Shown piece after piece: positions 1-62,833 of a stretch of DNA of 62,833 nucleotides. Origin of the DNA: a virus. Taxonomy: Duplodnaviria > Caudoviricetes. How positions within the stretch are numbered: the first letter of the stretch is position 1; the number at the start of each line of letters is the position of its first letter. The notes below the pieces were generated by a model. That model ran no database searches, had not been told where the DNA came from, and saw only the letters and a program-made list of their open reading frames with translations. The stretch spans positions 1 to 62,833 of the IMG/VR virus record IMGVR_UViG_3300006752_000028; one strand, 5' to 3'. The translations under genes were made by a program, and so were the position numbers.

Positions 1-308
1 ACTTTTGGTCTAGGTACATCTATAAATTTATCTACATATCTTTTTTTGTAAACTGTCTTAATTACTTCAACTGGCTTTTCAACTATTTTTATAATTGTAT
101 CAGTCTGTACTTTAGTTTTAAGTTTAGTAACGTACTCTATTACTTTTTTCTCTACTACTTTATTTACTATTACAGTATCTATTATTACTTCTTTTTTTAC
201 TATCTCTACAGGTACTTCTTTAACTACCTCTATTGGATTCAAAATAAGATAAGCAATACCTATTAAGAGTCCAACTATTATTACAATTTTTTTATCTATT
301 TTTTTCAT
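1..308 (-). CDS. Partial membrane-anchored protein with Val/Lys/Glu-rich repeats (runs off the window edge)
   Basis: Not in ORF track. Read manually from ATG at 308: MKKIDKKIVIIVGLLIGIAYLILNPIEVVKEVPVEIVKKEV...; N-terminal TM helix, open to position 1. Confidence 0.8.
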   Translation of the reverse strand, partial: MKKIDKKIVIIVGLLIGIAYLILNPIEVVKEVPVEIVKKEVIIDTVIVNKVVEKKVIEYVTKLKTKVQTDTIIKIVEKPVEVIKTVYKKRYVDKFIDVPRPK

Positions 309-310
309 AC

Positions 311-1750
311 TTATAATGGTATTTTAGACCCTATCATGAAAGAATGCATGATTGGAACAAATTCGTTGCTACTATATATCATTGTCCATCCTACATTAAA
401 AGAGAAAGACTTAGTTAATTGTACTGTAAAAGAGTTAGCAAGTATACCTATAAAGTCTTTGCTAACAGAACCAAATGCTAAACTAGTATCTGTTTTATCT
501 ATAAAGCTCATCGGTGTTTGTGCTCCAATTATAGCTGGAGAATATAATACTCTGTTATGTACTTTAAAAGAATTAGCATACAAAAAGTTATACCCTAATG
601 AATACATATTAGGTAGTTTATCTCCTAATTGATCTTTACCAAACATAGTAGAGTAATTTATACCTAATCCGACAGTCCCATACTTACCTAAAGGTTTAGT
701 TCTTGTTAATGAAATACCTACTGCATTCATAGTATAGTTTCTCATATATGAAATTGATGCTCCATCTACCCATGAAACTTGATAGTCTTCTGTTAGAGAT
801 ACTTTAGATGTACCGATATTTAATCCTACTTGTTTTAAGTTATCATACACCATTAACGAAGCTGAATTAGTTCTATCTCCATATATAGATGACTGGGAAG
901 CACCTATGCTCATAATGGTATTATAACTTAAAGTTAAAGACTGTTGTTGTAACATATCTGCTTTAAGTTGAATAGGCATAAACTTTTTTTCTTTTTTCTT
1001 TTTATCCTCTTCTTCCTCTTCATCCTCTTTAGATTCTTCCTCGCTTTCCTCTTCTTCCTTTTCCTCTTCTTCTTTTTCTTCTTCTTTTTCCTCTTCTTTA
1101 GTTTCTTCTTCCTCTTTAGATTCTTCTTCACTTTCACTTTCTGATTCACTTTCTGTTTCTTCTTCTCCCGAACCTTCACCTTCTGATTCTCCTTCACCTT
1201 CTCCAGAACCTTCTCCTTCACCGCTACCTTCTCCCTCTCCAGATCCTTCACCATTTCCTTCTCCAGATCCTTCACCATTTCCTTCTCCAGATCCTTCACC
1301 ATTTCCTTCTCCGGAACCTTCACCTCCACTTCCGGAATCACCTCCTCCAGAGTTATCATTAGAACTACCTCCTGTATCTCCTCCTCCGCTGCTATCACTA
1401 GAACCACTTCCTGATGAGCTACTTGAAGAACTACTAGAACTATTAGTAGCATTGTTAGCTGCATTTTGAGCATTTTGTGCTTGGGTAGTAGCTGACGAAC
1501 AAGGAGAAAGTGCTGCCCACCATGCATACTTTTGCTGTAGCCATTGCTGCAATTCTCCGTTAATGTATTGTTGGTAAGTAAATATTTTAGCTTCGTCGTA
1601 AAACGCTACTACAGCAGAACCGGTGCTAAAGTTAGCAGTCACTATCTGTACTTCTCCTGTACATCTATCTATAAATGTTTGAGTAAATGTCTGACCATAG
1701 GTATAGTTTGCCAGTAGCACTAAAAGGAATATGCAAAACTTTCTTTTCAT
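311..1750 (-). CDS. Secreted/outer-membrane protein: signal peptide, small Cys-containing N-domain, Ser/Gly/Glu low-complexity linker, putative C-terminal beta-barrel
   Basis: N-terminal signal peptide; GEGSGEGN repeats and poly-Glu/Lys tract; last ~220 aa are alternating amphipathic beta-strands. Confidence 0.65.
   Translation of the reverse strand: MKRKFCIFLLVLLANYTYGQTFTQTFIDRCTGEVQIVTANFSTGSAVVAFYDEAKIFTYQQYINGELQQWLQQKYAWWAALSPCSSATTQAQNAQNAANNATNSSSSSSSSSSGSGSSDSSGGGDTGGSSNDNSGGGDSGSGGEGSGEGNGEGSGEGNGEGSGEGNGEGSGEGEGSGEGEGSGEGEGESEGEGSGEEETESESESESEEESKEEEETKEEEKEEEKEEEEKEEEESEEESKEDEEEEEDKKKKEKKFMPIQLKADMLQQQSLTLSYNTIMSIGASQSSIYGDRTNSASLMVYDNLKQVGLNIGTSKVSLTEDYQVSWVDGASISYMRNYTMNAVGISLTRTKPLGKYGTVGLGINYSTMFGKDQLGDKLPNMYSLGYNFLYANSFKVHNRVLYSPAIIGAQTPMSFIDKTDTSLAFGSVSKDFIGILANSFTVQLTKSFSFNVGWTMIYSSNEFVPIMHSFMIGSKIPL
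1237..1308. repeat. Three perfect tandem copies of 24-nt unit CTCCAGATCCTTCACCATTTCCTT (coding GEGSGEGN-type linker)
   Basis: Read directly; flanked by degenerate copies. Confidence 0.9.
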
Positions 1751-1753
1751 TCA

Positions 1754-2473
1754 TTAGTTTTCAAATATACGCTTCCTTATCATTCTTGCAACTATTCTTG
1801 CAGAGGCTGTTTCTAAAGCTTTCCGTGTAGTAACCCCTATAGCTGATTGTCTAAATTTTATTTCTTCTACATCCAGACCTAATAAACCTTCTTGAGTCTT
1901 TACTGTATTAGCTTCTCCTAAACCTGAACCTACAAAGTAAGTTCCTCTTTCGGCATCTGTAAATCTAACTTGTAGTCCTAATCTAGTAGTTTGAGTTTGT
2001 TTAGAACCGTCCGATAAAGAAAGTACTTCATCTTCTGAGACTGAGAAGTCATATATCTCTATAGTTACAAAGTACTTAGCTAACATTATCTTCCCTACAC
2101 CGTACACTTCATTCTGAGATATTCCTTTTCTCGAAGCTACCCACTGTGTTTTCATTCTGTCTTTTATTGCTGATTTCTCTTCAACAAATTCAAAACGATT
2201 CGTCCAATCTAAGTACTCTATTACCATATTTGTTACTCCTAAACCTATACGTGCATCTTTTAATTCAGGCCACATTTCGTAAACCTCATCCGATGCGGAG
2301 ATTTTTAATAAAGCAATTGGTATCATATCTCCATAATAATCAGAGACATCATCAATTGATTTCTTTTTTTCAAATTCAGCTTGGTATGTTTCTGCTTTTA
2401 TTTTACCAACAGTTTGTCCGTAGGAAAAAGTATATACCAAGAGTGTTACTAATAGTGCTAAAATGTTTTTCAT
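1754..2473 (-). CDS. CsgG/HfaB-family (curli assembly-like) exported protein
   Basis: Signal peptide; CsgG-like pattern ..GLGVTNMVIEYL..TNRFEFVE..GKIMLAKYFVTIEIYDF..LGLQVRFTDAERG. Confidence 0.7.
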   Translation of the reverse strand: MKNILALLVTLLVYTFSYGQTVGKIKAETYQAEFEKKKSIDDVSDYYGDMIPIALLKISASDEVYEMWPELKDARIGLGVTNMVIEYLDWTNRFEFVEEKSAIKDRMKTQWVASRKGISQNEVYGVGKIMLAKYFVTIEIYDFSVSEDEVLSLSDGSKQTQTTRLGLQVRFTDAERGTYFVGSGLGEANTVKTQEGLLGLDVEEIKFRQSAIGVTTRKALETASARIVARMIRKRIFEN

Positions 2474-2474
2474 A

Positions 2475-2654
2475 TTATCCTAATGTATCAAATATTCCAA
2501 ATGTTGCGGTGCTAACTGATTCAGGGTTAGTACATATATGATATAGTAATCCTATCAATCCTAGAATAGCTAAAGCAAGTAATGAACCTGACCATACTTT
2601 GAGCAAGATATTCATATACTTATTTGGATGCATTCTTTCTTTAAAAATATTCAT
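2475..2654 (-). CDS. Small membrane protein
   Basis: One TM helix; start moved to MNIFKERM (2654) to avoid overlap with upstream gene. Confidence 0.6.
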   Translation of the reverse strand: MNIFKERMHPNKYMNILLKVWSGSLLALAILGLIGLLYHICTNPESVSTATFGIFDTLG

Positions 2655-2662
2655 TATTATTA

Positions 2663-2893
2663 TTAATGTGTGTTCTTTATATCTTCTGGAAGTCTCCAAC
2701 CATGTTTTTTCATTTGCCATGCATACCATGTGCAAAGTATTACAAAGCTAGCTAACCATCCTGCTGCTAATAATTTATTTTCCTGCATTTCTTGACCTAG
2801 AGCTAAAAAATAAACATTAAGGTATATTACTATACCCATAAAGCCTATTATTTGTCCCCATACTTTCCACCATTTATTAAATTTATTTTTCAT
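2663..2893 (-). CDS. Small two-TM membrane protein
   Basis: Two hydrophobic helices, operon packing. Confidence 0.7.
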   Translation of the reverse strand: MKNKFNKWWKVWGQIIGFMGIVIYLNVYFLALGQEMQENKLLAAGWLASFVILCTWYAWQMKKHGWRLPEDIKNTH

Positions 2894-2904
2894 AATTAAA
2901 AAGT

Positions 2905-3180
2905 TTACCAGTCCATTGTTTCTTCTACCTCTTTCTTTTTTTCTACTTTAGGTTTAACTACAGGTTGAATAATAGTTTTTGTTATTACTAAAGTATCTTT
3001 AATACTATTTTTTGGAACTGAGATGGTTTGTTCCATCATTGGAGGTTCTTCTGTTGGGTTAAATATAGCTTCCATATTAGTAACTAGTAAACCACCTCCT
3101 GCAGTTATTACTATACCTATAGTAGCGACTATTTGATTTTTAATTTGGCTAAAGAAGCCTTCTTTTTTTTCTTCTGACAT
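2905..3180 (-). CDS. Membrane-anchored hypothetical protein
   Basis: TM segment IVATIGIVITAGGGLLV then Pro/Lys-rich tail. Confidence 0.7.
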   Translation of the reverse strand: MSEEKKEGFFSQIKNQIVATIGIVITAGGGLLVTNMEAIFNPTEEPPMMEQTISVPKNSIKDTLVITKTIIQPVVKPKVEKKKEVEETMDW

Positions 3181-3186
3181 TATTTA

Positions 3187-3561
3187 TTACTTTACTACAA
3201 ATGATGTTCTACCTAAAACAATATGGAACTCACTTGTTAATTCCAATAGGTACGCACTTTTATCTAGAGTGCTTACATATACTTTTAAAATATTATCCCC
3301 TTCGGTACCATTTAGTTTTTCTTGAGAGATTAATTCATTGGTCATTGAATGTCTAATTTTAACTCTATAAACTCCATCTGCAGGTAATTTAACATTCATT
3401 GCAACTCTTTCAGTTACTATATTATTTTCTAATTTGATACCAACTAATTCATCCATCATCAATGCTTGAGGTACTTCTTGTACCGGTTCTACTATAAAAT
3501 CCTCATCTCTTACACATCCTAAAAGAGTCAGTACTACTAAACTTATAATTAATTTTTTCAT
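3187..3561 (-). CDS. Lipoprotein with T9SS C-terminal sorting-domain-like Ig fold
   Basis: Lipobox LTLLG-C; C-terminal ..YRVKI..GTEGDNILKV..LDKSAYLLEL..SFVVK resembles type A T9SS CTD. Confidence 0.55.
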   Translation of the reverse strand: MKKLIISLVVLTLLGCVRDEDFIVEPVQEVPQALMMDELVGIKLENNIVTERVAMNVKLPADGVYRVKIRHSMTNELISQEKLNGTEGDNILKVYVSTLDKSAYLLELTSEFHIVLGRTSFVVK

Positions 3562-3570
3562 GTTTTTATC

Positions 3571-5277
3571 TTATTGTATATTAAAAATTACTTTTGAACC
3601 ATCCTGTTTAACAGCTTCAGTGAAACTAAATGTTATTAACCCTGATGTGTTATTTAATTCCTCATTAGGTGTAAATATTAGTTTGTAAGCTACTCCTGTT
3701 TTTATGGTTACTTCTGCTGATTGATCTAATGAACCTACACTTACAGTCGCATCTTGCTCTCTATGATTAGCAAAGTTTGTCATTTCATTACCTGTATCGA
3801 ATATAGCATTGTCTAAAGTTAGAATAGTTTCATCATACTTAACACTAAACTGTGCCCCGATTAAATCCTCTTCTTCTATGTTTATAGATAAATGTACTTT
3901 CCCTTCTATCAATTCAGTATTAATATCTAAATTAGCAGTTGTAGGTGTTTGAAGTGCTTTAGTAGTTAAAGACATTCTAGCTGAAGATGTTGATAAAGCA
4001 GATGATTCTGCTGTTGGGGTATATGAATGTGAAAAATCTACATCTCCTATTAATGCATGCCCGAAGTTAAAAATCTTAGTACCATCTGTAGGTGTAAAAA
4101 TAAAGTTTTGACCAAAGTAATAATCGTCTGTTGATACCCCTAAATTTTCTACTCTACCCCAGACATCTTTTGCTCCGTTAGTATCTGATGTAAACCATTC
4201 ACTTAGTCCTTCTACTCCCTGAATATGACCTAATGCCTCATATGAATCATCAAAGTCTATGTTACCGCTGTTTGTCAATTCACCTAGAAGGTACTGTATA
4301 CTGTAATCAAATGTATTACTAGATCCTGCTCCTGGTCCGGAACCGCCGCTTGATGCTGCGATTGCCTGTTGAAATATTATATATACGTCTGTTACTGTAA
4401 TGACATCGTCCAACCAGTCTGCTTGATCACTAACTCCTAATTCTAAGTAGTAACTCTCTCCTATCGATAAATCTCCTCCAGCAAATATCATTTGTCCATT
4501 TGCATCTACATTACCAGTAAGAAGAGCTTCTCCAGTTTTACCGTTTACTCCATTTGCAGCATATATTTTATACGTAAAATCTGTAGCATAATCTGCTTTA
4601 GCTTCTGAGTTTAGATTTAATGTAACGGTACCTGCATTTACACCTGTTACTGCTCCTTGATTTTCTATATTTAGGTTTATACCTGAAGGACCTACTCCTA
4701 CTTCGTATAAGTTGGTGTCTGCTGTGGAAGTATTATCTGTTGCTTTCATCCATGATAATCTAGTTAGTTCAGTATAGTCATCATAGCCAGTCCCTTGTCT
4801 GTCTTTAATTTTAAATCTTACCTCTAATAAAGTTTCTCCATGAGATATAGCTGTGTTTGCTTCTTGAATTGTAATTCTTTCTACTGACCAATCGTTACTA
4901 GTACTGTAAGAGCCGTTACCGCGATTTAACCAACCTTCTTTATATTGAAAATCTAAATCTGCAGGTGATTGAGCAACTCCAGCAAATTGAGTTAAGACGT
5001 TAAAAGAGTAACCATCCCAGTGAGTTAAATTCTTATTAGCTGATGAATTATCAGGAAGTTTAAAAGTATGATCTATTTTCTGTAATAATTTATTATTGTA
5101 TTGATAATCAAATAACATAAAATAAACATCTGCATCACTGTCACTGAGTGTGTTAAATTTAACTGTTATAGTATCCCCTACTATAAAAGGTGCTGTATCG
5201 GTATAACTGTGATCTAATTTAAGATCTTGACCTACAGTTAACATAGGTACTAATAATAATAAGAGTAATTTTCTCAT
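3571..5277 (-). CDS. Secreted protein with cohesin-like domains and a dockerin/EF-hand-like segment
   Basis: Signal peptide; N-terminal VGDTITVKF..FDYQYNNKLL and C-terminal LIGAQFSVKYDETILTL cohesin-like motifs; DDVITVTDVY and GELTNSGNIDFDDSY dockerin-like repeats. Confidence 0.6.
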   Translation of the reverse strand: MRKLLLLLLVPMLTVGQDLKLDHSYTDTAPFIVGDTITVKFNTLSDSDADVYFMLFDYQYNNKLLQKIDHTFKLPDNSSANKNLTHWDGYSFNVLTQFAGVAQSPADLDFQYKEGWLNRGNGSYSTSNDWSVERITIQEANTAISHGETLLEVRFKIKDRQGTGYDDYTELTRLSWMKATDNTSTADTNLYEVGVGPSGINLNIENQGAVTGVNAGTVTLNLNSEAKADYATDFTYKIYAANGVNGKTGEALLTGNVDANGQMIFAGGDLSIGESYYLELGVSDQADWLDDVITVTDVYIIFQQAIAASSGGSGPGAGSSNTFDYSIQYLLGELTNSGNIDFDDSYEALGHIQGVEGLSEWFTSDTNGAKDVWGRVENLGVSTDDYYFGQNFIFTPTDGTKIFNFGHALIGDVDFSHSYTPTAESSALSTSSARMSLTTKALQTPTTANLDINTELIEGKVHLSINIEEEDLIGAQFSVKYDETILTLDNAIFDTGNEMTNFANHREQDATVSVGSLDQSAEVTIKTGVAYKLIFTPNEELNNTSGLITFSFTEAVKQDGSKVIFNIQ

Positions 5278-5786
5278 AATAAGTTTTTAATAATTTTTTC
5301 ACATACCTTTTTTAAAGCTATGCTTGCTGTTTGTTGGTTAAATGTTCCATCTTCTGTAACTACAAGGGTGCTGGTAGAAATAGTCTTACTCGTACCTTTT
5401 TGAGTAGTTCTCTTTTTAACCTTACCTTTGACTTCTAATTCACCTATTGCTATTATCTGCGTCAGTGATACATCTTTGTGGAGAATACCTATATTATTCC
5501 CAATATTTTTTATATCAAAAAAGACCAATCTAACATTTACCTTAGTAGATGCTTGGTCTGATAGATCATAATCTAGATCCATTAATAATTCTTCTAGTAT
5601 ATTTCGGACACCCATTGCCAGGTTTCTATTACCTGCAAACTTGCCCATTCTGATTTCGTTGGTGACTTCACCGACCATAATAAGATCCTGGCCGTCTATC
5701 TGTACCTCTTTGTTAGAACCTGTTGGAAGCAGTAACAAGATACAAATAACGAATATTTTGATTACGTTAAGAGTAGCAATTTTCAA
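5274..5786 (-). CDS. Exported protein, possibly a second CsgG/LpoB-like fold
   Basis: TTG start, signal-like N-terminus; GNRNLAMGVRNILEELL parallels the CsgG-like helix of 1754..2473. Confidence 0.5.
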   Translation of the reverse strand: MKIATLNVIKIFVICILLLLPTGSNKEVQIDGQDLIMVGEVTNEIRMGKFAGNRNLAMGVRNILEELLMDLDYDLSDQASTKVNVRLVFFDIKNIGNNIGILHKDVSLTQIIAIGELEVKGKVKKRTTQKGTSKTISTSTLVVTEDGTFNQQTASIALKKVCEKIIKNLL

Positions 5787-5877
5787 AGTCTTTATTTAAA
5801 AAATTACTAAAACCTTTAAAAGGTAACGCTTATAAGAAACTATTGTTAGGGGAACTATTAGATATAACTGAGGAGTA

Positions 5878-6135
5878 TTACTCTCCTTTTTTACCGCCAA
5901 AGATCTTCCCTGCTTCTGCGATACCGAAACAGCCTAATGTAATGAATAAGAAAGAGTCATAAATAAATTCCTGTATTACCAAGTCTCTACCTATAAATCC
6001 TGTTATAATATCTGCCGAAGCAAATAGTACCATTACTGCGAATGCAGCAAAACCAACGACAGATTTTTCGTTGATATCATTATTGTCTTTAAATATGTTA
6101 CCAAATTTCATACAAATTGATTTAAATTTTTTCAT
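5878..6135 (-). CDS. Two-TM small membrane protein (holin-like)
   Basis: Two TM helices, charged C-terminus; first gene after a late-type motif. Confidence 0.55.
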   Translation of the reverse strand: MKKFKSICMKFGNIFKDNNDINEKSVVGFAAFAVMVLFASADIITGFIGRDLVIQEFIYDSFLFITLGCFGIAEAGKIFGGKKGE

Positions 6136-6191
6136 AATGTAACTTAATTAGATGTAACTCATTTATAATAAATACAACTCGAAAACGAAAC

Positions 6192-6220
6192 AAAAAAAAA
6201 CGGAGCAAAAAGCCCCGTTA
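6192..6220 (-). terminator. Rho-independent terminator
   Basis: Minus strand AACGGGGC-TTTTT-GCTCCGTT followed by T-run. Confidence 0.8.
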
Positions 6221-6259
6221 ATTCAATCATAAATTTCACCTTGGATTCCGGAATAAAAC

Positions 6260-6481
6260 TTACCCAAGATCTTCGATCTCTTTTGGTAGAAACTCTGCGT
6301 TGCAGTGTCCGCATTTTCTACAGTTAAAGACTGGGATTGGAATGTAAGTTGTTTTTCCTGTTCCTGTAAGGATTCCTGATGCTTTTCTAAGGACGAGTCC
6401 TTGATCAAAGTAGGCTCCTCCACATTCGTCACAGGTAACTCCTGTTGTTTGTTTGATGTCGACATTTGGTGTTTGTTGCAT
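6260..6481 (-). CDS. Zinc-ribbon protein
   Basis: CDECG...CRKCG motifs. Confidence 0.75.
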   Translation of the reverse strand: MQQTPNVDIKQTTGVTCDECGGAYFDQGLVLRKASGILTGTGKTTYIPIPVFNCRKCGHCNAEFLPKEIEDLG

Positions 6482-6885
6482 TATTTAGAGTGGTGAATTG
6501 AATAAATTTGATTTATAAGGTTAGTTTTAGATAATCCTGAATCTAATTTTTCTCCTAAATCATTTTGAGCATGTGCTAGTAAATCTTTTTTAGTCATTGC
6601 TCTTAATTTGCTTTTTGTAATCTTTCCTTTTAAAGCGTCTTTTACATCTTTAACTTCTTCGATTACATCTGCAATTTCTTTTTTAGCTGCTTCTGCTCTT
6701 CTTTTCACTTCTTTTGCTGTTGCTTTTACATCTTCAGCAAATTCTTTAACATCTTCTACTGCGTCTTCGACTACATCTGGAATATAATCTCCATCTGAAT
6801 CTTTAATCTTTCCTTGTTTTACCAAGTAAATAGTCACTCCTGCTGCTACGAGCAATAATGCTATAATAACTGTAATTGTTGTCAT
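6481..6885 (-). CDS. Membrane-anchored protein with DxDGDxIPD Ca-binding-like motif, coiled coil and Rho-N/HeH-like C-terminus
   Basis: N-terminal TM, DSDGDYIPD, LRAMTKKDLLAHA..LSKTNLINQI. Confidence 0.6.
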   Translation of the reverse strand: MTTITVIIALLLVAAGVTIYLVKQGKIKDSDGDYIPDVVEDAVEDVKEFAEDVKATAKEVKRRAEAAKKEIADVIEEVKDVKDALKGKITKSKLRAMTKKDLLAHAQNDLGEKLDSGLSKTNLINQIYSIHHSK

Positions 6886-6942
6886 AAACTGTTTTGTTAA
6901 TTAGTATTTATTGATATATATCTATATATAAATAGAGGGGTA

Positions 6943-7461
6943 TTACGAAACATTCCTAAGTCTCTTAGTTCTTTTTCCATATTTTTCCTCCATTTCAAAA
7001 TAGAATTCGGTTATGGTACCAGAAGACTCTATTACTTCTTCTTCGTACTCTTCTTTAGTCATTACAAACTCCTTTACAAATAGGTTTCTAATCTCCATTA
7101 GCTTCCTAGCTTCTTCCTTCTCATGATCTTCTACAAGCCTTTTCTTCCTAGCTCTATCAATAGACGTTTCGTTATGAAACTTACCATGATCTATCTCTCC
7201 ACTCTGAGTAGTATTCTCAATATACTTATCATTAATAGTATGGTAAACTAATTCTACTTCAAGCAGGTAAGGACCTGGTTCAAAGTCTCCATTTAGTATT
7301 CTATCTATAAAACTATGACGAGCAGTCAACGGCTTATTCTTAGGCGTATAACTCCTCCACCACATAAACCTATCATAAGGTTTTTTGAAATAGTTCTTAC
7401 TAAGTTTTTTCTCTATCCAGGTCTTAGACCATCTAGGACTATAAGGTAAGTTTACTTGCAT
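6943..7461 (-). CDS. Hypothetical protein
   Basis: 172 aa ORF directly behind its own promoter. Confidence 0.75.
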   Translation of the reverse strand: MQVNLPYSPRWSKTWIEKKLSKNYFKKPYDRFMWWRSYTPKNKPLTARHSFIDRILNGDFEPGPYLLEVELVYHTINDKYIENTTQSGEIDHGKFHNETSIDRARKKRLVEDHEKEEARKLMEIRNLFVKEFVMTKEEYEEEVIESSGTITEFYFEMEEKYGKRTKRLRNVS

Positions 7462-7468
7462 ATACTAC

Positions 7469-7497
7469 AATATAAGAAATTTTTGGCAATTATCCAA
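7469..7497 (-). promoter_or_regulatory. Host-type (Bacteroidota sigma70) promoter TTG-N20-TATATT
   Basis: Motif recurs about 15 times in intergenic positions with 19-20 nt spacing. Confidence 0.75.
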
Positions 7498-7672
7498 ACA
7501 TTAAACGATTAAAAGCATACTTTATTATTTTACCATCATACTCAGTTAATAGTCTATATGCTTGTTCTTTCTCTTCTAAGGTAAGCTCTAAAGGGCCGTT
7601 AGTTGTACCTTCCTTCGGCACGATTTTTCCTTCGCTTACTAACTCATTATACTTTTTGATTGAATCGCTCAT
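7490..7672 (-). CDS. Hypothetical protein
   Basis: 60 aa ORF with own promoter and AAAGTTATG start context. Confidence 0.7.
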   Translation of the reverse strand: MSDSIKKYNELVSEGKIVPKEGTTNGPLELTLEEKEQAYRLLTEYDGKIIKYAFNRLMFG

Positions 7673-7696
7673 AACTTTGATTATTATTTATACTAC

Positions 7697-7725
7697 AATA
7701 TAAGAAAAATTACGCATATAGGCAA
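7697..7725 (-). promoter_or_regulatory. Promoter TTG-N20-TATATT
   Basis: Shares 19-nt TATACTACAATATAAGAAA (plus strand) with the 7469 promoter. Confidence 0.75.
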
Positions 7726-7737
7726 GAATTCCACAAT

Positions 7738-7764
7738 AAAAAACCCGGCACGTCTGCCGGGCTC
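7738..7764 (-). terminator. Rho-independent terminator
   Basis: GCCCGGCA-GACG-TGCCGGGT followed by T-run. Confidence 0.85.
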
Positions 7765-7884
7765 GTGTTGTTAAGTAGTGTACTGCAACCGGATGCAATT
7801 AAGATTACCGGAAATTTCTTTTAAGCTCTTGGGGTACTTTACGCCGGACTACTCCTTACCGACTTACTTACCTTAACTAACTTA
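7738..7884 (-). ncRNA. Putative structured small RNA (~145 nt)
   Basis: Lies between a consensus promoter (7889-7917) and a strong terminator (7738-7764); no ATG-initiated ORF; internal helices. Confidence 0.55.
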
Positions 7885-7888
7885 CCTT

Positions 7889-7917
7889 AATATATGAATA
7901 ATAAAGTTCATATGCAA
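7889..7917 (-). promoter_or_regulatory. Promoter TTG-N20-TATATT driving the putative sRNA
   Basis: GTTG-catatgaactttattattca-TATATT. Confidence 0.7.
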
Positions 7918-7940
7918 CTATATCACCATATATTTCCAAT

Positions 7941-7967
7941 AAAAAACCCCTCCGTTTCCGGAAGGGC
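7941..7967 (-). terminator. Terminator of the hsp20/groES/groEL/hc1-like operon
   Basis: GCCCTTCCG-GAAA-CGGAGGGGT followed by T-run. Confidence 0.85.
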
Positions 7968-8015
7968 CTTCTAAATTCGCGCGTGGCGACTTCGTCGGTT
8001 AAGAGAAACGCCCCC

Positions 8016-8183
8016 CTACCTCGTTGCGTCCATGTTCGCTTTCTTATAAGGTGTGATTAATTTCTTAATCTCTCCTGCTGCTTTACGAGCTCTTGCTTGT
8101 GAAGCTTTTGTTGAACCTTCATGGTTCTCCTGTAACGTTGCAAACTGTTCTGCAATTTGTTCAAATAATTCTTGTTTGTTCAT
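8016..8183 (-). CDS. Histone H1-like (Hc1-family) small nucleoid protein, 55 aa
   Basis: Not in track. MNKQELFEQIAEQFATLQENHEGSTKASQARARKAAGEIKKLITPYKKANMDATR; KAS-ARARKA motif as in Bacteroidota Hc1-like proteins. Confidence 0.7.
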   Translation of the reverse strand: MNKQELFEQIAEQFATLQENHEGSTKASQARARKAAGEIKKLITPYKKANMDATR

Positions 8184-8194
8184 AATTTTTAATT

Positions 8195-9826
8195 TTACAT
8201 CATCATAGAAGGATCTATTCCATTTGTTTTATCCTCCTCTTTCCGATTTGATATTACTGCTTCGGTTATTAACATTGTACTAGCTACAGATGCAGCATTC
8301 TCTAGAGCTAGTCGGGTTACTTTAGTTGGGTCGATAATACCAGATGCGAACATATTTACATATTTTTCGTCTCTAGGGTTATAACCTGACCAGAAGTCTC
8401 CCTCTTCTTTAATGTGTTCTTCTATACCTCCTATATCATCGTTAGTGTATCCTGCATTAAGAAGGATTTTATAGAAAGGTCTTTCAATAGCTGAGATTAC
8501 AATTTCGTATCCTGTATGATATTCGTAAGGTTGATCTCCTATTAGGTCTGTGAGTCTTAGAGCAGAGTTTAATAATGCTATACCTCCTCCAGGTAAAATA
8601 CCTTCCTCTAAGGCTGCTTTTGTAGCATGGAGTGCATCGTCAACTCTATCCTTTTTCTCTTTCATTTCAACTTCAGTATGACCTCCTACAAATACAATTG
8701 CTACTCCTCCAATAAATCTAGCCAATCTATCTTGAAGTGTTTCGATTTCATATGGAGATTTACTATCATCAATTTGAGTTTTAATCTCTTCTACTCTTTT
8801 TGTAATAGATTCTTCTTCTCCTTTAGCATCAATAATGGTAGTAGAGTCTTTAGTGATAGTTACTTTCTTAGCTTCACCAAACCAATCAGAGTTAAATTTC
8901 TCTAATTTCATACCTCTTTCTGTTGATACTACTGTACCTCCTGTTAGTACTGCAATATCTTCTAATACTGCTTTCTTTCTGTCTCCAAACTCAGGAGCAT
9001 TTACAGCTGCTACAGATAGATTACCTCTCATCTTATTAACTACTAAGGTAGACAACGCCTCTCCTCCAATATCATCTGCAATGATAAGAAGACTCTTGTT
9101 CTGACTAGAACATGCTTCTAAGATAGGAAGTAACTCCTTAACTTGATTAAGCCTTTTGTCTGTAATTAATATCAACGGAGATTGAAGAACAGCCTGCATT
9201 GACGAATTGTCCGTAACAAAATATGGAGACTTATAACCTCTGCTAAATTGCATTCCTTCTACCGTTTCTAGGTAGGTTTCTCCTGTTCGGGATTCCTCAA
9301 TCGTGACTACACCGTCTCTGCCTACTTTATCCATGGCTGTGGAAATTAACTCACCTACTTCTGTGTCGTTATTGGCAGATATCGTAGCTACTTGCTTGAG
9401 CTGCTCTTCATCCGTGATATCTTTTGATTCTTCTTTTAAATAAGTTACTACATCTTTTACTGCAGAGTCAATACCTCTTTTGATATCAACTGCATTAGCA
9501 CTTTTTTTAAGTCTATCTATCCCTTCTGTAAGGATTGATTGTGCTAATAATGTAGATGTTGTAGTACCATCTCCTGCTTGATCTGCAGTTTTAATAGCTG
9601 CTTGTTTAACAATTTGTGCTCCTATATTCTCTACTTTACTTTTTAGTTCAATTGCTTTTGCAACTGTAACTCCGTCTTTAGTAGAGATAGGGTTACCTTG
9701 TTCTTGTTCGATAATTACATTCCTTCCTGAGGGTCCTAATGTAGCCGTAACAGCTTCTGCTAATTTATCTACTCCGTCCGCTAGTTTATGTCTAGCCTCT
9801 TTTGAAAAAACTAATTTTTTACTCAT
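8195..9826 (-). CDS. groEL: Chaperonin GroEL
   Basis: TLGPSGRNV, TKDGVTVAK, AGDGTTT, GIIDPTKV motifs. Confidence 0.98.
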   Translation of the reverse strand: MSKKLVFSKEARHKLADGVDKLAEAVTATLGPSGRNVIIEQEQGNPISTKDGVTVAKAIELKSKVENIGAQIVKQAAIKTADQAGDGTTTSTLLAQSILTEGIDRLKKSANAVDIKRGIDSAVKDVVTYLKEESKDITDEEQLKQVATISANNDTEVGELISTAMDKVGRDGVVTIEESRTGETYLETVEGMQFSRGYKSPYFVTDNSSMQAVLQSPLILITDKRLNQVKELLPILEACSSQNKSLLIIADDIGGEALSTLVVNKMRGNLSVAAVNAPEFGDRKKAVLEDIAVLTGGTVVSTERGMKLEKFNSDWFGEAKKVTITKDSTTIIDAKGEEESITKRVEEIKTQIDDSKSPYEIETLQDRLARFIGGVAIVFVGGHTEVEMKEKKDRVDDALHATKAALEEGILPGGGIALLNSALRLTDLIGDQPYEYHTGYEIVISAIERPFYKILLNAGYTNDDIGGIEEHIKEEGDFWSGYNPRDEKYVNMFASGIIDPTKVTRLALENAASVASTMLITEAVISNRKEEDKTNGIDPSMMM

Positions 9827-10127
9827 TACTTTCTGGTTTAATTGATGCTAAAATTTCCTTGTCTGCTGTTATGAAGTATTCAGTACCTTCAAAATCAATT
9901 CTAATAGAACCAATTTTTGGTATTAGTACGATATCTCCTACTTTAGCATTAACTCTAATAAATTGTCCGAACTCGGTCTGTCGGCCAGGTCCTGTAGCGA
10001 TAACTTCTCCCATTTCTGGTCTCTCTTTTCCTAAATCAGGAATAACTATGTTACCGTACATTTGTTCGTCTTCTTCGATAGGCTTTATAATAACTCTATC
10101 ATTGAACGGTGTAAGTGTTTTTGACAT
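9819..10127 (-). CDS. groES: Co-chaperonin GroES
   Basis: PFNDRVII, GEVIATGPG, KVGDIVL. Confidence 0.97.
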   Translation of the reverse strand: MSKTLTPFNDRVIIKPIEEDEQMYGNIVIPDLGKERPEMGEVIATGPGRQTEFGQFIRVNAKVGDIVLIPKIGSIRIDFEGTEYFITADKEILASIKPESNE

Positions 10128-10150
10128 ATATAACTTTGTTTATTTATATT

Positions 10151-10179
10151 AATATAAGAATAATAATGATAAGATCAAA
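10151..10179 (-). promoter_or_regulatory. Promoter TTTG-N19-TATATT upstream of groES
   Basis: Consensus motif. Confidence 0.7.
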
Positions 10180-10198
10180 CTTGAGAGCGTAAAAAAAC

Positions 10199-10612
10199 CT
10201 ATTTAATTTTCAAAGTCTTTAACTCTGAACCTTTACTGAAAGGTATACTAATACGAAGAAGTCCGTTTTCGAATGAAGCTTCTGCTTTATTCAATTGGAA
10301 CTTGCTATCGATTTTCCAACCTAAATTAAATGCTCGTTTAGCAATACCTCTATGGTAAAACTTACTATCAAGCTCTGTTTTAGGTTTATCGTAAATTACT
10401 CTAAGAATGTTTCCTTGGATTTGAATCTCAATGTCCTCTTTATCGATTCCTGTACAAGCAATATCTATACCAATACCGTTAGGTGCTTCGTAAATATCAA
10501 CAGGATGTGGAACTTTGGATTCTTCTAAAGGACGGAAGTGTCCTTGTGACTGTAAAAAATTTCTGACAAGTATGTCAAAAGGGTTGTTGTTTAATAATTC
10601 TAATGTACTCAT
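10199..10612 (-). CDS. Small heat-shock protein (Hsp20/IbpA family)
   Basis: HPVDIYE, YHRGIAKRAF, ASFENGLLRISIP. Confidence 0.95.
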   Translation of the reverse strand: MSTLELLNNNPFDILVRNFLQSQGHFRPLEESKVPHPVDIYEAPNGIGIDIACTGIDKEDIEIQIQGNILRVIYDKPKTELDSKFYHRGIAKRAFNLGWKIDSKFQLNKAEASFENGLLRISIPFSKGSELKTLKIK

Positions 10613-10713
10613 ATCATTTTAAGTTTATGACGTCCTAAGATCGTCGGTTAATGTAATAAAAAATCGCTCTCAAGTTGATCTTTCATCTTATATAAATATA
10701 GGTTAAATTCGTT

Positions 10714-13062
10714 TTAATGACCTTCTGCCCAATTATTAGCAATCTCTGGTGGTGCTTTTAAAGTAACTCCAGGTAGTTTGGTAGTATTCTCCATAATCTC
10801 TTGAACGTAAGGAGCAAACATTTCTGCGTCTTTTTCAGCTATATTAACTATCAGTTGATCATGCACTTGAGCCTGACATATAGCATCGATGTTTAACTCT
10901 TTAGCTTTTTGATTAATCTTTAACGCTGCTCTATTTACTACCGCTGCTGCTAAAGACTGCAATTGGAAGTTAAGACAGTTATTAAGTCCGTTTCTATAAT
11001 CTCTATACGCTTTTAAAACTATATCTTTACCGTAAGTCCTTTCTAGTTCCTTTCTGAATCTCCAATCCATCATCTTATCTTGAAACTTAATATAGGTCTT
11101 TTGAACTTTAGGTAGATGTCTAACTCGTCCTACATAGTTTTTAATATAACCATGAGCTTTGACTTGAAGTCTAGAATTCTCTCTCCATTCTTTTAGCTGA
11201 GGGAATCCATCTAGGTAACCTTGAACTAAACGTTCAGCAGTTTTCTGATCTACTCCTAAAGTCATTTTTAACGCATAAGCTTCCATACCATATGCAATAC
11301 CTAATGAATAAGCTTTTGCTTTATTACGAGCTGGAGCATCTAGTTTCTTTAGGTAGTTAGGAGCACTTTTATCAGCTGAGACTCCGTTAGGAAATCTAGT
11401 AGTATCTTCGTTTAGCTTTTCAGTTTTAATAGCAACAGTAGAATAAAAATCCCAGTTCTTATTAAAGATCTCTTGTAAAGCTTTATCTCCTGTTACTGAG
11501 GCAAAGCAGTGAGGTTCCAAAGATTCGTAATCGGCATCAATAACCTTTCTACCATTTCCGGCAATAAGAAACTTTCTTACTACGTTTACATACTTCATAA
11601 TGATAGGAGCTTCTTCTCCTTCTTCTAGAGGTTTAGGTAGTTGTTGAGCATCAGATCCATAACGACCAGATACAGTACCGTTTTGCTTAAAGTAAAAATA
11701 GTATCTACCATCTTCCTGACGATCTCTAAATCTATCTACATAGGTAGACTTTATTTTAAGTAATCTATTATATACTCTTAAGTTTTCTGCCCAAGGGTAG
11801 TCTTTAGATAAATCCTTAATCATATCCATATCGAACTTAGCTCTACCAGATTTAGTATTCGATCCTGCTACTTTAGGAGTAATACCCATATACTTAAATA
11901 CGATCTCACCTAACTGCTTTTTAGATTGAATATTAATATAGTCACCATCATTCGATTCCTTCCACATAGTCATAGAAATTCTAGCTACTTCAATTTCATC
12001 TAGTAGTTCTATATTACCTGTTAATAGGTAATTTTTAGCTGGAGATTCTTCTAAAGCTTCTATATTTTTTTGAGTTACAGAATACTTACCTGTCTTCTCA
12101 GATTTAGGTAAATTTAATGAATACCTTTCAGCTAACCTTTGAGCCCAGTTACCTTTATGAGAAGGTGGATACTCTTTAAAAGCTGTATCCATAATCCACT
12201 CTTTAACTTCAGGTATCTCTAATAGAGACTTCATTACTATTTCCTTATTATTTTTTTGATCTTCTATAATCTCACCATGAACTTTTTCAATTAGTTCTAT
12301 ATCTAAATCTACTCCACAAGCTTCCATAGGTACAGTTACTTCACGGTAGATAGGCATTACTTCATCTTCAAAGAAAAACTTCTCTAGTCCTTCTTCTTTA
12401 AGTTTTCCAAGGTATAGATTACATATACGTAAAGTAAGATCGGTATCAGCAGAAGCATATTTACTAAGAATATCCAAGTCAGCTTTAAATATTTCATATA
12501 ACGCTTTAGTAGTTGATCCTCCATTATTTTTTATTGATTCTTTAAGTTCTATTTGTTCTTTATTAGCTGCTTCTTCTACGTCTAAACCAAGCTCTTTTTG
12601 ATTCATTATAGCAATAGACTTTAACCCGAAAGGATTACCATAGCCAAAGGCTCCTTCTTCGTATACAGTATGAACTAATAGTCCAGTATCTACGTATACA
12701 CTAGGTAGTAAATCAACTCCAAAATAGTTCTTTATAAACTGAACATCAAAAGAGGCATTATGAAATACTAATTTTTTACCTATAAGTAATTTTAGTAAAT
12801 TTCTAGATATAACCTCAGTAGATTTGCCGTTTATTTCTTGTAGTACTAACTCATCTTTCTCATAATCAAAAACTAAGGTAGGTAAGTAAAAACCTACTCC
12901 TTCGTCTCCAGAAACAGACCAACCAATAATTTTATTCTTACGAGGGTTAAGTCCGGTAGTCTCCGTATCGACTGCTATTACATCTGAGTCTAAGATATGT
13001 TGATGAAGTAATTTTAAGGTCTCTTCATCTTGAACCGTATAGTACTTTTTTTCTAATTGCAT
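10714..13062 (-). CDS. polA: Family A DNA polymerase with 3'-5' exonuclease
   Basis: Exo I DTETTG; TVSGRYGS; motif A DADYESLE; motif B RNKAKAYSLGIAYG; motif C QVHDQL. Confidence 0.95.
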   Translation of the reverse strand: MQLEKKYYTVQDEETLKLLHQHILDSDVIAVDTETTGLNPRKNKIIGWSVSGDEGVGFYLPTLVFDYEKDELVLQEINGKSTEVISRNLLKLLIGKKLVFHNASFDVQFIKNYFGVDLLPSVYVDTGLLVHTVYEEGAFGYGNPFGLKSIAIMNQKELGLDVEEAANKEQIELKESIKNNGGSTTKALYEIFKADLDILSKYASADTDLTLRICNLYLGKLKEEGLEKFFFEDEVMPIYREVTVPMEACGVDLDIELIEKVHGEIIEDQKNNKEIVMKSLLEIPEVKEWIMDTAFKEYPPSHKGNWAQRLAERYSLNLPKSEKTGKYSVTQKNIEALEESPAKNYLLTGNIELLDEIEVARISMTMWKESNDGDYINIQSKKQLGEIVFKYMGITPKVAGSNTKSGRAKFDMDMIKDLSKDYPWAENLRVYNRLLKIKSTYVDRFRDRQEDGRYYFYFKQNGTVSGRYGSDAQQLPKPLEEGEEAPIIMKYVNVVRKFLIAGNGRKVIDADYESLEPHCFASVTGDKALQEIFNKNWDFYSTVAIKTEKLNEDTTRFPNGVSADKSAPNYLKKLDAPARNKAKAYSLGIAYGMEAYALKMTLGVDQKTAERLVQGYLDGFPQLKEWRENSRLQVKAHGYIKNYVGRVRHLPKVQKTYIKFQDKMMDWRFRKELERTYGKDIVLKAYRDYRNGLNNCLNFQLQSLAAAVVNRAALKINQKAKELNIDAICQAQVHDQLIVNIAEKDAEMFAPYVQEIMENTTKLPGVTLKAPPEIANNWAEGH

Positions 13063-13077
13063 ATATAACCGTTTTAT

Positions 13078-13623
13078 TTATTTAATAATATAAGAAAAAT
13101 TATTCAGACTAAAAAATTCTTGAACAGCTTTCTTTCCATCTTTAATATTTAATTTCTCTTGGTAGTGTTTTTCTATAGTGTCTAATCTAGGAGTATACTG
13201 AACTTCTATATCGTCGTCCATCTTTGTAACTTTATCATCAAACCCTCTATAATAAATCTCAAATTCTCCTCCGTATTCCTTTAGGAATGCATACATTGCT
13301 GGGGAGAGCCATCCTGTGTTTGCTCCAGATCCTGCTAAATAATTACTACCTATACGTTGAAAGCATTTTTGAGATTGACCAACTTTAAATTTTTGTTTTG
13401 TTCCGGAAGGGGATTTCCATACTAAGATGTATATCAATCTCATAACAGGAAAATCTTCTGGTTTGTAGGTTAGACGGTCAATTAGATCTCTCCTGTTTTT
13501 AAGTTTTAAAAAGTACTTATATCTTATATCCTCTGTGATATGTTGATTTAGAGCTCTGTTGCTTTTTTCCAGATTTCTAGGGAGTACAAATGAATCTAAA
13601 TACTTGAAATTCTTTGGTATCAT
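13078..13623 (-). CDS. GIY-YIG-like nuclease domain protein
   Basis: LIYILV...FKVGQS..CFQRI..Y and distal IEKHY pattern. Confidence 0.5.
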   Translation of the reverse strand: MIPKNFKYLDSFVLPRNLEKSNRALNQHITEDIRYKYFLKLKNRRDLIDRLTYKPEDFPVMRLIYILVWKSPSGTKQKFKVGQSQKCFQRIGSNYLAGSGANTGWLSPAMYAFLKEYGGEFEIYYRGFDDKVTKMDDDIEVQYTPRLDTIEKHYQEKLNIKDGKKAVQEFFSLNNFSYIIK

Positions 13624-13760
13624 CTCGATGTTAGTTTTTTTAATCTTTCGTTAAACCGTTTCATTTCTTCTTTGAATGCCTTTTTGCCTGAAGATGATAA
13701 TTTAGTATCTGTCCTTTGGGCATATTGGTTCTTTGCTTTTGAATATCCTGGGTGTTTCAT
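13620..13760 (-). CDS. Small basic hypothetical protein
   Basis: Likely start MKHPGYSKAK at 13760. Confidence 0.55.
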   Translation of the reverse strand: MKHPGYSKAKNQYAQRTDTKLSSSGKKAFKEEMKRFNERLKKLTSR

Positions 13761-13770
13761 TTTACTTTTT

Positions 13771-14013
13771 TTAAATTCCACATTCCATTCTATACTGAGA
13801 AGCATGATGTTCAGCTTCTGAATAGACTCTTAGGTTTAAATAATCACCAAATTTACTGTAATCTCCAATGTACGAAGTATCTTCTCTAATACTTTTATCA
13901 TATGCAAAACAAAAGTCATACTCCTCTTGTGTGAGGTATTCTTTTGTATTCATAATCTCTTCAAACTTGAAATACTCTTGCTCTGCAATGTATAAACTTT
14001 CTGGACTCATCAT
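13771..14013 (-). CDS. Acidic hypothetical protein
   Basis: Start reassigned to ATG 14013 (AAAGGTTATG context, downstream of promoter 14042-14070). Confidence 0.7.
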   Translation of the reverse strand: MMSPESLYIAEQEYFKFEEIMNTKEYLTQEEYDFCFAYDKSIREDTSYIGDYSKFGDYLNLRVYSEAEHHASQYRMECGI

Positions 14014-14041
14014 AACCTTTATTGTTTTATTAATATACCTT

Positions 14042-14070
14042 AATATACGAAAAATAACAATAGGAAACAA
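14042..14070 (-). promoter_or_regulatory. Promoter TTG-N20-TATATT
   Basis: Consensus motif. Confidence 0.7.
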
Positions 14071-14078
14071 CTTTTGCC

Positions 14079-14339
14079 CTAATATTCTCCGTAAAGATCG
14101 AACTTTTCTGGTTCTGGTTCTTCTATAGTAACCTCTTCAGTCTTTATAGCGAATAATTTACCATTCAAAGGTTCTAATCTATAGTGACCTTTAAATTTAG
14201 TTTTACGCATATATTGAGTGAGGGTAGGTACTAAGCCATCAATAAGGTTTTCCTTATCAATGACTAGTTCCCATTTGTCTCCAGGTGGTACTCTTTTTGC
14301 TATAAGTTCGTTATGCTCTACTATTTCTTTTTGCATCAA
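14079..14339 (-). CDS. Hypothetical protein
   Basis: Operon-packed ORF. Confidence 0.7.
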   Translation of the reverse strand: MMQKEIVEHNELIAKRVPPGDKWELVIDKENLIDGLVPTLTQYMRKTKFKGHYRLEPLNGKLFAIKTEEVTIEEPEPEKFDLYGEY

Positions 14340-14577
14340 AATACTCTTTTAAGAATTCTTTTCTATATAACATTACCTTACCTGTGTAAGCTTTATTACT
14401 TATCTCTCTTACTCCAACTGGTTCTTTAAGTATTAATGCTGTTTTGTATACATCTTTACCTAATTCTGGACCTGCTTTTTGTCCTAAGTAATCATAAAGT
14501 GAAAATGTTGCATCTAATACCGATTTTCCATCAAATTTTAAACTAGCGAGTTCTTCTTGTAATTTTATATTTTCCAT
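14311..14577 (-). CDS. Hypothetical protein
   Basis: Operon-packed ORF directly after queF. Confidence 0.7.
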   Translation of the reverse strand: MENIKLQEELASLKFDGKSVLDATFSLYDYLGQKAGPELGKDVYKTALILKEPVGVREISNKAYTGKVMLYRKEFLKEYFDAKRNSRA

Positions 14578-14578
14578 A

Positions 14579-15490
14579 CTATTGTCTCAAAGTTTTTTCA
14601 ATTCTATAATCTGTATGTGTAAAGAAATCTGGTATAAATCTTGAATGCGTAGCTCTAATAGGGTTAATATCTAAACCGCCTCGTCTAGTATATAAACATG
14701 CTACCATTAAGTCGTCTGGTTGATAAGCATCCGTTAAATGTTTAAACACCATCTCGCATATCTCTTCATGAAAATGGCTAACAGTTCTATGAGATACTAT
14801 ATACTTAGCTATTGACTCAGGAGAAGGAATATTTTTACCATTCATTCTAATAAAAACATCTCCCCAATCTGGCTGATTAGTAACTCTACAGTTAGATCTT
14901 AGTAAGTTTGATTTTAACTTAATTTCTTTAGATTCTTTAACTACAGTTTCAGTTTCCAATTGAGAAGCATCAGATGAAAAAGCAGTAAAATCTATTAAGT
15001 CTAAATCTGCTATATCTCCTAGATCTTGATACCCTTCAAATGATAATGCTTTACCGTCATCTATATCACTATAGAAACTTACAGTCGTACTTGTTTCTAA
15101 TAATTTATCTAAGTCTTCTTTAACTTTAGCTTCTATCACAGCCATACAATCTGCTGCACAGTCTCCTAATCTAGTCATATTGAAAGAATTTAAATATAAC
15201 TTAATAGATTTAGATTCTACGTGAAATTCTGAATTGGAAGGACAGACTATTTTTAACATACCGGCTACAGGTTGACCTTTAGTTGTAATAGCTGATACTT
15301 CATAACAATTCCAAGTATCTACTCCTACAAAGCTTTTATCAGTTAATCCGTATCCTTCTCTGTTTAAATACCTTGGTACCTTAACTAGTAATTCAGGAGC
15401 GTAAGTATCTTTATACCCGTCTCCTCCTACTTTACCTAAATGTTTAGACGCTATGTCTACTACTGCTTGATAATTTTTTACTTCTGCCAT
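14579..15490 (-). CDS. queF: NADPH-dependent preQ0 reductase, bimodular (type II) QueF
   Basis: DTWNCYEVS, VESKSIKLYLNSFN, LLRSNCRVTNQPDWG, FHEEICE, YTRRGGLDINP. Confidence 0.95.
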   Translation of the reverse strand: MAEVKNYQAVVDIASKHLGKVGGDGYKDTYAPELLVKVPRYLNREGYGLTDKSFVGVDTWNCYEVSAITTKGQPVAGMLKIVCPSNSEFHVESKSIKLYLNSFNMTRLGDCAADCMAVIEAKVKEDLDKLLETSTTVSFYSDIDDGKALSFEGYQDLGDIADLDLIDFTAFSSDASQLETETVVKESKEIKLKSNLLRSNCRVTNQPDWGDVFIRMNGKNIPSPESIAKYIVSHRTVSHFHEEICEMVFKHLTDAYQPDDLMVACLYTRRGGLDINPIRATHSRFIPDFFTHTDYRIEKTLRQ

Positions 15491-15496
15491 TTGTTT

Positions 15497-16060
15497 TTAT
15501 TTATTAATATAATCAATCCACTTTGTTCCTTTTGTATCCGAGTTCGGAAATACAAACGATTTAGTTACATCACCTATAGTAATGATTTTTCGAAATCCTG
15601 AAGGGATAGTAGCACCAGTTGGTAATACTTCTAACTTCCCTTCAAATAGGACTTCTACTCTCACTTTAACTTCTTTTCCAAAAAAGTTTGCTGCGTCTCT
15701 TTCAAAAGACTCTAATTTACTCCATTGACCTCTATTCAATCCTTCATGCTGTAAAGCAGAGTTGATATAAGAAAAGGTTTTGAGTAATGTTTCTTTATCA
15801 CAACTAAAGGCTGCTGCTGGAGCTAGATGACCTTTGTCGTATATATTATTTCTATAATCCTCATTATCTGAGGTTTTAATATCTTTGGGTACCCAGAAAT
15901 CCATACCTTGTCGTGATGCTTTGCCGTTAGGACATTTTACAGTATATTCAACCCAAAGAGGTTGTTGGTATTCTTCACTGTATTCTACAGTATAAAGACC
16001 ATTATCTACTATTTGAGCGACAGATGATACTGAAAATAAAAGTGCTATTATATATTTCAT
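15497..16060 (-). CDS. DNA/RNA non-specific endonuclease (NucA/EndoG family) with signal peptide
   Basis: YDKGHLAPAA, LQHEGLNRGQW, IPSGFRKI; cleavable signal MKYIIALLFSVSSVA. Confidence 0.9.
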   Translation of the reverse strand: MKYIIALLFSVSSVAQIVDNGLYTVEYSEEYQQPLWVEYTVKCPNGKASRQGMDFWVPKDIKTSDNEDYRNNIYDKGHLAPAAAFSCDKETLLKTFSYINSALQHEGLNRGQWSKLESFERDAANFFGKEVKVRVEVLFEGKLEVLPTGATIPSGFRKIITIGDVTKSFVFPNSDTKGTKWIDYINK

Positions 16061-16063
16061 ATT

Positions 16064-16582
16064 TTAATTTATAAATTTCATTATTTGTTCTACTCTTTGC
16101 ATAGGAGAGCCAGTTATAGTTAAGTAAGGTTGACGTACTCCATCTAGTACTGCTTTAAACTCATCGTCTATTTCTTTTCTCCACTCTTCACTTATACTTC
16201 TTACTCCATCATCCACAGATTCAAATTCAATAGGAAAATAAATATAATGAGTATATTCATTTTTTACTCTATTCCAAGTATCTTCTATATAATTGTAAGT
16301 ATGCGAAGTTACTCCTTTCATAAATTTAGTATAGACTACAACATCCATATAACATCTATCTAAAACTAAGTTATAAGGTTGGAGTAAAGCTTCTAAATGG
16401 AAACTACTAATAGCTAGCTGAGTAGCACAAGTACCTTCTTCATTGATAGGAAATCCGTAACTACCTACAGTTCTAGTAGATTCGTTTACGAATTCATATT
16501 TAGGTAATTTATTTTTAAGTAGTTCATAAACAGTAGTCTTACCTGTACTACTTGCTCCTACTAATGCGATACGTTTAATCAT
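16064..16582 (-). CDS. P-loop nucleotide kinase (AAA_28/NadR-like, dNMP kinase-like)
   Basis: GASSTGKTT, VLDRCYMD, DDGVR. Confidence 0.85.
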   Translation of the reverse strand: MIKRIALVGASSTGKTTVYELLKNKLPKYEFVNESTRTVGSYGFPINEEGTCATQLAISSFHLEALLQPYNLVLDRCYMDVVVYTKFMKGVTSHTYNYIEDTWNRVKNEYTHYIYFPIEFESVDDGVRSISEEWRKEIDDEFKAVLDGVRQPYLTITGSPMQRVEQIMKFIN

Positions 16583-16599
16583 TTAATAACCTTTTATTT

Positions 16600-16628
16600 A
16601 ATATAAGAAAAAAAATGTTATAAACCAA
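16600..16628 (-). promoter_or_regulatory. Promoter TTG-N20-TATATT
   Basis: Consensus motif. Confidence 0.7.
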
Positions 16629-17160
16629 ATACTTTCTTTAGAAATATAGTCCACATATATAATGATCTATCTTTAAATACCCCCCACATTTCTTCTTCTG
16701 TAATGTTAAAAGCATTGAATCTTTCTTCTGCTAGTATCTTACCTTCATCTACCCCTGCATCAACTTTATGAAGAACACATCCCATAACTGGGTATTTTCC
16801 TTCAAATGCTCTAATCTGTGGATCTTTTCCTTTAAGTTCTGGGTATTCAGTTATAAGACCTGGATGTCCGTTAAAGATAGAGAACTTTTCGCATACTTCT
16901 TTCGGCATAATACGTAACCAACCATGTAAGGTAATTATTGCTTCCGGAAAATATACTAGTATTTCTTCATAATCCTCTAAAGTAGGTTTATTATTTAAAG
17001 TGAAAAAACCATTTTCTACTATTCTAGGATCTATCTCTCTAAGTCTTTCAGGTCTCTCGTTAGTATAAATTCTATCAGGCCATTTACCAAGTGACTTAGC
17101 TAAATCAGCTATCTCACTACCAGTCTGACTAAAGAATGCTATCCAAGGTTTAGTTGCCAT
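16618..17160 (-). CDS. dpdN: PurN-like formyltransferase (DpdN-like, preQ1 formylation)
   Basis: FFSQTGS, LHGWLRI, NGHPG, HKVDAGVDEGKI; adjacent to DpdA-like gene. Confidence 0.75.
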   Translation of the reverse strand: MATKPWIAFFSQTGSEIADLAKSLGKWPDRIYTNERPERLREIDPRIVENGFFTLNNKPTLEDYEEILVYFPEAIITLHGWLRIMPKEVCEKFSIFNGHPGLITEYPELKGKDPQIRAFEGKYPVMGCVLHKVDAGVDEGKILAEERFNAFNITEEEMWGVFKDRSLYMWTIFLKKVFGL

Positions 17161-17953
17161 TCGTAAACCATTTAAATTTCTGTATATTGTTTTTAATCGT
17201 TCCTAATTGCTTCATATCAATATCTGAGTTTATTAGTTCGAATAGTTTTTGTCTTTCTTTAGACCAAAGTCCATCTGAACCATATGTTATACCTTTTATT
17301 CCGTGAACAACAGGGTTAGATGTATCTAGTGAATAAATCCAATCATAATCTGAATGCTTGTAGAAGCTAAATTCTTGAGGTAGCCCACAACCTAGTAAAT
17401 GATGAGGTTTATGTTTATTAATTATACCGTCTTTAAGTAAATCTCCCAGTAACTTAACACGTCCTAGCATCCAACTAACATACTTGTTAGCATGAGGTAC
17501 AGAAGTGCTGTAATACGAATAATCAAATGATATAGCTATCATATCTACATCTGCTGATTTATTCATATAGTTATAGCAATCTACTATTTCATCATAAGTC
17601 TTACCTTGAACTACTCCTATCTTTCCACTTCCTTCGTATCCAAGACCTTTATTATTCCAATCTTCCATTTGATCGCAAGTTTTAGTAGCGTCTTCTAAAG
17701 CATCAGGAACAATGTACCATGAAGGTCTAAAGTCTTTTACCCATTTATCAAACTTCGCAGCATCAAAAGCTTCTTCTAATTCGAAAATAGAGTTATCTAG
17801 TATAATCTCTCTACCTTTGTCTCTAGCTCTTTTAAATTGATTGAGGTATGCTTCATCTTCCTCAAATAAATGAACTAAAGCATAATCATAATCAGTAAGT
17901 TTTTGAACTTCTTCAAATACCTCTTTGGGACTTTCGTGTGCTATTTTTATCAT
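17150..17953 (-). CDS. dpdA: TGT-fold DpdA-like 7-deazaguanine insertion enzyme (probably DpdA3-type)
   Basis: IILDNSIFE, IVPD, IGVVQG, HHLLG, SLDTS motifs of TGT/DpdA barrel; context among que genes. Confidence 0.75.
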   Translation of the reverse strand: MIKIAHESPKEVFEEVQKLTDYDYALVHLFEEDEAYLNQFKRARDKGREIILDNSIFELEEAFDAAKFDKWVKDFRPSWYIVPDALEDATKTCDQMEDWNNKGLGYEGSGKIGVVQGKTYDEIVDCYNYMNKSADVDMIAISFDYSYYSTSVPHANKYVSWMLGRVKLLGDLLKDGIINKHKPHHLLGCGLPQEFSFYKHSDYDWIYSLDTSNPVVHGIKGITYGSDGLWSKERQKLFELINSDIDMKQLGTIKNNIQKFKWFTNGN

Positions 17954-18165
17954 ATATTACTATCTAAATTTGAATCGTCTAATTGACTTAAGTCTGGTTG
18001 TAAGCTAGTTAATTCTTCTGAAAGAGTAGCTATTGCTGCGTCTAATTGTTTTATTTGAGCAGCTTCTATTGCTTCTTCTACTGCTTGTTTAGCTACAGAT
18101 AATGGTACTACCTGCAGTTTACTTTCAAAATCAAAGAAAGCGTTTTCGTCTAGATTGATTGCCAT
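17950..18165 (-). CDS. Acidic hypothetical protein
   Basis: Operon-packed ORF. Confidence 0.7.
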   Translation of the reverse strand: MAINLDENAFFDFESKLQVVPLSVAKQAVEEAIEAAQIKQLDAAIATLSEELTSLQPDLSQLDDSNLDSNI

Positions 18166-18166
18166 A

Positions 18167-18688
18167 TTAAAAGAATTTTTTTAAGTTAGGTCTAAAGTAA
18201 TTAATACTTTTCATTACTTTTTTATCTCTTGTTCGATAAACAATGTACCGTCCCTCCTCGATTTTTTCAAAATGACAGGCCTCACCTTGTTCCTCAGCTC
18301 TTTTGCTGACACTGCGTATGGCCTCTTCTTCAGTTTTACAAGCTTTAGACATATTGCTCGCTTGTACTTCTTGATATGCTGGCCATATCTTATCCTTAAG
18401 GCCGTGTAACATAACACCGTTCCCAAGGGAAACATAAGCAATGTCGCACAAAGCATCCAAAACTTCCACAATGTCTCCGTTTTCGCAAGCCTCTCTATAC
18501 TCTTCGAGCTCTTCAAGGATGAAATCGTAAACGAACTGCCACTCTTTTTTTTCTGGTATGTTTGGTTCATAATTATTTGGTTTACTAAAAGTATCGTTAA
18601 ATATCTCAACTTCATCTACAAAAGGTACTGAAGGAGAAGATGGTACTTTATAATTCTCTTCTACAAAAAGTGATAACTGTTTTCCCAT
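18167..18688 (-). CDS. MazG-like/PRA-PH-family NTP pyrophosphohydrolase
   Basis: EELEEY..EVLDALCDIAYV..EVQASNMSK..KVMKS. Confidence 0.9.
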   Translation of the reverse strand: MGKQLSLFVEENYKVPSSPSVPFVDEVEIFNDTFSKPNNYEPNIPEKKEWQFVYDFILEELEEYREACENGDIVEVLDALCDIAYVSLGNGVMLHGLKDKIWPAYQEVQASNMSKACKTEEEAIRSVSKRAEEQGEACHFEKIEEGRYIVYRTRDKKVMKSINYFRPNLKKFF

Positions 18689-18689
18689 T

Positions 18690-18893
18690 TTAATATACTT
18701 TAATTATTCTAGATTCTGCAAGGCTTATAATCTTAAAACTAGTTTCACCTAACTCCTCTAGCATTTTATACGTTTTAGCTTCTGCTTCTGTTCCAGTCAT
18801 AGCATCTACTAAATATATTTCTTTTACTTTCTGTACTCTACCTCTATCGTTTTCTCTTTCGAACTGGGTAGTAACTTGCCAATAGTTTGTCAT
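18690..18893 (-). CDS. DUF4494-like protein
   Basis: GRVQKVKEIYLVDAMTGTEAEAK motif typical of the Bacteroidota family. Confidence 0.7.
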   Translation of the reverse strand: MTNYWQVTTQFERENDRGRVQKVKEIYLVDAMTGTEAEAKTYKMLEELGETSFKIISLAESRIIKVY

Positions 18894-18907
18894 AATTATA
18901 TTATTTA

Positions 18908-19621
18908 TTAATGTTTACAAATACTTGCTAATTCTATATTCTTATAGAACTCTGCTTTTGCTGAATCTTCGTTTAAGAACGCTCCTGTTAGTTTAGCAGT
19001 TTGCATTGATGCTCCTCTATGCTTAACTCCTCTACAGCTAACACAGTTATGGGTAGCTGATATCATTACTGCAACTCCTAAATTACCTTCACATATCTTA
19101 TCTACTGCATTATGTATAGCTACAGTTAATTGTTCTTGAATAGCTCCTCTTCTACCGAATTGTTCTACTATCCTATTAAGTTTAGATAGTCCTACTACTT
19201 TTCCATCCTCTGAAGCTATATAAGCAATGCTTACATTACCACCGATTGTTTGGTGATGATGTGAACACATCGACTGAACTGGTATATTGCTTTCTTGTAC
19301 TATACCGTCGTATCCGTCTGATGGAAATGCTGTTATACGGTCTAGAGGGTTATACCTTCCGGCCCATAAATCATTAACATATGCTTTAGCTACTCTCATT
19401 GGGGTATCAGATGAATTAGGATCATCTTTATAATCACATCCTAACGCAGTTAAAAACTCTGCGTATGCTTTTGCTGCTCTTTCTATAATTACATGCTTCT
19501 CATGTTCTGTTAACCTTGCTTCAGGTCCTTCTAATTCTTGCTTTGCAGCTAATTGACTTGATATACCATTTGCATATCCTGCTTTTACTAATTCTGTTCC
19601 GTCTATAAACTTTTTAGGCAT
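18908..19621 (-). CDS. folE: GTP cyclohydrolase I
   Basis: DTPMRVAK, SMCSHH, VVGLSKLNR, IQEQLT, HNCVSCRGV. Confidence 0.97.
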   Translation of the reverse strand: MPKKFIDGTELVKAGYANGISSQLAAKQELEGPEARLTEHEKHVIIERAAKAYAEFLTALGCDYKDDPNSSDTPMRVAKAYVNDLWAGRYNPLDRITAFPSDGYDGIVQESNIPVQSMCSHHHQTIGGNVSIAYIASEDGKVVGLSKLNRIVEQFGRRGAIQEQLTVAIHNAVDKICEGNLGVAVMISATHNCVSCRGVKHRGASMQTAKLTGAFLNEDSAKAEFYKNIELASICKH

Positions 19622-19630
19622 AATATTTAA

Positions 19631-19658
19631 TTTGTTTTATTGAGGTTCTACGACTCAT
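19631..19658 (-). ncRNA. preQ1-I-like riboswitch aptamer in folE 5' UTR
   Basis: UGAG-UCGUAGAAC-CUCA-AUAAAACAAA: P1 stem, UCGYAG..AC loop, A-rich tail. Confidence 0.7.
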
Positions 19659-19668
19659 TTGTTAATAC

Positions 19669-19697
19669 AATATACGATTTTTAATTTAATTATCCAA
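19669..19697 (-). promoter_or_regulatory. Promoter TTG-N20-TATATT for folE operon
   Basis: Consensus motif immediately upstream of the aptamer. Confidence 0.75.
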
Positions 19698-20090
19698 ATA
19701 ATCTTGAATAGGTTTTGAATTTTCTTTTTCCCAAGGGTAGACTACCCAGCCGAAATCATCGTCTATTTCTTCTGCATAGTATTCTGGTTTTGCTTTTGAT
19801 GATGTTTTATAGTGTAGAGTAGCAAACTTAGGATTAAACATTTCGTCTCTCCACTTTAAAATTGTATCTCCACTATCTGCTATATCATCTATAATTAATA
19901 ACCTAGGATAGTGGTTACTTCTATACTCCATATATGGAATCTCAAATCGATGAGAATACATAATAGCGAGTATGGTACCTCCTCTGGGTATTCCTGTTAC
20001 ATAGTCTATCTCTCCTTTGCATTTTTCGTGTATAATATCTAAGAGTCTATTGATATCGTCCCACGTTAGAAAAACTTTTTTTACTGCCAT
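19686..20090 (-). CDS. Type I phosphoribosyltransferase (xanthine-guanine PRTase-like)
   Basis: GIPRGG, LLIIDDIADSGDT PRPP loop, WVVYPWE. Confidence 0.9.
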   Translation of the reverse strand: MAVKKVFLTWDDINRLLDIIHEKCKGEIDYVTGIPRGGTILAIMYSHRFEIPYMEYRSNHYPRLLIIDDIADSGDTILKWRDEMFNPKFATLHYKTSSKAKPEYYAEEIDDDFGWVVYPWEKENSKPIQDYLDN

Positions 20091-20254
20091 GTATGGTTCA
20101 TTACCCAGTTACCAGTAGAGTAATTTGCTATAGATTTACTACCTACCGATTGTAGCTTCTCTTTTAAGTGGTCCCATTGTTGAGGAGTAATATTGTAATG
20201 GTGAACTCCTTCTGTGAAGCCTCGTAACCATTCTATAAATTGTGATTCATTCAT
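20081..20254 (-). CDS. Hypothetical protein, 57 aa
   Basis: Not in track. MNESQFIEWLRGFTEGVHHYNITPQQWDHLKEKLQSV...; overlaps neighbours as in translational coupling. Confidence 0.7.
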   Translation of the reverse strand: MNESQFIEWLRGFTEGVHHYNITPQQWDHLKEKLQSVGSKSIANYSTGNWVMNHTWQ

Positions 20255-20381
20255 TTTCTATATAACTTTTTAATTTATCTATTAATACTAATACTTCGTC
20301 TGGTTCCATTGTTATAGCACAGCAAGTATTTATGTTTTCTGCTACTTCCTCTAATACCTCTAAAGCTTCATCTTTAGTCAT
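20247..20381 (-). CDS. Hypothetical protein, 44 aa
   Basis: Not in track. MTKDEALEVLEEVAENINTCCAITMEPDEVLVLIDKLKSYIENE; TAATG coupling to queE stop. Confidence 0.65.
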   Translation of the reverse strand: MTKDEALEVLEEVAENINTCCAITMEPDEVLVLIDKLKSYIENE

Positions 20382-21169
20382 TATACCTCTCTTTGATCTT
20401 CAAAAGCAATAATATGAGGTCTCCAAGTCATTCTATATCCGTTATCTCTAACCCAATCAAATAATACTGGGTATGATTTAAATAATGCTTCTCTAGAATC
20501 TCCTGCAGGCATAAACCATACTTTTTCAGATTTAACATCCAAAGTTTTTATACAGTCCATTATTTCAGCTAATGCTTCTTGATCTTTACCGTCCCATACT
20601 GGTTTAATATGGAAATCAGAATGATACTCTATTGACTGCTTAATTGCCTCATAATTAAGTCTAAATTTATTATGACGTTTTACCATTCTCTCATCTGTAA
20701 TTGCACCTTGAGGAGTTTCTACTCCAACGACTGGAACAGAATTAGAAAACTTAGGGCTAATAGATAACAAATTAATAGGGTAATCTGTGGGTAGGAAATG
20801 ACTACCTTCAGTTTCGATAGTAATAAAGATATTATTTTCATGTGCAAAATGTGTTAATTCGTTTACTAAAGCTGGATGCATAGTAGGAGAACCTCCTGTC
20901 AACATCATCTCTTTTATATGAGGATTCTTTTCGTACATCGCAATTATATCTTTAAAATTGAAGTCTCCTTTTTCCGGGTGTATACTTGTATACCAACTAT
21001 CACACCATCCTCCTTCTCCGAAGTAACATCTATGGGTACATCCTGTAGTTCTTATTACAACTGTTGGGTAACCTGCTCTTGAACCTTCTGATTGTACTGC
21101 TGTATATATTTCTACGATAGGTAGGTTTTTATCGTAATCTTCTATTCTCTTTAATTGCTTGTGTGCCAT
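20381..21169 (-). CDS. queE: 7-carboxy-7-deazaguanine synthase (radical SAM)
   Basis: EIYTAVQSEG, IRTTGCTHRC...WCDS, LTGGSP, IETEG, SISPK. Confidence 0.93.
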   Translation of the reverse strand: MAHKQLKRIEDYDKNLPIVEIYTAVQSEGSRAGYPTVVIRTTGCTHRCYFGEGGWCDSWYTSIHPEKGDFNFKDIIAMYEKNPHIKEMMLTGGSPTMHPALVNELTHFAHENNIFITIETEGSHFLPTDYPINLLSISPKFSNSVPVVGVETPQGAITDERMVKRHNKFRLNYEAIKQSIEYHSDFHIKPVWDGKDQEALAEIMDCIKTLDVKSEKVWFMPAGDSREALFKSYPVLFDWVRDNGYRMTWRPHIIAFEDQREV

Positions 21170-21189
21170 ATATTTTTATTATATTAATA

Positions 21190-21678
21190 CTACTCCTCGT
21201 AGATTGATGAATTTTTATCTGCTTCCCAACATTCAACTTTGGTAACTTTTACTCTACCTCCTCCAGTTAGTTCCATTCTTTTGTTAAAATGATCAAATAC
21301 TAATTTAGCACAAGATTCTGCTCCCATTGAATCCATAACCCTTAAAGCACATAGTCCTAATTCCTCCATGTATTGGAAAGTTTCTAATTGAGGATCATCT
21401 TTTTCTATTAGTAGAGTGTGATCCCACATATGGTTCATCCAATCTTTTAAACCATTACCGGGTGTTGGTTCAGCATCAGTTGATTTAAACCCTCCGTAAT
21501 CCATAATCCAATTCATCTCATCTAATTGATTTTCTTCTAGTGGTTCTTTAGATTCAAACCATACTTTAAATTTTAAAGCATATCCGTGAAGTAATTCACA
21601 ATGTGAGTGTGCAGCTTTATGCTGTCTTAGTGCTACTGAGTAATTATCAAATAGCTTTGTTGATTTGTATGTTCCCAT
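21190..21678 (-). CDS. queD: 6-carboxytetrahydropterin synthase
   Basis: HCELLHGY, MDYG, WDHTLL, AES.A, VECWE. Confidence 0.92.
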   Translation of the reverse strand: MGTYKSTKLFDNYSVALRQHKAAHSHCELLHGYALKFKVWFESKEPLEENQLDEMNWIMDYGGFKSTDAEPTPGNGLKDWMNHMWDHTLLIEKDDPQLETFQYMEELGLCALRVMDSMGAESCAKLVFDHFNKRMELTGGGRVKVTKVECWEADKNSSIYEE

Positions 21679-21688
21679 AATTTTTATT

Positions 21689-21946
21689 TTAAACTAATTC
21701 TTCTCCTATTCCTACTATTTCTGATAGTATAAGCAAAATAGCAGCTATATCTATACTCCACCATAATGCAGCATACCCTAATATACGGATACCTGATTTG
21801 ATGAAGCTAATTTGTTGATGTAATTTTGGATCTGGAATTTTATGATCATTGATCTTAATTCCTGTAAATTCTTTACCTGTAGAATGCGAACCTTCTCTGT
21901 CGTATAGTTCGTCTAGGATTTCTTTTTCTTCTTTTCTTTTTATCAT
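21689..21946 (-). CDS. Small membrane protein, first gene of the riboswitch-led queD operon
   Basis: Hydrophobic C-terminal hairpin ISFIKSGIRILG...LSEIVGIGEELV. Confidence 0.75.
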   Translation of the reverse strand: MIKRKEEKEILDELYDREGSHSTGKEFTGIKINDHKIPDPKLHQQISFIKSGIRILGYAALWWSIDIAAILLILSEIVGIGEELV

Positions 21947-21948
21947 AT

Positions 21949-21978
21949 TCGTGTTTTTATAGTGGTGCTACGACACTG
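21949..21978 (-). ncRNA. preQ1-I-like riboswitch aptamer upstream of small membrane gene-queD-queE
   Basis: AGUG-UCGUAGCAC-CACU-AUAAAAACACGA ending 2 nt before the AUG. Confidence 0.7.
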
Positions 21979-21997
21979 TTGTGCTATATATTTATAC

Positions 21998-22026
21998 AAT
22001 ATACGAAACTTTTATTTAAGAACCAA
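21998..22026 (-). promoter_or_regulatory. Promoter TTG-N20-TATATT for queD operon
   Basis: Consensus motif. Confidence 0.75.
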
Positions 22027-22686
22027 CATTTTTTCATGTCCTATTATTAAAGTTGGATCGACATATATATCGTAACCTTTTTTTGTTATCATTCTACAGA
22101 ATGCTACATCTTCCATAGTAAATTCTTTAAATGAAGTATCTCCTACCTTAAATTCTTCCCAAAGAGGTTGAAACCATGGATACTCTAGTGATTCAAATAC
22201 ACCTTTTTTAATTAATACCCAACCAAACCCAGTATACTCTACTTTAAATGGTTTAGTTCTTTTATTTATTAACTTATCATCTAAAAATTCAAAAGAACCA
22301 TTCTTTGCATAGTGCTCTTTGTCCCATTTTTCCACTGTAGCGTAGTTGGTATTGTTCTGAGTTTTGTATATTCCGGAAGCAATATCTTTATTCATGTTAA
22401 GTAACTTAATAAAGTCATTAACTTCAAATACCATATCTGAATCTATCCACATTATGTAATCGTAATCTATTTGACCATCGAACGGCATTTGGTTTTTACC
22501 TCTAACTGATGCTCCTCCTAAACATTGATTTCTAACGTAGTATAGTAGTGGACTATAACTATTTGACAGAATTGGAGTAATTCCATACTTGGGTAAGTAT
22601 TGTAGAAGATTACTCCAACTAGTCAAAAAATTATTTGAAAAAGTTCGTCCCGGTAGACAAAATACTATTTTTAATTGTTTTTGCAA
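22012..22686 (-). CDS. GT-A fold glycosyltransferase (GT2-like)
   Basis: YDYIMWIDSDMVF (DxD), YTGFGWVLIKKGVFE, EDVAFC, IGHEK; TTG start. Confidence 0.85.
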   Translation of the reverse strand: MQKQLKIVFCLPGRTFSNNFLTSWSNLLQYLPKYGITPILSNSYSPLLYYVRNQCLGGASVRGKNQMPFDGQIDYDYIMWIDSDMVFEVNDFIKLLNMNKDIASGIYKTQNNTNYATVEKWDKEHYAKNGSFEFLDDKLINKRTKPFKVEYTGFGWVLIKKGVFESLEYPWFQPLWEEFKVGDTSFKEFTMEDVAFCRMITKKGYDIYVDPTLIIGHEKMLVLK

Positions 22687-22704
22687 ATTTATATTTTTAG
22701 TATT

Positions 22705-22848
22705 TTAAATATTACGGTGTCTTCTCATACCGTCCCATTTCACTTTTTTTGTTTTACTCAACATCCTTAATTTATCTATACGATTATTAAGTTTATTCCT
22801 TTCAGAATTTAATTGAGTATTTCCGTTTGTTTGATCACTAATTGCCAT
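22705..22848 (-). CDS. Small basic hypothetical protein, 47 aa
   Basis: Not in track. MAISDQTNGNTQLNSERNKLNNRIDKLRMLSKTKKVKWDGMRRHRNI; overlaps queC stop. Confidence 0.55.
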   Translation of the reverse strand: MAISDQTNGNTQLNSERNKLNNRIDKLRMLSKTKKVKWDGMRRHRNI

Positions 22849-23659
22849 ATCCTGCGAGTACTTTTTCAACATGAGCTTTTGCAACTTGGTAACTAACTAC
22901 ACCTGTTTCATCAGCATATCCAACAGGATCAGGTCTACCTAATTTAATAAAAGCCTCAATACGTTCTACTGATGAAGCTGATTTATAATCACTATACCAT
23001 TCCCAAGCATTTGCTTCAGGTCTGCTGTAAACTTTCATTGGTTTATAAGAGGTATTTGTTCTTCTATACACCTCGTCAAAGTCTAAATCTAGTACCTCAC
23101 ATAAATTTAATCCATCTTGTAAGATACCAAACTTATCAGTATCTAAATAAGGAGTAAAGTAACCTACTCTATCAGCATCCCAATTCCCCATTCTAAAAGC
23201 TGCATCATCTGCATCTCTAAATTCCTGTCTGCAATCAGGGTAAACTGCATGATCACCAGCATGAATACCTAAAGCAATATCACAAACACCTTCTGTTTTA
23301 TTTGCTACAGATAATGCTACTGCTTGTGTAATTGAAGCAAACATTTTATTTCTATTAGGAACAACAGTTTCTTTCATATTCTCTTGCTCGTAATGTCCTT
23401 CTGGTACATCATCTCCGCCTTCTACTAAAGCTGAATCTAGTAAATCTACTAAACCATCTAATTTAATTTGACGATAATTTACTTTGTGACCTTTACTTGC
23501 AAGGTAATCAATTAATGATTGAGCTCTTTCTAGCTCTACTTTATGTTTTTGACCGTAGTCAAATGAGATACCTGTTACTGTATCATACTTCTCGATAGCT
23601 CTTAACAATAGGGTGCTGCTATCCATTCCACCACTTAAACTTACTACACAATGTGCCAT
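22838..23659 (-). CDS. queC: 7-cyano-7-deazaguanine synthase
   Basis: SLSGGMDS, FDYGQKH, TVVPNRN, YPDCR. Confidence 0.96.
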   Translation of the reverse strand: MAHCVVSLSGGMDSSTLLLRAIEKYDTVTGISFDYGQKHKVELERAQSLIDYLASKGHKVNYRQIKLDGLVDLLDSALVEGGDDVPEGHYEQENMKETVVPNRNKMFASITQAVALSVANKTEGVCDIALGIHAGDHAVYPDCRQEFRDADDAAFRMGNWDADRVGYFTPYLDTDKFGILQDGLNLCEVLDLDFDEVYRRTNTSYKPMKVYSRPEANAWEWYSDYKSASSVERIEAFIKLGRPDPVGYADETGVVSYQVAKAHVEKVLAGYGN

Positions 23660-23705
23660 ATTTATTTATTTAATTTTTGCCAGGTATTTTACGTATAGGC
23701 TAACG

Positions 23706-24005
23706 CTAGATATTAATTATATTAGTCATAGTTTTACTGATATTTTCGTATGTATTAACATACTCTTTTATAGAACTATAACTTTTCTTTTGATTTAACT
23801 TTTCTTCTGCAACTTTTTTAAGAGCATAAGAAAAATTAGCAGGGTAACATACAGTTTTAATATACTCTGTATTATTCTCTCCTTTGGTTACTCTTTCATA
23901 TACGGTATAACCTCCTGTTGAGGATTTACTAATGAAGAAAGGTTCCATACTGGGGTCCTGAACGATAGTATCGTTAGCAGGGATTGAATCTGGTTTACGT
24001 AACAT
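23706..24005 (-). CDS. Hypothetical protein
   Basis: ORF with AAGTTATATAAATG start context. Confidence 0.75.
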   Translation of the reverse strand: MLRKPDSIPANDTIVQDPSMEPFFISKSSTGGYTVYERVTKGENNTEYIKTVCYPANFSYALKKVAEEKLNQKKSYSSIKEYVNTYENISKTMTNIINI

Positions 24006-24030
24006 TTATATAACTTATTTTATTGATTAC

Positions 24031-24288
24031 TTATTTTAATAATTCTTTGAGTTCTTGTTCTTTTATTAGTCCTGTTTTAGTTGTAGCTTTACCCTCTTCA
24101 TTTATAATAACTGTAAAAGGTATTGATCTAACTTTATACTCTGCTGCTAAACCCGAAGTATCTTTTTCTATATTAATACTTTTGAACTCAACTTTTTCAT
24201 TTAATTCACTTTCTACCTTAGTCCATACTTTGTTATAGATCTTACAAGGTCCGCACCAATCTGCGTAAAATTTTATTGCCTGTACCAT
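24031..24288 (-). CDS. trxA: Thioredoxin
   Basis: FYADWCGPCK, VRSIP. Confidence 0.95.
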   Translation of the reverse strand: MVQAIKFYADWCGPCKIYNKVWTKVESELNEKVEFKSINIEKDTSGLAAEYKVRSIPFTVIINEEGKATTKTGLIKEQELKELLK

Positions 24289-24293
24289 ACTGT

Positions 24294-24322
24294 AATATAT
24301 GAAATTAATTTATATTTACCAA
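24294..24322 (-). promoter_or_regulatory. Promoter TTG-N20-TATATT (trx-queC operon)
   Basis: Consensus motif 5 nt before ATG. Confidence 0.7.
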
Positions 24323-24336
24323 CTATTCTTAATTAT

Positions 24337-26049
24337 TTATCCGTCACAACTTAAACAATCCGTAGAAGTCCTGCTACCTATATCTCCGTTGATTACTGAA
24401 TCTGTTCTTAGGTAGTACAGAGTTTTAACTCCTAATCTCCATGCTGCTTGATGTACTTCGTTAATAAACTTAGGACTATCTGTTGGATCAAATGCTAGAT
24501 TAAGAGATTGTGTTTGATCTATATATTTTTGTCTGGCAGAAGCTTGTTCAACCAATTGAAGCTGGTTAATCTCTGCAAAGGTTAAAAATATAGGCTTATC
24601 TTCTGCAGGCATTATATCTTCAGGTAAGTTAGCAATTGAACCTCTATCTTTCATAATTTGATCCCATACTTCTTCTGTGTTATGTCCTGATTCTTCTAAA
24701 TAATTTTCTAAAGCAGAGTTCTTTCTAATAAAAGTTCCTTTAGCAGAATTAAAAGTATAAACATTAGCAGGTACAGGTTCAATACCCGCAGATACTCCTC
24801 CTGCTATAGTGCTGTTAGAGACTGTAGGAGCAACTGCTATCAAATGTGTATTTCTCATCCCAGTTCCCTTACACCATAGTGGCTCTCCATATTCATTTGC
24901 TAATTTTCTAGAAGCATTTTCTGCTTTTTGTTTAATATCTGAAAATATCTGGTGAGTTAGCGATGTTGCAGCAACTGAGGTAAATGGAATTCTTTCGTTT
25001 TGAAGTAATGTATGCCAACCTAATACTCCTAATCCAATTGCTCTTCCTTTTTTAGCTGATCTGTGAGCTCTAATCAATGAATCTCTTCCGGATGTTTTAG
25101 CTAAAAATTCTTCTAATACTCCGTCTAGAAAGTAAACTGCGGTCTCAATTAAATCTGAGTTTTTCCATTCATGGTATTTCGTAAGGTTAACTGAAGATAA
25201 GCAACATATAAAGCTATGTTCTTCATCAGTATGTAAAGTAATTTCAGAACAAATATTAGTCATAGAAACATCTAGATTATTTTTCTTATAAGCTAATGGA
25301 TTTGCATTATTTACTGTATCTCCAAACATAATATATGGTTCTCCGGTTTCCATTCTAGATTTAAGAATCTTTATCCATAATTCCATTGCTTCTGCATCTC
25401 TATGTTCTAAACGTTGCATAAAAGCATCATCTATATTTACACATTGATGCAAATTGAGGCACTGTCTGTTAGGGTCTCCCTTAGGTCTACGTATTTCTAG
25501 GTACTCCTCTATATCTGGATGATTGATATCTAAGTTTACTGATGCTGCTCCTCTTCTGACTGCTCCTTGATTAGTCGCTATGATAGTAGAATCGTAAATT
25601 TTAGCCCAAGGTACAATACCTTCTGATTGACCAACTCCATTACCTATTTTTTCACCTCTTCCTCTGACTTTACCTAAACCGATTCCAACTCCACCGCCTA
25701 GAGAAGTTAATCTCATAAGTTCTGCGTTAGTTAAACCGATACCTCTAATAGAGTCAGGAGTATCAATACCAAAACAGGAGATTGGCAGTCCTTTATCAGT
25801 TCCAGTATTAGATAAAACTGGTGATGCTAGATTTAACCAACCTTTCCACATATACCTAAAGAACTTATTTTCTAAATCCGGTCTATCTAACCTTCTTGCT
25901 ACTGTAGAAGCAACTCTTCTAAAAGCTTTTTTTGGTGTTTCATCTGCTAAAAGGTATCCTTTAGATATAGTAGCAATTGATATTTCATTCATCCATTCTG
26001 GGTAATCCTTACCTGATTCCCAGGAGGAAGTATCTACAATTATGCTCAT
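24337..26049 (-). CDS. nrdA: Class I ribonucleotide reductase alpha subunit (short, no ATP cone)
   Basis: ASPVLSN, ISCF, TNICSEI, APTVSNS, KTLYYLR, C-terminal CLSC. Confidence 0.96.
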   Translation of the reverse strand: MSIIVDTSSWESGKDYPEWMNEISIATISKGYLLADETPKKAFRRVASTVARRLDRPDLENKFFRYMWKGWLNLASPVLSNTGTDKGLPISCFGIDTPDSIRGIGLTNAELMRLTSLGGGVGIGLGKVRGRGEKIGNGVGQSEGIVPWAKIYDSTIIATNQGAVRRGAASVNLDINHPDIEEYLEIRRPKGDPNRQCLNLHQCVNIDDAFMQRLEHRDAEAMELWIKILKSRMETGEPYIMFGDTVNNANPLAYKKNNLDVSMTNICSEITLHTDEEHSFICCLSSVNLTKYHEWKNSDLIETAVYFLDGVLEEFLAKTSGRDSLIRAHRSAKKGRAIGLGVLGWHTLLQNERIPFTSVAATSLTHQIFSDIKQKAENASRKLANEYGEPLWCKGTGMRNTHLIAVAPTVSNSTIAGGVSAGIEPVPANVYTFNSAKGTFIRKNSALENYLEESGHNTEEVWDQIMKDRGSIANLPEDIMPAEDKPIFLTFAEINQLQLVEQASARQKYIDQTQSLNLAFDPTDSPKFINEVHQAAWRLGVKTLYYLRTDSVINGDIGSRTSTDCLSCDG

Positions 26050-26058
26050 AAATTTTTT

Positions 26059-27036
26059 TTAAAATGCGTTAGACCAGTCAATATGACCTTTACTGTAATT
26101 TGTAACTCTGCTTGCAAAGAAATCGGTCTGTTGTTTACCAGCTATAACTGCATCAAACCATTTCATAGTTTTTAAAGCACCTTTATCAATATCTTCTGAT
26201 GGTACGATAGGTGTAAGACCTAAATCTGCCATTTTAGTATTTATTCTATGTTTGATAAAGTTTTTAAGCTCATTTTTAGTTAAGTTTTCTAGGTCTCCTA
26301 ATTCAAATACTTTATCTATAAAATCAAACTCTAATCTCATCATCATTTCAGCTGCTTCTTCTATCTCAGCTATAAGCTTAGGTGTTTTAAATTCTGGATG
26401 TTCTTTCATTAAGGTTCTAAATAACCAACACCCAGCATCAGAATGTAATGATTCATCTCTAACAGACCACTCTACTATCTGTCCAACTCCTTTTAGTTTG
26501 TTTCTCATCTTAAAAGATAATAAGACTGCAAATGAACTAAATAAATTAACTCCTTCTGTAAACGCGGAAAAAATTGCTAATGATTTAGCTCTTTCATGCC
26601 AATTAGGGGTACCATCATGGTGATCTCTAACACTCATTAACGTTTCTATCTTAGCCATAGTAGCTTCATCTTCTAAAAATTCTGAGAAGTCATCTAATCC
26701 TAATTGTTCGTTTAATAAAGAGTATGCTTCAGCATGAATCGTTTCACTAGACCCTAAAGTAGTACCCATCATAATAATTTCAGGTTTTCTGAACCACTTA
26801 GTAACTAGTGTTGACCAGTAATCATTAACCACAGTTTCAGTTTGTGCAAAACCTTTTAGTATCTGTCCTACGACGTTCTTTTCGTTGTCTTTCATATTAG
26901 ACTTCCAATCAGTTACGTCGTTCGCCATCGGCACTTCTGTATGCAGCCAGTGAGCTTGTTGTTGTTTTAGCCAGTAATCGTATGCTTGTGGGTATTCAAA
27001 CGGTTTGTAAACTACCCTTTCTTTAAGTAAACTCAT
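26059..27036 (-). CDS. nrdB: Class Ia ribonucleotide reductase beta subunit
   Basis: ETIHAEAY, EGVNLFSSF, RDESLH, DFFA.RVTNY. Confidence 0.96.
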   Translation of the reverse strand: MSLLKERVVYKPFEYPQAYDYWLKQQQAHWLHTEVPMANDVTDWKSNMKDNEKNVVGQILKGFAQTETVVNDYWSTLVTKWFRKPEIIMMGTTLGSSETIHAEAYSLLNEQLGLDDFSEFLEDEATMAKIETLMSVRDHHDGTPNWHERAKSLAIFSAFTEGVNLFSSFAVLLSFKMRNKLKGVGQIVEWSVRDESLHSDAGCWLFRTLMKEHPEFKTPKLIAEIEEAAEMMMRLEFDFIDKVFELGDLENLTKNELKNFIKHRINTKMADLGLTPIVPSEDIDKGALKTMKWFDAVIAGKQQTDFFASRVTNYSKGHIDWSNAF

Positions 27037-27125
27037 ATATCTTTATATATTATTAGGTTGTTGAGACAATGAATCCCCAAGAGTCAGTCAGAAAGATCTT
27101 GAGGATACTTTTATAAATATGCCTC

Positions 27126-28484
27126 TTATTCATTATTACTTTGTTCTACACTAAAAAATTTCTTTGCAAGCTCTTTATGGGTAGAAGTAACGCCATTAGC
27201 ATTAGGCTCTAGATCTTCCATATCAGCTTTTCCTTCGAATTCAATATGTCCATTATTAGTATCCATCTTAAGGTTATACGTCATCCCGTCCATACCGTAT
27301 CTATTTTTCATAACATGCCATCGACCTGTACCTAGCACTTTATCTTCTTTCATTCTAGATAAAGAGAAACACATATCTGCTACCATCATTTTATCATACG
27401 AACCAGCAGCTTTATCTCCTTCAATTACAGAATCCTTAGCACCCATTCTATTTACTTGAGAAGGAGTAATTACTGGTATCTGGAATTCTTTAGCTAATCC
27501 TTTAGTAGCGATAAATACATCGTCAATTTCATCTTTACGTTCTGAGAATTTACCTTTAGAGGGAGCTCTTAAATAATCAACATAATCAATAACAATTAAA
27601 TCTGGTTTATGTTCCATATCTATACATTTCTGTATATGAGATTTTATAGTATTAACAGTTGCTCCTTTAGGTGGATATTCTTTTACTATAAGTTTACCTT
27701 TCAAGCCGTCAACTTTTTTCTGTACGTCTTTTCTATGGCTATTTACCTCATCTATAGAGTAACCTGTAAAGTAACAATCAAATCGTTTACCGACATAATC
27801 TTCTCCTAATTCTAAAGTGTAATAATTAACGTTATAACCCATCTTTACTGCATGAGCAGCCATTGCTACACAAGTCCAACTTTTTCCACCTCCTGGGTTA
27901 CCAAATACAATAGCTAAATCTCCTGGTCCAAAACCACCTTGTATACCTTCGTTAAGAACCGGCCAAGGAGTAGGTATAGTTGGTCTATAGTTCTCTCTAT
28001 ATCTACTTTCTATATCCTTATTATACTCATGTCCAATATTTTTATCCATACCAGCTTTCATAGCTTTCTCTACTACATTTCTGATACCGTCAAAATCACC
28101 TTCTTTAAGTAAATCAGCAGAATTAAGTATTGCTGCTTTCATTTCTTGATTCTTACAGAAGTTAGTAAACTCTTCTTGAACGTACTCTAAATCATCTTGG
28201 GAAGCAGCATAAGAATTTCTCAATTCCTCTTTTAATGCTACTTGAAGGATGTCGTTATCTAGTTTTTGAAGCTCTACTTTCAAAACATCCATAGTCACAG
28301 TAGTGTGGTAATTATCGAAATATCTCATAATTTCGTTAATAATCCACTTATGTGCATCTGAATCGAAGTAGTCTTCAGTTAAAACATCTCTTACGTTTAA
28401 TAAGAACGTTTTATCTGTCAATAATGACCCTAAAACTTTTAATTGAAACCCCTTTCCGTATTGTTGTAAACTCTTTAATGTCAT
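27126..28484 (-). CDS. dnaB: Replicative DnaB/gp41-like helicase
   Basis: GNPGGGKS, IVIDYVD, PSQVNR, KNRYG. Confidence 0.93.
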   Translation of the reverse strand: MTLKSLQQYGKGFQLKVLGSLLTDKTFLLNVRDVLTEDYFDSDAHKWIINEIMRYFDNYHTTVTMDVLKVELQKLDNDILQVALKEELRNSYAASQDDLEYVQEEFTNFCKNQEMKAAILNSADLLKEGDFDGIRNVVEKAMKAGMDKNIGHEYNKDIESRYRENYRPTIPTPWPVLNEGIQGGFGPGDLAIVFGNPGGGKSWTCVAMAAHAVKMGYNVNYYTLELGEDYVGKRFDCYFTGYSIDEVNSHRKDVQKKVDGLKGKLIVKEYPPKGATVNTIKSHIQKCIDMEHKPDLIVIDYVDYLRAPSKGKFSERKDEIDDVFIATKGLAKEFQIPVITPSQVNRMGAKDSVIEGDKAAGSYDKMMVADMCFSLSRMKEDKVLGTGRWHVMKNRYGMDGMTYNLKMDTNNGHIEFEGKADMEDLEPNANGVTSTHKELAKKFFSVEQSNNE

Positions 28485-28501
28485 ATTATAACCTTTATTT
28501 C

Positions 28502-28530
28502 AATATAGTTAATTTTAATTTAATAAGCAA
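28502..28530 (-). promoter_or_regulatory. Promoter TTG-N20-TATATT
   Basis: Consensus motif. Confidence 0.65.
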
Positions 28531-28564
28531 CTGTTTTAGTGTATATGTTTACTAAAAAAGCAGT

Positions 28565-29593
28565 TTATTTTACTGTTGTAAGCCCTCTAAAGTTCTCCAA
28601 CCATCCTTCGGTATTTTTTGTAATACCTTCAATTTTATCCTGCTCTAACTGCCTTAGAAAAGCACCTGTTTGCAAGTCCGGAAGTGATGCTCTAAGAACA
28701 TCCATAACATACTCTTTCTCTTTATCGTCTAAATCAGAGACATTCAAGTCCATAAGTTTAAAGTTGGTTTCAACTCTATCCCATTCCGTTATTATCTTAG
28801 GAAATATTTTCTTAAACTTTTTCTCTTCTAATTTTTCAGCACATATATCGTATACGTACTCTAGACTCATATTAGGTTCTTTAGCTAGTTTCGGAAACTC
28901 TGAAAGTATAGTTTTTATACCTAATCCTTTTACTCCTGCTAAATTATCGGAATTATCCCCTAATAACGCTTTAACTATGTTGTAATTCTCTGGTAATACC
29001 TTAAGTTCATCAAATATATTACTCTCAGTAAAGGTTTTCTTTTTTATTGGTGCATATACTTCTACAGTATCGTCCACTAACTGCAAAAAATCCTTATCTG
29101 ATGAAATAATCGTACACTTTTTGACATTACTTACTGAAGCTCTTTTGGCAATATATGCTATTATATCGTCTGCTTCTAATTTCTCCATCATTAACTGTTG
29201 TACTGGTAGACAGTCTAGATAGTCTTGCGTTCTATGCAATTGTCCTATAAGAGCTTCCATTTCCTCCTGTTTACTGTCGTAAAGTCCCCAGTGTGTTATT
29301 CTACTGGTTGCTCTTTGAGCTTTGTAATTAGGGTCAATGTTCTTTCTATTAGCAGAACCTCCTTTACCGTCCCAAACTATAATTACTCTGGTAGGATCAA
29401 ATATTCTGGTAACATACCCTAAAGAGCGAAGGAAGCCCACCAGGCCTCCGATATGTGCGCCTGATGGGTTCATCGCCTTGAGAAGAGAGAAACTACGAAT
29501 TAACATATTCATAGCATCTACGATCAAGATATGATCGTTCAACTCACGGGGTGGGGTCTCTTTTAAATTGTTAAGTATATTTTCGTATGCCAT
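28565..29593 (-). CDS. 5'-3' exonuclease / flap endonuclease (RNase H-like)
   Basis: IVDAMN, YKAQR, LEADDIIA, SSDKDFLQL, LGDNSDNLAGVKGLG. Confidence 0.95.
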   Translation of the reverse strand: MAYENILNNLKETPPRELNDHILIVDAMNMLIRSFSLLKAMNPSGAHIGGLVGFLRSLGYVTRIFDPTRVIIVWDGKGGSANRKNIDPNYKAQRATSRITHWGLYDSKQEEMEALIGQLHRTQDYLDCLPVQQLMMEKLEADDIIAYIAKRASVSNVKKCTIISSDKDFLQLVDDTVEVYAPIKKKTFTESNIFDELKVLPENYNIVKALLGDNSDNLAGVKGLGIKTILSEFPKLAKEPNMSLEYVYDICAEKLEEKKFKKIFPKIITEWDRVETNFKLMDLNVSDLDDKEKEYVMDVLRASLPDLQTGAFLRQLEQDKIEGITKNTEGWLENFRGLTTVK

Positions 29594-30666
29594 TAATCTA
29601 GTAAATTAGGAGATATTGGTGTTTCTTCTAAATCTCCTTCTTCAATAAGATCAAAGTCTACAGATCCAACTAATTTTAGCCAGTGAGCTTTATGAGCATC
29701 TCTATACTTATCAATTGCTTTCTTATCATCTTCAATAAAGCCGTGTTGAGTCATTACAATTCTACCTCTAGATTGTACTCCTCCGATATGGTTTTTCTCT
29801 ACTTGAACGTTAGTACGTTTAGCAAACTCAACTTGCATACCATTTTTAATTGCTTTAATTTTAGAAGTTCCTGGATTGGTGATATTACCAAAAGTAATTA
29901 CTAGAGTAGCATCGTACCACATAGACATACCTCCTTTATTTTGCAATTTAGGTTGTCCCATAGGGTGTTCTGGTTTCATAGTCCAGACTTTATTAATAGC
30001 TACCATAGTATTTGTATATGGTGAATTCTCTTTTCTAGATAATAGAATCTTTTGGTTAAGATTATTACCAAATTGAGTAGACATCGCACCAGCATTCCAT
30101 TCGTTGTTATTCTTATTAGAACGTACTGATAAGTCACAAGGTACAGATCCGATACTATCCCAGAAGAAACACATATCATAAGGTAAGTTACCTTTAGCTT
30201 GTTCGTCCATAAGATCAGCAATATAAACTGCTACATCTTCGATAGTATTTAATTGACCTCTATCTGCATATAGAAAATGTCCTTCGTAATCCGTAACATT
30301 GCCTTGCTCGTCTTTAGTTTCTTCAAACTGTAAGCCCATTTCTTTAGCATGATCCCAAGACCATTTCATCTCCGTAATGATGAAGACAGGCAGTATACCC
30401 ATTTTTTGGGCATTGACTGCTGCTTCAATTAGAGCTGTTGTTTTTCCAGTATCACTATGTCCTCTCAGAAGAGTTATGTGACCAGTTGGAATACCGGGAA
30501 GAGAGGTAATGTCTTGAAAAGCTTTAGATAAAGGAATCCATCCTTGTTCTTTAAACTTTACGGAAGCATTCGAAAAACCTTTTTTCTTTTTAAAATTTCC
30601 TAAATTAAACGACTTCTGTACAGCAGCAGTCGCTCTTGCTTTTACTTCTTCTTTCTTTTTTGCCAT
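29593..30666 (-). CDS. RecA/UvsX-like recombinase
   Basis: GIPTGHITLLRGHSDTGKTT, FWDSIG, KGGMSMWY, VEKNH. Confidence 0.9.
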   Translation of the reverse strand: MAKKKEEVKARATAAVQKSFNLGNFKKKKGFSNASVKFKEQGWIPLSKAFQDITSLPGIPTGHITLLRGHSDTGKTTALIEAAVNAQKMGILPVFIITEMKWSWDHAKEMGLQFEETKDEQGNVTDYEGHFLYADRGQLNTIEDVAVYIADLMDEQAKGNLPYDMCFFWDSIGSVPCDLSVRSNKNNNEWNAGAMSTQFGNNLNQKILLSRKENSPYTNTMVAINKVWTMKPEHPMGQPKLQNKGGMSMWYDATLVITFGNITNPGTSKIKAIKNGMQVEFAKRTNVQVEKNHIGGVQSRGRIVMTQHGFIEDDKKAIDKYRDAHKAHWLKLVGSVDFDLIEEGDLEETPISPNLLD

Positions 30667-30668
30667 GT

Positions 30669-31466
30669 TTATTCGTTAAATAGATCATCAAATTTACTTA
30701 CTGTGTCTTTGTTGCCAGCCGTAGCTGTTTCCAAAGTAAAGTCCGTTTTTTGTTGACCTAAGCTTTCTGGCAGTTTATCTTTAGCAGGTGTTTCAGTCGT
30801 TTCGTCTCCTGAACCTGGGTTTAGATAATTTTGAAGTTGTTTTTTAATAAAGTCATAATCATATTGACTATGTACCTCTACTGGGTTAGGTTGAGTTTTT
30901 AACCAAGTATCCACTAAATCGTTATTATCTGATAAAGGAGTTTGTTTAGGTTTAATTCTAACTGTAGTTTCAGGGTAAGGGTTACCTTGAGCTTGTTCAA
31001 CTACCATATCCCATCCGTTGATTACATCTGTAAAATCTCCGATGTCTTCATCTTCTGCTAAAGCTAATAAAGCTTTATAAATAGTAATTCCGAATCCCCA
31101 AAGTCGAACTCCTTTGTCCTCCTCTCCTCTAACGATTACTGGGGCAAATATCCTAGTTTTAGGACTGATTTTCCCTGATAGAGACCAGTTATCTTTATCA
31201 TTCGTTTTTCTTAACTCTTTAACAAACTCTTCAATAGGGTCTTGCTTACCAAAGTTAGATAGTGCTACCATCGGATACTTTCCGATTCCGTAGTGAAATT
31301 TCAATTCCTTAAAAGGAAATGCAGGGTCAAAAGCAGACGGTACAATACGTAACGTTTGTTTGCCCAGTTGTGGTTTCCAAAAAATCTTGGAGTAGTCAGT
31401 CTTTTCTCTATCCTGACCGTTGTTGTTTAAGGCATCTAGTTTAGCCTTGATTGCATTAATATCCAT
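30669..31466 (-). CDS. Single-stranded DNA-binding protein (gp32-like)
   Basis: FWKP..G...RIVP, GVRLWGFG, acidic tail ending KFDDLFNE; context next to recombinase. Confidence 0.8.
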   Translation of the reverse strand: MDINAIKAKLDALNNNGQDREKTDYSKIFWKPQLGKQTLRIVPSAFDPAFPFKELKFHYGIGKYPMVALSNFGKQDPIEEFVKELRKTNDKDNWSLSGKISPKTRIFAPVIVRGEEDKGVRLWGFGITIYKALLALAEDEDIGDFTDVINGWDMVVEQAQGNPYPETTVRIKPKQTPLSDNNDLVDTWLKTQPNPVEVHSQYDYDFIKKQLQNYLNPGSGDETTETPAKDKLPESLGQQKTDFTLETATAGNKDTVSKFDDLFNE

Positions 31467-31498
31467 ATATAACTAATTTTTAAATGTATTACTCTATT

Positions 31499-31527
31499 AA
31501 TATAAGAATAAAAAATCAATTATCCAA
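31499..31527 (-). promoter_or_regulatory. Promoter TTG-N20-TATATT
   Basis: Consensus motif. Confidence 0.7.
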
Positions 31528-31971
31528 CTCTATTATGTTAAATAATTTAGTATTTATCCTTTTTAATTCTGGTCCTTTGGTTAAAAGTACACAGTTTCTG
31601 TAATCCGCCCAATTTATTCTGTAAGAAGAGTCAAGCTGTCCGCCATTGAGCTGTTTTATGAGTGTATTAAGAGCATTGATTGTGTAGAGGGTATTTGTTT
31701 CTTTCTTTCTATGAACTAAGATAGTATTATCTAAGAAAGCTGAGACATTACCGAAATCAACGTTATAAGTACATATATATTCATCTTGACTTTTAGAATA
31801 AAGTACAAAGATCTTATTATATATAATCTTATATCTTTCCTGTATTGAAGTAAGGACGTTTTCTAAATTCTCTTGGGTCGAAAACGTACAGAACAATTTG
31901 TTACTCATATCACCACTTAAAAAAATGTCGTCGAAATCATAATCGACTGAAAAATCCGTATCTACTCGCAT
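31516..31971 (-). CDS. Hypothetical replication-module protein (true start may be MSNKLFCTF)
   Basis: ORF between PolA-like gene and SSB. Confidence 0.75.
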   Translation of the reverse strand: MRVDTDFSVDYDFDDIFLSGDMSNKLFCTFSTQENLENVLTSIQERYKIIYNKIFVLYSKSQDEYICTYNVDFGNVSAFLDNTILVHRKKETNTLYTINALNTLIKQLNGGQLDSSYRINWADYRNCVLLTKGPELKRINTKLFNIIELDN

Positions 31972-31992
31972 TTATTATAAATATAAACTGTT

Positions 31993-33318
31993 CTACAAAA
32001 CTAAATTTTTATTGTACTTAAATTTAACTGGATATTTTTTACCGCTTTCTAATATATCTTTCAGTTCATTTAAAGTCTCTTTGCCGTCTTCTTTACTAAA
32101 ATCAAATAAGATAGCATCATATGTATAAAGCGATATTTTAGTCTTTTTATTTCTTAAGTATCGCAGTACTTCTTTCAATATAAGAATATTATTTGAGGTT
32201 TCCAACGATTGCATCATATAATTCATTAGCTTAGCTGGATGAGTGTCTTTAAGGTTGGTAGTAAACGGTTTTCCAGATTGAGGATTACTCACTACTCCTA
32301 TTTCTTTATAGACTGCCCACATGTTATCAATATATTCCTGTATTAATTTAAATATTTTTAAATTTTTATGTTCTTCTGGTATTTTACCGTATATGGCTTG
32401 AAAATTAATTTGTTTAGCTTCAATATACTGTTCATCTGTAATATCTTCAGTTCCAAAGTAATGTTTTGCTAGTTGCTTATGAGCAGACTCAGGGGTAAGT
32501 TCATATCCAATCTGATTACAAAGTAACCTAAGGTGATAACCATCAAAATCAAACTCAACAAAGTAATCATTGGTCGGGTGGAAACAGTTTCGATGCTGCT
32601 CACTTTTAGGTATAGCAGCGAAATTAACGCTGTTGAAAGCATTAGTAGGTCTAGAAGTTGCATTATATAAATTATAAAAGGTTAAAACTTTATTGTTCTT
32701 AATATTGTATACGGGATCTCTTGGAGTAAAGTTCTCCAGGAATTTATCATAATCTATTCCAATTCCATGTTGCTCTAATAAGAAAAACACATTAGTTGCT
32801 ATAGAGTTATAAAAATCAAATCCAGCAGGGATTTCAATATCTAATACAGTACTTACCGCTTCATATGCTTTTTCACAAACTTCGAAATGTTTAGATATAG
32901 GTATTAGTTTATTAATATGTGGAAACTCCCTAAATTTATTATAAAAATAATTAACTGTGGAATTAGTTTTAGTTATGTCCAATCTTTCGTATTTTACCAT
33001 ACTATAGACTAAAGATATATCTATTGCTCCCTGTAAATTAAAATGATAGAGTAATTTTTTCTTATCTAATGTATATAGTTTATTGCATTTAGAAAGAATA
33101 TCGTAGATACGTTGTTTATCTACATTAATACATTCTTCGTGGTCTATAGGAATTATATAGCCGTGTTGACTTTTTAGTATTCTTATATAGACTGCTACTG
33201 TAGTTGTTAATTTAGGGTGATAAAGATCGTGTGTAGGTATAATATCTACATAGCAGCCAAGCCTCATTAGCTTTTCTAAGCGTTCTAACTTATAAGATTC
33301 TTCAACTATATAAAACAT
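31993..33318 (-). CDS. Second, compact and divergent family A DNA polymerase-like protein
   Basis: ATSRP, motif A VEFDFDGYHLRL, motif B AKQINFQAIYG, NYMMQS, motif C YTYDAILFD. Confidence 0.8.
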   Translation of the reverse strand: MFYIVEESYKLERLEKLMRLGCYVDIIPTHDLYHPKLTTTVAVYIRILKSQHGYIIPIDHEECINVDKQRIYDILSKCNKLYTLDKKKLLYHFNLQGAIDISLVYSMVKYERLDITKTNSTVNYFYNKFREFPHINKLIPISKHFEVCEKAYEAVSTVLDIEIPAGFDFYNSIATNVFFLLEQHGIGIDYDKFLENFTPRDPVYNIKNNKVLTFYNLYNATSRPTNAFNSVNFAAIPKSEQHRNCFHPTNDYFVEFDFDGYHLRLLCNQIGYELTPESAHKQLAKHYFGTEDITDEQYIEAKQINFQAIYGKIPEEHKNLKIFKLIQEYIDNMWAVYKEIGVVSNPQSGKPFTTNLKDTHPAKLMNYMMQSLETSNNILILKEVLRYLRNKKTKISLYTYDAILFDFSKEDGKETLNELKDILESGKKYPVKFKYNKNLVL

Positions 33319-33336
33319 TATTATAACCTTTTATAT

Positions 33337-33364
33337 AATATAAGAAAAATAAATTGAATTACAA
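33337..33364 (-). promoter_or_regulatory. Promoter TTG-N19-TATATT
   Basis: Consensus motif. Confidence 0.65.
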
Positions 33365-33365
33365 A

Positions 33366-34196
33366 CTAATAATAATTATTTGCTGAATTACTTGTTAAAT
33401 TGCTGTTGCCCATTGATTGATTGTCAGGGTCATTCATTACTTCATCAAAGGATTGGTTTAATCCGCCGCCGCCTCCACCGGTTGATCCTCCACCAGATGG
33501 AGAATTAGATTGTGAGATAGGGAGAGCTGGTGTATTATCTACAGGCTCTGGTCTTAGGAATGCTCTTGGTTTAACTTTTGGAGGTCTCTGTATGTTAGGT
33601 CTCTGTTGCTTAATTATTCTGATCTTCTCTTTTTTAGGTAAATCTTCAAATTTAAATCCTTTTACATCAGATTCTATATTAACGAATTTATCATACTCTG
33701 TAATATATGTATCTAACCCTGTGATATTAAAAGATATTTCTTTTGTGTTTGCTTTATTTCTAGTTATTGCTCCTTTATATAAATAACCTTGGTTAAATAT
33801 ATCTTTTGCTGGTTTAGTTAAAATCCATTTCAATACATCTCCTTTGTAGTATTTCTTTTTAATTAGTTTTGTATAGTTAACTTTTTTTACTTCTATAATT
33901 TTACCTGTTGTAAAGTTTTTAAGAAAGTATCTAAACATGAATCCTCTATTATAATCTTCAGGAGTAGGGAATACTGTTTCAGACTCAAAAGGAATTGTTT
34001 TCTTTCCATTAAAGATAATATCATTGTTATCTACTGAAATTAATTCTAAACCGGTATCTGTAGGAGATTCACCTGCATATAACTTACCGGTATTTGTTTC
34101 AACATATGGACCTTGGTACTCTTGTCCAGTCCCTTTGAATGCAAACATTCCTAGTTTAGCAAATTTTAACAGGTATTTAAATACAGGTAGCCACAT
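33366..34196 (-). CDS. Hypothetical (baseplate-region) protein
   Basis: Coupled to hub gene; PTPEDYNRGFMFRYF motif. Confidence 0.7.
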   Translation of the reverse strand: MWLPVFKYLLKFAKLGMFAFKGTGQEYQGPYVETNTGKLYAGESPTDTGLELISVDNNDIIFNGKKTIPFESETVFPTPEDYNRGFMFRYFLKNFTTGKIIEVKKVNYTKLIKKKYYKGDVLKWILTKPAKDIFNQGYLYKGAITRNKANTKEISFNITGLDTYITEYDKFVNIESDVKGFKFEDLPKKEKIRIIKQQRPNIQRPPKVKPRAFLRPEPVDNTPALPISQSNSPSGGGSTGGGGGGLNQSFDEVMNDPDNQSMGNSNLTSNSANNYY

Positions 34197-37141
34197 TATA
34201 CGATATCTTTATCAAAGTTATTCCAATTTACAGAGGCCCAATATGTTTTTAGTCTATCAAAAATTATTGGAGATCTTGGTTTATCATAATTAGCCATAGT
34301 TTCTTGATCTACTCTTTGGTTCTCTGTATCTACATGCCAAATATGCCATTCTTCAAGAGCAGCTTGTACCATAGCAGTTATGTTTACAGCTGCTTTAGGT
34401 CTTAATACTATTACCATACCGTTTCCGTAATTTCCGTTTGAATCAGCTTTAAAGAATTTTTTCTTTACTGTGTGTATCACATTACCTCCGATTGCATGAA
34501 ACTTTCTGTCTCCAATTTGTGATACATACGTAACCAAATCCCCATGAGATTTTCCGCCCCATCTAGAAGAATTAAAGTTTAAAGTATTACCTGCTCTTCC
34601 TTTTATTATAATATCACCTACCTGAGGTTTAGTAGACTTTGCTGGTAGAGCTGTCCAATTAGCAGCACTTCTTGCTCCTTGTGCATACTTAGTATGTGCT
34701 GGAGCTTTAGGGAATGATGGGTCTCCTTTAAGCGCTACGTAGGATATAAATGCTGCACTCCAAGGAGTATTAGTAGGGGTTGTAACACCACTTCGTGTTT
34801 TATACTTAGGTCTATAATTTACATTGGTAGTATCCGGTACCGGTCTTTCTTTTACTATTGGTTTTGGAGCAGTAGGGTCTGTTGATGCTAACATAAACAT
34901 TCTAGTAGTTATACTAGTCTCCCACCTACTATCATTACCTATTTCTTGTTCTATTTGAGTTACTATAAAACCAACTTTACCATCGTACCTACTAGGTAGG
35001 ATTCCTTTATTAACTTGAAATGATTCTCCAACTCTTAAGTTCGTTATTCCATCTGTACTGAAGGAAAGCTCTATTGGTATTAAACCAGAAAAACCAGCTG
35101 GCTTTTTCTTTCTTCGTTTTTCATCTTGTTCTATCGCATGTCTTATTGTTGAATACTTTTGATAATCAATCGTATTATCTAAAAATTTACTTCTATCGTA
35201 ATGTCCTTGAGCATAACTTGAAAATGTTCCGCCAATCTTAGCAATAATTTCCTCTAATGATTTATTTTCTTCTTCTATCTTTTCTTTTATTAAGTTAGGG
35301 TTAGTAATAGAGTATCTGTTATAAAGATTTTTGTTAAATTGAAGTAAATTAGTATGTTTACGTTTAACAGTGTCTGATATTGTAGCGTTTAAAGATAAAG
35401 TGCTAACGATAGCACTAGAGATTTTAGAACTAATCTGTACTTTAGTAATAGACGATCCTGTTCCGGCTATGTTAAGAGTAGGTGCTGTTTTAACTGTTTG
35501 TTCAACAGGTATCGCTCTGTCTACAACACTCCATTCTTTATCATCCTCATCGTAATGTAAATCAAAGGAGTTAATACCTCCCATTGCTGTTTCACAGTCA
35601 TTTAGAACCTGCTGTATTAAGGTAAATACTGATGTGGATGCTTTAGTATCTTCTTTATTTGCATCAAGAAAACCGTTCTGTATCTCTAATAAATGATTTA
35701 TATTTAAGCATATAGCTCCAGGGGACCTTGGGTCATAAGCGTCACCGTATTTTTCTTTTTGTTTTTTATGTGCTTCTTCAAATACTTTTGGAGGTAGTCC
35801 CCCGTGTGTAGAGTGGTTATCGAAAAAACTATTTCGCCAGTACCATTCATCAGAATTAAGATACCAAGCTTTTCCTGGGCCAATATATGGGAGAAAACAC
35901 ACGCCAGGGTCTATAGACATATGTTCATGATAAGTACAGAACTGTTGTTTTGAATACGTAGTAGATAAATTAAAAGGTTTTCCGTCTTTCTCATCACCTC
36001 TTTGTAGAAATACTTTATCTAATAAGTCCATAAAGTCTCTTAATGAAATATACCAGTGGTAATTTTTGGATTTATCCGAATTATCATCTTCATCTGCTTC
36101 TCCTTCTTCTTTATCTGCTTTTAATTCTACTGATCTATAGATTTCTATACCGTATGTTTTTTGTAGTTGTGCTTTAATGTATTCACTACTATACATACAT
36201 GCTTGGAGTAAAGAGGATATAGCATCATTCACATCTGCCCCGGATTTTGTCTTGGACCCTGCAGTGTTATTTTTTTTAGCTATTTTTTTAAACTCTGCAC
36301 CGTTTGCTGTGTATATAGTGGACTCTAAAGATTCCATAAGTTCCCCTTTAGAAATAAGAACTAATTTACAATCGTAACTACCATCATTACCGTAGTCCCA
36401 AGAAAAATTAGTTACTTTAGCAAATAATGCTTCATAGTTACCGCCTGTTTTTAGTTTATATTCTTGCGCTTTATCCTGTGTTTTTAAAAGCTCTTCTCCT
36501 TTCAAGAACTTTTTTGAAACAGAGCGAGTACGGCTTTGTACTTCTCCATCTTCATCTATATAAGCGTTTGCTCCGTATTCAACTAAAACATCAAATCCAG
36601 GTTTAAAGTACAGCTTATCTATAATATTTAAATCTTCTAATGTATTAACCTTTATATCTATATCTATCTGTTTTAGTGCACCATAGGTACTTTTAGAAGC
36701 TACTTTAAAGGAAGTTATTCCTGGCATAGACCTAAAACCTCTTTCTGAATTGGAGTAACTACTAGCTTTTTCGTCTACTAGATTTAACCCATCTTTCATA
36801 TATGTTCGAAGTGGCTTTTCAGGGTCCATTTCTTGCCTTAGTACACCACCGCTAAGAACAAAATTTACGGCATCGTCTGATCCTTTAGATCTAAATGTTG
36901 ATAATGCATCTTGTGAAGCTTTTACGTCTTTTCCGTATACCTTCTCTTGAAGCTCTTTAAATTCTGCACCTAAAATTTCGTTTACGCCGGAAGTTATTTT
37001 TACCCACCCTCCTCTATTATTAAGTAAAGAGGTTTCTTCTACTGATCTGCTTTCTTTGGAGAGTAGTTCTTGCCTTAGTTTGAGTTGGTTAGCTGCTTCT
37101 TTATTTAAAGGGCCTCCGAATATTAATTTACTTTCTGCCAT
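34196..37141 (-). CDS. Baseplate hub-like protein with C-terminal DUF2272/CHAP-like cell-wall hydrolase domain
   Basis: Position after LysM gene; PIELSFSTDGITNLRVGESF hub-like motif; PWSAAFISYV, PQVGDII, SHGDLV, IGGNV. Confidence 0.7.
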   Translation of the reverse strand: MAESKLIFGGPLNKEAANQLKLRQELLSKESRSVEETSLLNNRGGWVKITSGVNEILGAEFKELQEKVYGKDVKASQDALSTFRSKGSDDAVNFVLSGGVLRQEMDPEKPLRTYMKDGLNLVDEKASSYSNSERGFRSMPGITSFKVASKSTYGALKQIDIDIKVNTLEDLNIIDKLYFKPGFDVLVEYGANAYIDEDGEVQSRTRSVSKKFLKGEELLKTQDKAQEYKLKTGGNYEALFAKVTNFSWDYGNDGSYDCKLVLISKGELMESLESTIYTANGAEFKKIAKKNNTAGSKTKSGADVNDAISSLLQACMYSSEYIKAQLQKTYGIEIYRSVELKADKEEGEADEDDNSDKSKNYHWYISLRDFMDLLDKVFLQRGDEKDGKPFNLSTTYSKQQFCTYHEHMSIDPGVCFLPYIGPGKAWYLNSDEWYWRNSFFDNHSTHGGLPPKVFEEAHKKQKEKYGDAYDPRSPGAICLNINHLLEIQNGFLDANKEDTKASTSVFTLIQQVLNDCETAMGGINSFDLHYDEDDKEWSVVDRAIPVEQTVKTAPTLNIAGTGSSITKVQISSKISSAIVSTLSLNATISDTVKRKHTNLLQFNKNLYNRYSITNPNLIKEKIEEENKSLEEIIAKIGGTFSSYAQGHYDRSKFLDNTIDYQKYSTIRHAIEQDEKRRKKKPAGFSGLIPIELSFSTDGITNLRVGESFQVNKGILPSRYDGKVGFIVTQIEQEIGNDSRWETSITTRMFMLASTDPTAPKPIVKERPVPDTTNVNYRPKYKTRSGVTTPTNTPWSAAFISYVALKGDPSFPKAPAHTKYAQGARSAANWTALPAKSTKPQVGDIIIKGRAGNTLNFNSSRWGGKSHGDLVTYVSQIGDRKFHAIGGNVIHTVKKKFFKADSNGNYGNGMVIVLRPKAAVNITAMVQAALEEWHIWHVDTENQRVDQETMANYDKPRSPIIFDRLKTYWASVNWNNFDKDIV

Positions 37142-37444
37142 CTACCTATCATTATTGAGCTCGTTAAATTCATCTAAAATGGTATTAACATCCATAGGTA
37201 TTCTGATTTGTATTCCCGGTGCTACAACTAAAGAGTCTTTTTTTTCTTTATTTACTCCTGCTATAATCCACCAAAGAGATGAATCACTGTAATACTGTAG
37301 AGCTAAAGTATCAAATCTATCACCTGCAGTAGTAATAACGTATATGTCTTTTAAAGATTCCTTTATTTCAGGAAATATAATATTTCTTCTGTAGTTAAAA
37401 CCTTCAGAATTTGATAACGTTTTAATATCTTTGTACCTATTCAT
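37142..37444 (-). CDS. LysM-like baseplate wedge/tail protein
   Basis: GDRFDTLALQYYSDSSLWWIIAGVN...GIQIRIP. Confidence 0.85.
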   Translation of the reverse strand: MNRYKDIKTLSNSEGFNYRRNIIFPEIKESLKDIYVITTAGDRFDTLALQYYSDSSLWWIIAGVNKEKKDSLVVAPGIQIRIPMDVNTILDEFNELNNDR

Positions 37445-37447
37445 GGG

Positions 37448-38941
37448 TTAAAATTCTGCTTTAAATATTGTATTCTGTTTTCCTATAAATTCATTACCGT
37501 ATCTTGGTGTATCTTGATGTATAGGAGTGAAACTTATAGATACATCTAAAACTGTTGGAAGTTTTTTAGTTTCTGTCTGTCCTTCACTGGTTCCTATAGT
37601 TGCATTTTTTTCATCCATTCCTTCTGTATGCCAGATATAATCTGGATTCCATGTTAATGACACGCTTGTGATTATTCCTGTAGCATCAGATAAATAATCC
37701 CCTATAGTCAAGGATACTATCTGGCCTCTCATATACCCTCCTCCAACGTATGTAGGTGCTGTTGTTCCTGCTAGAAGGTTTAGTTTTTGGTATAAAGGGA
37801 GTATTTCTTCTTTGGTATTTGCTGCTATTTTAAAGGAACACTCTATACTTCTATTAAATCCTCCGTAGGAATAGAAAGTTTCTGCTCTACCTACATAGTT
37901 ATGATCATTCCAGTTACCAGTAAAACTATCGCTAAAGCTATCTATAAACGCCCTAAAAGGTAGGTAGGTGACTTCTGAGTTATCTTCTTTACCTCTTCTA
38001 GGGGTTATAACTTTAAAGTTAAAATCAATTAGATCCTTATAGTATTGATTTTCAAAATCATTTGGGTCAATAATCGTTGTACCTTTAGATAAATCTCCAA
38101 TAATAGGACCTAGCCCATTTATTCTATCTATTACTTCTATAGTAGTATCTTTACTATCTTTATCCCTTAGTAGTTTACTCTTCAGATTAACACTATATTT
38201 GTTTCTATCAAAACCAAAATTAGCTTGTTCGTATCCGTGGCTTCTATTTTCTGCTGAAACGTAAAGGACTGTATATTCAGAACCAATTTTATTTTTATTT
38301 AACTGCTCTGGTTTATTTCTATCTGTTTTAGATATAATAGTTGGAGCTGTAGTTGCAGGATTGTATAAATCTTTTAATTTAATACCATCTGCTGCAGAAT
38401 CTTCAAACTTATCTACATAAGTGGTGAGTATTTTACCTCTAAACGTACTATCCTCTGGGTTTTCTAATCTACCTTTTGTTGTTATATTATTAGTACCTTT
38501 GTTGTACAGTGCATTTGGTACTTTGTTTTTATACTCTATATGTCCTCTAACGCCTGGTAAATACCCTCTTTTTCCTGCAAAACCTTCTACGAAGTGTAAA
38601 CCAGTTCCTGAAACAGGAACTTGTGCTAGAGTTGAAGCTAATTTAGTTACGGTACCTACGACTCCTCCTAAAAGCTTTTTGCCGAAACCAGCATCAGGGT
38701 TTTGAATTCCTTTTTCTATTATTCCTAATGCTGCCTGATTAGAAGCAAATTTTAATGCTGCTGGAGTTTGGGTTAGTAGTTTGCTTATTCTTTTTAAATC
38801 ATCTATCCTTTTAGATCCTTCCAAGGCTATACCCTTAGGGCTTGGATTAGCATTAATATCCTTTACTACTAAAGGCTCAGTGCTTCCAAACTCACCATAA
38901 GTCAAGGACTTAAGATTAGTATTCAAATCTATTAAAGGCAT
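37448..38941 (-). CDS. Baseplate/tail-tube initiator-like protein
   Basis: FRAFIDSFSDSF..W....YVGRAE.FY.Y.GF.R motif; position after tape measure. Confidence 0.7.
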   Translation of the reverse strand: MPLIDLNTNLKSLTYGEFGSTEPLVVKDINANPSPKGIALEGSKRIDDLKRISKLLTQTPAALKFASNQAALGIIEKGIQNPDAGFGKKLLGGVVGTVTKLASTLAQVPVSGTGLHFVEGFAGKRGYLPGVRGHIEYKNKVPNALYNKGTNNITTKGRLENPEDSTFRGKILTTYVDKFEDSAADGIKLKDLYNPATTAPTIISKTDRNKPEQLNKNKIGSEYTVLYVSAENRSHGYEQANFGFDRNKYSVNLKSKLLRDKDSKDTTIEVIDRINGLGPIIGDLSKGTTIIDPNDFENQYYKDLIDFNFKVITPRRGKEDNSEVTYLPFRAFIDSFSDSFTGNWNDHNYVGRAETFYSYGGFNRSIECSFKIAANTKEEILPLYQKLNLLAGTTAPTYVGGGYMRGQIVSLTIGDYLSDATGIITSVSLTWNPDYIWHTEGMDEKNATIGTSEGQTETKKLPTVLDVSISFTPIHQDTPRYGNEFIGKQNTIFKAEF

Positions 38942-38965
38942 GCTTTAAAATTTAATAATTAATTA

Positions 38966-39211
38966 CTAGTTATTTCCTGTTCCGTCTACAGCTCTAGTAC
39001 GTACTCCTTTCTCAGGTAAATTATCTAAGTAATTGTTGCTAGGTTTGAGACCTTTTAGACTCAATTTAGATTGCTGTGCCAAAATATCTGGATTGTCTGT
39101 TATTGATGAGTTGGCATGTAGAGTTGATGTAATTTTAGCACCCTCTCTTTTACTAGGTGTTTGACCTTTTAGGCTTAGTACTGATTCTTTTACTTTGTTT
39201 AATAATGACAT
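38966..39211 (-). CDS. Hypothetical virion-module protein
   Basis: Follows late-type motif at 39242. Confidence 0.7.
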   Translation of the reverse strand: MSLLNKVKESVLSLKGQTPSKREGAKITSTLHANSSITDNPDILAQQSKLSLKGLKPSNNYLDNLPEKGVRTRAVDGTGNN

Positions 39212-39252
39212 GTTTATAATTTATTAAAGTTCGTTATATAATATAAATAGCA

Positions 39253-41640
39253 CTAAGTACTAAGTTTAGCTCCTAAAGCTAGTGCTGATCCTACTTTACT
39301 ACCGTCAAGGTAGACATCTCCACCTTGTTTTACAATATGTATTAATTCTTCTAGGAGTTTTTCTACATTCCCACCTAGTTTTGTTCCACCAGCCATGGTT
39401 ATTGTATCCTTAGGATTAGATCTAATTGTAAAATCATCTACCTTCATAGGTTCTGCAGAACGTGATTTGGATTGTTTTATATCTCTTACTGCGAGTCCAG
39501 CATCTATTGCTACGGATGCTGCTGTTCCTATACCAGGTATAAGGCTTGCTCCACCGGATGCTAATTCTAGTGCTGCTCCTGCGTAATCGCCTTTTGCTGC
39601 TCTGCTTATAGCAAATCCGACTCCTGCTAGTGCTCCAATTATAGGTATTTTTTTAAGTAACGACTTACCAACTGCTTTTGCTCCTATTTTACCAGCTGTC
39701 TTTGCTAAGTTTTTACCTCCTGTTTTTGCAACAGTTTTTGTAAGTGTTTTAGCGCCTGCCTTACCGCCCATACCTAATACACTTTTAAGACCTTTTGCTC
39801 CTTTTGTTAAATTTTTAAAAACCTTTAAAAGGCCTTTAAATTTTTTGAATATAGAAAGAGCTCCAATGGCGCCAACAGTAGTTAATATAAGTCCTGAATA
39901 TTCTGTCATCTTAGAAAAGAATCCTGCTATTGTTTTTAATGGATCTCCTAAAGCTTTAACTGATTCAGTCATTTCTTGCTGTAATTCTTGTTGTGCTTCT
40001 GCTGCAGTTTTTGTTTCTAATTGGCGCAGTAGTTCCTCTGCTCCTGCTGTTCCTCTAATTTTTGCTAATGCTGCTTCTCGCTTTTCTTCATCTTTTATAA
40101 GAAGTGCTTTTTCATATTGCTTCCTAACTGCTTCATCTAGAGATTTACTTTGATCTCCACCTAATTTCTTTATAGCTTCCTGCTTTATTAACGTTTCAGC
40201 TACTTCTTCTCTAGACATCCCCATTGACTTTGCAAGAGCGTTTTGCTGTAGAACGTTTAATTTGCCAAATTCTTCTGCTGATCCCATTTCTCTAGCTAAT
40301 TCTGCTGCTAAAGTAGCTTGATCTCCTGATAGGGCTGCTGCACGTGCTTTATCTAAGTTAATATTTCTTCCTAACATTAATTCAGCTTCCATTTCACTTG
40401 CAATGGAACTTTCAAAATCTAATAAGTTATCAGCCGCACTATTTAATTGATTGAAGTTTAATCCTAATTTTCTTGCTTGGTAAGCTGCTTTTGCAATTCC
40501 GCCTGGGAATTTCTGAGTTGTTAATTGTGTTGCTGATGATGCTGATGCAACATCTTTCATTATATCTTGATACCTAACAGCAGATTTATTGCTGACGTTT
40601 TGTAGTTTTACTTGTCCTACTAAATTATCGTTAAAAGTTTTTAAATCTGTTCCGGATGCTGCTGTGAATTGTGCTAGTTTTGCTGCTTCTTCAGCAGAAA
40701 TGCCTAACTTCTTTGTCATTGTACCGAAAGCAACTAGGGTATCGTCAGATAAGTCAGCTGTTACTCCCATTGCGTCGGACATTGCATGTTGAGTTGCAAG
40801 CATTTCTTTACTAGTAAGACTCTTTGTTGCTTTTCCTAGAGCAATAAACCTATCATCCAGTTTATCTGCTTCCTGGTATGACATGTTAAAATTCCTTTGC
40901 ATGTCAACTAAAGTCTCATTTGTTCTAATAAGTCCTTTGGTAACTTTACCTACAGTAAACGCAAGTGCCATTTTTGAAACAGCTCCTAGAAGAGATTTAC
41001 CGCCTGCAACCATTGCATTTCCTCCTTCTGCTGCTGCTGCTCTTGCTGATTTGGCAGCAGTTTCAAACTCTCCAAATACTTTACTCAAGCCAGGTATATC
41101 TTTAACGAACCCAGCCATTTTATCAAAGAAGTTAGATTCCTCGTTTATTTTTTGTGCGGCATCGGCTACTTCTTCAAAATTTTGTGCTAATCTTGATGCT
41201 TCAGATGTAGCGGCATTAAGTTGCTTTAAAGTTTTATTAATAGCTCTACGTTCTTTATCTGAAGCGGTGACTCTAGCATCTGATAATACTTTAATTTGTG
41301 AATCTAACTCTGCTATTTTACCTTTTAAACGTGCTTGTGCTCTTGATGCTGTAGCTAATGCTTTTTCAGATTTTAGTTTATCTTTATCAAGTCTTGCAAT
41401 AATTTTTGCTTCGTTTTGAATACCTTTTACTGCACTAGCGGAGTTTTTCATTGCTGAGGTGAATTCTTCTCCGTCTTTAGCTGCTTGGCTAATATTACTA
41501 ACCATGTCTGCAAATGCATTATTCGATAGAATAGCATCTTCTCGTAAGTCAGCCAATCGTTCTCCAGCTCTAGCTAAATTTTCTGCTAATGCTTTTGCTT
41601 CTTTTGGATCTGGTATATTTTTATTTCCTTCTTCAGCCAT
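39253..41640 (-). CDS. Tail tape-measure protein
   Basis: 795 aa Ala/Lys-rich helical protein with Gly-rich hydrophobic C-part, after tube and chaperone genes. Confidence 0.85.
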   Translation of the reverse strand: MAEEGNKNIPDPKEAKALAENLARAGERLADLREDAILSNNAFADMVSNISQAAKDGEEFTSAMKNSASAVKGIQNEAKIIARLDKDKLKSEKALATASRAQARLKGKIAELDSQIKVLSDARVTASDKERRAINKTLKQLNAATSEASRLAQNFEEVADAAQKINEESNFFDKMAGFVKDIPGLSKVFGEFETAAKSARAAAAEGGNAMVAGGKSLLGAVSKMALAFTVGKVTKGLIRTNETLVDMQRNFNMSYQEADKLDDRFIALGKATKSLTSKEMLATQHAMSDAMGVTADLSDDTLVAFGTMTKKLGISAEEAAKLAQFTAASGTDLKTFNDNLVGQVKLQNVSNKSAVRYQDIMKDVASASSATQLTTQKFPGGIAKAAYQARKLGLNFNQLNSAADNLLDFESSIASEMEAELMLGRNINLDKARAAALSGDQATLAAELAREMGSAEEFGKLNVLQQNALAKSMGMSREEVAETLIKQEAIKKLGGDQSKSLDEAVRKQYEKALLIKDEEKREAALAKIRGTAGAEELLRQLETKTAAEAQQELQQEMTESVKALGDPLKTIAGFFSKMTEYSGLILTTVGAIGALSIFKKFKGLLKVFKNLTKGAKGLKSVLGMGGKAGAKTLTKTVAKTGGKNLAKTAGKIGAKAVGKSLLKKIPIIGALAGVGFAISRAAKGDYAGAALELASGGASLIPGIGTAASVAIDAGLAVRDIKQSKSRSAEPMKVDDFTIRSNPKDTITMAGGTKLGGNVEKLLEELIHIVKQGGDVYLDGSKVGSALALGAKLST

Positions 41641-41681
41641 TTATAGGGTGGTTTATATAATATAAATAGCAAAGGCCTCTT

Positions 41682-41937
41682 TTATTTAGAAGCCTTTGTT
41701 GAATAACTAGGTTTTATATTAGGTCTTGCAATTGACGTTTTTGTTTTTGCGGGTGTTGGTGCTTTTTCTTCATTTGCCTGTTGAAAATGTTCTCTTATTT
41801 TGTTAAAAGTAAACTTTCTTAACCAAATAGGCATATTATAGACTGTATGCCAATCGTACCCGCCATTGCCGTGGAATACTATATCATGTATATTGTTAAA
41901 AACACTTAACCTATATTCAGGCGTCAGGCCAAAAAAA
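41682..41937 (-). CDS. Tail-chaperone C-terminal extension, probably reached by frameshift
   Basis: Frame FFGLTPEYR..IHDIVFHGNGGYDWHTVYNMPIWLRKF overlaps end of 41917..42660 at a T7 run. Confidence 0.65.
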
Positions 41938-42660
41938 GTTAAGCCCGATGGGCAAATCAACTTCCTCCTCTCCACCTTCTTCATCTTGAAGGTTAAATAC
42001 CATTTTTACATCTGGGTTAATTAATTGATATTCTGCTCTTAATGCTCTTGCATCTTTAGCTAAGAGGTACTCGTCAACAAAAGATCTAATATCTTTCTGC
42101 TCTGTTAACCCGTTTACGGAGGTTATTATCTTTTTAAGTCTAGTTGTTACTTCAGGAGAAGAATTTTTATTTAATTTCTTAAGCCCTGTTAATTCTCTCT
42201 CTATACTTGTTTCATCACTATGAGTTAGAAGTTTAAAAGTAATTGTATTACCTGTTGTTGGTAGAGCAAAGCTAAACTTATTTTCTTTTTCTTTAACTAA
42301 ACTTTCATCTAAGTATTTTAATTCCAATTTAGATAAGTCAACTGTATGGTTTGTTCCACCTCTAGAAAAGGTATAGTCCTTTCCATAAGAAAGTACTCTA
42401 GCAGCAAACATGATTGCATTTTTATCACCTACTAAAAGTTGATTGTAATCTACTCCTTCAGTAACAATCAAAGATTTAAGTAATCTGTCAATTACAGTTC
42501 CGTTCTTAATGTAATTTTGATTAGTTAAAATATCTTCTTCCTTTGCGGTCATATATTTCATTTCTACTTTCCCTGCAGCTAAAGCTGAATCTTCTGGGTA
42601 TAGCAGCCCTTTAGATGGTAATTCTACTGATTCTGTAGGGACTTTAAATTGTGATTCCAT
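41917..42660 (-). CDS. Tail/baseplate assembly chaperone (T4 gp26-like N-terminus)
   Basis: VELPSKG, MTAKEEDIL, LLVGDKNAI, ends PIGLNFFWP. Confidence 0.8.
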   Translation of the reverse strand: MESQFKVPTESVELPSKGLLYPEDSALAAGKVEMKYMTAKEEDILTNQNYIKNGTVIDRLLKSLIVTEGVDYNQLLVGDKNAIMFAARVLSYGKDYTFSRGGTNHTVDLSKLELKYLDESLVKEKENKFSFALPTTGNTITFKLLTHSDETSIERELTGLKKLNKNSSPEVTTRLKKIITSVNGLTEQKDIRSFVDEYLLAKDARALRAEYQLINPDVKMVFNLQDEEGGEEEVDLPIGLNFFWPDA

Positions 42661-42693
42661 AAATTTTATTAATTATAACTTGTTCTATATATA

Positions 42694-42722
42694 AATATAA
42701 GAAAAATAACTTTTAGAAACAA
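42694..42722 (-). promoter_or_regulatory. Overlapping host-type promoter and TATTTATA motif
   Basis: GTTG-N20-TATATT overlapping TATTTATA (42690-42697). Confidence 0.65.
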
Positions 42723-42724
42723 CT

Positions 42725-42750
42725 AAAAAACCCGGAAAAGATCCGGGTTC
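42725..42750 (-). terminator. Terminator after tail tube gene
   Basis: AACCCGGA-TCTT-TTCCGGGTT followed by T-run. Confidence 0.85.
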
Positions 42751-42777
42751 ATTAACTTTATAAGAGGTAGGTGTGTA

Positions 42778-43263
42778 TTAGTAATTTAATACGCAGTAGT
42801 CCATTGCTACTGTAATGCTGATTTCAACAGCTTCATCAGATGTCCAGTCATATTGACCAAAGTCTCCGTTTGATAGTATAGCACCTTTGATGATCCATTC
42901 TCCTACGATGTCTCCTACAGGTCCTAAAATATTTAGAGTTAAATCCTTTTTATAGAAATCAGAGTATCCTGCTCTACCAGTTACTGATTCGTAACCTTGT
43001 CTTGCCCATTCCATTACTGCTTGAGCACCACTTGGTGTTACTGGATCGTAAAGTGTCATGGTCATATCGTCCCATTCTCTTTTTCCTCTAATTTTTCTAT
43101 ATGAATTGATGTGATCTAATTTGATAACGTTATCGGTGAAGGTAGGAGCTTTTACATTCTTTACCATGAAGGAAGGAATTCCGTCGATAAGCATTACAAA
43201 TCTGTTTTGTACTTTCGGTTCGAAAGCTTTAAACATTATTTCGTTTGGATCTAATATTGCCAT
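42778..43263 (-). CDS. Tail tube protein (gp19-like)
   Basis: FEPKVQNRF, WDDMTMTLYDP, YKKDLTL, EWIIKGA; follows sheath. Confidence 0.9.
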   Translation of the reverse strand: MAILDPNEIMFKAFEPKVQNRFVMLIDGIPSFMVKNVKAPTFTDNVIKLDHINSYRKIRGKREWDDMTMTLYDPVTPSGAQAVMEWARQGYESVTGRAGYSDFYKKDLTLNILGPVGDIVGEWIIKGAILSNGDFGQYDWTSDEAVEISITVAMDYCVLNY

Positions 43264-43301
43264 GTTCTATTTACTTTATTATAAATATCGTTAATTAAAA
43301 A

Positions 43302-45059
43302 TTATCCATTAAAAGTTGCTCCAGTTGGCTCAACTGTAAAGTCAAGTACTATAAATTCTGCAGTTTTTGCTGGCTGAATGAATATTTGACCTACTAATTG
43401 ATTTCTGTCTACAACATCTGCTGTATTGTTTGTATCATCCATTACTACTCTAAAAGTGTAAAGACCTTGTCTTTGTACTACTGATTCTAAGTATGGATTT
43501 ACTATAGATAAAAATCTGTTTCTAGTTGCTACTGTATTTTGTTCAAATACTAAGTTTCTAGCTTGATCTCCTAAGAACTTCTTAAGCTCGATTAATAATC
43601 TTCTTACGTTTACTCTATCTAAAGCTGATGCTTTAGTCTGTAAAGTCTTTTGACCAAATACTGCAATACCTTGTCCAGGGAAAGTAGCGATTGGATTAAC
43701 TTTACCATCATACAATAAGTCTCTTTGACCTCTTGTTAATTTTTGTTCTGCTTGAATTACTCCAACGATTCCTCCTCTTACTAATCCAGCTGGTGCGAAC
43801 CAAGGTGCTGAACTATTATCTGTAAATGCATATACTCCTGGTATAACACAAGAAGCAGGGACATATACGTTTCTTCCCGTAGCAGATACAACTTGTACCC
43901 ATGGCCAATAAGAAGAAGCATAAGAACTATTTAATCCTGTTGCTGTTGATGTAATGTTGCTTACAGTTGAACCATAAGACTCTAGATCTATTACTGCGAT
44001 ACAGTCTCCTCTAGATTCTGCTAAAGTAACTACACTATTTAATGCTCCTGCTTGATCAGCATGTTTGTAAATTAAACCTGGTGCAGATAGTATATTAAAT
44101 ATGTATTCGTCTTTATTATCTAGTATTGATATAGCATCTGTATAGTTACCAGATGTTAAACCTTGAGTGTTTGTATTTGATATAGATCCAAAGTAGTTAG
44201 CGTTAGCTACAGCATTGATTCCATTTGCATTGTAGAATGATCCAGATTCTTCAATCGGTAAAGATCCTGAATAAGAAGCTCCAGCTCCATCTACTCCTAC
44301 TGATACACCATCGTTTTGTAAGTAGTCAACTGTTGCTGAATTTACTGCCGAAATGTATATGTAGTTAGACTTGTTAACATAATCTCCTTGAGTCTTAACA
44401 TATGTTTTAGTCCCGTCTGTTGCTTTAGTTTTAAACTGAGTACCAATTGCGCTTTCAATGTAGTTAGAAGAATTAGGATCTAAACTTAAATTATTAAAAG
44501 TCTCTAATACTACTTTATTACTGTGACTGTCATCACCTCTTCTTATTAAAAGAGAGAATGTACCTTTTTTAGCATCGACGTTTTGTATTTGCCATCTGAT
44601 GTTATCAACTGAACCAGCTACTAATGCTCCTCCAGATCCTGCAATTTCTGCTCCTGGGTTAGTTAGTGAAACTGAGTTGTTAAAGATAGCTCCTTTTCCT
44701 AATGTTTTAATTTCAAAAGGTTGAACACTACCGTTAAGTGATGATGAAACGTGAGTTGAAGATGCTTGAGTAAAAGATCCAGTTACTACTCTTGTCATCA
44801 ATACAGAATTACCTCCTTGTTGGAAGTAGTTTTTAACCGCTATAGAAGTTAAATATTCTTGCTTTGTTGATGCTGATACAAAAGTTTCTCCGAAATTACG
44901 TACATACTGATTGTATGATGTAACGATGGTTGGTTCTTCTACTGGTCCTTTAACTGAAGGCCCGATGATTGCAGCGCCAGCTTCTACTGGAGCAGGCTGG
45001 ATAAAAGAAATATCGTTTTCTCTTGCAAATACACCCGGTGAGATGATTGATTCTGCCAT
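43302..45059 (-). CDS. Tail sheath protein (gp18-like)
   Basis: SPGVFAREND, PWFAPAGLVRG, GQKTLQ, LDRVNVRRL, IQPAKTAEFI. Confidence 0.97.
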   Translation of the reverse strand: MAESIISPGVFARENDISFIQPAPVEAGAAIIGPSVKGPVEEPTIVTSYNQYVRNFGETFVSASTKQEYLTSIAVKNYFQQGGNSVLMTRVVTGSFTQASSTHVSSSLNGSVQPFEIKTLGKGAIFNNSVSLTNPGAEIAGSGGALVAGSVDNIRWQIQNVDAKKGTFSLLIRRGDDSHSNKVVLETFNNLSLDPNSSNYIESAIGTQFKTKATDGTKTYVKTQGDYVNKSNYIYISAVNSATVDYLQNDGVSVGVDGAGASYSGSLPIEESGSFYNANGINAVANANYFGSISNTNTQGLTSGNYTDAISILDNKDEYIFNILSAPGLIYKHADQAGALNSVVTLAESRGDCIAVIDLESYGSTVSNITSTATGLNSSYASSYWPWVQVVSATGRNVYVPASCVIPGVYAFTDNSSAPWFAPAGLVRGGIVGVIQAEQKLTRGQRDLLYDGKVNPIATFPGQGIAVFGQKTLQTKASALDRVNVRRLLIELKKFLGDQARNLVFEQNTVATRNRFLSIVNPYLESVVQRQGLYTFRVVMDDTNNTADVVDRNQLVGQIFIQPAKTAEFIVLDFTVEPTGATFNG

Positions 45060-45149
45060 GTTTGGTCTATTTTATTTTAATTTATTATAAATATCATTCA
45101 GGAATGTAAAACAGAACTAATGTTTTAACTATATCTGTCTATAATAAAT

Positions 45150-45177
45150 AGGAAAGGAGGATGTAAAACCCTCCTTA
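45150..45177 (-). terminator. Probable terminator hairpin
   Basis: AAGGAGG-GTTTTACAT-CCTCCTT followed by TCCTATTT. Confidence 0.55.
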
Positions 45178-45200
45178 ACTATAAGTATGTAAAAGATTCT

Positions 45201-45497
45201 TTATTTTTCCTCTACAAGCTCTGGTTCTTCAACACCTTTTTCTTCTTTAGGTGCAGGAATAAACTCGCCGTTCTTCAAGTCAATTGAACCAGCGCCGTAA
45301 GATGCTTCTAAAGCGTCTACTAACTCTTTTTCTGATTCTCTTAATTCAGCTAAAAATGATTTTGCTCCTTCTTTTCTCTCTGAGATATTGATTTCTGCTA
45401 GAGAAATACCTCCTAGTTCATTTACCAAAGCAGCATTCTTTTGCTGTAGTTCTTGTAACTTGTCAAGCTCTTCTTGAGTTAACTTTTGATTTGCCAT
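45201..45497 (-). CDS. Coiled-coil hypothetical protein
   Basis: Own promoter at 45534-45562; YGAGSIDLKNGEF tail. Confidence 0.75.
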   Translation of the reverse strand: MANQKLTQEELDKLQELQQKNAALVNELGGISLAEINISERKEGAKSFLAELRESEKELVDALEASYGAGSIDLKNGEFIPAPKEEKGVEEPELVEEK

Positions 45498-45533
45498 AAT
45501 TTAATTTTTAATTAATCGATTTATTATAATAGT

Positions 45534-45562
45534 AATATAAGAATAAATATCTTATAAAACAA
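45534..45562 (-). promoter_or_regulatory. Promoter TTG-N20-TATATT
   Basis: Consensus motif. Confidence 0.7.
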
Positions 45563-45575
45563 CTTTTATTTAAAT

Positions 45576-45938
45576 TTATTCTCCTGGTGTAGCTAAATAC
45601 TTTACTACAGATGTAGGGTTTCTCTGTAAGTTAAGAGAAGCTGATACTGCATTTTTTAACTGCTGTACAGAACCTGAATTTGCAGATTCCATTTCTGATG
45701 TTATCCATGCAGATACTACTGCATTATCTAGAGCATCAAAAGAATCAAATGAAGATAAATCCTCTGTTGATACTGCTTGAGTTCCAATTATAGAAGCTGA
45801 TTCACTTCCTGTGCTAACTGTTAAAGTATAATGTACGTTATACACTACATCGTTTTCGGTGTTTACCGGGTCTTGAGAATCTGAAGCTGTTGGGTAAGTG
45901 TCTAATGCTCCAACATGCCAAGAATAAGATAATGCCAT
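45576..45938 (-). CDS. Hypothetical protein (tail-fibre-associated type)
   Basis: YSW.V..LD..P...DVVYNVHY motif; late-type motif upstream. Confidence 0.7.
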   Translation of the reverse strand: MALSYSWHVGALDTYPTASDSQDPVNTENDVVYNVHYTLTVSTGSESASIIGTQAVSTEDLSSFDSFDALDNAVVSAWITSEMESANSGSVQQLKNAVSASLNLQRNPTSVVKYLATPGE

Positions 45939-46008
45939 AATTTTTGTTTTTTACTAATTAGTTTTTGTTTGTATATATATTAAATAAATAGCTGCTATAT
46001 TGCTAAAT

Positions 46009-46716
46009 CTATATTTGTATATTAAAGTTGATAACAGCTCTGTGAGTTTTACCGTAAAAAGGTTCAACTGAATGTATAATATCATAAGGCCATATTATAA
46101 GCATACCTTTTTTAGGTCTAATGTAATGTTTCATACCTCTTACATGAAAGGCAAAAACTCCACTATAAGGGTGATCCTTAATTGGGTCACCGTCAGATAA
46201 GTAGTACCCTCCGGAAAACATTATTGGCTTTGCTTCATTATGATGCCACCTACAGTGATTATGAGCATTGTGTCCTCTACCTGAGGTTGGTTCATAGTAC
46301 TGTAACCAGCTTTCTGTAATTTCTGGTTTATTGTTATTTTCAATTTCCAATAAGTCTAGCATTTTACAGAAACTGCCTTTTATCCGTCTCTTTATAACTT
46401 CTACATTATAATCTTTAGTTTCTAAAAAATCATTTGGAGGAGTATAAAACCTACTACCAATTGGTTGAAGTTTATGTTCTTCCACCCATTCTTCTTGTCT
46501 ATCGTAATTAACGTTGTAGCTATTCTGTCTTTGGGTATCAAATTGACCTGGTAGTTCTTGTCCCATTTTTTTTTGTTGTGGGTTGAGAATATTTAGTCCA
46601 AGAGTATACACTTCATCTGCTATAGTATCATCAAATATTCGTTTATATATTGGAATAGGGGCAAGATGATATAAATGTTCTTGAGTAGTTTTTATTAGTG
46701 GTTTTTTGAAATTCAT
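46009..46716 (-). CDS. 2OG-Fe(II) oxygenase superfamily protein
   Basis: SWLQYY, HNH, SGGYYL, WPYDIIHSVEP, RAVINFN. Confidence 0.85.
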   Translation of the reverse strand: MNFKKPLIKTTQEHLYHLAPIPIYKRIFDDTIADEVYTLGLNILNPQQKKMGQELPGQFDTQRQNSYNVNYDRQEEWVEEHKLQPIGSRFYTPPNDFLETKDYNVEVIKRRIKGSFCKMLDLLEIENNNKPEITESWLQYYEPTSGRGHNAHNHCRWHHNEAKPIMFSGGYYLSDGDPIKDHPYSGVFAFHVRGMKHYIRPKKGMLIIWPYDIIHSVEPFYGKTHRAVINFNIQI

Positions 46717-46719
46717 ATA

Positions 46720-47745
46720 TTATTTTAAATATCCATTATGAAAAGGTACATAGAAATCTACCTTATAATTTTTAGTTTTAGCATATGCTTCGGCTTCTAA
46801 CTGTGCCTCCCAAAATATTCGCCAGTTAGTGCTATTGCAAAGTTTACTGTTATCTATCTTTAAATCTGATAGATATTTCATAGTTAAAGTGAATTGGGTA
46901 CTGTTTGACCCAACTTCTATTCCTAAATCTATCATTTCTTTTAATTCGTGTACATTATATAAATTAATATTATTAGTAATATAGGATTTGTCGTATATAC
47001 CTTCTCTTTTTTTTACTTTTTTAAAATAAGAAGTTAAATTCTTTTTTATTTTATTAAAATAATCTAACTTTCTTATAACCTTATACGTATCAGATGTTCC
47101 TGCATCTATTGAAAATCCTAAATGTACGTTTTTAACTGTATCCAAAAATCTTTCCTGTATCCTTTCAGTAAATATAGTTCCGTTGCAAAAAGTCCAGAAT
47201 AAGATATTGTCTCTATATTTTATGAAATCAAGTTTTTCGAATACATCAAAAATCCTGTCTTTATAAAACGGTTCTGCTATTCCTAAGACGGAAAGATTTC
47301 TAACCTCTGGCATTGCTATTTTTACCTCATTTAAAATATCATCTAGTATATCAGGTCCTACATTCTCCATAAACTGTTTACTGCTTCTAGGGCACATAAT
47401 ACAGGCAGTGTCCGGTGTAGGTTTTATACCTCCTATATTACAAAAAGTAGAGGGTATGTTCAACTCTATATCAACTGGATACTTAGTTAGGTGTACTTCT
47501 TTTTTGGGTAGTTTATTAAGACTGTAAAATCTGAATGGACATTTATTATTGTTACAGTATTTTCTATCCAAAGTACCTTTAAGGGTTGAATTTTTAACTC
47601 CTCTCAGTTCAGGATTTTTCCAAGCCTTCTCTATACCGTCTTTTAATATATTACCGTACATAGAAGATTGAAAGCAGCAGGAATGGTAACTCCCGTCTTC
47701 GTTAATTTTTAATCTAGTAAAAGGTAAATCACAAAATGCTTTCAT
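46720..47745 (-). CDS. Radical SAM protein with N-terminal SPASM/twitch domain
   Basis: C.LPF..L.I..DG....CC; CX12CX2C; AEPF, NGT, FSIDAG...Y..IR. Confidence 0.8.
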   Translation of the reverse strand: MKAFCDLPFTRLKINEDGSYHSCCFQSSMYGNILKDGIEKAWKNPELRGVKNSTLKGTLDRKYCNNNKCPFRFYSLNKLPKKEVHLTKYPVDIELNIPSTFCNIGGIKPTPDTACIMCPRSSKQFMENVGPDILDDILNEVKIAMPEVRNLSVLGIAEPFYKDRIFDVFEKLDFIKYRDNILFWTFCNGTIFTERIQERFLDTVKNVHLGFSIDAGTSDTYKVIRKLDYFNKIKKNLTSYFKKVKKREGIYDKSYITNNINLYNVHELKEMIDLGIEVGSNSTQFTLTMKYLSDLKIDNSKLCNSTNWRIFWEAQLEAEAYAKTKNYKVDFYVPFHNGYLK

Positions 47746-48515
47746 TATATATGTTTAAAATATAAATTCATATCAAGCTCTTCATTAATAAACTTATTTA
47801 GTTTTCTTTGTATTTTACTAATCTTAAAGTAGTGATCAGTTCTATCGTCACTTACTCCTTGAACATATACTGGTTGAAATTTATTAATATATTCTTTTAA
47901 ACTACAGTTGGAATATATTAGCATAGCATGTTCTTCTATACATCCTTCGATTTTATTTTTTATAGTTATATCTATTAAATCTCTTCCTAAGTTTCTATTT
48001 GATGTATACAAACAACCAAAATTAGGTGTTGCTAATCCTTCTTTAAACTCCCAATTATATTTTTTAAATTCTCTTTCAAGGACTTTAAAGTATTCTAAGT
48101 TATAATTTAAAATTAATCTTCCTTCAAAAGTTTCCTTAAATGATTCTACTGTGTCTTTATGTTGAGCATATAAAGGGCAGAGTGTCTCATTTTTATTTAA
48201 TAGATTATAAAAGTTCTTATCTAATGGTCTTAAAGCGTAACAATCCCAATCCAACATAATGACTTTTTCAAACTTCTTCAAAGCTAAGTCTAATGCTACT
48301 AATTTTTTACCGTATTGGGTATTGTATGTTTCAAAATAGGGGTGTGAGTCCTTAACTAAGAATGTGTTAAATCCTCTTTCTTTTAGAAAGTTTTCGTTCT
48401 CCTTACCCCAAACGTATACCAAGTGATTACTCATTACCGGGAATCTTGGAATTTCAGCTTTAGTTTCATTCCTTTCCCCCCAGTATGTTCTAATTATAGG
48501 TATTGTTGTATTCAT
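47745..48515 (-). CDS. Putative nucleotide-sugar transferase (GT-A-like)
   Basis: VIMLDWD DxD motif, PNFG, final KHI; cluster context. Confidence 0.55.
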   Translation of the reverse strand: MNTTIPIIRTYWGERNETKAEIPRFPVMSNHLVYVWGKENENFLKERGFNTFLVKDSHPYFETYNTQYGKKLVALDLALKKFEKVIMLDWDCYALRPLDKNFYNLLNKNETLCPLYAQHKDTVESFKETFEGRLILNYNLEYFKVLEREFKKYNWEFKEGLATPNFGCLYTSNRNLGRDLIDITIKNKIEGCIEEHAMLIYSNCSLKEYINKFQPVYVQGVSDDRTDHYFKISKIQRKLNKFINEELDMNLYFKHI

Positions 48516-49482
48516 CCCAATATTTTTTAAATCTTGAATGTTGTAAATACTTACCTAATCCAAGCTCAATACATTCTCTAAAGTACCTTTTTGTTTCTTT
48601 TGCTAGAAACTCAGGAAACATGTTAAAATGTATTTTATTAAACCATACATGTTCCCATACTAAATCAGTATCTTTTTTATCTGATGCACCAAGCGGTAAG
48701 TACCATTGTTCTGATTTACCTTTATATCTATCTTTACGGTCTGAGTAATTACTATTAGCTAAAAACACCCTATCTGTTAACGTATTAGCTTTATAATCTC
48801 CTTCTCTAATAACATGTCCTAATATGCCTTGATCAGTAAGTAACCAAAACCATTCAGGTACATAGTCACCATTTGTTGCAACTAACTTTTTATGCCAATT
48901 AGAGTATTCAGATTTTAATTTCATATTATTTACTGCTAAAAAAGAAGTATTCGGACAAAGGTCGTTACAGTTATAATTGTCTGGGAATTCAATATGTTTT
49001 ATATCTTTTTCCCAATCTTCTTTTTCAAAGTAGTAATACCCTCTGGGTATTTCCCAATGAGTTACTGTTAAATCTCCTTCCAGTATATAATCTGGTATAG
49101 GTTGTCTGATTATCATATCTTGGTCCATGAAAATAAATGGTTCAGATTGGTTTGCTAGAACTTTTATTTTACCGCTAGTCCAAAAATAAGCCGGGTCTAT
49201 ATCAGTTTTCGAATATCCATCTAAAAACTTTATATCTACTTCATCATAAAGATCATTGATACCAAATTGCTGATAAAAGTTAAAACCTATTGAATCTGTG
49301 TAAAGTTTTATTGTACCATTGTGATGTTTCCACATCCCTGCAGATAAAATGGTGTACAGTATTTGGTATGTTGGTTGATCATAGCATTCTCCTGGTAATT
49401 CACGTGTAGATCTAAATCCATGTCCTCTTAATCTTTCTCTATGAAAAAAAGGTTTGGTCCAATTAACATGTATTCCTTTCAT
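48490..49482 (-). CDS. DUF6734-like putative glycosyltransferase
   Basis: LYTD, FWTSGKI, PFIFMDQD, DQGIL. Confidence 0.65.
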   Translation of the reverse strand: MKGIHVNWTKPFFHRERLRGHGFRSTRELPGECYDQPTYQILYTILSAGMWKHHNGTIKLYTDSIGFNFYQQFGINDLYDEVDIKFLDGYSKTDIDPAYFWTSGKIKVLANQSEPFIFMDQDMIIRQPIPDYILEGDLTVTHWEIPRGYYYFEKEDWEKDIKHIEFPDNYNCNDLCPNTSFLAVNNMKLKSEYSNWHKKLVATNGDYVPEWFWLLTDQGILGHVIREGDYKANTLTDRVFLANSNYSDRKDRYKGKSEQWYLPLGASDKKDTDLVWEHVWFNKIHFNMFPEFLAKETKRYFRECIELGLGKYLQHSRFKKYWDEYNNTYN

Positions 49483-49483
49483 A

Positions 49484-50356
49484 TTAGGTGTTTAAATGTA
49501 TATACGCCCACTTAACCGGTATTTTACTAAGATAAGGTTTATAAAAGTTAAAAACAACTTTTTCCACAGAAAAAGATGGAGCAATATTCGCATTTTGTAC
49601 AGCGTAAGGAGAGTCATCTACCTTTCGTATCTCTTCTGCGGTAGTACCTCGAAACTCTTTAGGTGTATTTGAAACCCAAAAAGAATGAAACACTCTATGT
49701 AAATCTTCTTCTTTTACATGTCCTCTGTATTGTACAAATAAAGAATGTTGCGGGGAAATTACTTCCAAACCTAAGGTTTCTAAAAATACATCTGCTGCAA
49801 AACGTAATGGAAGACCTTTATCTAATAATACCTGAGCTGATTTCCTATTTAACTGGTATGCATGCCCAGCATATTTGTCTGAAAGCATATCAGGTTTAAA
49901 TATCTCTGTTTGATCAGTTGTATTTTTTCCTAATAATTCTTCATTGGTCCTGCCCCACATAACAATATCGTAAGGTGTTCTTTTTACTTGCTCAATAAAG
50001 TTAGTTAGTCTGCCTGTAAGAATATATTCAGTCATTCTTTCGCTAAACGTAGCATCATCTTCCAGTATTAAACAGTTAGCATGTTCTGAGTTTATGAAAG
50101 CAGTATACGCTAACCTGTGGGAAAGGGCACAGCCTATAATATTTTTGGTTAGTAGTCCATTGCAGTCTATAAATATAGGGTTTAATGTACCCTCTTTTAT
50201 AAGTTCTTGTTGGCTTTTTAAATCACTTCCTGCAATACATTCTATAAACTGATAGTTGGTAATATTAAACTTATTGAAAAAGTCTAATATTTTAGCTTTC
50301 CTTTCAGTGTATGCAGGGAGATTTAATACGTAGATTATATCAACTCCGAAATCCAT
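49484..50356 (-). CDS. Glycosyltransferase family 25
   Basis: YVLNL...ERK, IGCALSH, LILEDDA, GHAYQL, AADVF. Confidence 0.9.
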   Translation of the reverse strand: MDFGVDIIYVLNLPAYTERKAKILDFFNKFNITNYQFIECIAGSDLKSQQELIKEGTLNPIFIDCNGLLTKNIIGCALSHRLAYTAFINSEHANCLILEDDATFSERMTEYILTGRLTNFIEQVKRTPYDIVMWGRTNEELLGKNTTDQTEIFKPDMLSDKYAGHAYQLNRKSAQVLLDKGLPLRFAADVFLETLGLEVISPQHSLFVQYRGHVKEEDLHRVFHSFWVSNTPKEFRGTTAEEIRKVDDSPYAVQNANIAPSFSVEKVVFNFYKPYLSKIPVKWAYIHLNT

Positions 50357-50369
50357 AACTTAATTTAAT

Positions 50370-50915
50370 TTAAACGTCTAATAAACTTGAACTAGGTACT
50401 AAATTTTGCAGTTCTCCTTTTAAATGCGTGTAACAATGCTGGTAAATATTAGTTAAGTTATCCATCTGTATACGGTTAACGTCAAGTACAGATTCACTAA
50501 TATATGTCCATTCCGAACTAGATACCCATCTAGTTTCTTCTACTTCATTTCCATCATCATCAAAATCTATATAGGTTTGACTTGAAGAAGTGAATATTTC
50601 CTCCCAATGTTCTCTAACAACTTGTTCTGTAGACCCTGTTAAAGGGAAAGAAATAAGTTCAGGTAAGTTTAAAGAACCTGTGATAGATCCAGATTCGTAT
50701 TCTAGGTTATACATTGGAACACATGCTACATTTACTAAGTCATCTTGGTAGTAGTACTTTTTAGATTTAAGAGCATCGCTTGATGATAGAAATACTACAG
50801 GGTTGTACTCTACTTCACCTAACCATGGCTTTACTTTATAAAATTCTATCCTAATGTAGGCTGTTTCTGTATTACCCCAATCTGTTTTTAATGTTCCTTT
50901 TAATTGTATTGCCAT
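50370..50915 (-). CDS. Hypothetical protein
   Basis: ORF following the S74-tailed fibre gene. Confidence 0.7.
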   Translation of the reverse strand: MAIQLKGTLKTDWGNTETAYIRIEFYKVKPWLGEVEYNPVVFLSSSDALKSKKYYYQDDLVNVACVPMYNLEYESGSITGSLNLPELISFPLTGSTEQVVREHWEEIFTSSSQTYIDFDDDGNEVEETRWVSSSEWTYISESVLDVNRIQMDNLTNIYQHCYTHLKGELQNLVPSSSLLDV

Positions 50916-50933
50916 TTTGTTTTACTTTAATAT

Positions 50934-50962
50934 AATATAAGCTAAATTTATTTATTCTCCAA
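50934..50962 (-). promoter_or_regulatory. Promoter TTG-N20-TATATT heading the GT/rSAM cluster
   Basis: Consensus motif. Confidence 0.6.
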
Positions 50963-53900
50963 CTTTTTTATTCTATCTTCTAATTTATCGATAGTTTCTT
51001 GCTGTTCTTTCATACCTTCTATTAACAAAGCAACTATTTTTTGGTAGTTTACTGCTTTGTATCCGTTTTCTCTAGTTTGAACTATTTCCGGTAAGACTCC
51101 CTCTATCTCTTGAGCTATAATACCGATATCTTTACTCCCTTTCTCGTAAGTGTCTTGTTTATCATTCCAATTAAAATAATAACCAGAGAGTTTATTAATT
51201 TTAACTAGGGGATTATTAATTTTTACTAGATTATCTTTAAATCTTTTATCAGATGAGTAGAATGCTATTACATCACCTTTTACTCTTAAATTACCAGAGT
51301 GATCTAACCACATACTAGTCTTAGAACCTACTGCATAGGAATCGGTTGTAGCAAAATACATTTTAGTACCGTAGGAACCATCTGATCTTACATATATACC
51401 TGCTTGAGCATTTGATCCATTAGCGGTATCACTAGCTCCAAATGTTATTGCATTACCAAAATGATCAGTAGCAACTCCTGGATCTAAGTGTATAGTACCA
51501 ACCGCTGTTCCTGGTTGTGTAGTATTCCAGTTAGCAGAATCTCCTGATATGTAAAGACCAGTTCCAGGTGAAGAGGTACCGATACCTACGTTACCGCCAG
51601 TAAAAGTAAAATTACCTCCTGAACCACCGTGCTGATTTGCACGAAAGGCCATTGACGCGTACGAATTTAAATAAGCAGTAGAAGCGTTATCGTATACTGA
51701 AAAAGTAGGACCTGAATTTCCAGTTCTTTTACCTTGTAAGAAGTATAAATCATTTGATGTTCCTTCTACACTTATTCCTGCTCCTGCATTTATAAATAAT
51801 TCCCCTGATAAAGAATATGTTGATCCAGCAGAAAGTGGTAAATAAGGCCCTTGTGATCCTCCACCACTATCTGATTTAGGTAATTTAATCAATACCCACA
51901 CAGCAGAACTAAAGTCTTGTCCACCTTGCATATTGTTTGTTTCAGTAGGATATTCATCAAAAAATCCATTTATTCCATCATCATTACCAAAACCTGCATG
52001 TTCAAAACTATCTTGTCCACTATAAGTTCTTGTAGCAGATACAGTAATCTTAGCATCTGCAGCACCCTCCCAATTGAAAGCGTTTGCAGTAGCTGTTGTA
52101 TATGCCGATGATGGATTTGTAACATTACCATCAGACATACCTACTGAGGTTTGCGATGGGTTAATCCATCTTCCGAATCCATCGTAACTACCATTTATAT
52201 TCCATCCAAATTTATTATTACCCGAATGATTAGGTCCAACTGATGCCATTCCGCTATCAGCCCCTCCAGAAAAGAAATGTTTCCATAGTCTACCTGCTGG
52301 TACTCCGTATATAAAATCTATAGTTCGTGTATCCCTCCATTTAGTAAAGTCTGTTGCACCCATAATTCTAACCTCTGTAGGATAGCTATTCCCAAAATCT
52401 GCAGAGAACTGTGTGGTTTCACTTTGGGATGTAGACGTACTTAATCCGGATACAGAACTCCAAGTACCCTGTATTTCATTCATAGCATTACTAGCGAATC
52501 TACCGACTAAAACCCATTCACCGTAATTATCTGTAATTACTCTACATTTTTGTAATCCTCCGTTAGGAGTTTTTATTAATCTAATTTCTGAAGTGTATTT
52601 ACCAAAGTTAGTTGGTGTTGCCGAAGTAGATAATTCTTGAGATGGTGCAGATGAATTTCTACCAAAATAAGCATTACCATTTGCCAATACTCTAAATCCA
52701 GCATTATTGCTGCCTCCAAAAATAGAAGAAACTCTCAACACTTGTTGGGTGCCGCTTGAATTAGTTTCTATATGTGCTCCAATACCTGAAGTGCTGGTAT
52801 TGTAGAAGTACCCCATCCATTGAGAAGAGTTTTGACTAACTTGAAGTAACCCATCTGCAGGGTTAGTAACTCCTATACCAACATTTCCTTCTGATGATAT
52901 TGTCATTCTAGTAGCGAATGAACTATCTTGAGTTTGAAACTGTAAGGAACCTTTATTATCAGCGTTATCTCTATATCCTGCAACTGTAGCAAAAGTATCA
53001 CCGTTATTACTAAAGATCATTTCTCCAACAGGACCATCTGTTCCGTTTGTCCTTTTTCCGTCTAATTCTAACGTAGCAGTTGAGGTATCTGTATCATGAT
53101 TTTCGATTGATAGTTGGAAAGAAGGATCAGTTGTACCTATACCTACCTTACCGTCTCTATCTATTCTAACTTTTTCTGTTGGTGCGCTACCTCCTGTTTG
53201 TGTCATAAAGGTTAAAGCTGAACCTCCGTTACCGTTAGCTAACTGATGCACAGAATTTATTCTTGTTTCAACAAAATCAGTATTTGCTCCTGACCAGTAT
53301 CTACCGTTCATTACAATAGAGTTTTGTACATCTCCAGCATCGGTTAAAGCTCCATCACGATTTCTTAGACGTAAAATTGTACCTCCTGAATCAGATCTTA
53401 ATTCGACTAAATTAGCAGGACTAGTAGTACCTATACCTACCTTACCTGATTGTAAGATAGATAATGGTGTTTTTATATCTGTATCTGCATGAAATTTAAA
53501 ATCGATTCTTTTAGGGACACTATTACCTCCGTTTACTCCTATTATTTCAGAGTACCTAGGGTTAGAGCTACCAGGATTGAATAAATTATAACCTTGGAAC
53601 CTTATTGATGAACCTGAATTATCTGCGTCGGCATATTGGTGATTAGTTAATACTAAAAGATCACTAATTCCTGATGCAGTACCTTTACTTATGTTTAATT
53701 TACCATCAGGTTCGTCTGTACCTATTCCGATTTCTCCTTGATTAAATACTAATACATCTGAATAAACAGTACCTGCATTTTTTTGATCGAATACATACCT
53801 AACATTACCAGAGGTTACTGTTTCTGATAATTGTAAGTTATAATTATTGGCGCCGGGGTGATCATAACTCCATTGTTGGTATACACTTGATGCTTCGTTT

Positions 53901-56002
53901 GATATTTCTAGACCTGCTAGTGGTTCTGATACCCCTATACCAATCTTTCCGCCGTCTATTAAATACATTCTACCGCTACCTGAGTTAGTACCGAGAACTA
54001 ATGATCCTGTACTTGCAGAAGATATACCAAAATCACCATTTGTTAGACCGTTAATAGCCCAATCTCCTGAACCCATATAACCCAATGTTGTTGAATCTTC
54101 TTGAAATCTTATGGCTGGATGATCTCCGCTTCTTTTGATTTGTAGAATACCATTTACTTCAAGCTTCTCATTAGGGTCAGTTGTACCTATACCTATAAAC
54201 CCGTTTGGATTAATAACAAAATCTGCAGTTGCTCCAGAAGGTTCTGCTCCTGCGACACCTAGCACCATTGAGGCCATACCAGTATCGCTTCTAAGTATAG
54301 CAAATTTATTTGCCAAAAAGCCATTTGTCAAAGCAAATCTACGAGCACTACCGGTATAGTTAGTATTAGAGTTAAACTCTAAAAATCCATAAGATCCGTA
54401 AAAATTACCTGTTGATGAATCTTCTATTCCATGTCCTGAAATTAAAGTAATGTTAGGGTCTCCGGGGTAGTTGTTACCATTCCTTCCTAATTGAACACTT
54501 CCTTCTACACCTAACCTTTTAGAAGGGTTGTCGCTTCCAATACCAAGCTTACCTCCAATTGTAACATTTGCAACGTTATTAGGATTAGCTCCTAAATTTC
54601 CGTTAGTATTTTTAAATCTATACCAGGTATTTGCAACTCCTGATCCTGGTGTAGAGGTTTGTGTAAATATAAATTCAGGAGTACCTGAGTTGTACCCAGT
54701 GTAAGACATTTTAATAGAATCGTAAGCTGAATTATCTCCTAAATTGGATAAAAACATACCTGAGGATCCACCTGCTATATGAAGTTTTGCATTAGGGGAA
54801 GTCGTACCAATACCGAGGTTACCATCATTGTCAATAGTAACACGTGTTTGGGAATGCCTATAGTCTCGAATTCCAAAGTGCCCTTCTCCACCTTCTCGTA
54901 GAGTAAAGCCCCATCTATTTAGAGAAGGATTCAAGTTGGAAGCAGCAGTAAAAGCAATAGGAGAACTAGAGACTACTTGAATTGCTCCATCACTATAGCT
55001 ATTTACGTTCGATGAGGTTGCTACCTCAAGCTTAGCATTAGGAGTAGTTGTTCCGATACCAACAAATCTTGAGTTGGTATTGTAAATGTCTGTTCCATTT
55101 TCAGCCCAATAAGTACCACTTCCTCCGCCACTTGCGCCTCCTGGTATTTTAATTAACACCCATACAGCAGAACTAAAGTCTGATCCACCTTGCATATTGT
55201 TTGTTTCAGAAGGATACTCATCAAAAAACCCTTCAATACCATCATCATTACCGAAACCTGATGTAACATTTGTATCTTGTCCACAAAAAGTCCTTGTGGC
55301 ATGCACAGCAAATTTTGCATCACTATTTGTTTCCCAATTAAAAGCATTAACGGTTGCTGTAGTATATGCTGCTGGAGGGTTTAACACTGGGTTTGTTGTA
55401 TCAGACATTCTTATACTAACTAAGTCTGGATTTGTCCATCTACCAAAGCCATCGTAGGCGCCATTAACAGTCCATCCATATTTAACAGTATCAACTATTC
55501 CCATGGTTGTAGTATCGCCATTACTAAAGAAATGTTTCCATTTTCTACCTGCAGGAACTTTATAGACAAAATCAATAGTTCTTGTGTTTCTCCAATTGTT
55601 AAAATCAGTAGCACCCATTATCCTTACTTCATCCGGAAAACAATCACCAAAATCGGCAGAGAACTCTGTGGTTTCACTTTGAGATGTTCCTGTGCTTAAA
55701 CCACTAACAGAGCTCCAAACACTTTGAACAGTAGTCTTAGCATTAGCAGCAAATCTACCTACCTGAATCCATTCTCCATACTCATCAGTTATAACTCTAT
55801 ATGGTTTTAATCCTCCGTTTGGAGTATCTATTAATACTACCTTAGAGTCAAATATTGCACCTTTAATTTGATTAGGTCCATTTTTTTCTGCATCTTGAAA
55901 GTTTATACCTTTATCTGTAGATGTAAGTATTTGACCGGCAGCTCCTTTATTGCCGTCGTTGTCAATAATGTACTTAGTTGAATATGTTTTTCCTGTACCC
56001 AT
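50948..56002 (-). CDS. Tail fibre/spike protein with C-terminal intramolecular chaperone (peptidase S74)
   Basis: Many GNVGIGTT repeats; SSDKRFKDN...IGIIAQEIE..LPEIV...VNYQKIVALLIEGMKE. Confidence 0.9.
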   Translation of the reverse strand: MGTGKTYSTKYIIDNDGNKGAAGQILTSTDKGINFQDAEKNGPNQIKGAIFDSKVVLIDTPNGGLKPYRVITDEYGEWIQVGRFAANAKTTVQSVWSSVSGLSTGTSQSETTEFSADFGDCFPDEVRIMGATDFNNWRNTRTIDFVYKVPAGRKWKHFFSNGDTTTMGIVDTVKYGWTVNGAYDGFGRWTNPDLVSIRMSDTTNPVLNPPAAYTTATVNAFNWETNSDAKFAVHATRTFCGQDTNVTSGFGNDDGIEGFFDEYPSETNNMQGGSDFSSAVWVLIKIPGGASGGGSGTYWAENGTDIYNTNSRFVGIGTTTPNAKLEVATSSNVNSYSDGAIQVVSSSPIAFTAASNLNPSLNRWGFTLREGGEGHFGIRDYRHSQTRVTIDNDGNLGIGTTSPNAKLHIAGGSSGMFLSNLGDNSAYDSIKMSYTGYNSGTPEFIFTQTSTPGSGVANTWYRFKNTNGNLGANPNNVANVTIGGKLGIGSDNPSKRLGVEGSVQLGRNGNNYPGDPNITLISGHGIEDSSTGNFYGSYGFLEFNSNTNYTGSARRFALTNGFLANKFAILRSDTGMASMVLGVAGAEPSGATADFVINPNGFIGIGTTDPNEKLEVNGILQIKRSGDHPAIRFQEDSTTLGYMGSGDWAINGLTNGDFGISSASTGSLVLGTNSGSGRMYLIDGGKIGIGVSEPLAGLEISNEASSVYQQWSYDHPGANNYNLQLSETVTSGNVRYVFDQKNAGTVYSDVLVFNQGEIGIGTDEPDGKLNISKGTASGISDLLVLTNHQYADADNSGSSIRFQGYNLFNPGSSNPRYSEIIGVNGGNSVPKRIDFKFHADTDIKTPLSILQSGKVGIGTTSPANLVELRSDSGGTILRLRNRDGALTDAGDVQNSIVMNGRYWSGANTDFVETRINSVHQLANGNGGSALTFMTQTGGSAPTEKVRIDRDGKVGIGTTDPSFQLSIENHDTDTSTATLELDGKRTNGTDGPVGEMIFSNNGDTFATVAGYRDNADNKGSLQFQTQDSSFATRMTISSEGNVGIGVTNPADGLLQVSQNSSQWMGYFYNTSTSGIGAHIETNSSGTQQVLRVSSIFGGSNNAGFRVLANGNAYFGRNSSAPSQELSTSATPTNFGKYTSEIRLIKTPNGGLQKCRVITDNYGEWVLVGRFASNAMNEIQGTWSSVSGLSTSTSQSETTQFSADFGNSYPTEVRIMGATDFTKWRDTRTIDFIYGVPAGRLWKHFFSGGADSGMASVGPNHSGNNKFGWNINGSYDGFGRWINPSQTSVGMSDGNVTNPSSAYTTATANAFNWEGAADAKITVSATRTYSGQDSFEHAGFGNDDGINGFFDEYPTETNNMQGGQDFSSAVWVLIKLPKSDSGGGSQGPYLPLSAGSTYSLSGELFINAGAGISVEGTSNDLYFLQGKRTGNSGPTFSVYDNASTAYLNSYASMAFRANQHGGSGGNFTFTGGNVGIGTSSPGTGLYISGDSANWNTTQPGTAVGTIHLDPGVATDHFGNAITFGASDTANGSNAQAGIYVRSDGSYGTKMYFATTDSYAVGSKTSMWLDHSGNLRVKGDVIAFYSSDKRFKDNLVKINNPLVKINKLSGYYFNWNDKQDTYEKGSKDIGIIAQEIEGVLPEIVQTRENGYKAVNYQKIVALLIEGMKEQQETIDKLEDRIKKLENK

Positions 56003-56005
56003 TTT

Positions 56006-59000
56006 TTAATATGTATTTCTTACTATGTTAACCCATTCGTATGTGGATGCGCCTGTTTGCATACACATATCTGCGTAGCTTGCGTCTTCTTCTGTTACTT
56101 CTATTACTGATACGTTGTCTATAGATAAAGTAACAGCACTTACATCACCTGCAAGATATAAAAGTGAATTCGAACTTGCGTTTGTAACCTCTATAATATC
56201 AGTGTAAGTTCCATTTGCAGTTCTAGTAGTGCCTGCTGTATATCCTCCTAAAATTATTCGGAATATGCCTGATATGTAATTAGATATTGTATAAGTTACT
56301 TTATATGTTTTATTTACTGAAATTGAAATTGTTTGAGTTAAATCACCTCCAGCTGAGGCTCCGTTGCCTTTTCCCCCACTAATAGTCCAACCAGTTCCTT
56401 TAGTCCAATCGCTATCAGTATCAAAACCACCATTAGTAACTAACTCTTCTCCATCAACCTCTACATATTCTGTATCAGTTCTATATCGCATTGTACCTAC
56501 TTTATCTGCTGAAGCTGTGGCTGTATCATTAGCCATTTGTATACCACCAGTAACTTGTAGTTTTGAGACAGGACTAGTAGTACCTATACCTACGTTACCT
56601 GCATTTCCAGTTGCGTTACTTCCACCTCTAATTGTCATAGCAGTTTCACCTCCTGGTTGGAAATATATTCTATTTAAATCATTTGGTGAATCGTAATTAG
56701 TTGTGATATATAATTGATTATCACCATTTTGAGTATATTTAATACTAGCGTTTTGAGTAGCGCCGCTATTATGTTCAAATAGTATTTCAGCGCCACCACC
56801 GGGAGTTTGTTTTTTAACTAGTATATGCGGTTCTGAATTTGAAGTACTATTAACTTCTAGTTTACTACTAGGACTAGTCGTCCCGATACCTACGTTTCCA
56901 CCGCTAGGATTTAATAATAAATTTCTTAAAGTTCCACCTTCTGCAGATTGAATCCAACTATAGCTATTTTCTACAACTCCTAAAAGTAATTTAGATCCTC
57001 CAGTCGTATTAGTCACAGAAATTATTTCATTTCCATCCGCAGGTGTAGCGCTAGTGCCCTTAACCTCTAGTTTTGCTTGAGGGTCAGTAACCCCAATTCC
57101 TACGTTGCCTAACTGTGTGAGTATCATGGTTGTTTCATCAACAGATGTTGAATTTCTAGTGCTTCTTAAAAAAGCTAAATCAGAACCAAAAGGCTCGTTT
57201 GCGGCAGTTGCGGGAGCTGTTACCATAGCTATATCCCACTTGTATATATCTAAGTTGTTAACTCCTGTTTGACTAGTCTTAAAAGTTAAAGCGGATCTTT
57301 TAGTACCTACAGCTTGAGTGTTAACTGCGTTCCAACCTAATGTTATATCGTAGTTGCTACCGTCATCTAATCCACCAACTTGTAAAGCTGTACCAGGATT
57401 AGTAGTTCCTATTCCTACTTTTCCAGAAGTATCTATTACAAACCTATCATTTGTACCAACTCTACTGTAGTCAGATATTTTAAATTTATTACTATCGCTT
57501 CTGTCTGTTCCTATGCTCCAGTCATTTCCGTCTGTATTAAATATAACGTAACAGTCATCAGTTGTATTATCACCTATTCTAATAGATGTAGGATTTGCGG
57601 GATTATCTATTTGAAGCCTATCTGTATTGCCAGATGGGTCAACACCTATACCAACGTTTCCAGAACCATTAATAGTTTGTCTAACAACGCCATTCGTAGC
57701 AAATTCTAAATTATAATTACCTTGAACTGCTAAAATACCAGCATAAGCAGTATTGCCGGTTGCAAAAGAATCTACTGTAGCACCGTTTCGTGATAAATAA
57801 AAACTTTGACCATTATTTTGTAAATCTAAAGAAAGATATCCAGTACTACCCAGCATTCTAATTCTACCGTTGTTATTATGTATATCTATATCGTATGTAG
57901 GAGCAGTTGTCGTTCCAATACCTATTTTGCCTAAAAAATTGGCATCTCCTGCACCTGAGATTGTAAGTCTTTTAGAAGGGTTTCCTGATGTTCCGGTATA
58001 AAACTCCATATCATCACCGTTCCATCCATCAAAATATATACCACTACTTGGTAATGCAGAATTGTCATAAACAACATTACCAGAATTATTTACTCTTGAA
58101 TTTGCTCCTATATATAATCCCGCTCCACTTTGATCTACTGTAGATAAACCTGAACTAGCAGATGCACCGGTAAATGCTATTTTAAAATTATTAGATTCTT
58201 CTCCTGGAAGTACTATATTACCTGAAAAGATTGAATTACCGGAACTATTTATTTTAAATTTTTCTGAGCCGTTTATTAAAAATCTATGATAACCACCTGT
58301 GTTATACCCCATATAACCGTAAGTACCACCACCAAAAATCTTATAATTAGCATCAGCAGTCCCAAAAAATAAGTTACCTTCATTTGATGCAGCTTTTAAG
58401 TATACATTACCTGCAAAAGTTGCGTTACCACTTTCTTCAATTTTAAAAAGTTCAGTACCGCTACCAGAAGAACTATCTTTATACCAAGCAAAATATCTAT
58501 TAGTATCATCATTGTCTGTGTCAATATTAAATGTCATTAACTCTTTAGCATTAATATGACCAGATGCTGTATCTGCTTTACCTATCTCTAAAGTTCCACC
58601 TTCAATAATTACAGCACCTGCAAACGTTGCGTTACCAGAGGTGCTTAACGTTCCTATATTTGATAAATCATATACTGCTTCATTACCACTAGTGTTTCTT
58701 GTAGCAAGACTTAAAAACCCATCAGCAGCTTTGTTCATTACTTCAACACTAGACCTTAAGTACAACAAACCAAAAGCTTGAACATAGCCAGAGCTAACAA
58801 AGTTGCCACCAATATTTAAATTATTAGTTAAATCCCAAGTGTCATCTGCATCATCAAATATTAAACTTGCTTGTGTAACACCATCACCTCTATAAACAGA
58901 GATACCAGATGTAGCTGCTGTCGCAGTATCTGGTGTTCCTTGTGTGGTATTAAGCTGTAGTATATTATCTTCAACTTCTACGGTTGTAGTGTTTAATGTA

Positions 59001-62000
59001 GTGGTTGTACCATTAACAATTAGGTTACCCCCAACTGTTACATCACCTGAAAAAGTTGTGTTACCTGCACCATCTACTTGAATGTCCCATCTACTATCGG
59101 TATCATTATATAAACCAAAATAATTCGCAGTATTGCTAAACATGAAGTCATCTCCACCGCCATTGAAAACTAATCTTGGAATATTATCTGCTGCATTTAA
59201 TGTTAAATAACCACCTGTAGAAACTGCTCCAGCAAAAGTAGCGTTTTTATTAGGACTTAAAGTTAAAGTTAAATTTTCATTAGTTGTTCCATTTGCATCA
59301 GATGTATAAAACCTCATTTCTTGGTTATAACCGCCTGTATTTGCTGTTCTTATACTACCCAACCAATCTCCGTCATTAGATGATACACCCCTAACTAATA
59401 CAGACTCTGCGTTAGTTGTATTTGTGCCTTGTATATATAAAGTATCTGTAAGTTTTTTAGTCGACCCAGCTGTTAGTGGCAAATAACTTCCTAATGTACT
59501 AGGAGCAACTGCTCCAATATCGGATAATATTTCTGCTCCTGTTCTATATTTAATTATACCTGAGTCTGATACTAAAAACTTATCAGTGTCAGATGTTGCG
59601 TTTGTTATAGTATTTAATGTAAGTCCTGTTGATTGTAATGTAGCGGCTAAAGATGCTTGCAAGGCGCCTGCATAGAACTTAATTGAAGATCTACCATAAA
59701 TACTTAGTCTGTCTTGATCACTAAAGCTATTCCAATTGCCTTCAGTTATACCAAGTGGTGCTGCTGTAGTAGTATCCCCAAAGTGTATTTCACCACCTTG
59801 AGCCATTCTAATTCTTTTTATAGCACCTGTAGTATATGTACCTAATTCAGTTGTGTTATTAGAAGCTCCAATTAAGTTGCCTCCAATTGATACATTTCCT
59901 GCAAAAGTTGCGTTTCCATTATGAGCAATAGATAATTTTGTGCTAAAAACTGTATTAGCATCGTTTACAGTTCTAATATCAAACGATTCATACCCTGTTG
60001 CACCAATCGCTCTAATGTCCCATTTCTTTTTATCGGTGGTACTACCTGACCCATTGTCATGTAATCTTATAAAAGGATCATCATTTTCTAAATTAATACT
60101 TCCTTTGCCTGCTACTCCTTGTGCTGTAAAGTATACTGCTCCTGAAAAGGTTGAATCTGCACCTCCAGATTGCGTAAATGCAGCATCTACATATGTGCTT
60201 CCGTTTAAATAAGTTGTGCCGTTGTTATAAAAGTCATATGAACCATGAACAGCACTACTCTTTACGGCAAATTTGCCAGTAGCATTACCCGACGCCATTG
60301 CAACATTTCCTGTAATAACTGTATTTCCGCTATTTCCGCTTATAGTTAATCTTGCAGTTTCGTTTGTACCTAATACTAAATCTCTAATGGAGCTATCATG
60401 GTAAATATACATAGCAGTTGCATCTAAAGCAACAGCACCGGTATACCCAGAGCCTTTTACTTTTAATTGACCTGGTGCGCCAATTGCCATAGTTGTATTT
60501 GAAGAATCTCCTAAAACTACATTACCTGCAAAAGTTGAGTTTTGGGAAGCGTCTAATTCAAGTGCCTCTGTTCCAACTGTAAAAAATTTCATTGTTGAGC
60601 CAAGTGATTCAGCTCTTAATTCTACATTATCTCTATCTGAAGCATTTAATAATAGCTTAGCTCTTACTGTGCCAGCATCTGTTAAATATATATTATCTTC
60701 TGCTGCGACAGAGCCTGCAAAAGTTGCATTACCAGATTGATCTATTAAAAGTTTTTGTGCAAAACCTGTTGTGTATAAACGAAAACCATCTGCTGATCCT
60801 CCTATGTACATACCTCCAGCATTTCCACCTGTTCTAAATAATCCTATCTGAGCACTAGAATTTGTTAAGGTAATTCTAGGGTAGTTATTAGTATCGTTTG
60901 TTATAAAAGTACCAGTGTTCCCTGTAGCAATGGAATTTGTGTTTCCATTTACTGTTATATTACCTGCAAAAGTTGCGTTATTCCCACTAATTGCTATTGG
61001 AGCATCTGTTAGTGAATTAGCAGCTGACCACATTACTACATCATTAGTTGTTCCAGATCCATTTACTCCTCCAGCGGTAGCTATTGATGCTAATGAACTA
61101 GATACTGATCCCCAACCATCTATTGTAATATCGTCACTATCTATATCTCCTGATACTTGTAATTTAGATCCAGGATTAGAAGTACCGATCCCAACGTTAC
61201 CAGCTGAATTAATACGCATTCTTTCTGAAGCTGCAATTGATGTATCAGTCCCGTCTGTATTGTTAGTTTTAAAAACTATATCTCCCCTATACCAAGTTGA
61301 TGAATTTGTTACAAAATCAATAGATTGCATAACTGATAAGTTATTGCTATACCCTCTGGCTTGGCCTATAATTCTTGATAATGTTAAGCCTGCAACACCA
61401 TCTGCATTAGTATTTGTTAGTACTATATTTTGCTGACCACCATATAAGTGCAAGTCCCCAACAGGGCTAGTGGTTCCAATCCCGATGTCGCCGTTTGAGG
61501 TTATACGTAGTCTTTCTGAACCACCTGTAGAAAATCCTAATGTGTCTGATGATGCTCTAAATATTCCAGTATTATCATCTCCGTTGAATATTAAACTTGG
61601 AGAAGATGCTGTTCCTACAGAGTCTATGGATACAAAGGAAGTACCGGCTCTTAAGACTGTTCCAACTCCACCTGATTGTACTTCTAAAGGGTATATAGGG
61701 TTGGATGTACCTATACCTACGTTACCGTTACTCTTAATACGCATCCTTTCAGTACTACCTACATTCCATCTAATATCTCCAGCTAGTGTTTCATTAATTT
61801 GCCCTGAGCTATCCCAATAGTGTTGAACTTTGTTAGTCCCGTTAGCTTTAAGAAAAATACCCCCGGTTAAATCATTTCTGGTAGAATTTATACTAAGTGA
61901 TGTGGTATTTGCTGATAAAGTAGAGGGTCCTGTTGTTCCTATTCCTACATTTCCAGCATTAGAAATTGTTAATGCAAGATTACCGTCTGTTAAGTTTTGC

Positions 62001-62833
62001 CAGTATGTATTACTATTATCCGAATGAAAGCCCCATTTTTTGGCAGAAACTCCAGTTCGTTGATACGCTATAGATACAGTAGATGTACCATTGACCTCTA
62101 ATGGGTAATTTGGAGTATCTATACCAACACCTACATTACCAGATGACATATCCATAACAAGTACACTGTCTGTGGCATCTGTTCCATAGCTTCTAAACTT
62201 TATATCTCTAGCTGCGGATGCTGTTGCTCTTTGAGTAGAGGATAGTATTAGAAAGTTGTTAGTACTATCATCAGTGATTTGAAATGCGTGTTCACTATCT
62301 GTTCCTATTCTGGTATTACCTACAACATCGAGATGAGTGCTAGGGTTTATCGTTCCAATACCGACGTTACCGCTAGGTTTTACTACAAATCTTTTATTAG
62401 CAAATCCGTTAGTAGAGATAAACACATCATCTGCGCCTTCTGTTACTAATCCAAGGTATCCACTTTCAGCTCTTATACCTAAAGAAGTACTGTAGGTTAA
62501 ACCGTAATTTTTAAAATCAAATGTTCCGACACCTGTGTTTATGTTTAATTTATCTGTAGGAATAGTCGTCCCGATACCGACGTTACCGCTAGAAGTAATT
62601 CGCATTCTTTCAGACCCTGCTGTAGTGGTATTATTTGCTGCAGTAAAAAACCTTAATAAAGTAGCGGCGTTTTCAACGGTTGATCCTCCTCCGATGTGTA
62701 ACGTAGTGTCAGTAGAAAAGCTATTCATAAACATAAACGTAGCGGGTTGCTCCGTTATATCATAATGCTCACCTCTAATTCTATTTGTTTTATTAGTATT
62801 AGCCGTTTTATTATCACTTATTCTTAAATATCC
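56006..62833 (-). CDS. Very large tail fibre protein (5'-truncated by window edge)
   Basis: Frame is open from 62833; GNVGIGT and GNATFAG repeats; CBM-like insert near C-terminus. Confidence 0.88.
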   Translation of the reverse strand, partial: GYLRISDNKTANTNKTNRIRGEHYDITEQPATFMFMNSFSTDTTLHIGGGSTVENAATLLRFFTAANNTTTAGSERMRITSSGNVGIGTTIPTDKLNINTGVGTFDFKNYGLTYSTSLGIRAESGYLGLVTEGADDVFISTNGFANKRFVVKPSGNVGIGTINPSTHLDVVGNTRIGTDSEHAFQITDDSTNNFLILSSTQRATASAARDIKFRSYGTDATDSVLVMDMSSGNVGVGIDTPNYPLEVNGTSTVSIAYQRTGVSAKKWGFHSDNSNTYWQNLTDGNLALTISNAGNVGIGTTGPSTLSANTTSLSINSTRNDLTGGIFLKANGTNKVQHYWDSSGQINETLAGDIRWNVGSTERMRIKSNGNVGIGTSNPIYPLEVQSGGVGTVLRAGTSFVSIDSVGTASSPSLIFNGDDNTGIFRASSDTLGFSTGGSERLRITSNGDIGIGTTSPVGDLHLYGGQQNIVLTNTNADGVAGLTLSRIIGQARGYSNNLSVMQSIDFVTNSSTWYRGDIVFKTNNTDGTDTSIAASERMRINSAGNVGIGTSNPGSKLQVSGDIDSDDITIDGWGSVSSSLASIATAGGVNGSGTTNDVVMWSAANSLTDAPIAISGNNATFAGNITVNGNTNSIATGNTGTFITNDTNNYPRITLTNSSAQIGLFRTGGNAGGMYIGGSADGFRLYTTGFAQKLLIDQSGNATFAGSVAAEDNIYLTDAGTVRAKLLLNASDRDNVELRAESLGSTMKFFTVGTEALELDASQNSTFAGNVVLGDSSNTTMAIGAPGQLKVKGSGYTGAVALDATAMYIYHDSSIRDLVLGTNETARLTISGNSGNTVITGNVAMASGNATGKFAVKSSAVHGSYDFYNNGTTYLNGSTYVDAAFTQSGGADSTFSGAVYFTAQGVAGKGSINLENDDPFIRLHDNGSGSTTDKKKWDIRAIGATGYESFDIRTVNDANTVFSTKLSIAHNGNATFAGNVSIGGNLIGASNNTTELGTYTTGAIKRIRMAQGGEIHFGDTTTAAPLGITEGNWNSFSDQDRLSIYGRSSIKFYAGALQASLAATLQSTGLTLNTITNATSDTDKFLVSDSGIIKYRTGAEILSDIGAVAPSTLGSYLPLTAGSTKKLTDTLYIQGTNTTNAESVLVRGVSSNDGDWLGSIRTANTGGYNQEMRFYTSDANGTTNENLTLTLSPNKNATFAGAVSTGGYLTLNAADNIPRLVFNGGGDDFMFSNTANYFGLYNDTDSRWDIQVDGAGNTTFSGDVTVGGNLIVNGTTTTLNTTTVEVEDNILQLNTTQGTPDTATAATSGISVYRGDGVTQASLIFDDADDTWDLTNNLNIGGNFVSSGYVQAFGLLYLRSSVEVMNKAADGFLSLATRNTSGNEAVYDLSNIGTLSTSGNATFAGAVIIEGGTLEIGKADTASGHINAKELMTFNIDTDNDDTNRYFAWYKDSSSGSGTELFKIEESGNATFAGNVYLKAASNEGNLFFGTADANYKIFGGGTYGYMGYNTGGYHRFLINGSEKFKINSSGNSIFSGNIVLPGEESNNFKIAFTGASASSGLSTVDQSGAGLYIGANSRVNNSGNVVYDNSALPSSGIYFDGWNGDDMEFYTGTSGNPSKRLTISGAGDANFLGKIGIGTTTAPTYDIDIHNNNGRIRMLGSTGYLSLDLQNNGQSFYLSRNGATVDSFATGNTAYAGILAVQGNYNLEFATNGVVRQTINGSGNVGIGVDPSGNTDRLQIDNPANPTSIRIGDNTTDDCYVIFNTDGNDWSIGTDRSDSNKFKISDYSRVGTNDRFVIDTSGKVGIGTTNPGTALQVGGLDDGSNYDITLGWNAVNTQAVGTKRSALTFKTSQTGVNNLDIYKWDIAMVTAPATAANEPFGSDLAFLRSTRNSTSVDETTMILTQLGNVGIGVTDPQAKLEVKGTSATPADGNEIISVTNTTGGSKLLLGVVENSYSWIQSAEGGTLRNLLLNPSGGNVGIGTTSPSSKLEVNSTSNSEPHILVKKQTPGGGAEILFEHNSGATQNASIKYTQNGDNQLYITTNYDSPNDLNRIYFQPGGETAMTIRGGSNATGNAGNVGIGTTSPVSKLQVTGGIQMANDTATASADKVGTMRYRTDTEYVEVDGEELVTNGGFDTDSDWTKGTGWTISGGKGNGASAGGDLTQTISISVNKTYKVTYTISNYISGIFRIILGGYTAGTTRTANGTYTDIIEVTNASSNSLLYLAGDVSAVTLSIDNVSVIEVTEEDASYADMCMQTGASTYEWVNIVRNTY

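Follow-up and report, generated by a model that had tools for sequence, protein, structure and literature searches.

A preQ1-I-like leader element, predicted to act as a riboswitch, precedes 7-deazaguanine DNA-modification genes in a relative of Flavobacterium phage immuto

We analyzed a 62,833-nt stretch of phage DNA (hereafter the window) that is 94% coding on the minus strand. Its deazaguanine cluster lies entirely on that strand, in the order ribonucleotide reductase, thioredoxin, orf99, QueC, a phrog_1574 protein, orf85, QueD, QueE, orf57, phosphoribosyltransferase, FolE, a DUF4494 protein, a MazG-like protein, orf71, DpdA, a 180-aa formyltransferase, a kinase-like protein, a nuclease and QueF. 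Over the cluster, DNA identity to Flavobacterium phage immuto is 74%, which makes the window a relative of that phage. In immuto, according to Cui et al., dG is replaced by formyl-dPreQ1, and DpdN is the proposed formylase. The initial annotation had labeled part of the cluster a folE-MazG-dpdA-dpdN operon, and these gene labels hold, the DpdA and DpdN products being 73% and 51% identical to those of immuto. Judged by its predicted gene products, the window carries the complete route from GTP through preQ1 to DNA. The genes concerned are as follows.

18908..19621 (-), folE, GTP cyclohydrolase I (Pfam PF01227, E 1.4e-42), first cistron behind element copy 1
16618..18893 (-), remainder of the folE unit, as far as the next promoter-like box (16608) (Pfam and PHROGs)
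18690-18893 (-), DUF4494 protein
18167-18688 (-), MazG-like protein
17950-18165 (-), orf71
17150-17953 (-), DpdA, 267 aa
16618-17160 (-), DpdN-like formyltransferase, 180 aa
19686..21946 (-), unit behind element copy 2 (Pfam)
21689-21946 (-), orf85, the small ORF heading this unit
21190-21678 (-), QueD
20381-21169 (-), QueE
20081-20254 (-), orf57
19686-20090 (-), phosphoribosyltransferase
22838..23659 (-), QueC (Pfam PF06508, E 1.3e-36), a pathway gene with no aptamer before it
14579..15490 (-), QueF, preQ0 to preQ1 reductase (Pfam PF14819 and PF14489), a pathway gene with no aptamer before it

The orf85 product has no Pfam or PHROG match and is a member of a virus-only family. The genes from folE to DpdN are inferred to form one transcript; control by copy 1 of the genes past folE, the first cistron, has not been shown.

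Twelve intergenic sites on the minus strand carry a box of the form T-N-[G/T]-TATATT, in most cases with a T-run in front of it, and an ORF begins 7-51 nt after each. Since this promoter-like box is repeated and stands upstream of both elements described below, these would lie in short 5' UTRs; the promoter function itself is inferred. The two leaders with an element are the longest of the 12 box-to-ORF leaders (47 and 51 nt vs 7-36 nt), which fits an inserted module of about 28 nt. A sigma-70-type scan also lists 19696..19669 upstream of folE.

The first element, copy 1, is 27 nt long and lies on the minus strand directly 5' of the folE start codon. The range 19622-19697 comprises the 64-nt intergenic spacer and the last codons of the upstream phosphoribosyltransferase ORF (19686..20090). 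Read 5' to 3' on the minus strand, the folE leader within this spacer is TCGTATATT-GUAUUAACAAA-UGAG-UCGUAGAAC-CUCA-AUAAAACAAA-UUAAAUAUU-AUG, which contains the letters UGAG...CUCA...AUG that the initial annotation had quoted. The folE AUG begins 13 nt downstream of the tail C at 19634.

19677-19669 (-), promoter-like box TCGTATATT of the folE unit (repeated motif; promoter function inferred)
19631..19657 (-), putative aptamer copy 1, read from the sequence (44.9 bits with covariance model R1, described below; orthologous leaders covary)
19657-19654 (-), copy 1 P1 5' strand, UGAG
19653-19645 (-), copy 1 loop UCGUAGAAC, with first U at 19653, G11-equivalent at 19648 and specificity C at 19645
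19644-19641 (-), copy 1 P1 3' strand, CUCA
19640-19631 (-), copy 1 tail AUAAAACAAA, followed by UUAAAUAUU and the AUG at 19621-19619
19640-19635 (-), copy 1 A-rich L3
19634-19631 (-), copy 1 proposed P2 3' strand, CAAA (by analogy, not demonstrated)

A regex scan followed by R1 identified a second element at 21977..21950(-), absent from the initial annotation. This copy 2 starts 20 nt past its TCGTATATT box and heads the orf85-queD-queE unit, with its tail C 7 nt before the A of the orf85 AUG.

21998..22006 (-), promoter-like box TCGTATATT of the orf85-queD-queE unit
21950..21977 (-), putative aptamer copy 2, 28 nt, AGUG-UCGUAGCAC-CACU-AUAAAAACACG, then AAU-AUG (R1 47.8 bits)
21977-21974 and 21964-21961 (-), copy 2 P1, AGUG with CACU
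21973-21965 (-), copy 2 loop UCGUAGCAC
21960-21954 (-), copy 2 L3, AUAAAAA
21953-21950 (-), copy 2 proposed P2 3' strand, CACG

We examined the conservation of the element in 80 IMG/VR loci picked by FolE homology only (68-99% identity), not by motif. R1 is a covariance model from related phage leaders, and its training set includes both window copies; independent support therefore comes from conservation and covariation in other phages. In the 62.8 kb of the window, R1 gave only two strong matches, 47.8 and 44.9 bits, with the next best at 14.8. Across the window and the 80 loci it gave 60 matches of 33-50 bits and none weaker up to E = 1. Aligning folE leaders from relatives, a check that the initial annotation had proposed, supported its reading: the folE leader carries the element in 44 of the 80 loci, and 14 of the 80 have one farther upstream, inside the 3-kb flank. 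Where the folE leader lacks it, the promoter box is still present and the leader is short. Three records with no folE-leader copy (those of L030, L040 and L055) carry a copy elsewhere, and so does the L065 contig. No upstream sequence is available for locus L074. A separate pattern scan of IMG/VR matched at least 116 stretches; its pattern fixes the loop, so this set says nothing on loop variation.

The stem is the best-supported part of the structure. Among 35 distinct sequences, its 4 bp are paired in 139 of 140 cells (99.3%). The outer P1 pair is AU in 14, GC in 10, UA in 10 and an A.A mismatch in one (L010), and the third is UA in 23 and AU in 12; the remaining two are invariant G-C, including the closing pair (35/35). 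None of 500 shuffles reached this pairing, and slid controls were 31-63% paired. Five stem versions occur among orthologous folE leaders alone. As the sequences are related, cell counts overstate the number of independent events; the P1 helix is nonetheless supported by covariation at two pairs. A fifth P1 pair was considered and rejected, the flanking bases being A.A, C.A or U.U. Folding energies of the leaders of both copies were no better than those of shuffles (z +1.36, +0.07, +0.02). Two genuine preQ1-I leaders were equally without signal (z -0.12, +0.44), so folding energy does not discriminate here.

Conservation of a leader hairpin could reflect another role, as a determinant of mRNA stability, a processing site, a start-site-proximal element or a DNA-level operator. 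Such a role would suit a stem that is weak alone and a position 11-20 nt past the promoter-like box. However, compensatory changes in P1 preserve pairing rather than sequence, which points to RNA. Moreover, only 2 of the 12 promoter-proximal leaders have the element, both in the deazaguanine cluster, and its spacing is tied to the AUG rather than to the promoter box. In 103 of 107 distinct instances among the matches listed (the other 4 are incomplete), the AUG follows the tail C by 5-14 nt (mode 7), whereas the distance from box to element varies from 0 to 20 nt. We therefore attach almost no weight to such another role.

We then compared the element with class I preQ1 riboswitches, using features taken from the 2024 review PMC11625349, the 2020 structure paper PMC7641330 and the Rfam consensus. 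According to PMC11625349, a specificity C lies just 5' of the P1 3' strand in all class I types; type II has an A before it, hence AC and not UC, and a single U-C rather than UU on the 5' side. The same review lists the first loop base (U6), one A from the A-rich L3, and a floor G-C pair whose G contacts the aminomethyl group. In the T. tengcongensis upper helix, C9-G33 and G11-C30 flank A10-A32 and G8-A31, and C7 makes a triple on G11-C30 (PMC7641330).

The phage element has the counterparts of these features. The first loop base is U in all rows, and the specificity C stands directly 5' of the P1 3' strand in 35/35 distinct sequences of the model-based set. The loop ends in AC in 107/107 distinct instances among the matches listed; this ending is partly built into the regex, a restriction that the model-based set does not have. 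The second loop base, equivalent to C7, is C in 30/32 and U in 2/32, the G8-equivalent is kept in 29/32, and the A10, G11 and C30 equivalents are invariant. The tail consists of an A-run of at least 3 (at least 4 in nearly all), then C, then A31, in 32/32; tail positions were counted from the first C after the A-run, which MAFFT left ungapped. Conservation at C7, G8 and A31 fits the C7-G11-C30 triple and the G8-A31 pair of T. tengcongensis, while G11 and C30 never vary and so carry no information on pairing. The first loop U, the last loop C and the loop G with the tail C, singled out by the initial annotation as ligand-contacting or pairing positions, are all invariant across relatives.

Evidence for the second helix is weaker. 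The initial annotation had proposed that a U-A pair compensates for the C-G pseudoknot pair. At the C9-G33-equivalent the folE copy indeed has U-A and copy 2 has U.G, but covariation of N9 with N33 does not bear the proposal out: the two can pair in 22/32 distinct sequences vs 19.2 +/- 2.0 in shuffles, a value reached by 609/5000 shuffles and not significant. C9 occurs with G33 in 3/3 and G9 with U33 in 1/1, and A9 pairs in only 1/5. The P2 pseudoknot helix is thus consistent with the aligned sequences and not demonstrated by covariation. In an alternative P2 register, A10 would be bulged (C7-G33, G8-C32, U9-A31). This register fits the orf85-type tail and is not kept in ACAG loop variants, so we prefer the register of the solved structure.

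The Rfam model did not detect the element. RF00522 had no match at the gathering score (39 bits) in the whole window and none at either copy at E<=10 (301-nt and 91-nt stretches). Its best match over the record itself was 10.5 bits, elsewhere, and over the whole of immuto 14.5 bits, away from the aptamer copy. Permissive Rfam scans at both copies gave noise only: WT1-AS_2 (E 3.6), DUF805 RNA (11.3 bits, E 7) and CrcZ (E 5.5). DUF805 is not mentioned in the main text of PMC5737381. The RF00522 consensus has a 5-bp stem, a 12-nt loop ending in UC and a CUAAGG tail; we attribute the miss to the 4 bp, the 9-nt loop, the AC and the lack of Shine-Dalgarno letters in the phage element. Five genuine RF00522 riboswitches (L218-L222), from 4/151 Pseudomonadota genomes, scored 43-57 bits; all five have a 5-bp stem, with tails CUAAGG or CUAGG. 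R1 in turn matched 5/5 of them at the right site and strand, at only 7.6-11.1 bits and among 23 hits in 15 kb. The element shares the preQ1-I architecture but is not an RF00522 member by the family model. The preQ1-I assignment of the initial annotation stands as regards the class I contact features, all of which are present, and fails as regards detection by RF00522, at both copies and even at E<=10.

Among known types, the element most resembles type II, the T. tengcongensis and B. subtilis aptamers, although this comparison rests on the descriptions in papers and not on direct sequence alignment. Both have a hairpin followed by an A-rich tail with a conserved C; the loop opens with U then C, contains an A-G whose G is able to pair with that tail C, and ends in AC just ahead of the P1 3' strand. 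G8 and A31 are conserved and a G-C pair closes the floor in both, and both occupy the leader of preQ1 biosynthesis genes beside the start codon. In the phage element, by contrast, P1 has 4 pairs instead of the 5 of type II, and L2 lacks one base relative to the U12-C15 stretch of T. tengcongensis; L3 is 6-7 nt and the whole aptamer 27-28 nt. P2 contains no Shine-Dalgarno letters, RF00522 misses the element, it was found on phage contigs only, and it would control a DNA-modification pathway, not tRNA queuosine. With type I (RF00522) it has in common the hairpin with an AUAAAAA..C tail and a G-UUCG or G-UCG junction; type I differs in its UC before the P1 3' strand, its 12-nt loop and its CUAAGG tail burying the Shine-Dalgarno sequence, and it binds two ligands (PMC11625349). 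In the phage leaders, the tail continues after C30 as A-A-A, A-C-G and similar, with no AGG, so that a Shine-Dalgarno sequence is not buried in P2. Bacteroidota, the hosts, rarely use Shine-Dalgarno pairing and rely on A-rich unstructured leaders.

Next, we examined which genes follow the element. Among the matches listed by the pattern scan, 94 distinct instances have as first downstream ORF a member of the orf85 family (45), FolE (38), QueD (3), QueE (2) or an unknown 197-aa ORF (1). In one further instance it is FolE2 (PF02649, E 9.7e-66), a non-homologous isofunctional cyclohydrolase. The locus ends before the ORF in 4/94, 2 of which begin like FolE. Wherever gene order was mapped, the orf85 family precedes queD-queE. 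Counting FolE, FolE2, QueD, QueE and the orf85 family, a 7-deazaguanine gene lies downstream in 89/90 listed instances with a callable ORF.

This association bears on a rival reading, in which a phage protein (the product of orf85, the DUF4494 protein or another cluster product) binds the element as a translational operator and the likeness to preQ1-I is coincidental. Protein operators are usually a short hairpin with a conserved loop next to an AUG, and small proteins of unknown function are co-encoded here, orf85 in 45/94 listed instances and DUF4494 after folE; the pseudoknot, moreover, is not demonstrated. Yet different genomes carry the element before FolE, FolE2, QueD and QueE, in immuto it precedes folE with no copy found before the queD-queE unit, and all class I ligand-contact positions are conserved together, including the A-run and the tail C-A outside the hairpin. 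We consider a protein operator very unlikely.

We judge it highly probable that the element is a phage-specific, type-II-like variant of the preQ1-I riboswitch that switches translation off, although no ligand-binding data exist and the second helix is not shown by covariation. Its spacing is fixed to the AUG and no terminator-like site was found in 19000-20400, which together point to control of translation initiation. Transcription attenuation was rejected on the same grounds, namely the lack of a terminator-like site in 19000-20400 and a tail 5-14 nt from the AUG. For one type I member, PMC11625349 notes that forming the pseudoknot had more effect than sequestering the Shine-Dalgarno sequence, which makes a mechanism free of that sequence plausible.

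Under the mechanism we propose, each leader would form a miniature H-type pseudoknot aptamer of preQ1 class I, type-II-like. Without ligand, the 4-bp stem would be barely stable and the A-rich leader open, so that ribosomes could initiate at folE and at orf85, with queD and queE behind the latter. Once free 7-deazaguanine base from the phage pathway, most likely preQ1, builds up, it would pair with the last C of the loop and stack on the closing G-C pair, capped by the pair of loop G and tail C, while the A-run would dock in the minor groove of the stem. Counted from N33, the folded knot would end 2-11 nt (usually 4) short of the AUG and so keep the 30S subunit off a message without a Shine-Dalgarno sequence. 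The outcome would be end-product feedback on GTP cyclohydrolase I and the QueD/QueE unit, in a pathway predicted to provide DpdA with the G-replacing base of phage DNA. Ligand identity, ligand binding, pseudoknot formation, off-switching and the translational level of control are all inferred, in the absence of binding, probing or expression data.

The distribution of the element among phages bears on the ligand. In immuto, an isolated Flavobacterium phage with formyl-preQ1 in its DNA, a single copy precedes folE (47.3 bits) and none was found before the queD-queE unit. No copy was found in the whole genome of Cellulophaga phage phiST (reported dDG), nor in the QueF-carrying Vibrio phage VH7D and Pseudomonas phage pf16; none of these four phages has a canonical RF00522 match. 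QueF is present in 7/7 aptamer-positive records tested. Among FolE-positive, aptamer-free records it is present in 1/5, and in 0/3 of those that are 98-100% complete, as listed here.

G314, 100% complete, QueC present, QueF absent, no aptamer
G316, 100% complete, QueC absent, QueF absent, no aptamer
G317, 98% complete, QueC absent, QueF absent, no aptamer
G312, 83% complete, QueC absent, QueF absent, no aptamer
G315, 58% complete, QueC absent, QueF present, no aptamer

The aptamer is also absent from G310 and G318. VH7D, pf16 and G315 carry QueF without a copy, so making preQ1 does not require the element. Presence of the element thus implies that the phage makes preQ1, but a phage that makes preQ1 need not have it.

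A riboswitch of the same fold could instead sense another 7-deazapurine, such as preQ0, 7-carboxy-7-deazaguanine or the preQ1 base in formylated or methylated form. Several free bases arise in the pathway, preQ0 is also bound by type II aptamers, and sequence alone cannot separate these ligands. In Cui et al., moreover, the substrate of DpdN, preQ1 or dPreQ1, is left open. Against another ligand stand the QueF gene in 7/7 aptamer-positive records and the lack of a copy in G314, the one complete record with QueC and without QueF. In a single example, L161, the aptamer, DpdA and QueF occur with no DpdN homologue at E<=1e-6 between them. Finally, the floor-pair G, the aminomethyl contact in known structures, is invariant. 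We regard a ligand other than preQ1 as unlikely.

We also searched cellular genomes. The commonest motif form occurs at 8 places in 185,579 species genomes. Seven are chance matches with at most 3 stem pairs and no que genes nearby. The remaining one is on a 5.9-kb phage-like contig that had been binned into a MAG; this contig has both copies, and its gene order is the same. Neither R1 nor RF00522 had a match in 151 sampled genomes from the class of a Bacteroidota genome, nor did R1 in 151 sampled genomes of the phylum; these searches are weakly sensitive. The large genome searches scored only the best 38-47 of hundreds to thousands of first-look candidates per genome, so their zeros are weak; the positive control G158 was run under a laxer small-search regime. 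A blastn search of copy 2 against isolated phages gave noise only; masking of the A-run by the low-complexity filter is possible. A regex for the loop alone, without further restriction, yielded an overwhelming number of chance hits within coding DNA.

In the literature on preQ1 riboswitches, phage riboswitches and 7-deazaguanine we found no description of this element, although an unindexed mention is not excluded. The word "riboswitch" is absent from Hutinet 2019 and Cui 2023, PMC4342423 merely cites a preQ1 riboswitch review, and we found no paper linking a riboswitch with a Cellulophaga or Flavobacterium phage. Riboswitches are rarely found in phage genomes, according to PMC5473149. Known examples are the glutamine riboswitches of cyanophages and pelagiphages and the c-di-GMP-I riboswitches of Clostridioides difficile prophages (PMC5473149, PMC9004378), which likewise are metabolite-sensing RNAs carried by viruses. 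Those, however, are ordinary members of bacterial families detectable by standard models, whereas the phage preQ1 element is divergent, was not found in the cellular genomes searched and, unlike them, would regulate the phage's own DNA hypermodification.

The phage thus probably measures its own modified-base pool by an RNA sensor. With moderate confidence, we further propose that the element represents a fourth, virus-only preQ1-I type and, at 27-28 nt, the smallest natural metabolite aptamer. Its ligand-locked pseudoknot, free of the Shine-Dalgarno sequence and placed 2-11 nt (usually 4) before the AUG, would allow Flavobacteriia phages, often with two copies, to meter free preQ1 for complete G replacement. 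If true, this would be the first known case of a riboswitch controlling a pathway of DNA hypermodification and anti-restriction, and it would provide a smaller minimal natural aptamer for a well-studied ligand. The element is widespread in one phage group (at least 116 IMG/VR stretches) and invisible to the standard model, and it links two fields not previously joined, riboswitches and phage 7-deazaguanine DNA modification.

The gene most often found directly behind the preQ1 class I-like aptamer was a member of the orf85 family, which occupied this position in 45 of the 94 aptamer instances among the matches listed. At every locus for which gene order was mapped, the orf85-family gene was followed by queD. 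The orf85 family is virus-only in the Atlas, and orf85 itself gave no match against Pfam or PHROG. Three further genes of the window, encoding phosphoribosyltransferase-domain, DUF4494 and MazG-like proteins, are all kept within the deazaguanine cluster of related phages. In the portions of Cui et al. consulted, no role is given for any of the three proteins.

orf85 and further genes of the deazaguanine cluster in the window
21689-21946, minus strand: orf85, protein of 85 aa whose C-terminal half is hydrophobic
19686-20090, minus strand: phosphoribosyltransferase-domain protein, 134 aa
18690-18893, minus strand: short DUF4494 protein
18167-18688, minus strand: MazG-like pyrophosphohydrolase

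A repeated box, usually of the form TTTT-TC[T/G]TATATT, was identified at 12 intergenic minus-strand sites in the window, 7-51 nt upstream of ORF starts. This TATATT-type box probably represents a promoter consensus belonging to the phage itself, and it is unlike the Bacteroidota -7 motif.

First base of the repeated box, minus strand of the window
50937, 45542, 42702, 33345, 31507, 22006
19677, 16608, 14050, 10159, 7705, 7477

Among the ordinary leaders of the window phage and of related phages, many have (A)AGTTAT(A) directly 5' of the ATG, as seen on the minus strand of the window before the ORF starts that follow boxes 33345, 16608 and 10159. This motif may belong to the usual initiation region; both aptamer leaders of the window are without it. 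In the Rfam comparison, the second aptamer copy (21938-21981, minus strand) matched the DUF805 RNA (RF03081) at noise level (11.3 bits, E 7). Like copy 2, the consensus of that RNA has a short GUG/CAC hairpin with an A-run on its 3' side.

Both aptamers are also present, with the gene order orf85-queD-queE-phosphoribosyltransferase-folE, on the 5922-nt contig L206 (NYWG01000135.1). This contig is attributed to a Verrucomicrobiales MAG, but it seems to come from a phage and to have been binned with bacterial sequence. Two further genes were each found behind the aptamer in a single case.

Other genes behind the aptamer
L155:9683-10276, plus strand: 197-aa ORF behind an aptamer with the loop UCGGAGCAC, one instance
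L182:3064-4062, minus strand: FolE2 (PF02649) in place of FolE, one phage contig

The 197-aa ORF has a lipoprotein-like N-terminus, and its sole Pfam match, CarS-like, fell under the cut-off. In the aptamer-positive contig L161 (L161:5301-9368), DpdA and QueF are present, and ~2.7 kb of other sequence lies at the position of DpdN in relatives; this phage may have a different preQ1 derivative. FolE2 in L182 is a non-orthologous replacement in which the regulator has been retained.

Follow-up and report, generated by a model that had tools for sequence, protein, structure and literature searches.

The described systems closest to the leader element analysed here are the preQ1-I riboswitch aptamers (RF00522). 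PMC8752633 gives the ligand contacts of their alpha site as U6, the specificity C, A30 and the floor pair G5-C18, and describes an A preceding the specificity C as the mark of the type to which the Bacillus and Thermoanaerobacter aptamers belong. Riboswitches are described as rarely found in phage genomes (PMC5473149), the reported precedents including glutamine aptamers in cyanophages and pelagiphages and c-di-GMP-I riboswitches in Clostridioides prophages (PMC5473149, PMC9004378). In the DNA of vB_FspM_immuto, a Flavobacterium phage, every G is reported to be replaced by 7-(formylamino)methyl-7-deazaguanine, or formyl-dPreQ1 (PMC10516641). The word "riboswitch" is absent from that paper and from PMC6884629, the two main papers on 7-deazaguanine DNA modification in phages, and no earlier description of the element was found in a literature search whose reach excluded most subscription papers.

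The element and the gene cluster around it

The window, meaning the whole 62,833-nt stretch of DNA that was analysed, is by sequence comparison a fragment of a phage with immuto, phiST and phi13:1 (the latter two Cellulophaga phages) among its relatives; the best match has 74% nucleotide identity across 37% of a 6.4-kb query. The genes around the element lie on the minus strand in the order queC (22838-23659), a 224-aa ORF annotated as glycosyltransferase-like, the element itself, orf85 (85 aa, 21689-21946), queD (21190-21678; 6-pyruvoyl-tetrahydropterin synthase family, PF01242, E 6e-12), queE (20381-21169; radical SAM, PF04055, matching QueE of immuto), a 57-aa ORF and a phosphoribosyltransferase gene (19686-20090; PF00156, phrog_8995), which is the last gene before the folE leader. 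Downstream, on the same strand, follow a sister element (19631-19657), folE for GTP cyclohydrolase I (18908-19621; PF01227, E 1e-42), a 67-aa ORF, mazG and the gene for a 267-aa protein (17150-17953) that matches a protein annotated DpdA in immuto. Genes for a DpdN-like formyltransferase, a thymidylate-kinase-like ATPase and a non-specific DNA/RNA endonuclease (15497-16060; PF01223) come next, and the cluster ends with queF (14579-15490). FolE, QueD, QueE, QueC, QueF, the DpdN-like formyltransferase and the DpdA-matching protein make up the gene set of immuto; since that set serves the replacement of all G by formyl-dPreQ1, free preQ0 and preQ1 would be intermediates of the pathway. The PF01223 endonuclease and the small PF00156 phosphoribosyltransferase lie inside the modification cluster.

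The hairpin and tail of the candidate element were read on the minus strand at 21977-21949, with the AUG at 21946. Stem P1 pairs AGUG (DNA AGTG, 21977-21974) with CACU (DNA CACT, 21964-21961) around a 9-nt loop, TCGTAGCAC in DNA and UCGUAGCAC in RNA (21973-21965), which opens with U5 directly after P1 and contains G10, A12 and C13, the putative specificity C. An A-rich tail L3, AUAAAAA (DNA ATAAAAA, 21960-21954), occupies positions -8 to -14 from the AUG and is followed by CACGA (21953-21949), the putative 3' strand of P2 with an invariant C-A, whose C would pair with loop G10 by analogy with preQ1-I. Written out from the end of CACU, the leader reads AUAAAAACACGA, then AU, then the AUG at 21946-21944. 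In the sister copy before folE, TGAG (UGAG, 19657-19654) and CTCA (CUCA, 19644-19641) enclose the 9-nt loop TCGTAGAAC (RNA UCGUAGAAC, 19653-19645), and AUAAAA and CAAA follow; the leader 3' of CUCA reads AUAAAACAAA onward, with the ATG at 19621.

This layout of stem, loop, tail, AU and AUG is exactly the one proposed earlier from the letters of the DNA by a model working without database searches (hereafter the sequence-only reading), which had also noted that the loops of the two copies are one base apart and that both variable stem pairs are compensated. The same reading described the element as leading a queD-queE operon; the element does head that operon, while the gene that starts at ATG 21946 is orf85 and queD comes second. 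Its statement that the element occurs in the window only behind the promoters of que-pathway genes agrees with the result of R1, a model built from phage sequences only, which finds just these two sites in 62.8 kb: with filters off it scored 54.7 bits at the orf85 leader and 50.4 bits at the folE leader, and the next best match reached 13.7 bits. The description of the two as independent copies was too generous, as they may be paralogues and so are not fully independent evidence; stronger evidence comes from related phages, including those that carry FolE2 (see below).

Taken within the window, the element does not stand out. The loop 9-mer has 34 matches with up to one mismatch, against 27.7 +/- 6.0 expected, which is not above chance. 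The hairpin of the folE copy has a predicted energy of -1.5 kcal/mol, in the orf85 copy P1 is not even part of the minimum-energy fold, and neither leader has folding-energy support (z from -0.28 to +0.51). With the loop not above chance and the hairpin energetically marginal, the significance of the element derives from its conservation in other phages and not from the window itself.

A promoter-like 13-mer, TCGTATATTGTAT, occurs in the window only at 21994-22006 on the minus strand, before the orf85-queD leader, and at 19665-19677, and thus ahead of both copies. The shorter box YKTATATT lies ahead of at least 13 other minus-strand genes, 7-36 nt from the ATG. Preceded by a T-rich run, it stands before start codons on the minus strand at, for example, 50941, 45541, 42701, 41666, 39247, 33344, 31506, 16607, 14049, 13094, 10158, 7704 and 7476. 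The T-rich run with YKTATATT looks like a general promoter box of the phage, and it differs from the host promoter consensus, given in PMC6847099 as TTTG / TANNTTTG. At the two que leaders the distance from box to ATG is 47-51 nt, the extra length being the hairpin. R1 found no motif at any of the at least 13 other genes with the box in the window, so the hairpin is not a generic companion of the box. Four metatranscriptome runs yielded contigs over parts of the stretch, including ones that span the folE leader; 19571-19711 and 21949-22094 are covered with 0-1 differences, and 19571-19711 with none. These contigs are compatible with transcription of both leaders and no proof of it, as starts, strand and expression cannot be read from them and DNA carry-over is possible.

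Conservation, stem covariation and gene context

A pattern scan of IMG/VR in which loop and tail were fixed and the stem was free returned 110 sites. All four stem pairs form in 23 of the 24 sites that lie ahead of FolE-, orf85- or QueE-type ORFs, and three of four form in the other one; among the remaining 86 sites a single one has four pairs, about the 2% that chance predicts. A separate set of 80 loci was fetched by FolE protein similarity alone and then searched with R1. The motif stands directly before folE in 44 of them, and 14 more matches lie about 2.2-2.8 kb upstream. In the other 36, folE lacks the motif; the element can thus be dispensed with, and it has evidently been gained or lost repeatedly. 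In L137-L140, L143, L146 and L152, among others, the promoter box stands straight before folE and the hairpin is absent; L137 keeps the orf85 copy.

Stem covariation was assessed in a homology-derived alignment, A2, of 58 matches that reduce to 35 distinct rows. P1 pairs in 139 of 140 cells, with no one-sided changes. Two of the four pairs change on both sides, the outer pair being AU in 14 rows, GC in 10, UA in 10 and other in one, and the third pair UA in 23 and AU in 12; the observed covariation was reached by none of 500 shuffles, and its score at the true P1 was 0.551 compared with at most 0.244 in slid controls. The closing G-C pair of P1 is present in all 35 distinct rows. Independent compensatory events are not numerous, perhaps four or five, and the half-sites occur as AGTG/CACT, GGAG/CTCC, TGAG/CTCA, TGTG/CACA and GGTG/CACC. 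In the loop, U5, A9, G10, A12 and C13 are invariant in 35 of 35 rows, the variation falling at positions 6-8 and 11 (UCGUAG, UCACAG, UCGGAG, UCGAAG and UUGAAG). The covarying stem that the sequence-only reading had seen in two copies is thus borne out as a conserved RNA motif across phages. The motif is a real, conserved and pathway-specific leader RNA, placed ahead of genes with which phages of marine Flavobacteria make 7-deazaguanine for their DNA.

The genes that follow the motif were tabulated for 175 R1 matches in related viral contigs, many of which are overlapping fetches of the same contigs (97 distinct 48-mers); two further pattern scans had contributed 112 and 61 extra stretches. The downstream gene is orf85 in 86 of the 175 and FolE in 75. 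A lipoprotein-like ORF of 197 aa, followed by orf85-queD-queE, comes next in six; QueD and QueE follow in two each and FolE2 in one. Two matches precede truncated ORFs, one of them orf85-like and the other the start of a 107-aa ORF that is orf85-like when complete, and one match runs into the contig end. Copies before unrelated genes, which had been named beforehand as evidence against a functional element, were looked for among these 175 matches and none was seen. A separate regular-expression count gave 112 distinct sites, 107 of them in 7-deazaguanine contexts and five chance sites. All copies of the motif lie on the coding strand.

In some related phages the motif precedes FolE2 (PF02649, E 1e-65). 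FolE2 is unrelated to FolE and has the same activity, yet it carries the motif, so the association follows function and not ancestry. Loci where FolE2 stands in place of FolE with the same leader motif kept are L370:3067-4062 (minus strand) and L294:8367-8942 (plus strand). The 197-aa ORF, with its lipoprotein-like N-terminus, lies between the element and orf85-queD-queE at L306:9683-10276 (plus strand) and L262:9087-9677 (minus strand), occurs also in L255, L264, L277 and L322, and has no convincing Pfam match. The commonest gene directly under the element, orf85, belongs to a virus-only family with a conserved, hydrophobic C-terminal half; it has no Pfam or PHROG match, and the Atlas places it beside virus-only clusters to which no family is assigned. 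It may be a component of the 7-deazaguanine pathway that has so far gone unrecognised. Searches by tblastn of the FolE loci, with 3 kb on either side, were uninformative on a link of the motif to DpdN, QueF or QueC, the flanks being too short; DpdN was found in 32 of the 44 loci with the motif and in 18 of the 36 without it.

Outside phages, one strict pattern was run over 185,579 species genomes and gave 13 loci with 14 sites, of which only the two in L204 fit the motif. L204 is a 5.9-kb contig in a 'Verrucomicrobiales' MAG, where the two copies are separated by 2.3 kb and followed by starts of the orf85 and FolE types, in the same arrangement as in the phage, and it is most likely a mis-binned phage fragment in a bacterial MAG. 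The Clostridia sites L198, L201 and L202 were rejected; a stem with one G-U wobble can form there, but the C-A is missing and the nearest 100 nt hold no ORF of at least 50 aa. Among 151 Bacteroidota genomes, R1 gave a single match of 29.5 bits with an E-value of 0.023 per genome, which is chance level over 151. No credible cellular copy was thus found in the 151 sampled Bacteroidota genomes or in the strict-pattern scan of the 185,579 species genomes, and RF00522 did not exceed its cut-off in any sampled Bacteroidota genome. With neither the motif nor RF00522 in the sample of the host phylum, there is no cellular counterpart on which an assignment could lean.

Relation to preQ1-I aptamers

By score, the motif is not a member of the Rfam PreQ1 family. 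RF00522 (gathering cut-off 39 bits) gave no gathering-level match in the window, and no PreQ1 row appeared at E up to 10 on leader slices of 251, 56 and 61 nt. Searched over the whole record, RF00522 lists only 7395-7416, at 10.5 bits, and reports neither copy. When both leaders were run through cmscan with the full set of 4227 Rfam families (E up to 10), no preQ1 family of any class came up. The Rfam rows for DUF805, SNORD73, DGCR5, HOTAIR_2 and Teg49, at 7.7-16.3 bits, were discarded as noise. As a positive control, RF00522 scored above its cut-off in 22 of 101 Bacilli genomes.

When set beside 30 genuine preQ1-I sites from Bacilli, the phage copies are collinear with them, in the order G / U...AG.AC / C...A-rich tail...CA. 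None of U5, C13, the A-run and the C behind it varies in A2 or among the 107 sites, and all fall in the same columns as in the genuine aptamers. With roles as described in PMC8752633, the invariant phage positions correspond to the ligand contacts of preQ1-I. A reverse test was also carried out on 90 kb of Bacilli DNA, where seven of 19 R1 matches at E up to 10 fell exactly on true preQ1-I sites; the scores there were at most 18.9 bits, every match being individually non-significant. The label "preQ1-I-like aptamer" given by the sequence-only reading therefore holds for collinearity at the ligand-contact positions and does not hold for membership of Rfam PreQ1 by score, and the ligand is putative.

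The tail is 7 nt long in 90 of the 107 sites (range 6-9), and C then A follow the A-run in all 107. This C-A keeps a nearly fixed distance from P1 but lies anywhere between 4 and 13 nt from the AUG, which makes it part of the motif rather than of the start site. The pairing of tail ACGA with loop UCGU, which had been thought able to block initiation, exists in the window and is not conserved: of the 107 sites, 62 allow G7:+2 and 29 allow C6:+3; loop variants of the UCACAG type break it. The register to which it belongs (U8:+1, G7:+2, C6:+3) was rejected because it fails a shuffle test. No register of an extended P2 beats shuffles across the 39 distinct loop/tail combinations from the 107 sites, the best being N8:+3, which is Thermoanaerobacter-like and scored 0.56, compared with 0.49 after shuffling (the observed value was equalled or exceeded by 666 of 5000 shuffles). 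What we infer by analogy is that the tail C pairs with loop G10 as the P2 of an H-type pseudoknot. G10 and the tail C are both invariant, hence there is no covariation either way for their pairing, and, with no extended register passing the shuffle test, the pseudoknot rests on these two invariant bases.

Proposed mechanism, alternatives and known systems

The reading we favour, with a probability of about 0.65, is that the element is a translational OFF switch sensing preQ1 or preQ0, in the form of a miniature variant of preQ1-I. Two phage operons, those for the synthesis of the 7-deazaguanine base used in DNA hypermodification, would then carry the switch in their leaders, each leader being transcribed from the generic promoter box of the phage. 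When no ligand is present, the 4-bp stem would be barely stable and the A-rich leader would be open to the Shine-Dalgarno-independent ribosomes of the host. As free preQ1 (or preQ0) builds up, it would pair with the loop C that adjoins the stem and stack on the invariant G-C closing pair; the A-tract would then dock along the stem, while loop G10 would find its pairing partner in the invariant C that comes after the A-tract. The resulting compact pseudoknot would end 3-9 nt before the AUG and would hide adenines at about -6 and at -8 to -14. Translation of orf85-queD-queE would fall, as would that of folE through the sister copy, and the result would be a feedback that limits the drain on GTP once the 7-deazaguanine pool is full. 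A separate expression platform would not be needed, as the docking of the tail on the stem would itself hide initiation determinants.

Such a mechanism would fit what is described of the host phylum. Bacteroidota ribosomes are reported not to use Shine-Dalgarno pairing, and initiation in Flavobacterium johnsoniae to benefit from low structure and from adenines at -3, -6, -12 and -13 (PMC6847099). The A-run lies at -8 to -12 in orf85-type leaders, and the commonest spacing from tail C to AUG, 6 nt (38 of 64), puts the invariant A after the tail C at -6. Because the A-run and the invariant A sit at favoured adenine positions, a docked tail would hide determinants of initiation. Both preQ1 and preQ0 are intermediates of the pathway, and free formyl-preQ1 is a conceivable alternative ligand. 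A variant of this scheme that we hold only tentatively, and think improbable, is that the element forms a riboswitch class of its own, restricted to phages, and that with about 28 nt, counted from the stem to the tail C-A-N-N, it is the smallest known natural aptamer. It would be derived from preQ1-I or have converged on it, would be tuned to preQ0 or free formyl-preQ1, and would hide Kozak-like adenines, rather than a ribosome-binding site, from the Shine-Dalgarno-blind ribosomes of Bacteroidota.

Readings without a metabolite were also weighed. The motif could be an RNA operator for a phage protein, either a dedicated repressor or a pathway enzyme acting on its own mRNA, its likeness to preQ1-I being a coincidence or a relic; we consider this unlikely. 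The small uncharacterised protein orf85 is most often encoded directly downstream, but the motif is also kept before the non-homologous FolE2 and before QueD or QueE without an intervening orf85, and none of the cluster's proteins emerged as a candidate RNA binder. As is often the case at protein sites, six loop positions out of nine (U5, C6, A9, G10, A12 and C13) vary little or not at all; the invariant positions nevertheless match the ligand contacts of preQ1-I one for one. Likewise, although the motif is not recognised by Rfam, the phage-only model R1 lands preferentially on true preQ1-I sites. A stem too weak to stand alone, a pseudoknot without covariation and the rarity of riboswitches in phages, as described in PMC5473149, are points that a protein operator would accommodate.

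It is considerably less probable that the motif is a leader element independent of any ligand, in which a 5' stem-loop and an A-rich tract determine how stable the mRNAs of highly expressed pathway genes are or how much they are translated at the basal level. One would not expect a generic stabiliser to be confined to one pathway, and at least 13 other genes of the window stand behind the same promoter box with no motif at any of them, even though the presumed start of the transcript is a few nucleotides away from the hairpin and A-rich leaders are normal in Bacteroidota. The absence of the motif before folE in 36 of 80 related loci would suit an element of this kind, whereas an invariant loop and an invariant C-A kept at a fixed distance would not. 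Least probable of all, and in our view hardly tenable, is a DNA operator, that is, an inverted repeat for a transcription factor just downstream of the promoter. The position between a promoter-like box and the start codon and the 4-bp inverted repeat would suit it; but the half-sites change and yet stay complementary, which is a signature of RNA pairing and not of base-specific DNA recognition, the conserved part is an asymmetric 9-nt spacer with a one-sided tail, and every copy is on the coding strand. Both the leader element and the DNA operator fit poorly because the distribution is exclusive to one pathway and the complementarity of the stem is kept through base changes.

If the RNA does bind preQ1 or preQ0, as the favoured OFF switch would require, it would be a widespread riboswitch seen only in phage sequence of the collections searched, and the first known regulator of phage 7-deazaguanine DNA hypermodification; very few phage riboswitches have been reported in surveys (PMC5473149). 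It would also be a reduced form of the riboswitch aptamer that is already the smallest, and a test case for riboswitch control of translation in a phylum without Shine-Dalgarno pairing. The motif in addition flags orf85 and the 197-aa ORF as uncharacterised genes tied to the 7-deazaguanine pathway.

Among known systems, operators of the T4 RegA or gene 32 type are phage translational operators bound by proteins, and they act on many unrelated genes or on the gene of the regulator itself. The motif resembles them as a short, weakly structured, A-rich leader element adjoining a phage start codon, and differs from them in being confined to one metabolic pathway and in mirroring a small-molecule aptamer. 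With the known phage riboswitches it would share the role of a phage-borne metabolite sensor; those, however, are ordinary members of cellular classes, whereas the motif occurs in no cellular genome examined and is tied to a phage DNA-base pathway. The preQ1-II and preQ1-III riboswitches have the same presumed ligand and serve the same kind of genes, but have larger and different folds.

The nearest likeness is to preQ1-I, and within it to the type with an A before the specificity C, which includes the Bacillus subtilis and Thermoanaerobacter aptamers. Both RNAs have a stem closed by G-C with a U right after it, an AG in the loop, an A-C before the 3' strand and an AUAAAAA(A) tail that is followed by C; both stand in the leaders of 7-deazaguanine synthesis genes, so near the start codon that the aptamer itself can be the expression platform. 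The phage motif differs in its stem of 4 bp and loop of 9 nt, compared with 5 bp and 12-14 nt in the 30 Bacilli examples, and in an invariant A after the tail C where preQ1-I has UA(A/G)G. It is undetected by RF00522 and occurs only in phage sequence among the collections searched, its leaders have no Shine-Dalgarno sequence to hide, and it is tied to a DNA-modification pathway instead of the supply of queuosine for tRNA.
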